Source of the DNA: Lenisia limosa | Lineage: Eukaryota; Protista; Breviatea | Length of the DNA stretch: 35,647 nucleotides | Assembly: GCA_001655205.1 (NCBI GenBank) | Contig: LPNZ01011251.1 | Span: 1 to 35,647, forward strand | Direction: 5' to 3' | Part shown: positions 1 to 35,647 of the stretch, in pieces | How the letters are laid out: every line of letters begins with the position of its first letter | How positions within the stretch are numbered: the stretch's first letter is position 1 | Position numbers and translations under genes: made by a program | The notes under the pieces: model-generated | Seen by the model: the letters and a program-made list of their open reading frames with translations, nothing else | Database searches by the model: none | What the model was told of the DNA's origin: nothing

Positions 1-3000
1 ATGATTTTGGGTATCTGACTAAAGCCGTCAATAAGCGTCACACCCACCTGGTCACCCAGGAACTCGGCAAGTCGCTTGGCAGTGGTGATAGATGTGGATT
101 TCTGATCACCATAAGAGGCGAGTGTGTTGGACATGTTGCGCTCTTCACTGGAACGTCATCGCAAATTCGAAGTAAAAAATAAGGAAATGAGGACGACCAA
201 TACATACACGAGTAAATGGAACACCTCATCATCCTCAAGCTCTTCACCCTTTGAGAACAAATGGTCAAGCCAGTGATTGGCCACTTTGCCAACCTGTGTA
301 GTTACAACGAGGATAATTAAGAAACTTAAAACTGTGGGTTATTATAAATACTCCATGGTGAAATAGAGCAACTATCTCCTCTTCCCACGGCGGCGTATAC
401 TTCCTCTAAAGTCTTGCCTTCAAGGAAGGCTCCAAACACCTAAGGTCGTAATCGTTGAATAACAGGATTAAGGAGCAAGTGGAGCATGTGCCTACCTGCC
501 CTTGGAAAATTTTGATCAAACGCAGCTCGCCTCTTCTCTTGATTTCAAATCCCTGAATGGTGACACTTGAAACATGATTACTAATCAACACAAAGCAAAA
601 GGGCACTCAATAAACTGATACATCATTACGAACCTTTAGCTCTGCCAGAGTGTTGTCGGGGTTGAAGACTGCGTATCTACGGGGGTCAATGGAAACACAT
701 TCATTTACGAAGTCGGTTATTCATATACATCCACCAAGCTAGCTTTAGATGAGCTAACCTTTTCTTGAGTTTCTTTCCTTCCTCTAAGGCAGCAGGCAGG
801 ATCATGGCTTTGTAGGGACCATCAACTTCAAATTCTATGGAGTTTTCACTGAAGAGTTAAGCATGTTAGAACCCTGTGATTGCTGTCAGCATCCCTATCC
901 TCCTACGAGTGTTTATCGTAGCTTCGAAGGGGCAACTTGTCCTTATCAAGAGTCTGGTATTGGTGGTTTGTGAATTCTGAAATGTGAACAAAGACTCTCA
1001 GCAAAAAATAGAAAAAAACAAGAGAGGGGGGGGGGGGGGANNNNNNNNNNNNNNNNNNNNNNNNNNNNNNNNNNNNNNNNNNNNNNNNNNNNNTATTCAA
1101 CAAAATAGTTTCAAGTGAATGTTTTTTCGTGAAAATCTTCCTTAATCGTTTTCTTTCAATTGCAATTGCCACAACAAATTTCCCAAAAATAAAGCAATAC
1201 TCTGAGAAATAGTTCCTTATTAGAATATGAAATATCATAGACTTAACCTGAGCCACATCACTTGGTTTCAAAATCAAAAAGAGCCCATCATTTGCCCACT
1301 TTCGTAGACTTCTTTGTTCAAAACAACACAGGGGTAGGACATTCGGTAAACGGGCTTGTTTGGGTTTCTGAACAAAATTAATATAAATCCATGATTGTGG
1401 ATGAAGGATGAAGCCACCCCCCCCCCCCNNNNNNNNNNNNNNNNNNNAACGCACCAAACACCGTCAGTATCCAGCTCTAATGGAGCTCCAATCTGCCTCA
1501 CAAGGTTGGTGGCTCCCATGATAATTGAAGCTCCGGTAGCACAAACTGAAGGTCAGTTTCAAGTAAAGAAGTATCAGCTTTGATTCATTGCTCACAATTC
1601 CAAGATCTTTGGTTATATACCACTCACCAATGCCAGCCATCGTCATTGAGTACCATCTCGAGCCCTTTCGCATCACATATCCGTAAAAGGAGTTGAGGAT
1701 ACACTTGTGGGCCAACTGCAAGGACTCGTACAGGATACACATGTCTTCGGCTTCCTGGATCAGATCTACATCGCCTTCCTTGAATGTAAGGGAATATCAT
1801 ATTTCATGCTATGCACAGCAAAAAAAATACTTTATCAAAGAAAAACACTAATTTCTTACCTTTAAACGTTCCTCTTGCTTCTTTTTCCACTTCTTCAAGT
1901 CACGCTTATATTTGTATCTGAAGAGGTTTGAACAACAAATACTTTCATAACATCCTTTCAAAAACATGGAGACGGGGGGCCTAATCGTTTGGATAGTACT
2001 ATATGTAATACATACAAACCTTCTATCTCTGAAGCTCAGAACAGTGTCAACATAGAAGGAGTTTTCCCTCTGACAGACAATGTCCGTTTTTGTCAAGACC
2101 TCCTTCTTTTTGATCATCTTATAGGCTTTCCTAGGAAATAAGAATCTGAGAGAATACATGGAGAAAGGAGGATTAAAGTTTGAAAACTGTCTAGGCTGTT
2201 ATATAGTTCCCAAAATGACATACTAAAAACATATCAATCATATCATATGATATGATATGATATGTTGACAAAGTAAGAAAAGTAATTAATTACTGTGCAT
2301 GTATGTACGCAGAGAATCCTCACCTGCAGTATTCCTTCATTCTAGTCGAAATCTCAATGAACTGCCTTTCCTTATCCAATTCATCAAAGGACACCTTTTT
2401 CTGCTCTCCATCCTTGTCTACAGTTGTAAAACCTCCATCAAGTTGAAATAGACTGTTATAATATTGAGTATTTCTGGCGCAACAAAGCAGAAAGCAAGAA
2501 ACAACGCACATTTGTTTTTGACAACGAACTTCTCCGTTTTGAGCTGGTTCTTGACCAGGCGGTACTCAGCCTTGGATGCGGGGTAGAACTCGCCCCTCCA
2601 ATGCCATTCCATTGGGCGCTTACTGTGGGGGGGGGGGGNNNNNNNNNNNNNNNNNNNNNNNNNNNNNNNNNNNNNNNNNNNNNNNNNNNNNNNNNNNNNN
2701 NNNNNNNNNNNNNNNNNNNNNNNNNNNNNNNNNNNNNNNNNNNNNNNNNNAATACGAAATAAAAGAGAAAGAAATAGCATCCAACCAGTCATTCTTTGGG
2801 TCATTGTAGTCGCAGCGAGAACAGGTCTTCTCTTCAACAATGGCTGAGGGTTGCAGTCTGGGGTGTTAATAGACGGTGAATCTAAAACTGAATAGAACTC
2901 CATCACTTTATTTCGTGAAATGGTTTGCAATTAAAATGGAGCGTATTAAAAAAAAAAAACCCCAAGCCTTCCAGCTATTATATCACCAAGACCCAAGACA

Positions 3001-6000
3001 CCCAACCTATTGGTGAGGATGATGTTGGGGTACATAGCTGACACATCAAGATGGTAGATCATTGGGTTCTCTTTTCTCATTGGATTGTCCCTGGAAGGTC
3101 AAATCAAAGCACTGAAGACGACCACTTCAATTTTATGTCTATTACCCATGTAAGAGTTGGGTAATGACAATTAAAGGCCTCAAGTACCGTTGATCCTCAA
3201 GGCGTCCAATGATATCGTTTCTGATCTCCTCCAAATTGGAAATGTCTGAAAAGTAAATGAAATAAAAAAAACAAGAAAACCTTGATATATTCTTCAGTTA
3301 TCCTACCTTCGATTTTGAGATTAGCTTCATGGACTAATCCGAACTTGAGAGTTTCATCAATAGTGTCTAAGTCGGTCAATAATCATAATTAAAAATACTG
3401 CATCAAATGAACAGATAACAAACCAATGAGCCTTTGGTGCGCAGTGGGGTCCAACTTGAAGCGATGGGGAATATCGGATCTGTATACTCCTGACTCAATC
3501 GCCTAAAATTAAGAATAATAAGAAGAAGATAACACTTGACAACAAGATGCATACTTCCACATGTCCTCCAATGTAGGTCTCGGTCTCAAGTAAATGATCT
3601 TTGTAGAACCGGTTGAAGTCGGTTTGCTAAACAATCAAAAGGAACGGTTTTCTTGTGAAAACGAACAGACCAGCAACTCCCCCCCCCCCCTACTTGCTTA
3701 TTGGGGTAGATAATGCCAGCAACGGTGGCTTGTACACAGAGAAGAGCCTGGGGTAATAAGCATGAATCAAGCTCAAAAATGTTTCCTAAGACTCACATAA
3801 CCAACGGTTGTACATACCTCACAAAGAGAGCCGGTACCCTTTCTCAGGACCTCGTGGGGGTTGTAGGGGATGATATTGCAGAGGGAGAAGATGAAAGGGT
3901 GGACGTATTTCATGTAGAGGTAATACGTTGCCACAGCGTCTGANNNNNNNNNNNNNNNNNNNNNNNNNNNNNNNNNNNNNNNNNNNNNNNNNNNNNNNNN
4001 NNNNNNNNNNNNNNNNNNNNNNNNNNNNNNNNNNNNNNNNNNNNNNNNNNNNNNNAAAAAAGTTGCCTCAGTAGAAACAAGAAATAATACTCTTCTAACA
4101 GTTCAAAAATGAACGAGGAATTCAGAGGAAATGACAATGTAAAATGGTGACCAATCATACACAAGGGTCCTCTGCTGCAAGCGGGGTCATATCCTCAGGG
4201 TCAAGCTCAATAGGGTCGTAGCCAAGCTTAGCCTTCGTAACAGCTTTCAGACCTGATGATGGTGAAACTTGACAAGAAGATCTGTTGTTTCTTATGAAAA
4301 TTTGAAATTTGAATTTTGAGTTTCACTATAATCCTTCGGTCTTGATGGGAGCAAAGGTAAGGCTTAGTGATTGCTTTATTTCCTATTCACACCTTGAGAT
4401 CCAACAGGAAGGTAAGAGTCGCGCTTCACCCATCGGAAACAATCCAAATGCATCGCCATGTGACTCTCATACTCATCACTGTTGTTCTGAAAGGGTAAGT
4501 ACAATAAGGCTACGCTTGAAGATGGTGTTATAGAAATCTTGGCTAACCTTTTCAAAGCCTATTTCTTCATACATACTCATCCCGTGGATGGCAGCACGAC
4601 GTTCAACAAAAGGCCAATCAAAAGAGTCTCCATTATACGTAACAAACACAATGGGCTTCTCCTCCTAAGACTGTTAAAATCAAACAATATACAGGAAGCC
4701 TTCCCAAACCCCCTCACAATGACATGGTCAAAGAACCTTTTGATCGTTGATGCCTCGTTCTCTTCATTGAAAATAATGAAAGGCCCAGGGAATTCAGGCT
4801 GAAAAGTAAAACAAAAATGGAATCTAAGAGCTGATTTGTGTGTGAATAAATTGATCCTTCCTCTTACCTTCGGGGTGTACTCAAAATCTTCAACATCATC
4901 AGAACAAATCTGAAGTATAAATTTTTAAACTAGCAAATTTGGGGCTGCAACAAAAAAACGCTTATGAACTACCCTTTGCAAACCTCTCGGTTGACGATGA
5001 GGAAGCCCTGCCTGTCAATCATATACGAAATCATCATGATCATGTCAGACTCCGCATCCGGAAACTTCAGTGGTTGCTTCGACGTCTCAATATCGTAGGC
5101 GAGAACCTGGGAGGAGGGGGGAGTAAATGTGGGTAAAACGAAGTAAAACGAAGGAAGTAAAATTGGAAAATTGATGAAACAAAGAAAAAGGAGACGGGGG
5201 AGAGTAAAACTGTAATAATATAAAGGATAAAGTTGACTTCTGCAGTTTTGCCCATACCTTTGGCTTCTCACGATTTGCGATATCTCTCTTAACAACAACG
5301 CTGTTACCTCCTGACTGGAATACATCGTACCAAAGCCCCACACGAATATCTGAAGTAATAAGGAGAAGAAATTTATCCAGAGTACTCGTATTCTTCACAT
5401 ACCGTTGTCAATAGACACGCGAGAGTAGTAGGGCATGTCATATTCACGTATGTCAGTAACATTGTCCAAAGGGTCTGCCAGAACTTTTTCTTGCCTGGAC
5501 GTAAGTTCAATGAAACTAGAAAGAGAATGGATGATACTGTATAAGAGACCAGTCATTGAAATAAAAAAAAACACATTAATGGTCAATGTAGAAGGGTGAT
5601 GGTGTAATTACTGAGTAGCAACAGATGAAGTCAGATGAAGAATAACATACTCAGAAACGGTTTTATACGCTTCCATTGCAGTGTTTCGCTCCTGGAAGGC
5701 CTTCGCTCTCGGCATCAGCTCCTTGCGTACAGCATATAACTCTACATTCATCAGGCAAAACTTACACACAAAAAGAGAAAAGAAACTGTAACCGTATAAA
5801 CACATATGATGGAGTCATAATATATCAAAAAAAAACGGGCTCACTTAGCAAACTTCACCCTGAAAGCTCCTTCTCATAAAACCATTTATTTCAGCACCCT
5901 CAAACCTGCGGTAGTACTAAAGTTGATCCGCACATACTTGGCATCACGTCCACTCAGATGGTTGTCCTGCGTCCATCAGCGGTAACAGGGTCATCACAAA

Positions 6001-7507
6001 TTTTAATTATGATACCTTTGGCAATAATCTGATACCCCATAAAACCCAAATGAAGACAAATATGAAAAAAGTGAGGAAAATGAGCCCATGATGGGGGGGG
6101 GGGGNNNNNNNNNNNNNNNNNNNNNNNNNNNNNNNNNNNNNNNNNNNNNNNNNNNNNNNNNNNNNNNNNNNNNNNNNNNNNNNNNNNNNNNNNNNNNNNN
6201 NNNNNNNNNNNNNNNNNNNNNNNNNNNNNNNNNNNNNNNNNNNNNNNNNNNNNNNNNNNNNNNNNNNNNNNNNNNNNNNNNNNNNNNNNNNNNNNNNNNN
6301 NNNNNNNNNNTTGTTAAAAAACAATCCAATCATAACGCATAGGGCCGTCATACGACCCCCGAGGGGATCAAAGAATGGACAGAGCGCGGACCAGACCAGA
6401 CTGCAGAAAAGAATTTCTACACTAAACCATACATACAGCAAACATTGAAATCGAAACAACAACACAAAAAACAAAACAAAGGGGCACAAGTCAAAAGTTA
6501 CTTCAAAAAATATTAAGCTGAGGGGAATAATAGCACTAGGGCTTTGAAAAAGCTCCCCTAGTTAATCTTTGAACCAAGAAATTGTGACAGACTTGGCGCA
6601 TATTGGGGGGAGGGGTGACAAACCATATCAAGATCCACTTTGTCAACAATTTCAGCCGAAGTGATTGAGTCGTAATTGCGTCTCAAGGCATTCTCAACCT
6701 ATGGAATCAATAACAGTTGAATACAAAATTAACACTGCTTGGCACCCACCTCCTCCTCAGATCCTTCATTGCACCCAACATAGAAATAAGGCTCGTACTT
6801 GAACTGGGCTTTGAATCGGTTTCCATCCTAAAAGTTATTCTGGGGATGGGATGCACAGAACAACCAAAGAACAAAACACTCCGAAAAGAATGAATTATAC
6901 TAAAGAAGTTTGGTGAGAGTAAATGTGAAAGACCCACACACTGCCTGTAGGAAATAGAGGTCCACAGCTTGTTTGTCTTTGGCTTCTTCCTCAGCGTCAG
7001 CTTTAATCAGAGTCTAAGTTATGTTAATTATTGAACCTTGTACACTCATAATTAAAAATCTCATTACCACATAATTCTCCTCCACATACTTCATTCATGT
7101 TGACCAGCCAGCCTAGTCGCGTTTCATCCGTGTCATGGTGCTCAAAGCCGTACCTAACACAATAAATTACAAAATTTTTAATCTCATAATTTCCATCTAA
7201 ACTGCTAAATCTTAATCAAATTATCTTTTGCGGGTTTTTTTTTTTTTTTTTTTTTTNNNNNNNNNNNNNNNNNNNNNNNNNNNNNNNNNNNNNNNNNNNN
7301 NNNNNNNNAGTTCAAGTTGCTTATCGACACGCCGTCTTTCTTCCGCCTCCTTTTCCTTGATCTCAACAAAACTAATGTCTCCAACTCCTAGAAAGGTGAG
7401 AAGGGGAGCTACTTGAGAAAGCACTAGAAAAAGGCGCCTGAATTACCTAGAACTCCTCCTGCCGATCCAGTCTTCCCTGCAGTGTTTCTCCACACTTTGG
7501 GCGGCAT
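1..7507 (-). CDS. POLE: DNA polymerase epsilon catalytic subunit A, multi-exon, N-terminal part only (3' end lies beyond window start)
   Basis: ATG at 7507 ([12 protein letters not shown]). Spliced exons give [35 protein letters not shown], Exo[19 protein letters not shown], Exo[35 protein letters not shown], motif [22 protein letters not shown], Cys[19 protein letters not shown], motif [20 protein letters not shown], motif [26 protein letters not shown]. All are hallmark Pol2/POLE motifs. Some exon parts fall in N gaps. Confidence 0.98.
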
Positions 7508-7786
7508 TTTGAGACTGAGAAGTGATAACCCTCCTTAGAACATAATAAAAGTAATCAAATAGGATCTTATATCGTATCTAACTGCTGTGATTTATTGATT
7601 TTAATGAAAAAATATGTAATTTCTAGAGCAATTGAGCAACTGGAAGCGAAAAAGAAGAAGGAAGCAACTCCGCCGCCGCCTTTGTCTTGGATAAAAACAG
7701 AAACTCAAAAGCAGCAAAGCAGTGAATAAGTAGTGAATAATAAAATAATACATAAATAATCAAAAAGCTTTTTGTCATCTTGGAAA
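7508..7786. promoter_or_regulatory. Short divergent intergenic region, putative bidirectional promoter
   Basis: 279 bp between the POLE ATG (7507,-) and the inferred ATG at 7787 (+). Inferred from geometry only. Confidence 0.4.
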
Positions 7787-9394
7787 ATGGTAGTTTCTCA
7801 CAATTACATTTCTAGCTGCCTCTTCCTATTTCTATTGGCGATTACAGGGCTAAATAATGGGTTCGTTGTCATGGAAAGTTCTTCTAATAAGAAGATAGAT
7901 ACATTAGATGTCTCCACACTGAAGATTGGTGGTGTTGATGGTGGGGGCTAAGTACATATCATATCATATTCTATTCTCCATCTTATGATGCGAGTGGTTT
8001 TTTTTCTGTCAACAAATCAACAAAAAAAAATATGGGAGTTTGTACATGTTTTTCACCCTGCAGTGAACACCATCTTCACAACACCTAACGATGTGTCAAC
8101 CATTGTCAGTGGCGAAATCGGCGACCACTGGGCTGACGTCAAGTATGATGCTAGTGAGGGGTTGTGTGTGTTGCCCTTCAATAGTATTTACTGATACTCA
8201 GCACATTTGACGCATTAGTGTTACCTTCACGTTTGGATGTGTCGTTTCGTCTGAAGTCTGGCTTTGCTGGATGGGCACTCGGCAGCAAATGTACAAGTGA
8301 ATTCGTTGAGGTCAGCTTGTCGTATTCACATTTGAAACAAATTGTACTGATGCTTCTTTTCTCTTCATTGCTTCAGACAATTGGTTCGTCAACGACTACT
8401 AGGCCTGCAAGTGGTATGCTCTAATCTAAAGTAAACCACCTTCATTTATGTTTTTGCCTGCACCAATAATTTAGCCACGGAGCTTCTCAACGTAATGAAT
8501 AGAAACACTGTTCACATCTACAGAGACTTTTCGGTTGGATTGAAAGGCTTTGTGGATATATTTTGCTCCAAAAAACTGGATAATAATTAAGTGTAATATT
8601 TAATAATACCTTTCAAAAAAAAACCCTCCCCTGAGGCAGAAAAGCATTCGAGTACCCATAGACTCATAATATGGTGATAAATATGATATATAGTCATTAC
8701 CTTGTTTTTTTTCAAAACCCAAAACTTCCCCAAACTCTTCTTAGGTTTTGGGTTAATCTTTTTACCCATCCCCAGGTCAGACGAGTGAACTGCACGTGTA
8801 CTACTTCCTCCTGTATCATTGGTCCCTACGCGAACATACCACTATTCAACGATAGGTAGGTTCAATGCAAGATAGTGACTGAAATTGTCGCTACAGTTCT
8901 ATGGATTATTTTTTTACCAATGATCGAGATATTAAACACTTATTGATTCAAAAGACAGTATATTTGCAATTAAGTGTAGCCTTTTGATCACTGATTGTAG
9001 AGCAGTTACTGTTGGAGCTTTTGTCAAAATCGTTGAATCTACTCTCACCTCAAACCCAACCGGTTTGCTGAAAAAAACTACACTCTATCGGCATACCATA
9101 TCGTATCATATATCTGAATGTTCTAAACAATAACGATTTTTTTATTATTATTATTTTAAAAACAAAATTCTTTAATTCAGCGTAGTGTATTTGACGAGTG
9201 CCACGACAAACTGGACCCTTGCCACCTACCGCTACGCTGCAACAACGTCCAAAGGCGGCTACACGTACTGTCATCCCTATATGGGAGAAGGCAACGTATA
9301 TGGCGATGCCCTTTTGAATACTTTGTACTGCCATCTCTACTTTGATCCAAGATCACCCATTAGATCGTCTTTGACGTTGCTTTACCAGCTGTGA
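7787..9394 (+). CDS. Hypothetical secreted protein, multi-exon
   Basis: MVVSHNYISSCLFLFLLAITGLNNG is signal-peptide-like. GT-AG exons give VNTIFTTPNDVSTIVSGEIGDHWADVKYDA, MLPSRLDVSFRLKSGFAGWALGSKCTSEFVE, VRRVNCTCTTSSCIIGPYANIPLFND and a last exon ending HLYFDPRSPIRSSLTLLYQL* (TGA 9392-9394). Phases of the central and late exons are unresolved. No family recognised. Confidence 0.55.
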
Positions 9395-9755
9395 TGTTTG
9401 GCGAAGTGGACACATCCAATCCTTTGAACTGGTGGCACGTTCCAGTTGCTGACTTTGTTGGTGCCATTGAGTAATGTCGTTTTATTGTTATAATTATGGC
9501 ATATTTGAGAGTATGTATTTGTTATCATATGCTTATGTTATTCTCAACCTGTTGTAAATATTTGATCGGATGTAAGAGTATTATTCTATATGGATATTAT
9601 ATACTAGATGATAACATTGGTATAACTATATCATACCTTCTTTCATTTCCGAATAACCTAAGAAAAGCTGAAATAGAAGTGCATTTCTAGTCATCAAAAA
9701 AGTATGAACACACTATTGGATATATACCTAAGTTGAGACACTAGAAATTTTGGAA

Positions 9756-12700
9756 TTAAATTGGCATTTCATTTGTGGGCTCAGCTGGAGGTGTTGCTGC
9801 AGTCCTCCTACGGTTTCGAAGAAGAACAATTCCACCTGAAGATATCATCACAAGAGAAGGAAGAGCGGTCACGTCCTGGATAGACTTACCGAATAAGACA
9901 CCAAGGCCAATACCAGCAGTTCCAAAGGCTGCAATTACTCTGAAAAATATCAGCATTGAGCAACATTGGATTCAGTGTTAAATAGAACTTATTTCGTACC
10001 CGTAATCAACATCGTCGTTGTCATCACTTGCAGCAGTATCTTTGCTGAAGTCTGCATCAAAGCGAGTAGTATCTAAGAATTTTAGTTAATCTCTTGTGTT
10101 TCTACACTAACCTCTATCAATAGTCCTGTGGGAGATGCAGAAACCGTCAAGGCAACTAACGCCAGAAGTGCACCTGACGCAAATGAGAAAAAAAGAACAG
10201 AATAAAAATGTCGGCTGGGTGAATGTTGGGGGTCTCTTTCTTACTTATGAGTAGAGTCGCATTTCTCAGGTAAACTGAACACAATAACTGAATCGTGAAA
10301 TTAACCGAGATAAATTACTCTCATCGAATACGTCGCCAATCTTTGATAAACCCACAAACTTTCATCGAAATTCCTGACAAGAACCTTGGTATAGGAAATA
10401 TCAAGTCCTGAGTAACCAAACTCAAGGTCTCTCCTCTCAAACAGTGGCACACATTCACCTAGAAGTTACCACCAACCAACACTCTTACTAATCTCAGGGT
10501 CACATGTGGGCTCCCCACTCGATTCGTTTGACTCTTCTGAACTCTCACTTGACTCAGGAACAGAGCTTTCTTCTTCGCTTGACTCGGGAACAGAGCTTTC
10601 TTCTTCACTTGACTCAGGAACAGAGCTTTCTTCTTGGCTTAACTCAGGAACAGAGCTTTCTTCTTCAATTGGCTCAATAATCTCTCCATCAATAACATCT
10701 TTTTCAATGCTATCCTTATTGACGAATTGTTTGGGTGGACCTCTAAATCACATTTAGTAACGTGGTTTTCAAATTCTAAATAGGTCAATTTGATGGAAAT
10801 AATAATTGGCTGTACTTTAAATCATTGTACGTATAGACTATCAGATCAAATTCATCTCACCTGGAAGAAGAATCCATTCCACTTGGTGGTTCTGTAACAG
10901 TCAATTACTTGTACTGATTATGTATTTTACAATTGTATTATGTGATTGTATTTTGTGATTTCTCTTCATATTGCATAGAATTGTACTTTTTTATTTCGAT
11001 TCCATTTACCTCACGAGAATGATGATCACAATTTTGATATTTCAATTGGATATAATAACCCAGCTACCGCTCGACTGGGATGGTTCTGAGTCGGAGGGCA
11101 TCATCTTCTCCTTGTAGTAAACTGAAAAGACAGATTCCTCATCTCGAACGTAGAAGTACTTGTCCACAATTTCCCATTCCTTTGCGTCGTTCTTAAAAAA
11201 AATAAACAATGATGGTCCGTTTTTGTGACATTTGATATTATTTGATAAGCTTGCGAACCTTTGCGAGGATGTGGACGAAGCCATCTCCACCAACAACAGC
11301 AACATCTTCAGAAATAGAAACTGATCTATATTTGTTACTTGTTCCACACAAAACTCAGAAACTCACGATCCAAAGTCAATTCCGCCCTTGACAGTCTGGC
11401 ACTCAAAGGCTTCTTCTCTAAAGGAGGTCAAATTGACAAACTAGTTATTTGAGTTGAGGGTCCATTGAATGCCATTATCTATTTCCAATACATTTGGAAT
11501 TTCCGTACCCAATTTTGGTTGTTTCACAAATGAGAACAGAGCGAATGCCTGGAGCAGCCATAATCGCTGATGCAGCACCGTTGTCGTTAGTCCTGAAGGA
11601 GTGACATTGTATGTCATTATCACAAGTTGATATATTTCAGAAGGCTTTCACCGTACCAAAGATCGACGCTTGAACCTAAAATGCTGTCTTCGGGAAGATC
11701 TTCACCAAAGGCCTCGATTTCATTCCAGCCATTTTCATCCTATTTTGTAATCACATACAGTATCACAATAGATAATTCACCTCAGCTAGAAGGTAGACAC
11801 GACTTGTAACGTTGGGGTCGCAGTAAAAGTCATCTGGAAGCGTAATGTTAACTCATTTTCACAAGAATAAAGCTCCACAAACCCATGAGGTCATCTCTCA
11901 TTTCGGTAGTGGCAGGACACAGACGAGATGCAGCAACAAGGATATAACCTATACATTAGTAAACGATGATTGCTAATTGTTGAAAGCAGATAGAATTCAC
12001 ACAACTTAGATGTATGAATTGATACATACCAGGTTGAACATCCAAAATGTCATGCTGAACATCAGCAACTTCCTATAAGTGTAACAAAAAGGTGAGGGAA
12101 CAGAAATTGTAATTATTTGCCAAAATGACAACTTGAAATAGTAGCTCAATTGATGATGCCTCCATACCTCTAAGATGGTAGAAGAAAGTTCGAAAATGAC
12201 TTGTTTCTCACGACCGATGATAAGTGACAGCTCATCGGTCCAATTGCCATCAACAGCTACTTGGGTGAAAATTAGTCATTTGGATTACCTTTAAGAGCGA
12301 GTGATGCGAATGTATCTTCTTCCTGGTCAATGCTAAGTCCAAACTTGCTGTACGTATCAGGGTGTCCATTCTAGCCATGTAAATGTATCGCTACTTTGAA
12401 AGAACATGTTTTCGTGGTACCAACCTCAATGACAAGATGGTTCGTCCAAGTGTCATTAAGCTTTTGCAGTTCTAAGACCTAACAGATAAAGGGAACATCA
12501 AAAGACAATTGATATGATATGTACACCAACTTGCTATTTTGGTGAACACTCCGACCTTTCCTTCGTAATCATCAGTGTAAGGAATGGAAATAAGCGCAAA
12601 ATCGCAGAGTCCCGAGTGGCAGGAGTAGAAGTCAACATCAGCGCCAAATGATTCAAATGCATACGAGGCTTCAATAACAGAAACCCATTCTAAATGAGTG

Positions 12701-14708
12701 AGCATCAAAAGTTTATTGTTGATAAAACTGACCATTGTCATGATATTCAAAGATGGATACTACATTTGACTTTTCATGGTGATCACGTGTTTTGTTTTCG
12801 TAATCGTTCGGTGCAAAGCTGACGATCAGGTTCATTCCTAGTTATAAGGGTAACATTTAGAGAAAAGGTATAAAAGAAGCCAAAATAATGAAGTTGAACG
12901 CCTACCCTCAAGGTCAGCGTCTTGCACATAGTAGCCTTCAGCACCCAAGACAAGATCAACATCAATCTTGACGTGTTCTATAATGTTCATGGAGTTATAA
13001 TACACTCATATCATATTCAAAACCCCTGTCTGAAGAGTCACTCACCTGGTCTGGACTCTGAAGGTTCACTTTCACTACTTTCACTAGGTTCGGACTCAGA
13101 CGATTCTAAGACAATTATATTCAGAAACTAAACGACATCTCTTTCCTCTTTTTAATCAGAAAGCTTATTTTTTTGTATAACTATGTGCAACTATCAAGAG
13201 TACTGTTAACCAAGTACCTGACTCAGATGATTCGGAGGAAGAACAATCTTCGTTAAACGTCGGAATACACAAACCAAATTTGCACCTAAACATGTGACAA
13301 TGGATAAACGATGTACATTTAAAACCTCGATCTGCATACTTGAGCTCAATGCAGTCATCAAGGTCTTCTGGATGCTCACAATCATCATCTTTGTCACCTA
13401 TTGGATTATCATGAAATAATACATGAAAATTAATTGCTTACACAAGCCAATATCTGGACTACTCTCAGAGTTACAGTTTTCAATAAGAGTACGGATACAT
13501 ACTCCAAATGTGCACCTGAACATGTGAATTAGGTGACTCAATAAGATGCAATTATTGATAACCTCGATCTGCATACTTAAGCTCAATGCAGTCATCAAGG
13601 TCTTCTGGGCGCTCACAATCATTATCATTGTCACCTATTGGATATCATGAAATTACACGTGCAATTAAACAGTAAAACTTACATAAGCCAATATCTGGGC
13701 TAGAAGTGCAGTCTTCACTGACAGTAGGAATACAGAAACCAGAGAGACACCTTAATCATGTAAACACAGTGTGTTGCTCTCAAAACCAGGCTTAAGCTTA
13801 GATATAGAACATACTGTACTGTAACGCAGTTGTTTCCTGGATCGGGACAGTCACTGTCTTCTTCACCTGCAATAATCAGATGCAAATCAACTTAGTATCA
13901 AAAATTGGATCAGTAATCAACGATCAACAGTCCACGATTGCTATATTCATAATCAATTCTACAAGACAATTATTGTCTCACAAATATCAAATTCGGGAAC
14001 TGAAGGTTCAGCGTCTGTGAAGCACTCAAGGTCAACGTCAGGGATACAGAAATTGTATTGGCAGCTACACCGTATAACAGAAAGATATGAATCGCTGTCA
14101 CAAATTACAATTAAGCCAACTTCTTTTGAATGCAGTCATGTACCGTGTCTGGACAGTCCTCGACACTGTCACCTATATTGGTGAGATTGATACCACAACT
14201 CTCCCATTTTTCAATAAACATCCAAATTTATAAATCTTCTCGTCCGTCTAACATTCTTCGAAAATTAAAGAAAGGCCTAAGTCTCGTAAACATTCATCAT
14301 CAACCTCTGGAAAACACGTTTCATCTTGACAGCTACATTATAGTTAACGGGAAAATGGATCTTTCCAGAAGAGTCTGGTATTAAGTAAATCAGTTTCCAA
14401 CCTGAAATGAAAGCAATCATGCTCAATTTCGGGACAATCTTCCTCCGACATACCTTTAGTGATGAGAGTAGAAAAAGAAACAACATAACAATGTCCACTT
14501 CAGTCCATTTCATTGACATCAACTTACACTTTACATGACGATCAATTATTTCCGAAACGTCAGGGATGCTCTCAGGAATTTCTATGGAGTCATATCAGCA
14601 GGATTTACTTTTGTTCAAACCAGAGGGGAAGAAGGCATGATCTTTTGGGAAGGCTCTCGAGGCCAACGTCATGACCAAAAGGAAAACCGCAAGTATGTGA
14701 AACTTCAT
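9756..14708 (-). CDS. Type-I membrane protein: signal peptide, five Cys-rich modules, Ser/Glu/Pro linker, FG-GAP-like (integrin-alpha-type propeller) repeats, Ser/Glu repeat, Cys module, TM helix, short tail
   Basis: ATG 14708 MKFHILAVFLLVMTLASRAFP. FG-GAP-like blades: FGADVDF..ALISIPYTDDYEGKV, KFGLSID, ILGSSVDLWTNDNGAASAIMAAPGIRSVLI, DFGSSVSISEDVAVVGGDGFVHIL. TM VIAAFGTAGIGLGVLFGGIVLL then RNRRR and TAA at 9756-9758. The exon chain splices in frame with GT-AG. Confidence 0.75.
10548..10667 (-). repeat. Coding minisatellite, 4 x 30 bp (about EEESSVPESS per unit)
   Basis: Unit cttgactcaggaacagagctttcttcttc(g/a) repeated four times with few substitutions. Confidence 0.95.
13260..13700 (-). repeat. 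Tandem duplication (period about 237 bp) of a two-exon Cys-rich module including its introns
   Basis: acctcgatctgcatactt at 13324 and 13561. Exons DDDCEHPEDLDDCIELK and DNDCERPEDLDDCIELK. Intron sequence is also similar between copies. Confidence 0.9.
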
Positions 14709-15266
14709 CGTTGCTTCTCTTGTATTGGTATGGGAATGAAGCAGTGGAAGGGAGAGGAATTAGAGGAGGGTGTGCAAGAGCACTAAGCTTTGGTTTGAGG
14801 CTAACTTCACTAAAATATTAAATCACTAACACACGTTAAAAGCAAAAAGTTACATAGATGATAAGAATATAGAATCAGCGCAGGAGGAGAAAATGATTGA
14901 AATTAAGAGTAATCGACAACTTGCCTTTTTTGGTAATTGTAATCCGAAAACGTCCACTCCGTAGGAAGTATTTTATAACCATATAACTATACACCTCTTA
15001 GTCCCGCCGCGCAAACACATCCTACCTAGATGCGAAGCAACCTGATGAGATGAAATATGTAAGAAATATGTACATAAATACGGTGTGTTTATTTCATCTG
15101 CTTAGGGAAACTCTACAGTAAAGCACACCCATTGTGCTTTGTTGACATCCCTTCTTCTCAATATATTAGATATATTATATGAGTATACTACATTTCCTTT
15201 ACATTTCCAACGTTTGATCAAACCTTTGAAAAAAAAACAAAAAAAAATTACATTAAGGACTGTGAC

Positions 15267-17684
15267 TTAAAAAGAAATGTGATTCCATTTCTTGGTCAAA
15301 ACTGTGATAACAACCCATACAACAACATACAGAGCTGACTAACCAGAACACACTGCACAAACTTAACAGAATTAATAAAAAAAACATTCCACCATCATCA
15401 CATTTAGGTGAAGGACCCTAAAGTCATTAAAAACCATCAAATTGAAGGCGGACAGTCACCTCACTCACAAATAACGATAAATTCTCGATGTAGTCACAAG
15501 AGAATGGTGTACTGATGTTATGTGCATATCTGTTGGGGTTAGCACGCTGCCGGAACATGTTTTGATAATGACATTAAACAGAGCCTCACTTTGCTTCCTC
15601 TAGAGTTGGTTTTATCTCAGTCATTTCACACTTGCCGGGAGATGAGAGGCTATCGCTGGATTCTTCTTCAAAATCTAAAGGATCGTAAATGAGAATACCG
15701 TTGCTGTACAATATCAAAGGTTCGTAACACACCGAAGATTCTACTGTATTTGCATTTCCAAACCTCCAATACTATCGTAAGATGTGTATAAATCTATGCT
15801 GAATCGTGCCTCATATTCGAGCGGACATACCCCACTTCTGGATGATGAACCTATGCTGGTGAATGAAAAAGGGTCTTTTTCTGAATTAAAATATTATATA
15901 GTATCAATGTATAATACCATCTGATATAATACTGCACCATTGTAACATACATTGTTTGCGCCTCACATAAATCACTTCAGTAGCAACACACACACCATCG
16001 TCATGTTCAGATGCGAATAACGGAATGTGACTTCCCTTTGAGATTATGTTGATAAAAAAGCGTTTTTCAAAAACCTAACAATGATATTGTTGATAAGAAC
16101 TACATAATATGAATAGGATACGATAATACTAGTGCATACATTATGTATACACACCATTCACATATTAGATAATACGACATAATACACAACTATATACGCA
16201 CTTACTGTCGACCGATTTTTCTCAAGGGGGATCGGTCAAGACTTTCCACGGTCAGTGTATTGTATATCATAATGATACTGATATCATAATAAATGAATCA
16301 ATCCTCACCCCACTAACAAATAGGGATATGAAAAGAACGTTAAAAATGATGAGCGTTGCGCCCAAGCAAAAATGTCGGTATTTCCATATTTGCTTCAAGA
16401 GAACTATTTCAGTCAAAACCAAAAGAGTACATGCAATGTACGTACCTTTGAGACCAAATTCATGTGGTGGTTTATGGCTGTTTGCTTGGTCCTAAACAAA
16501 TCAAGGATCTGAGCCGATATAATTTCATTCTATTTTCAAGATCAAGAAATGAAGCCAGAAATTGTGTTTTTATCTAAAAGTCAGTTTGAATCATGTTTTC
16601 AAATGAAATTTTGCAAAAAAAAAACCCTCTGACCATCAAAATTGTCTCAAGATCTAATTGGAAGAGAACAAACAATCAAAATAAATTATAACTTACGCCT
16701 TGAGAGGTGGAGGGCTTTTGAGATAATGAAGCAACTTCTTCAACAGTTAATGGTGTTACTTGTACTGTGGCTTCTGTCTTTTCAAGTTGCACTTCCTAAA
16801 TGAATGTGTAACTGTTGTAACCTGAGTGCAGACAAAGAGTTCCATCTAATAGGGTTGACAAGAACCTGTAAACGTAGAATGCACTAGATGATATAATCTT
16901 ACGTTATTGAAAGTGATGATAAATTGTGACATAATATTATATGACATATATATGATATACACTATCGAATCTACTATGATTGCTTATTGTAAGTTCGAAA
17001 GCTAATAAGATCCAGGTTTGACTATTTCTTTTTCATTATCAGCAGATATAGACTACAGAAAGTCTTCCAATATTACCCTTGGACATACTGTCTGATCAAG
17101 TTTTGAGAGTTCCGACTCCTCTGGTTTAATCCCGTCCATACACGATGTTTGTGGAGCTACAGCATAAAGAAGCATGGCAATATAAAAACCCTTTGGAGAA
17201 AGACTTCATATTCAATGACTGAGAAAGAGGCAAGCAGGGGAAGAAGATGCCTCTTCTCATAGTATTTGGAGGAACGCTATCAGCGTATTTACTTCAAATA
17301 ATATTTGTAATATTTGCTTCCTCATTCTCACTAGGAACAGGAAATTGAAATATAGAACCAACACCCAACCGACAAGAATTATTTCACAATTTGATGTTGT
17401 TGACGGGCTTGGGCGTGTTGGTGGTGGCTGCTGTGCTGGGGCCTGGGGAGTGTTGGTGGGGTGGCTTGCTATGGCTTGGGGATTATTAAATTAACTTCTT
17501 TATACTTTTTTATTTATTGGTGCTATGATTATATATGTGCTCTTGCTCCTGTCTCCTTGGCTGTAACTCCTAACTCTCCTAACTCACCAGTAAAAACAAA
17601 ATGTTCTTCAAGGGGGGCAAACCGGAGGCAGATTACTTGTTCTCGTTTACCGGGAATACCCAAAACTTGTGCGGGTGCTGACAT
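15267..17684 (-). CDS. Hypothetical membrane protein (internal TM helix, Cys-containing C-terminal region), multi-exon; 5' half of the model uncertain
   Basis: Candidate ATG 17684 (MSAPAQVLGIPGKREQVICLRF). Exons EVQLEKTEATVQVTPLTVEEVASLS, then KYRHFCLGATLIIFNVLFISLFVSG (TM, about 16305-16400), GVCPLEYEARFSIDLYTSYD, CYEPLILYSNGILIYDPLDFEEESSD, STPFSCDYIENLSLFGPSPKCDDVCAVCSVLTKKWNHISF* (TAA 15267-15269). Splicing between 16800 and 17400 is unresolved, so this could be two genes. Confidence 0.5.
16204..16259. mobile_element. Degenerate remnant of the CAGT-type MITE also found at 34518-34595
   Basis: atcggtcaagactttccacggtcagtgta (16231-16259) closely resembles the right arm atcggtcaagacttatccatgtcactgta at 34569-34597. 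Residual left arm gaccgat at 16210. Lies in an inferred intron. Confidence 0.6.
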
Positions 17685-17833
17685 CTCAGGCTGACCTGAA
17701 AGCCAGAAGTGGCGGTGGCGGAAGCAGGCAGCAGCATAGCATGTAGCATAGCTTGGAACATAGCGCAGTAGTATAGTGTAGTGGTGTGTTGTATATATAT
17801 AGTGCTGCTATATAAGCAGACAGCCGAAGAGAA

Positions 17834-18202
17834 ATGAGGACGTTGTTTTTTGCTCTACTCTCGATTCTTTTTCTCTTTGGAGCCGGCCCAATAGCTGCAA
17901 AAAATGTAGATGATTTGACGTTGGAGCAGTTCTTCCATATAGTAGCCCAAAGAGTGGGTTGGTTTGTTGGTTTTTGTTCAAGGGCACCCACCTTCCCATA
18001 TTATAGGCTCTCTTTTTAAAAAATTAATTACCTCTTAATATTTTTTGAGAAGAATGAGAAGAACAGGCCCTAATTGCCCCGAAAACAACAAACCCCCGTT
18101 TCTGACCTCGGATGCAGTTGTGATTAATTACGACAGGGTGACTGGGAGTACTCCAAGCTCGAGCCTCTGGTTGCCAAGCTGCATTCAAATTGGTTCGATG
18201 AT
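17834..18202 (+). CDS. Partial paralog of the 5' end of the MACPF gene (signal peptide plus start of SAM-like domain), cut by a 10-N gap
   Basis: MRTLFFALLSILFLFGAGPIAAKNVDDLTLEQFFHIVAQR|GDWEYSKLEPLVAKLHSNWFDD, versus the copy at 20533-20909. The 66-nt exon-2 segment differs at one base. Intron 1 is also homologous. Confidence 0.8.
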
Positions 18203-18212
18203 NNNNNNNNNN

Positions 18213-19706
18213 GCATGGCTGGTGCCAAGTCCGTTACTATGCTGGAGGTGGGGGGTCTATAAGCTGAATTTGTAGCATCTTTAGTCTAATTAATCACAAT
18301 AACAACTCCTTTAGCTTGATGGTGCCGTGGTCGAAGGATGCCGTGAGCACTTGAGGGGAGTTTGCCACGACTCTCTTGACCAACTCAAGGGCGACAACTA
18401 TGAAGTATGCAAGTTGTGTATTGCCTTATGTAAATTGTTGCAAAGGGGTCTTTTTGTTTTGGTGAAAGACCCATTTTCAAAGGGGGCTGTTTCCCGTGCT
18501 ATTAGATGTGCTTATGTTTCATGATGATTATTCCCTTTCGGCCCCAACAAAGACCTAAGCTGATTGTACAAGTAGGGCTTCTTCAAAAACTATCGATATT
18601 TTACCGTGAAGCCCTATGTAGAAGTGAAGCCCTATGTATAAGTCGTTTCACTCGTGCCAAGTGGCTTTGGACAGACAGATCCTTTTATTTGTTCTATTTA
18701 GTTTTTCCATATAGTACATCCAAGATTGGTTCACTGTTTAAGCTGTATATGGAAAAACTAAATAGAACAAATAATACGATCTGTCTGTCCAAAGCCACTT
18801 GGCACGAGTGAAACGACTTATTTCTTGTTTCCATATATTGTCTACCACCTAACCCCTCAGGTTATTCTTGGCGACTGCTACCCTAGTTTGTTGAAGTACA
18901 TTGAGGAGGGAAGGCACTTTGACGTAATCGTCTATGACTTGACTCTTTTGCCCGTTGCTCCCTCTGAGGGTGGTGGTATGCCAGCCGCTCCGACTTCTGT
19001 GTGACTCTTATTCTGTTATACTATACTATGCTATGATCAATATTGTTGATTAACATGACAGTGATGGTGGAGGATAGTTTGCCAGATACATGCATATCAT
19101 ATTCCATTCTTTCTGTTTTTTTCGGGTATAAATATGTGAAGTCAGGGGACATGGCTTCCTCGGTATTCTTTCCTATTCTCTTTTTTCCATGTCATGTTTC
19201 ATCTCTTCAGATGCTGACGGATGGGAATTGTTCCAAAAGATCGTACCTGCTGCTATCAAGGTACGGCAGAGTGGGTGCTTTTTTTGTTATTTTTTTTATT
19301 ATTATTATTTTATTTTTTATATTTTTTTATCCTCACCATGAAGGTTGCAGGACCTAAGGGACATCTTCTTATGCAGGCTAATGGTTGGTGGTCCGCTAAC
19401 ATGCGTGAAATCAATGGGATAGAATATCATATTACAAGGTCACAGGGTATCGTTCGCAACTTTCGATGCTATTCTTTGAAATAAGTAATTCAACTCTTGA
19501 ACAATTATGGATCAACATAAGAGTTATTTATCATACCCTTATCAATACACACCATAATATACCCAGGCAAGAACAATCTGAAGCCTCTCGCTGGCCTTAA
19601 TAAGTTCCTTGACAACTACGAGATCCCCCTCAACGTCGTCAAAAACCCAGTCCTCATCCCATCCTACTACGAGAAGTGGATGTTCTACTACATTTCCCAG
19701 AAGTAG
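18213..19706 (+). CDS. SMS: Spermine synthase-like aminopropyltransferase, C-terminal half (5' half missing at the N gap)
   Basis: Exons 18213-18247, 18315-18404, 18861-18975, 19211-19260, 19344-~19383, 19567-19706 give AKSVTMLELDGAVVEGCREHLRGVCHDSLDQLKGDNYEVILGDCYPSLLKYIEEGRHFDVIVYDLTLLPV...WELFQKIV...VLIPSYYEKWMFY. This parallels metazoan spermine synthase as recalled from memory (VTMVEID..VIDGC..DCIPVLK..GREFDYVINDLT..VPSYLELWVFY). Stop TAG 19704-19706. Confidence 0.85.
18573..18634. mobile_element. Small TA-flanked inverted-repeat element (GGGCTTC...GAAGCCC ends) in the SMS intron
   Basis: tagggcttc at 18573 is inverted relative to gaagcccta at 18608 and 18626. gaagtgaagcccta (18621-18634) is the exact reverse complement of tagggcttcacttc at 34451-34464. 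Confidence 0.45.
18638..18821. mobile_element. 184-bp foldback (MITE-like) element in the long SMS intron
   Basis: ataagtcgtttcactcgtgccaagtggctttggacagacagatc and its exact reverse complement at the right end (44 bp). After 2 mismatches the arms extend another 29 bp (ttatttgttctatttagtttttccatata). Loop about 32 nt. No clear TSD. Confidence 0.85.
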
Positions 19707-20532
19707 AGGTGAGCCCCCTCTAATTGCTGCTAATAACTCTCTACTACCCCTAAGAACATTCTCTCACCGAAAGATGCCATCCTTCTGTTTCGATTGACCC
19801 TTGGTGACTGACTGACTTTTTAGTTCTGTGATGCAGAAAAGGTCTTTTCTGTTGTATAACTGTTTTGTGTTTTGTGTTGATGACAAATATGCCGTTTCAA
19901 AAAAAAAATACAGACAAGGGGGGGGGGGTGAATATATCCTGAATATCTTTAGCATTCGTGTAGCAAGGATGGCAGTGAGGCCCTTGGATAAACAGGGGAG
20001 CAGGGAAATTGGTCAGTGGTCTTTTAATATATCACACGTAGTCATGTTTCTCATTTCTACACATAGCCGGCCTCAAGGGCTGGTTGAGGGCTGGGGCCAA
20101 CGGGGCTCAAGGGACAACTTCCCGGTACGTACCGGGCATAATCCTCCGCTAAGCTCTTGGTCTTACTTTTGACCGAAATGGCGTGGAGTTTGCGCGAGGT
20201 GGCGTACCAGAGAAGGGACAACTAATCACAAACTGTTTGCAAACTTTTGGTGTCCACATTTTCTTCCGTGGCACCGACGCTGTGGGGTGGTGGCTGTGTT
20301 TTACTGAGTGGGGTGCTTTGTACTATGTGCTGCTGCGGCCGCGGGATCGGACGTTCAGAGGCCCACCCCGCGGGGTCATGGAAATTATATCGGTTAAAAC
20401 TGGTAACAATTTCCAAAATTTCCGGTTAAAACCAAAAAACCTGCCTTTGAAATAAGGTCCACAAGAGCAGCGCACATAACATAGCTAGCAGGTACGTGAA
20501 AGAATATGACCAACCCTCCTCGAATACGACAA

Positions 20533-23500
20533 ATGAGAACTTTTTACATTTCGTATGCTCTGCTTTCGATTCTTCTTCTCTTTGGAGTCGGCCCAATATC
20601 TGCAAAAAATGTAGATGATTTGACATTGGAGCAGTTCTTCCATATAGTGGCCAAAAGAGTGGGTTGGTTTGTTGGAGGGCACCCACCTTTCCATCTTTTA
20701 TTAACGTATAAACCTTATATAAACTCTTTCTTTATTAATTTATGTTTGTTTACCTCTAAATATTTTTCGAGAAGAAGAGAAGAACAGGCCAATTGCCCCG
20801 AAGACAATTGCTGACCTCGGATGCTGTTGATTAATTCCGACAGGGTGATTGGGAGTACTCCAAGCTCGAGCCTCTGGTTGCCAAGCTGCATTCAAATTGG
20901 TTCGATGATGTGCCTTCTCTCAGAGCGATTGACACTGCCATGTGGTCCGATATGGGGTGGGTGAAGTAAGATATTGCATACTGCTTCGCAAAGCTATATT
21001 GGCCTTTGAATACACTTACTCCTTTAAGATTTCCGGGGAGAGTTGTTCTTGTTATTGAAGCCCTTCTCAAGGACAATGACCCATGCGGTATGCTCGTGGA
21101 AATATAANNNNNNNNNNACGTGAGTATAACATGAATAGTATATGTATATGTGCTCTTTGCTGCACCAGTTGGCCGATATATGTTTCAACTCATGTTTCAA
21201 GGAAAGGACTTTTGTAAGCATGGTGGTGAGTCTAATTCAGATTGTACTTTGTGCACCAATTGCTCAATGGGATGGAATGGTGGGAGGGATGCTGTGCTAT
21301 TTGCTGGCAAAGTCATTTGTTGAACACAACACAATTTATAGGGCGGTTCTAATCACTTAACAGGAACACACTGTGACAAGTGGGTTGGTGGTGAAACCGA
21401 TGCTCTTCTCAAGGGCCTCCAGGTTATCATTGACAGCTCTATTGCTCATCAGAAAAACATTTCTCATGTAAATGTAGGTGGATGTAACTGAACTGAAGCA
21501 GAAAAATCAATATATTTCATCAAAAGGAACCACTTTCTGAAAGCCTAAAATTAGACACATTTATCAGATATTTTGCTTTATCTCACAGCCGCTACCTGGG
21601 CAAATCGGGGTTGGTTGCGATCTCACAACAGGTAAGCGGTGAGATATTGCACATATCATATGACATTGGCTGATTTATTATCTTACAGGACACCTTCTTC
21701 TCCCGGTTGTTGAGCTGACTTATAACAATGCCAATCGTACCTGGACTAATTTGTTCGGTGACACTTGGCGTATCCCAGACCAGTCAACGTTCGAACCCCT
21801 TCCCACTGGTGTGGATCTTTGAAGATTGTTTTTGATTGTCTGAGTGTTCCAATAATGACTTCATTATTTGTAGGCTTCGACATTCCAGAACAGACAGAGC
21901 AGATCTTTGAAACCATTTCAGACTATGGTAAGAAATTTGATCCGGTTAATAATGCTGGTTTCTATTTTGATGAAATATCCCAATTTATCCATTTACACTC
22001 CTAAGTACACGAAACATTCAGTACAAGTGAAGACAAGGAGAGTCACGGTGGTATCTACACATCAATGGCAGATATTCAGTCTATCAATAAAGTTGGTTCT
22101 GGAATCTTATTGTTGAATTTATGAAAACGGCAAATTACTTTTTCCTCTGCTGTTGTTGGTGGTTTTATGTCAAATAGGAGTTCTTTACAGCCGATCAAGG
22201 AATGTCTGTAATTCATGAGGGCTACCCAGTCTACAAACTGACCCTTCCTGTTGACCCGGCGACGAAGGTGGGATGATGCTGATAATATATATAGTACATA
22301 TGCTCGTGAGCCAAACCCCCGTCATTTTGGGATATCCCGTCACTTTTGAATACTGGAGAAATAAACTTGTTGTTAACAGAAGTTAATGTGTAATTTAAGC
22401 AACAATTGCCAAGTAAACCTTTACAGACAATAACAGAATTGTATTAATTGACTAAAATGAACGTCTTTTCTTTTGGGGTTTCTTTTTCTCCTTTTGTTTG
22501 TACATAAGCTTAGTAATGATGTTGGTGGTAGGAGACCTCCTTTGCGCTTTTTCGGCTAAATTAGTCTCTCAAAACCTCTAAATATGAGACAGTTGAATTG
22601 GAAATTCTGAGTCAATTGTTATTCAGAACATATAATAAGATGGAATACAATGAGAAACAAATTGAGACCTCATACAGCAAATATTTTGAAGAGAACCGTT
22701 AATGTCCCAAATATTCCTTCATATATACTCTTCAAACTTTTACTCATCATGTTTCAGCGGACCAAATATGCCAACTTTGTAACATATATCCGAGGACCTA
22801 GATGTCATTTGTTATTCAAAAAAAGGTGGCAAACAACTTATTTGGATGTCCTTCTTTGTGATTCTGTTAAAAAAATGCAATAGAACAATAAACTTGGGTA
22901 GCTTAAAAAGAGTCAAAAAACTCCGTGAAAAGGGGGTGAACTGAACTTCCGAAACTTCCGAAGAATTTTTTTAAAAAAAATTATTTTGATTCTTTTACTT
23001 TCTGCTGGTTCCATTCATTCAAAAGTGATGCGATATCCCAAAAATGACGGTGTTTTGTCGCACAAGCATATTATTGTTTTCTGAAAATTGGTTACCAAAT
23101 TTAGGACCGCAAATACAATTTGGACCGTTTTGCCAGCCAGGCTATCGACTTCCTTCCTCCAAGTTACACCACTGATCAAGACAAAGCTCTTTACCAGCGT
23201 TTTATTAAATACTTCGGGTTAGCTAAACTGTGTGACATCTGTTATCCTTTCACAGTGTTTCGCAGTAAATAGAGAATAGTATCACATCACGACTTGCTCT
23301 ACTGACTAGTTAGAACATCCTTCACTTGGAAGGCCAGAAATGGTGGAATTGTGGAAATGATTTCCGTTTTTGAACTGGACTTACTTTACGATGCAATTAT
23401 TCACAAATCTGGAAAGGTAGGAAGGTATTAAGGATTTTAATGACCGTTGTCACCATCAGGTGTTCACCAAAGATCAAATTCTGCAACAAGTAGTTTTAGA

Positions 23501-25303
23501 CTTCAATAAGCAGCGAGGAAAAGGTTGGCAAGAGCATTCAGGCTGTGACAACATATCATTAATATTTGTTAGGACCAACAAGTGGCTTAGATGATGATTA
23601 CGTAAAACACCGTACTTCAGCTTCATTCAACTGTATCGGAGGGGATGCGACAATCAAATGTAGCGCTGCCACGATCAATGACTGGATGAAGACGATTGTC
23701 AAGCTTCCAACAGTCCTGGACTTCTTTGTTGCCGATGTGTCTCAACTGATTTCCGACCCTGTAAGGAATTTAGCAATTATATAATGTACATCCTTGTTCC
23801 AAGTGCTCCATGTTCATCCATTTCAGGTAAAGCGTTCCAATATTCAACAAGCTATTCAAAGCTATGTACACGAAAAGGTGAGAAAGCTGAGATGTATCCG
23901 ATTTGACTTGCCCCCAGGCTATGAAGTGGGACAATATTAATCACTGTCCGTCGTGTGTCTGGGGTAGCTGCACCCCTCCTGCAAAGTTTGTGCTTATGAA
24001 AACCGTAGCAATTCCTTTTTTGATGACTTACTTAAATTCATTAGCACTTGTCAGTGCAGCTCTGCAACAATTCTCGGTCGTCATTGTAACAGATGTTCCG
24101 CTGGATGGTCTGGAACCAAATGCCAAACCCCTGTATGCTGGCCCAACATCTATGTTGTGCTAACACTACATGACTTCACAACGATATTACCTGTTTAGGT
24201 TTGCAATCCAGCATGTGTCTCCGGTAGCTGTGCTGCTCCTAACAAATGCAAATGCCCAGAACGCCATACAGGAGCCCGGTGAGTGATATAAATGCCCTTG
24301 ACAGCCTTATTCCTGCCTTTTTCGGCTTGACTATTCAGCTGTGAAAGCTGCATCAATGGGTGGAAAACATTCCCAGCATGTGATACCGCTATTTGCAAAA
24401 ATTGTGACTCTGATGTAGGTTGAGAATTAGAATAATCGATATGTGTATTTTTCGCCTATTAAAGTTAAAATATCTTGTAAAATACTAAAATATGATTCTG
24501 TTTGTTCACCGACTTAGCATGGGAAGTGTGTTGCTCCTGAAAAGTGCGAATGTTTGATGAAATTCAGTGGAAAAGACTGTCGAGTGCCACCCGTAAAATG
24601 CCCTCATGTGAGATCTTAGAACTTGTTCTGCGTTCTTGATTGAATAAGACATGAAACGAGTACTTTTCTGCAGCCTTATATCCTTAGTGTTATGGACGTG
24701 GAAAAGCTTGTCCCTTCCCAAATACCGGCTGTGCGGAGTCTGACAAAGTGAAATGCCCAACTTGTAAGCATGCTGTTTCTTCATAAATGCCCCTTAATTG
24801 AGAAATTCTCATTTATCAGGCTAATTCCTTATTATTTAGGCTCAGGTGATGGCAGTGTTCCAGCAAACCTTCAAAGGTGCTTCAAATGGTAAATGTGAAT
24901 GTTATTACCATCATATTTACTCCCATAATGTGTGTTTTTGAGTTTACCGAAGCAGTCACGGTCATGGATCGCAATGCAAGGATGAGCTGGCTGGCAGTTG
25001 TTCCCCATCCAAACGAATCAAATGCGCAGGGTGTAACAAAACAGGAACCATTCCTCTGAACAGTGCACCGTATGCTAAGCCATCTTTTGAAAATCATTGC
25101 CTCACAATTCAGATGTACAAAATGTAAAGGACGTGGTTTTGTTGACGCAAGTCGGAATTCTGACGTAGGCACAAAGATACAAGTACAGCATAGATACAAT
25201 TCTCATAATTTAGACCCTTTTGGACCATGAGGACAATTCCACCTTCAAGACTTGCCCAATGTGCAGCGGAAAAGGATTCCTTCCTCTTCCAAGTCATAAT
25301 TAG
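20533..25303 (+). CDS. Secreted MACPF/perforin-like protein: signal peptide, SAM-like domain, EGF-like module, MACPF domain, EGF-like repeats, six CxxCxGxG-type motifs
   Basis: ATG 20533, signal MRTFYISYALLSILLLFGVGPISA. MACPF N-part LPGQIGVGCDLTTGHLLLPVVELTY..WRIPDQ. Core AIDFLPPSYTTDQDKALYQRFIKYFGTSFTWKARNGG (23105-23217 joined to 23314). C-part CIGGDA..INDWMKTIVKLPTVLDFFVADVSQLI..NIQQAIQSY. EGF-like CNPACVSGSCAAPNKCKC and HGKCVAPEKCEC..FSGKDC. Tail CPHCYGRG, CPTCSGDG, CFKCHGHG, CAGCNKTG, CTKCKGRG, CPMCSGKG. TAG 25301-25303. A 10-N gap lies near 21110. Confidence 0.88.
22301..23068. mobile_element. 768-bp non-autonomous TIR element with TA flanks in MACPF intron 22268-23104
   Basis: Left tgctcgtgagccaaacccccgtcattttgggatatcccgtcacttttgaat versus reverse complement of the right end tgcttgtgcgacaaaacaccgtcatttttgggatatcgcatcacttttgaat (about 50-bp imperfect TIR). 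TA at 22299-22300 and 23069-23070. No transposase recognised inside. Confidence 0.8.
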
Positions 25304-25794
25304 ATTGTAGCTCATGTTAAGTCACGAGCTCCCTTGACGATATACTACTCTCTATTATTGTTGAAGTGGCTTCAATTCTCACTCATTATTGTATTTTGCA
25401 TTATTCTTCAAAGCAAATAGCTTCCAACAGTAATAAATATTGTGACGAACATCTTTATTATTATATAACATAAAAGAAGGCAGCAAAATCAGGTTCTCGC
25501 AGTTTTGCAGATTTTTCAACATTTTTGCCTTTCTATCTGCTATTCTATCTCTCCTACAGCGTTAAGGCCTTAAGTGTGAGCGTGGGTGGGTTGGTGGTGT
25601 ATGAGATGCACTGTGAGTGTAATATAAATTACAGAGAATAATATGAATTCACCAAATCATTTGCCTCGTAACTCGCGTGCCTTCACAGCACCTAATCATT
25701 CTCTCAGTAGCTTTTGCAGTTTAACCCCCCCCCCTCGAACTGTTGAAATGGATTAATAGTACATTCACGCCTTGATCTAATCGCAGCGTCTCAC

Positions 25795-26270
25795 TCAAAC
25801 ACTGTTACCATCCTCAGTCTCTTCCACAGCCTCATTTGACGACTTCTTCTGCTCTTGAGGTTCCTCACGTTCTTCTTGCGCTTCTTGCTGTGACTCCTCG
25901 GCTTCTGTAGAGATGGGCTCTTGCTCTTCATTCACCCTTTCATTTGTCTCTTCTTTCACCTCTTCTTTCACATCATCTATGGGTTCTTCACTCTCTTTGG
26001 GGGAATCATCCACCTGAATAATGAACTGAGTCCCCAAAAGAAGATCCATGTCTGCCCCAAAGACAGTTATGGATACTTTGTCGATATTATATCCTGATGA
26101 TATATTTCTTTTCTTAGATCTGATGTTAGAGTCTTCAACAAAGATATGTTCTGATAATCAACAAAAGCTTTATGACAACAAACGGATATTTCTCCACAGA
26201 TGCAATGATGTAACCCCCCCCCCTCACCACGATCTCCACTGTGTCAACTGGGGATACATCGCTTTCATTT
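25795..26270 (-). CDS. Acidic Glu-rich terminal exon, with a possible small upstream exon, of uncertain gene assignment
   Basis: Acceptor ttcag then VDDSPKESEEPIDDVKEEVKEETNERVNEEQEPISTEAEESQQEAQEEREEPQEQKKSSNEAVEETEDGNSV*. Strongly biased composition and open frame. Upstream donor gtgagggg near 26225. No convincing start of its own. Confidence 0.55.
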
Positions 26271-26621
26271 GAAGTTACTGAACTTGGTGAAAACTGGATG
26301 AATGGAGGGTGGAGTGGGGGGGGGGGGTAAAAAAAACTCTATTTATGCAAGTGATAAGCTCTCATTCATAAAACTGTCAAAAAAGAAAAAAACTACTCAG
26401 AAAATACAAGAGATAATACACCTTCCATCAAACAAGGTTAAAAAGGGGTGTGGTTAAACATTGTCCATTTTAGGCCAACTCTTAGAATACCACAAGAAAA
26501 TGAGTGCATCTTCGGCCTGGCACTACCAAGTTTTATTATTTATTTCTACATAACATGTGCACTGACCGCATAAGTCATGATACAAACATTGAGTTTCATC
26601 TTTAGTCAATCGTGTCAGTTC

Positions 26622-29600
26622 TTATGTCTCCAGCGTACCAGGAGGAGGGACATAGGCCCCGTCATCATCGTTGACAGCGACATAACTTGATGAGGTATGT
26701 TTTGGCTTCATTAGAGACTTTTTCTTCTGATAACGGTCAGAGAAAGGTTCTGTTCAACATAGTGTTGTATGTATACGTTTCCCATGTTTTGACCAGAAGG
26801 TCATTTCATTTTCATCTGAAAGTGAATCAAAGAATCAGCAATCGAATACGACTCCAAAATATTGCTGGAAATTGTTTTTTGTGATTATAATAATAATTCT
26901 GAAGATTTGGAACCATTTGCGTCATACTAAGGATTGTTAAGCGAAAATTTCGGCCCCCAAGCCCCCGCCACGTAGCAACAANNNNNNNNNNNNNNNNNNN
27001 NNNNNNNNNNNNNNNNNNNNNNNNNNNNNNNNNNNNNNNNNNNNNNNNNNNNNNNNNNNNNNNNNNNNNNNNNNNNNNNNNTGGCGAAGGCAACCGTAGT
27101 GATACCGGTTGCAATAGCAAAGTTCTTGAACGTGCTAGGTTTGTTCACCTTCATAATGTAACCCGTGGGCATAGTGCTAGTCGTGTCCTGCGGGGGAGGG
27201 GAGTAAAATTGAACAGTTATGAAACAAAAAAAAAAAAATCACAAGGATTGAGAACAATAAAAAAAGANNNNNNNNNNNNNNNNNNNNNNNNNNNNNNNNN
27301 NNNNNNNNNNNNNNNNNNNNNNNNNNNNNNNNNNNNNNNNNNNNNNNNNNNNNNNNNNNNNNNNNNNNNNNNNNNNNNNNNNNATTATTGAAATCAAGTC
27401 TGTTTGAGGCTTCGGCCAAATATTCAACATTATATACAGTATATTTCGATATGCAGCAAATAATTGTTAATACATTAAATCAAATCATACATTATAATCT
27501 CAAACCTCAATTGTTGGGGCACTCAGGGCGACAACAACAGTACTGTTTTGCATCACTATATTGTGAGTTGGTGACATGGAACAGTTTGCCGGTCCTTTTT
27601 CGGACCTGAGAGAAGCCCGAGAAATACCCCCTCCCCTACCATTATCAGGAGCTGACACTGAGATATCCGCCTCGGCCGGCTTGAGACCATCAGGAGGCGG
27701 AATCTCGACGGGCTGGCTGAACCAGTTGCATAGGGACGATAGAGAGCATGCGGGGTACTTTGTGAAGGCTTCGTCACTGCATGGGGGGGGGGGGNNNNNN
27801 NNNNNNNNNNNNNNNNNNNNNNNNNNNNNNNNNNNNNNNNNNNNNNNNNNNNNNNNNNNNNNNNNNNNNNNNNNNCCCACAAAAACAACTATTCACTAAA
27901 CATTTGGCACACGCAAAGGCTAAAACTTAACTAAAACCAAATAAACACAACCTAGGCTATATCGGATAAGTTAGCACCTAATGTATCACCTGTAACCGGT
28001 CGCTTGTGTCGATTCAAACCATATTTATGGGGGTGGGGGGGGGAGATAAAAGGACTTGTTGTTACACTCAACTACTCCCTCCCAGAAAAAGAAGCCTTTT
28101 CGTCCCCCCACCAAAGGAAAACTTGAGCCACCAGAGCACGTTCATAAATTCGATGTTGGACCTTAACGCCATGAGAAACATGAGATAAGACTTGGGCTTC
28201 CCTAATGTCCGAAAAAGACCCGTAAAATATCGATATTTACAACTAAACAAGAAAATGTGTTGTCATATAGCGAGTGTTTCTGTTTACTTCACTACTATTG
28301 TTATTTGTTATTGTTTAACTACATACTCAAAATAATACCCTATTTAATGAGTTGAAAAATGCTGTCAAGGGAAATATCTCCCACCTTCAGATTCAAAGAA
28401 AGCTTGACTAAATCCTCCGTGTCATTGATGGAGTTTATCGAAACTAAACAGGGTGAGTCTCTGGACAAATAACATTCATATCATGAAAAGAGTAAAACAC
28501 AGGGTAAGTCTCTGAACATTGAAGAGTAAAACACAGAAAAGTCCAAGAGGTGCACTCAACATATTGCGAAAATTTAAGAAAAGCCAATCCCGTACTCCCA
28601 GTATCTCGCCTCATAAACATCATACTATTATTTTCACTCCTATATCGCATGGCTACCTGAAGAAAAACAGTAAATATTGTTTTTTAAGTACAGTATATGA
28701 CATAATATACTATGTATCAAAAAAAGAAGAAAAAAAAAGAAGACAAATACTGAGAGATTTTCAATACTGCCCCCCCCCCCCCNNNNNNNNNNNNNNNNNN
28801 NNNNNNNNNNNNNNNNNNNNNNNNNNNNNNNNNNNNNNNNNNNNNNNNNNNNNNNNNNNNNNNNNNNNNNNNNNNNNNNNNNNNNNNCCCTGGACATTGT
28901 TAGCGGGAAGTGGGGAGATTGAAACGGAGAGTATTAATTGGTTGAAGACGTCCTCATTATCATGTTGAAAAGGGATATTGATCAAACAAACAGAATAAGC
29001 AAGGTTTTCAACTTGGGGCTATAATATACCAGAACAAATAATATCACTTACAAAACAACCCTCTCATCATGAGATCACAGTAAGCTGTAAATTATAATAA
29101 CATAAAACCAAGTTTCTATTTTCCCAAGAAGCATGCTCAGCTGTGGGATCAGTTTACTACAGCAAACCGATAGGAAGGGTGAGGGGGCTGTTTGCTGATG
29201 GTATGGTCACGGACGGTTGCCTGAAGGGGGGGTAAAAATAGAAATGTATAAAACAAACAAGAAACACACGCGGGTTGAAAACAAAAAAGCCTGGACCAGC
29301 CGATTCTGAGGCTCCACATCCCATCACTCCAGCGTATATGAAAATGGGGGAAATTTGATTGAGAAATTTAGGGGGGGGGGGGACAATTAAAGACATTTAA
29401 CAAACTGAGTCCCTCATAGCGTACCTTGAATGGGTGGTAGATGAGGAAGGTGTTGCCGACAACTTCGGCACGACCGTGACTGAGAGCAGTAAAAACGTGG
29501 CTCAGTGTGTGAAAAATGGCAATTACTGTTGAAAAACCAGTAACAGCAATCAATTGACAACAATTACATAAATATCAATTGCATAATAATAATAATAAAA

Positions 29601-32600
29601 ATAGTAATCAACTCACATGAACTCTGCGACACCCTTGATGGAAAGCGGTTCAAAAAGGCTCTCAACCAACACGTTGTCAATTGACAGTCCAAGGGGATCC
29701 ACGCTTGTTGACGCTACAAAGTCACAAAACAACACGTTTACTTGAATTAGGGCCTCACTATAGTTCAAAAAAGACCAATAATATATATCGAGTTATCGAG
29801 GATTTATCGAGAAATTCGCTTTTTTCGAACCGAAGTGAACCCCAACTAGAATCATATGAAGACACCGAAAAGAAAACTTGGTTGTATCTGACTGAAATAT
29901 TTAATCATAGATAGGGATTACTTACCGCACTATCCCATAAATTAAAACTCCTCTCTCCTTCCCTACCATTACCCCCCCCCCCNNNNNNNNNNNNNNNNNN
30001 NNNNNNNNNNNNNNNNNNNNNNNNNNNNNNNNNNNNNNNNNNNNNNNNNNNNNNNNNNNNNNNNNNNNNNNNNNNNNNNNNTCCTCATCAGTGGCAACGG
30101 GAGTGCAGTCGTGGATCACAAGAGATCTTGATCGGTCCTCTGAGCAAAAGTCGAAGGAAAGCTGGGCAAATGACAGGAAACAAGGGGGGAGGGGGGCAAA
30201 GAGGAAAAGTAAAAGAGAGGTAATTCTGGACAAATAAGAAGGATGGAGAATGGAGGAAATATGAGGGGGAACGAATGCAGAATTGAGGGTAAGAGGTAAG
30301 GNNNNNNNNNNNNNNNNNNNNNNNNNNNNNNNNNNNNNNNNNNNNNNNNNNNNNNNNNNNNNNNNNNNNNNNNNNNNNNNNNNNNNNNNNNNNNNNNNNN
30401 NNNNNNNNNNNNNNNNNNNNNNNNNNNNNNNNNNNNGCTGGCTTGAGGCTGAGAGTCAGGAGCTCCCCTTCTTGAAGACTGAGGGTACCGTCAGTGCAGT
30501 TAATTGGAAAATAAGGTTCAAATTTGAGTGAGACATATCGCAAAAGATAAATTCATCAAATCAAATATTTATTGGAGGGAGTAATGTCAACTCACATTAA
30601 AAACAAACAACAAACCCAATGCTCACAATGAGACGAGGCGGCCGATGAATTTCCCTCCTCTGTGGCAGCTCACTCCATGAAGATGCTGGCCTGAACAATC
30701 AAAAAGTGCTGGTTTTNNNNNNNNNNNNNNNNNNNNNNNNNNNNNNNNNNNNNNNNNNNNNNNNNNNNNNNNNNNNNNNNNNNNNNNNNNNNNNNNNNNN
30801 NNNNNNNNNNNNNNNNNNNNNNNNNNNNNNNNNNNNNNNNNNNNNNNNNNNNNNNNNNAAAAAGTAGACTCGAAAGTCATACGATCATATCACAAGGGGA
30901 TATTCATTCTTCATAATTTGCGTGACAGTTCAGACTTCATTTGCTACATCCTAACGTATCTATCTATGAAGGGAGAGGGGGGATTGTCCTCGTACTTTCA
31001 GTGAGAGCGGTGTAAATGTGGTGTGTCTCTGAGTGCGTCTGAGTGAACCGCGACCATCTGTGGGGGAATAACAANNNNNNNNNNNNNNNNNNNNNNNNNN
31101 NNNNNNNNNNNNNNNNNNNNNNNNNNNNNNNNNNNNNNNNNNNNNNNNNNNNNNNNNNNNNNNNNNNNNNNNNNNNNNNNNNNNNNNNNNNNNNNNNNNN
31201 NNNNNNNNNNNNNNNNNNNNNNNNNNNNNNNNNNNNNNNTGGTCAACTAATCAAAAAATTTCGGCAAAAATGAATAATTATGGATTGCAATTTCAATAAC
31301 AATCAAAATAATTGGCCTTTCTTACGTTTCAGGATTGTTAACGTCTGTAGTGAATATTCCGACAAGAGAAGAGTGCTATAAAGTCAAACGATATGACGCC
31401 TTTGAATATCAATGAGGAAAAAACAAAAATACCTCGTAAGGAAGTGAAACAGATCATATTCATAAGGTGATTTGTTTTTGACGTAGAATAGAGCTTACAT
31501 GATGAGCTTCAATTGTGTAGGAGATCTCCACTCCAGCTAAATGTGTAAAAACTGATTCAAATTCTTAAAGAGTATGAAATGTTTCTAATGCCTCACTTCA
31601 AATTTTTAATTAATATCTGCGTTGTATATCCAGTAAAACAGCCTACCAGCAGCGTGAGGGATGGTGAAAATAAGGCCGTTATTGAGTGAAGTCAAATGAA
31701 CCTCAGTGGGACCGATTCTGGGATGAGCTATTAATTTTGTAATTATTGCTCAAATATTGCGAGATATTTGGAGCAGTTGTAATATCTTTAATCAGTTTTA
31801 ATAATTCTCAACAATATTCACAATTGTAAACAATGTTAGGGGGGGGGGGGGCTTTATGNNNNNNNNNNNNNNNNNNNNNNNNNNNNNNNNNNNNNNNNNN
31901 NNNNNNNNNNNNNGATTTTGAGAATAACAAAACAAATATTTCATACACGGAGAGGGACTGCGAGTCGTTAATGTCTGTACACGTGTCACCAGAAAGGCCC
32001 ATGTCGCAGTAAACGTGCGGACCGTTACAGATTCCATTAACCAAACTAGGGGGGTAAATATGAAATGAAAAGAAAAACCCAGAATTAACTCTGTTGGCTA
32101 AACAATTGCAAAACACACAGGCAAACAAATCCCCCAGGCCAGTCGCTCCCGCGCCAAAAATTCGGCCATTGGTATTTATTTTTTTTGCAAATAAAAATTT
32201 TGGAAAAGAAAATATTACTAAAACGAGTTGCCACAGAGGTCCCCTCTTACGACAGATCACAAACTTGGTTCGTCTCTTCCTTAGAGGCAGTCATGACAGC
32301 CTTTGTGGCGGGACCGTCATTCACCATTCCCATTACGTACCTTGGTGTAAGTTGCTAGTGACTGCATGGTGTATATAGTATGGACAATTCAGCATCCAAA
32401 ACAATGGAAAAAACATACATATTATAGGTAAGGGATGGAAACAAAGTGACATTCTCAACCATTTCCCTTATCAAATCCTGAATATAGTACAAGCAAATGT
32501 GTATCTCAAATGTGCTTACCATTCTCTGTCTTGCATTACCAGATCACTAACAACAACTTGTGAGCGAGAAAAGGGTTGAAAGTCTGACAAACAATTAGTC

Positions 32601-35600
32601 AAAGGCAACATTTTGTTGAAATAAGATATCATATTAAAAACCAATAGGTTTACTGGCGGTATTTTGTATTTGTTATATTTTTTAGAAATGTAGCCTTTTT
32701 GTTGTGGTTTATTTCTCGGAGAATTGTTATTATCCCTTCCCCGCCAACATGACCATGAAATTGCTTCTTTCAGACTTTGGAAGAGATCAAAGGATGCTAC
32801 AAAATGTCAGGTTCTGCCAATATCGAGAGGGGATCGACCCAATAAAAAAGCGGGCAAAAGGCAGCTTTTTCAGCAAATATCAGCAATGAATCTCTAGTTC
32901 TAACAAAGTGAGTGTGTTAAAATAGTCTTGATCTCAACATTGTCCCAGTAAAAGCCCACAGAATTTCGCAGCAAAAGCAAGGGACGGTACATCGGCTGTG
33001 CCATGGGGTGTGTTGGCTCCATATGAGCTACTGAGACGTACGGTGGCTGTGTATGTTAGTCAATAACCAACAATGAAGAAATCTCTTGTGTGTTGGGAAG
33101 AAGTGGCGTGTAAGTTGAAAAAAAAAAAGTGAAGAAAAGAAAATGCTCTTGTTGCTGTGTCAAAATCGATTTCAACATGAAATTTAGCTATAAGAAGAAA
33201 GCAATCAAGTAAGAAACATTCAAGTAAAACCAATAACTCAGGCAGTCCAAACGATAACGACAAGCACATGATGTGACAGAATCTCGGACATGGAGGAAGT
33301 TCATGTATGTGGGGTGTACTGTTTCAAGGCATTAAGCCCCAATCCACCCACTGTTTTTAGGAACGTGGACAGTACAAAGGAATCTTCCGCTCGAATCAAC
33401 CTCCTGGAGGGGGTCCTCGCCTGAACCTGTGACCACCAAAGCCGTTTATTGGAATATTAGCGAATAACCAGACATATCAAATATGATATATTATTATATA
33501 ATAAAAAAAGGAAACACCATAATCCATAGGGACACCATTAACAAAAGATACTATCATATGTAGATAATCACGTTCAAAAGAGATGGGGACTGCATTCATT
33601 CACCCAATTATGCCATTTAAAAAGATAATAAGAAATATGACGGCAAATGGGAGTAACCCAAAATACCTGGGATATCATTAACACAGCGTTTCAACGGTGC
33701 CATGTCAGCATGCAGACAGATAGTACCTGTTCATGGTAAGATAAATCAAATGAAAATACAAGAAAAAGTAGAGCTTTAGTTCGATTCCAAATAAGAGAGA
33801 GTGAAATAATAATATTTTTCAAAGGGGTTTTTTTTTTACAAATAGATAATCACGTGAACGAAATGATAAGTAGAAGCTTTTTAACCACCAACCGGAATCC
33901 GTGGAGCCTGCTTTCTTGAACTCAAAGAATCCCCAAAGAACAATGAGCTCATTCATATAAGACTCGGAAAACGGCATGATGCTCAGTGCTTTCGGGTTGT
34001 TTTCTGAAGAGTCAATGAGTCAAGATAAATGCAGCATGGAATTGAAATATGAAGAAAAGAGAAATACAACAAGGGATAATCTGGCCAAATGGATATAACA
34101 AAGCTGAATCCTAAGCCATCCATCCAGTCCCCACGATCCCAGAATTGCGGCGGGTTGTAAGCGTCGAGTGGGTCGGGTGTGGAGCCAACCGGCGTGATCT
34201 CATGGATCTCTCCAGAAGCCTGAACTGCAACTGACTACATGGTCAGTATTCAGCATTATCCCAGATGAATCTGGCTGAAGCCGTCCACACAAACGTTAAT
34301 AAACAACCGCATATTGGTAGCATTCAACCCGAGATGCGCAAACCATCCAGTTTCCTGACAAGCTTCCTCCTTCGATTTTGTCCAAAGAAACGGTTAGCCC
34401 TGCGACCTTGCGCTACATATAGTCAGTGGTGCGAAGTACAATGAGCATGATAGGGCTTCACTTCGATCCAGACAATTACTAAATTTCTCGATAAACCAAG
34501 AGACTACATATCAAATACAGTGACCGGGATAAGTCTTGACCGATATTCCATGAGAAATCACATACCAAATCGGTCAAGACTTATCCATGTCACTGTATAT
34601 TTTGATTGTTTACAGATTTTTTTCGACAAGAGTGAATCCGTAAGTATGATATATGGCAATGAGGCAATTCCCACCGCTTGCGTCTCAGAAAGCTCGAGCT
34701 TTAAGGGGACAAGATGCTGTGTTGTCACCGGTAACGAATCGGTACAGGGGGTGCCAAAATCAAGAACACGGAAAGGACTGAATCGGTGACTTTTAATGAA
34801 GAAAAACAATGAGAGAGGGGAATAAAACGAAGTTGTATCATCTGGCCGTCCACAACATCACGCTAAGAAGAGATACTGCATTATAGTATAGTATAATATA
34901 TGTACATATTATATATAACATATGATAGTATAATATATACATATAATATAGTATATGATATAGTCAAAGCTCCGGACATCATTCAAAATCTCCGGACACA
35001 TCAAAACTCCCGGACAGCTTGAATTTTCCCTATAAAAGTACTATAAACTTCATTTTCATGTTATTTTCGAAAGTAATTTCAGTCATAATCACATGATAGA
35101 ATGCGGTTTTTACATATTCTTGGCTCCAACCCAAATTAAGTCACTTGGCTACCCGTTTGCGGCCCTTAAAGTGCCAAAAATAACCAAAACCGTTGTAATC
35201 AGCCACATTCAAGGAATAAATGGCAACTATCTGGGAAAGTTTGACCTTGTAGGAATAATAAATAAGGGAGAAAGAAAGACATTGCTCAAACAACCAAAAA
35301 GGATTTCATACAATGTGTGAAATATAAAAATTGATTTTCTAACTAAAATGGTACAGATTTCTATTTATTATAAACTGTATCTTTTTCTGTAATGCTTCTA
35401 TTACTTTCTAAATAAAAACAATGAAAACAAGCCCCCATCATACATCACAGAAGTCGCAACAGAGAACTGGGAAATCGTTGTACCAGGGGAGCGGTTAGCA
35501 TAGATGAGAACATAGCCGTGGCCTTGTGAACACACCAGGTAGTTACTGGGGGGTAACATTGGAAAATTTATGAAACAAAAAAAAAAGCCAAATCAACCCT

Positions 35601-35647
35601 GTTGGTTGATAATACACAAGGGTTGATAACAACAAAACAAAGCCCAG
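26622..35647 (-). CDS. Large multi-exon type-I surface protein with an EGF-like module and C-terminal TM helix; start lies beyond the window
   Basis: Chain of GT-AG exons: NYLVCSQGHGYVLIYANRS, ITPVGSTPDPLDAYNPPQFWD, MNELIVLWGFFEFKKAG, EGF-like CDLSLVNGICNGPHVYCDMGLSGDTCTD (about 31930-32270), GPTEVHLTSLNNGLIFTIP, HGRAEVVGNTFLIYHPFK, YPACSLSSLCNWFSQPV, TM start FAIATGITTVAFA (27082-27130), tail KKKSLMKPKHTSSSYVAVNDDDGAYVPPPGTLET*. Many exon parts are in N gaps; it could be more than one gene. Confidence 0.6.
34518..34595. mobile_element. 78-bp MITE with 27-bp TIRs starting CAGT and TA flanks (Tc1/mariner-pogo type ends)
   Basis: cagtgaccgggataagtcttgaccgat ... atcggtcaagacttatccatgtcactg (2 mismatches). 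TA at 34516-34517 and 34596-34597. Intronic. Confidence 0.85.
34961..35016 (+). repeat. Three caaa..ctcc(c)ggaca motifs, possibly the subterminal repeats of a truncated DNA transposon end
   Basis: caaagctccggaca, caaaatctccggaca and caaaactcccggaca follow tagtc next to an AT-rich tract. No matching inverted end found in the window. Confidence 0.4.

What the first reader, a model, noticed from the sequence alone, without database searches (positions are those of the whole stretch)
20533..25303. Perforin-like MACPF protein ending in six DnaJ-type CxxCxGxG motifs
Seen: after the MACPF domain and EGF-like repeats the spliced frame continues with CPHCYGRG-KACPFPNTGCAESDKVK-CPTCSGDG-SVPANLQR-CFKCHGHG-SQCKDELAGSCSPSKRIK-CAGCNKTG-TIPLNSAP-CTKCKGRG...CPMCSGKG*. 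Five motifs are exact and one is a variant; they form paired units with two extra Cys in the first two spacers. Established: CxxCxGxG repeats form the zinc finger of type-I DnaJ co-chaperones, whereas MACPF pore formers usually end in EGF, C2, TSP or beta-rich targeting domains. Inference: I do not recognise this architecture. The tail could be a new membrane/target-binding module, a redox- or Zn-sensitive switch for pore formation, or a delivered cargo, for example in prey killing or defence.
Basis: partly seen in the sequence, partly recalled or inferred. Interest (0 to 1): 0.75.

Follow-up and report, generated by a model that had tools for sequence, protein, structure and literature searches.

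The report
Breviate perforin-like protein with DnaJ-type tail
A real, expressed gene of the anaerobic protist Lenisia limosa encodes a secreted perforin-like (MACPF) protein ending in six DnaJ-type cysteine motifs; this layout is shared by several sister genes and by another breviate, I found it in no paper, and its function is untested.

Summary
Confirmed. Window 20506/20533-25303 (+) is a 25-exon GT-AG gene. Its exons add up to exactly 735 codons plus a stop. They match, junction by junction, two public Trinity transcript proteins of Lenisia limosa (EukProt). So the MACPF part and the Cys tail are one ORF at RNA level.

The N gap (21108-21117) lies in intron 3; a paralogue on contig C8650 has only 4 bases there.

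Architecture:
- signal peptide
- unassigned N-terminal domain
- EGF
- MACPF (Pfam 40 bits; signature motif with H replaced by S)
- EGF-like repeats
- six CxxCxGxG motifs

The tail is built from tandem 41/42-residue units. Motifs 2-5 align colinearly with the zinc-finger region of DNAJA2 and Ydj1.

The same layout occurs in Pygsuia biforma, where Pfam DnaJ_CXXCXGXG scores above its cut-off. It also occurs in at least three more diverged Lenisia paralogues. It is therefore a conserved breviate family. There is no J domain, so it is not a co-chaperone.

I found no other relatives and no paper. My best guess for the tail is an ancillary targeting or assembly module held by Zn or disulfides; this is untested. 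Both AF2 runs failed.

The scan had already noted this architecture on another piece of this genome (s1-211740).

The parts
20506..20658 (+).
   Evidence: Matches residues 1-51 of P0010 exactly. It holds the only hydrophobic 19-residue windows in the protein.
20844..20956 (+). Exon 2: N-terminal domain of unknown family
   Evidence: The transcript uses the donor at 20957. Pfam gives no hit, so the SAM-like label is not confirmed.
21029..21087 (+). Exon 3: end of the N-terminal domain
   Evidence: Exact in P0010. It ends in phase 1 before the intron that holds the gap.
21108..21117 (.). Assembly gap (10 N) inside intron 3
   Evidence: The C8650 copy has 4 bases here and aligns on both sides. 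Exon phases across the intron agree.
21202..21279 (+). Exon 4: first half of the N-terminal EGF-like module
   Evidence: Exact in P0010; 100% identical in C8650.
21364..21473 (+). Exon 5: second half of that EGF-like module plus a helical linker
   Evidence: The transcript shows the exon ends at 21473.
21589..21631 (+). Exon 6: start of the region shared with the MACPF-only relative P0008
   Evidence: Aligned and conserved with Pygsuia P0009 and P0008.
21689..21808 (+). Exon 7: MACPF region
   Evidence: Identical at the amino-acid level in C8650. About 60% identical to P0009.
21874..21927 (+). Exon 8: MACPF region
   Evidence: Exact in P0010.
22006..22091 (+). Exon 9: MACPF region
   Evidence: Exact in P0010.
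22178..22267 (+). Exon 10: MACPF region
   Evidence: Exact in P0010. It is followed by the long intron 10.
22290..23090 (.). Repeat element inserted in intron 10; it is not part of the protein
   Evidence: About 775 nt with terminal inverted repeats of about 55 nt. The genome search listed 79 matches, a lower bound. The element is absent from the C8650 copy.
23105..23217 (+). Exon 11: MACPF, first part of the signature motif
   Evidence: The signature Y-x6-F-G-T-S-F-x6-G-G spans exons 11 and 12.
23314..23416 (+). Exon 12: MACPF, rest of the signature motif
   Evidence: Exact in P0010. The Pfam MACPF match covers residues 302-471.
23460..23523 (+). Exon 13: MACPF region
   Evidence: Exact in P0010.
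23573..23760 (+). Exon 14: largest exon, C-terminal part of MACPF
   Evidence: This was the query that found P0002, P0009 and P0008 among 1.84 billion representatives.
23827..23877 (+). Exon 15: end of the MACPF region
   Evidence: Exact in P0010.
23918..23985 (+). Exon 16: Cys-rich segment after MACPF, start of the EGF-like region
   Evidence: Conserved in all paralogues and in Pygsuia.
24045..24132 (+). Exon 17: EGF-like repeat
   Evidence: Weak Pfam match to EGF_laminin (E 0.006, below the family's cut-off) on the exon alone.
24199..24278 (+). Exon 18: EGF-like repeat
   Evidence: Weak Pfam match to EGF_2 (E 0.001, below the family's cut-off).
24339..24414 (+). Exon 19: EGF-like repeat
   Evidence: Exact in P0010.
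24518..24607 (+). Exon 20: last EGF-like repeat and first three residues of motif 1
   Evidence: Pfam EGF_2 scores 24.6 bits, above its 22.1 cut-off. Motif 1 begins at 24599.
24688..24763 (+). Exon 21: rest of motif 1, spacer 1 with two Cys, start of motif 2
   Evidence: Exact in P0010 and P0002.
24840..24888 (+). Exon 22: rest of motif 2, 8-residue spacer, start of motif 3
   Evidence: A split Cys codon at each end is restored by splicing.
24956..25069 (+). Exon 23: rest of motif 3, spacer 3 with two Cys, motif 4, 8-residue spacer
   Evidence: Exact in P0010. A similar exon lies on C8650 and C4919.
25113..25164 (+). Exon 24: motif 5 and start of the last spacer
   Evidence: Exact in P0010. 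It is preceded by a 43-nt intron.
25214..25303 (+). Exon 25: rest of the last spacer, motif 6, eight more residues, stop
   Evidence: The acceptor at 25213/25214 is fixed by the transcripts.

Best explanation
The locus is one member of a breviate-specific family of secreted MACPF (perforin-like) proteins.

Shown:
- One spliced ORF of 735 codons encodes a signal peptide, an unassigned N-terminal domain, one EGF-like module, a MACPF domain, a run of EGF-like repeats and a 129-residue tail.
- The tail holds six CxxCxGxG motifs arranged as two tandem 41/42-residue units plus a third, shorter pair.
- This tail is kept in diverged paralogues and in Pygsuia.

Inferred:
- The MACPF domain oligomerises and inserts into a target membrane, most plausibly that of bacteria, which these phagotrophs eat or carry.
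- The EGF run acts as a rigid stalk.
- The tail is the ancillary C-terminal module that other MACPF proteins use for target binding or ring assembly.
- The tail probably adopts DnaJ-type knuckles in which pairs of motifs hold a metal (up to three Zn), with one disulfide in each long spacer. A fully disulfide-bonded version is the alternative.
- It is not a co-chaperone, because there is no J domain.
For: - Exon chain and frame.
- Transcript proteins from Lenisia limosa match every junction.
- MACPF: Pfam 40.5 bits against a 21.5 cut-off, and the signature motif is present with H replaced by S.
- Tail against DnaJ: Pfam DnaJ_CXXCXGXG gives E 7.5e-5 for the Lenisia protein, and 39.6 bits (above the 32.7 cut-off) for the Pygsuia orthologue.
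- Motifs 2-5 align colinearly with the zinc-finger region of DNAJA2 (7zhs) and Ydj1 (1nlt), with 8/18/8 spacing.
- Internal repeat: Pygsuia units A and B share 22 of 42 residues, and 0 of 2000 shuffles with C and G held fixed reach the observed score.
- Conservation: six motifs with spacers of 17/8/18/8 in both genera. Comparable tails lie after MACPF-EGF on C7598, C5162 and C4387.
- Between the two recent paralogues there are 22 tail substitutions. None falls on a Cys or on a motif Gly (p about 0.005), and the exons carry no indels while the introns carry 28 gap columns.
- Only one hydrophobic segment, the signal peptide, so the tail shares a compartment with the EGF repeats.
Against: - No experiment and no usable structure: both AF2 runs gave a mean pLDDT of about 30. 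Fold, metal sites and motif pairing are therefore unknown.
- The Lenisia tail scores below Pfam's cut-off for the DnaJ central domain.
- Cys4 zinc sites are unusual in secreted proteins (my own knowledge), and the tail directly follows disulfide-bonded EGF modules.
- Tail spacers evolve at about the intron rate between the two recent paralogues (dN/dS 0.55; exon identity 89% against intron identity 91%). That fits weak constraint as well as it fits diversifying selection.
- Some MACPF proteins do not form lytic pores.
Confidence: 0.5

Rival explanations
1. The tail is a purely disulfide-bonded, metal-free Cys-rich stalk or spacer. It extends the EGF run and has no binding or catalytic role of its own. 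On this view the CxxCxGxG pattern is only a remnant of the domain it was recruited from.
For: The protein is secreted and carries EGF modules that need disulfides. The tail has an even count of 16 Cys. Its spacers drift almost neutrally between the recent paralogues.
Against: Both Gly of the knuckle pattern are kept in 5 of 6 Lenisia motifs, in all 6 Pygsuia motifs and in most paralogue motifs. A disulfide scaffold would not need them. The number of motifs and the 8-residue spacers are also conserved.
Confidence: 0.2
2. The tail is a redox-active module: either a thiol-disulfide oxidoreductase or a zinc-thiolate switch. It would gate pore formation by oxygen or redox state, or act on proteins at the target surface.
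For: Plastid proteins that have only a DnaJ-like zinc-finger domain include a lumenal one, PSA2, and disulfide-isomerase activity is reported or discussed for PSA2 and CYO1 (PMC4806229). From my own knowledge, both host organisms are anaerobes, for which extracellular thiolates could stay reduced.
Against: No sequence feature here separates this from a structural zinc site. No thioredoxin-like or other redox partner domain was seen.
Confidence: 0.12
3. The protein is a non-lytic MACPF protein, for example in adhesion or signalling. The EGF repeats and the tail would be interaction modules on the cell surface or in a matrix.
For: The signature His is replaced by Ser in all three subfamily members. 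The long EGF run resembles adhesion and signalling proteins such as Jagged and Delta.
Against: The gene family is expanded in a bacterivore. The protein is soluble and secreted, with no anchor. From my own knowledge, non-lytic MACPF proteins are a minority.
Confidence: 0.13
4. The MACPF-plus-tail arrangement is an artefact: two neighbouring genes read as one, or a mis-join at the assembly gap.
Against: - Two Trinity isoforms carry the whole ORF.
- The gap lies in an intron, and that intron is continuous in C8650.
- The same order of domains occurs in four other loci and in another genus.
Confidence: 0.02

Closest known systems
Perforin-1 and complement C6-C9 (MACPF followed by EGF and a C-terminal targeting or assembly domain)
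   Same: All are secreted. The MACPF domain comes first, then EGF-like modules, then a C-terminal accessory domain. The nearest language-model clusters are complement C8 beta and cnidarian MACPF proteins. There is a weak PDB sequence match to C8 alpha.
   Different: The accessory domain is a six-motif CxxCxGxG module rather than C2, TSP1 or LDLRA. There is an extra N-terminal domain plus an EGF. The signature His is replaced by Ser. The protein is only distantly related: Atlas score 0.77, and the only relatives found are the breviate proteins (its own cluster and Pygsuia P0009) and one MACPF-only EukProt protein (P0008) of unnamed species.
Zinc-finger-like region of type I J-proteins (E. coli DnaJ 1exk, yeast Ydj1 1nlt, human DNAJA2 7zhs; Pfam PF00684)
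   Same: Both have CxxCxGxG motifs. Motifs 2-5 align motif for motif with short-long-short spacing of 8/18/8, against 8/19/8 in DNAJA2.
   Different: There is no J domain, G/F region or C-terminal substrate-binding domain. There are six motifs instead of four. Each long spacer carries two extra Cys. The protein has a signal peptide and EGF repeats, so this module lies in the secretory or extracellular space.
Stand-alone DnaJ-like zinc-finger proteins (plant PSA2, CYO1, Or; Bacillus Anti-TRAP)
   Same: Here too the CxxCxGxG module is used outside a J-protein. PSA2 works in a non-cytosolic compartment, the thylakoid lumen (PMC4806229). There are weak Pfam Anti-TRAP matches on motifs 4-6.
   Different: Those are small proteins or are fused to membrane anchors. 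None is fused to a pore-forming domain.
Pygsuia biforma transcript protein P0009 (EukProt EP00033, GCRY01000356) and the Lenisia paralogues on C8650, C7598, C5162 and C4387
   Same: They show the same domain order and six motifs. P0009 is 42% identical to the Lenisia transcript protein P0010 (the window gene's product, 5 mismatches) over its length.
   Different: These are unannotated sequences, not described systems. Pygsuia has one more EGF repeat and a shorter last spacer (11 residues against 22). The stored Pygsuia ORF lacks the N-terminal part.

Membership tests
MACPF (Pfam PF01823) | Profile match above the curated score | tested here: met
   P0002 and P0010 score 40.5 and 40.4 bits against a 21.5 cut-off. 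P0009 scores 52.8 bits. Single exons alone are too short; exon 14 gives E 0.26.
MACPF (Pfam PF01823) | Signature motif Y-x6-[FY]-G-T-H-[FY], as given in PMC7593815 | tested here: inconclusive
   The motif is present at residues 332-344 of P0010, and the two Gly six residues downstream are also present. His is replaced by Ser in Lenisia, Pygsuia and P0008.
MACPF (Pfam PF01823) | Bent beta-sheet fold with two helical clusters that refold into membrane hairpins | tested here: inconclusive
   Both AF2 models had a mean pLDDT of about 30, so no fold search was run.
MACPF (Pfam PF01823) | Oligomeric pore formation | not testable with these tools
   Needs protein and membranes.
DnaJ central Cys-rich domain (Pfam PF00684) | Four or more CxxCxGxG motifs with short-long-short spacing | tested here: met
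   Six motifs with spacers of 17/8/18/8/22. Motifs 2-5 are colinear with DNAJA2 and Ydj1.
DnaJ central Cys-rich domain (Pfam PF00684) | Profile match above the curated score | tested here: inconclusive
   The Lenisia proteins score 23.4 and 22.9 bits, below the 32.7 cut-off (E about 1e-4). The Pygsuia orthologue scores 39.6 bits, above it.
DnaJ central Cys-rich domain (Pfam PF00684) | Two Zn ions bound by Cys4 sites | not testable with these tools
   Needs metal analysis or a structure.
Type I J-protein (Hsp40 co-chaperone) | N-terminal J domain with an HPD motif, and C-terminal substrate-binding domains | tested here: not met
   Pfam finds no J domain or DnaJ C-terminal domain in P0002, P0010 or P0009. 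The protein should not be filed as a DnaJ.
EGF-like repeats | Profile match and six-Cys pattern | tested here: met
   EGF_2 scores 24.6 bits against a 22.1 cut-off on exon 20. Exons 17 and 18 give weaker matches. PDB matches include Jagged, fibrillin and HHIP EGF domains.

The most novel reading that the evidence does not exclude
In these anaerobes the six-motif tail is an extracellular zinc-thiolate module that stays reduced only without oxygen. It would work as a redox or metal switch, or as a thiol-exchange device, that licenses MACPF assembly on the target. That would be a way of regulating a pore former not yet described.
Probability: 0.1. Interest if true: 0.8.

Novelty: new variant of a known kind. 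Interest (0 to 1): 0.55.

Why it matters
MACPF pore formers are aimed by their accessory domains. A DnaJ-type Cys module in that position has not been reported in the papers I could search. Here it is conserved across two breviate genera and several paralogues, so it is likely to be functional.

It offers a tractable case for three questions:
- How bacterivorous anaerobic protists kill or manage bacteria.
- Whether a chaperone-derived zinc-finger fold can work outside the cytosol.
- How domain shuffling builds new pore-former specificities.

It also shows that the public breviate transcriptomes hold an unannotated, expanded MACPF family.

Tried and rejected
- **Pfam on single exons** gave almost nothing for MACPF or the tail, because the pieces are too short.
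- **No joined model.** All whole-protein work used the public transcript proteins P0002, P0010 and P0009.
- **Word-index protein searches** (whole protein, tail region, four-sequence profile) returned only the query's own cluster and P0011. P0011 is a prokaryote-style read-through call across the introns of the C8650 copy. These searches even missed P0009, so they are weak evidence of absence.
- **ESM Atlas** gave no usable hit for the tail and only generic MACPF clusters at 0.77 for the whole protein.
- **Metagenome scan** found no confirmed relative.
- **AF2** failed on both orthologues with a 4-row alignment (pLDDT about 30), so no fold search was run.
- **Ig_7 hits are spurious.** The strong-looking hits P0001 and P0003-P0007 are the multi-stretch repeat hits. 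P0003, P0006 and P0007, the three scanned, are proteins full of Ig_7 repeats with type IX secretion (T9SS) sorting signals in two of them, matched through a short C-x-GG-x-C stretch, not MACPF relatives.
- **The C156 hit** to exon 23 is low-complexity and was rejected.
- **The SAM-like label** for the N-terminal domain is not confirmed by Pfam.
- **C8650 as an allele** was rejected. Similarity stops about 260 nt after the stop codon.
- **Pfam on the five longest ORFs** elsewhere in the window gave no hit.
Full report
**Observation**

I read 20400-25500 and translated it in three frames. Coding segments are linked by short GT-AG introns. I worked out the chain from coordinates only.

- There are 25 exons. 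Every junction keeps the frame.
- The last five exons, with the end of exon 20, carry six CxxCxGxG-type motifs.
- Introns cut three of the motifs: one at a codon boundary and two inside a Cys codon. Each is restored by splicing.
- The fourth motif has K at the first Gly position.
- Spacers 1 and 3 each hold two more Cys.

All searches on the window itself were exon by exon and by reference. Whole-protein analyses used public proteins that a search returned.

**The assembly gap**

The 10 N at 21108-21117 lie between a donor at 21088 and an acceptor at 21201. Exon 3 ends in phase 1, and exon 4 supplies the two missing bases.

A second copy of the gene on contig C8650 is colinear from exon 2 to the stop. 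It aligns across this intron without interruption and has four bases where the window has the N run. So the gap is intronic and small, and nothing coding is missing.

**RNA-level confirmation and organism**

I ran a phmmer scan with exon 14 (62 residues) over 1.84 billion cluster representatives.

- It returned a 735-residue protein, P0002, that is 100% identical over the exon.
- P0002 and its cluster mate P0010 are Trinity transcript ORFs of Lenisia limosa in EukProt.
- Twenty of the 25 exon translations are exact substrings of P0010, in order. The other five differ by one or two residues each: E2 only because the transcripts use a different exon-2 donor, and E11, E18 and E20 by real substitutions; the residue at the exon 18/19 junction also differs (R in the window, H in the transcripts).
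- The residues at split codons are as predicted, apart from that exon 18/19 residue.

The transcripts correct four details:
- The ORF can start at 20506.
- Exon 2 ends at 20956.
- Exon 5 ends at 21473.
- Exon 25 starts at 25214.

With these corrections the exon lengths sum to 2208 nt, which is 735 codons plus the stop.

The two isoforms are fine-scale mosaics of window-type and C8650-type residues. The transcriptome assembly probably merged two near-identical paralogues or sampled another haplotype.

**Domain content**

- On P0002, Pfam gives MACPF at 40.5 bits (cut-off 21.5), DnaJ_CXXCXGXG at 23.4 bits (E 7.5e-5, below the 32.7 cut-off) and EGF_2. Exon 20 alone passes the EGF_2 cut-off.
- The MACPF signature Y-x6-[FY]-G-T-H-[FY] (PMC7593815) is present across exons 11 and 12. 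His is replaced by Ser, as in the two relatives.
- The only hydrophobic segment is N-terminal. The protein is therefore soluble and secreted, and the tail lies in the same compartment as the EGF repeats.
- The N-terminal 70 or so residues have no Pfam match. I do not endorse the 'SAM-like' label used elsewhere in the scan.

**The tail**

Spacer lengths between the motifs:

| Species | Spacer 1 | Spacer 2 | Spacer 3 | Spacer 4 | Spacer 5 |
|---|---|---|---|---|---|
| Lenisia | 17 | 8 | 18 | 8 | 22 |
| Pygsuia | 17 | 8 | 18 | 8 | 11 |

Source.

- Against PDB sequences, motifs 2-5 of the Pygsuia protein align motif for motif with the zinc-finger region of human DNAJA2 (7zhs, E 2e-5) and yeast Ydj1 (1nlt). 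The Lenisia protein does the same more weakly (7zhs, E 1.4e-3).
- The tail is also an internal repeat. Unit A (motif 1, spacer 1, motif 2, spacer 2) and unit B (motifs 3-4 with their spacers) share 22 of 42 residues in Pygsuia. None of 2000 shuffles with C and G held fixed reaches that score. In Lenisia the figures are 14 of 42 residues and 32 of 2000 shuffles.
- The tail is therefore two 41/42-residue units, each with six Cys, plus a third motif pair without extra Cys.

Which motifs pair cannot be decided from sequence. Colinearity with DnaJ suggests 2+5 and 3+4, with 1+6 as a third rung. The repeat structure suggests 1+2, 3+4 and 5+6. Both AF2 runs failed (mean pLDDT 31 and 30 with a four-row alignment). 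I therefore ran no fold search.

**A family, not a one-off**

- Pygsuia biforma P0009 is 42% identical to P0010 and colinear from the MACPF start to the last motif. Its tail passes Pfam's DnaJ_CXXCXGXG cut-off.
- Within the Lenisia assembly, P0009 and the domain slices hit many loci.
- C7598, C5162 and C4387 carry MACPF exons, then the same post-MACPF Cys segment, then EGF repeats, then a series of CxxCxGxG motifs. About six can be traced in each, and some are split by introns. They have the same 8-9-residue Pro-containing short spacers and end a few residues after the last motif.
- C4919, C2732 and C5353 hold fragments.
- C8650 is a recent paralogue, not an allele. Similarity of 83-87% covers exons and introns but stops about 260 nt after the stop codon.

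**Selection between the window copy and C8650**

| Region | dN/dS |
|---|---|
| N-terminal part | 0.05 |
| MACPF | 0.10 |
| EGF run | 0.39 |
| Tail | 0.55 |

Source.

- In the tail, exon nucleotide identity (89%) is no higher than intron identity (91%).
- The tail exons have no indels, against 28 gap columns in the introns.
- None of the 22 amino-acid changes falls on a Cys or a motif Gly (p about 0.005 for 24 such positions).

The scaffold is held while the spacers change quickly. This fits a fast-evolving binding surface or weak constraint; the data cannot separate the two.

**How rare is it?**

- The sensitive scan found only three true relatives of exon 14: the Lenisia cluster, Pygsuia, and a MACPF-only protein (P0008).
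- Of the other multi-stretch hits, the three I scanned with Pfam (P0003, P0006, P0007) are proteins full of Ig_7 repeats with type IX secretion (T9SS) sorting signals in two of them, and they are spurious; P0001, P0004 and P0005 were not scanned.
- Word-index searches, the Atlas and one metagenome scan added nothing. The word-index tool missed even P0009, so its silence is weak evidence.
- Four literature searches found nothing: MACPF with CXXCXGXG; MACPF with Pygsuia; MACPF with DnaJ and 'domain architecture'; breviate with perforin.
- I could not query InterPro architectures.

**Mechanism**

Shown: the gene, its splicing, its domain order and its conservation.

Inferred:
- The MACPF domain forms pores.
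- By analogy with other family members, the C-terminal module serves targeting or ring assembly. [quoted passage not shown]
- The conserved G-x-G after each CxxC argues for retained DnaJ-type knuckles and hence metal sites.
- DnaJ-like zinc-finger domains do occur outside J-proteins and outside the cytosol. One example is PSA2 in the thylakoid lumen, for which disulfide-isomerase activity is discussed (PMC4806229).
- From my own knowledge, both breviates are anaerobic bacterivores. That makes bacterial membranes the likeliest target and makes reduced extracellular thiolates conceivable.

The rivals are a metal-free disulfide stalk, a redox switch or thiol-exchange module, and a non-lytic MACPF role. 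None is excluded.

**Comparison and verdict**

- It works like a perforin or complement-type secreted MACPF protein with a new kind of accessory domain.
- It is a member of the MACPF family by profile.
- It is not a J-protein, because it has no J domain.
- The tail is best called a DnaJ-like zinc-finger-type repeat module.
- Novelty: a new variant of a known kind. It is present but unannotated in public transcriptome protein sets, and the scan had already noted it on another piece of this genome (s1-211740).

Noticed in passing
window 22290-23090 (intron 10): An element of about 775 nt with terminal inverted repeats of about 55 nt. The genome search listed 79 matches, a lower bound. It makes this intron 837 nt long, against about 120 nt in the C8650 copy. 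It is probably a non-autonomous TIR (terminal-inverted-repeat) transposon.
   Followed up: partly
L010 (G000:C8650) 1-3972: A recent paralogue of the whole gene, 83-87% identical at the nucleotide level including introns. It has its own N gap inside exon 10. Similarity to the window ends about 260 nt after the stop codon, so this is a gene-sized duplication.
   Followed up: yes
P0002 / P0010 compared with window and L010: The two Trinity isoforms are fine-scale mosaics of window-type and C8650-type residues, plus one private change. This suggests a chimeric transcript assembly, gene conversion or another haplotype.
   Followed up: partly
window 24688-25303 compared with L010 3102-3711: Between the two paralogues the tail exons are no more conserved than the tail introns (89% against 91% identity). 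They nevertheless keep the frame, every Cys and every motif Gly.
   Followed up: partly
L013 (C7598), L014 (C5162), L016 (C4387), L015 (C5353), L005 (C2732), L011 (C4919): Lenisia has an expanded family of MACPF-EGF genes. At least three more diverged members end in a six-motif CxxCxGxG tail. Full exon models were not built.
   Followed up: partly
P0011 (ENA, contig of 39,010 nt): A 322-residue 'protein' in the public collection is a prokaryote-style gene call. It reads straight through the introns of the C8650-type copy.
   Followed up: yes
P0001, P0003-P0007: Large repeat proteins match residues 13-46 of exon 14 many times over, which gives misleadingly low E-values. P0003, P0006 and P0007 were scanned and are full of Ig_7 repeats with type IX secretion sorting signals in two of them, which points to a bacterial origin; P0001, P0004 and P0005 were not scanned.
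   Followed up: yes
window 903-1457, 2418-2930, 6007-6489, 30088-30543, 31808-32260 (all - strand): The five longest open frames elsewhere in the window have no Pfam match. The neighbouring genes were not modelled.
   Followed up: partly
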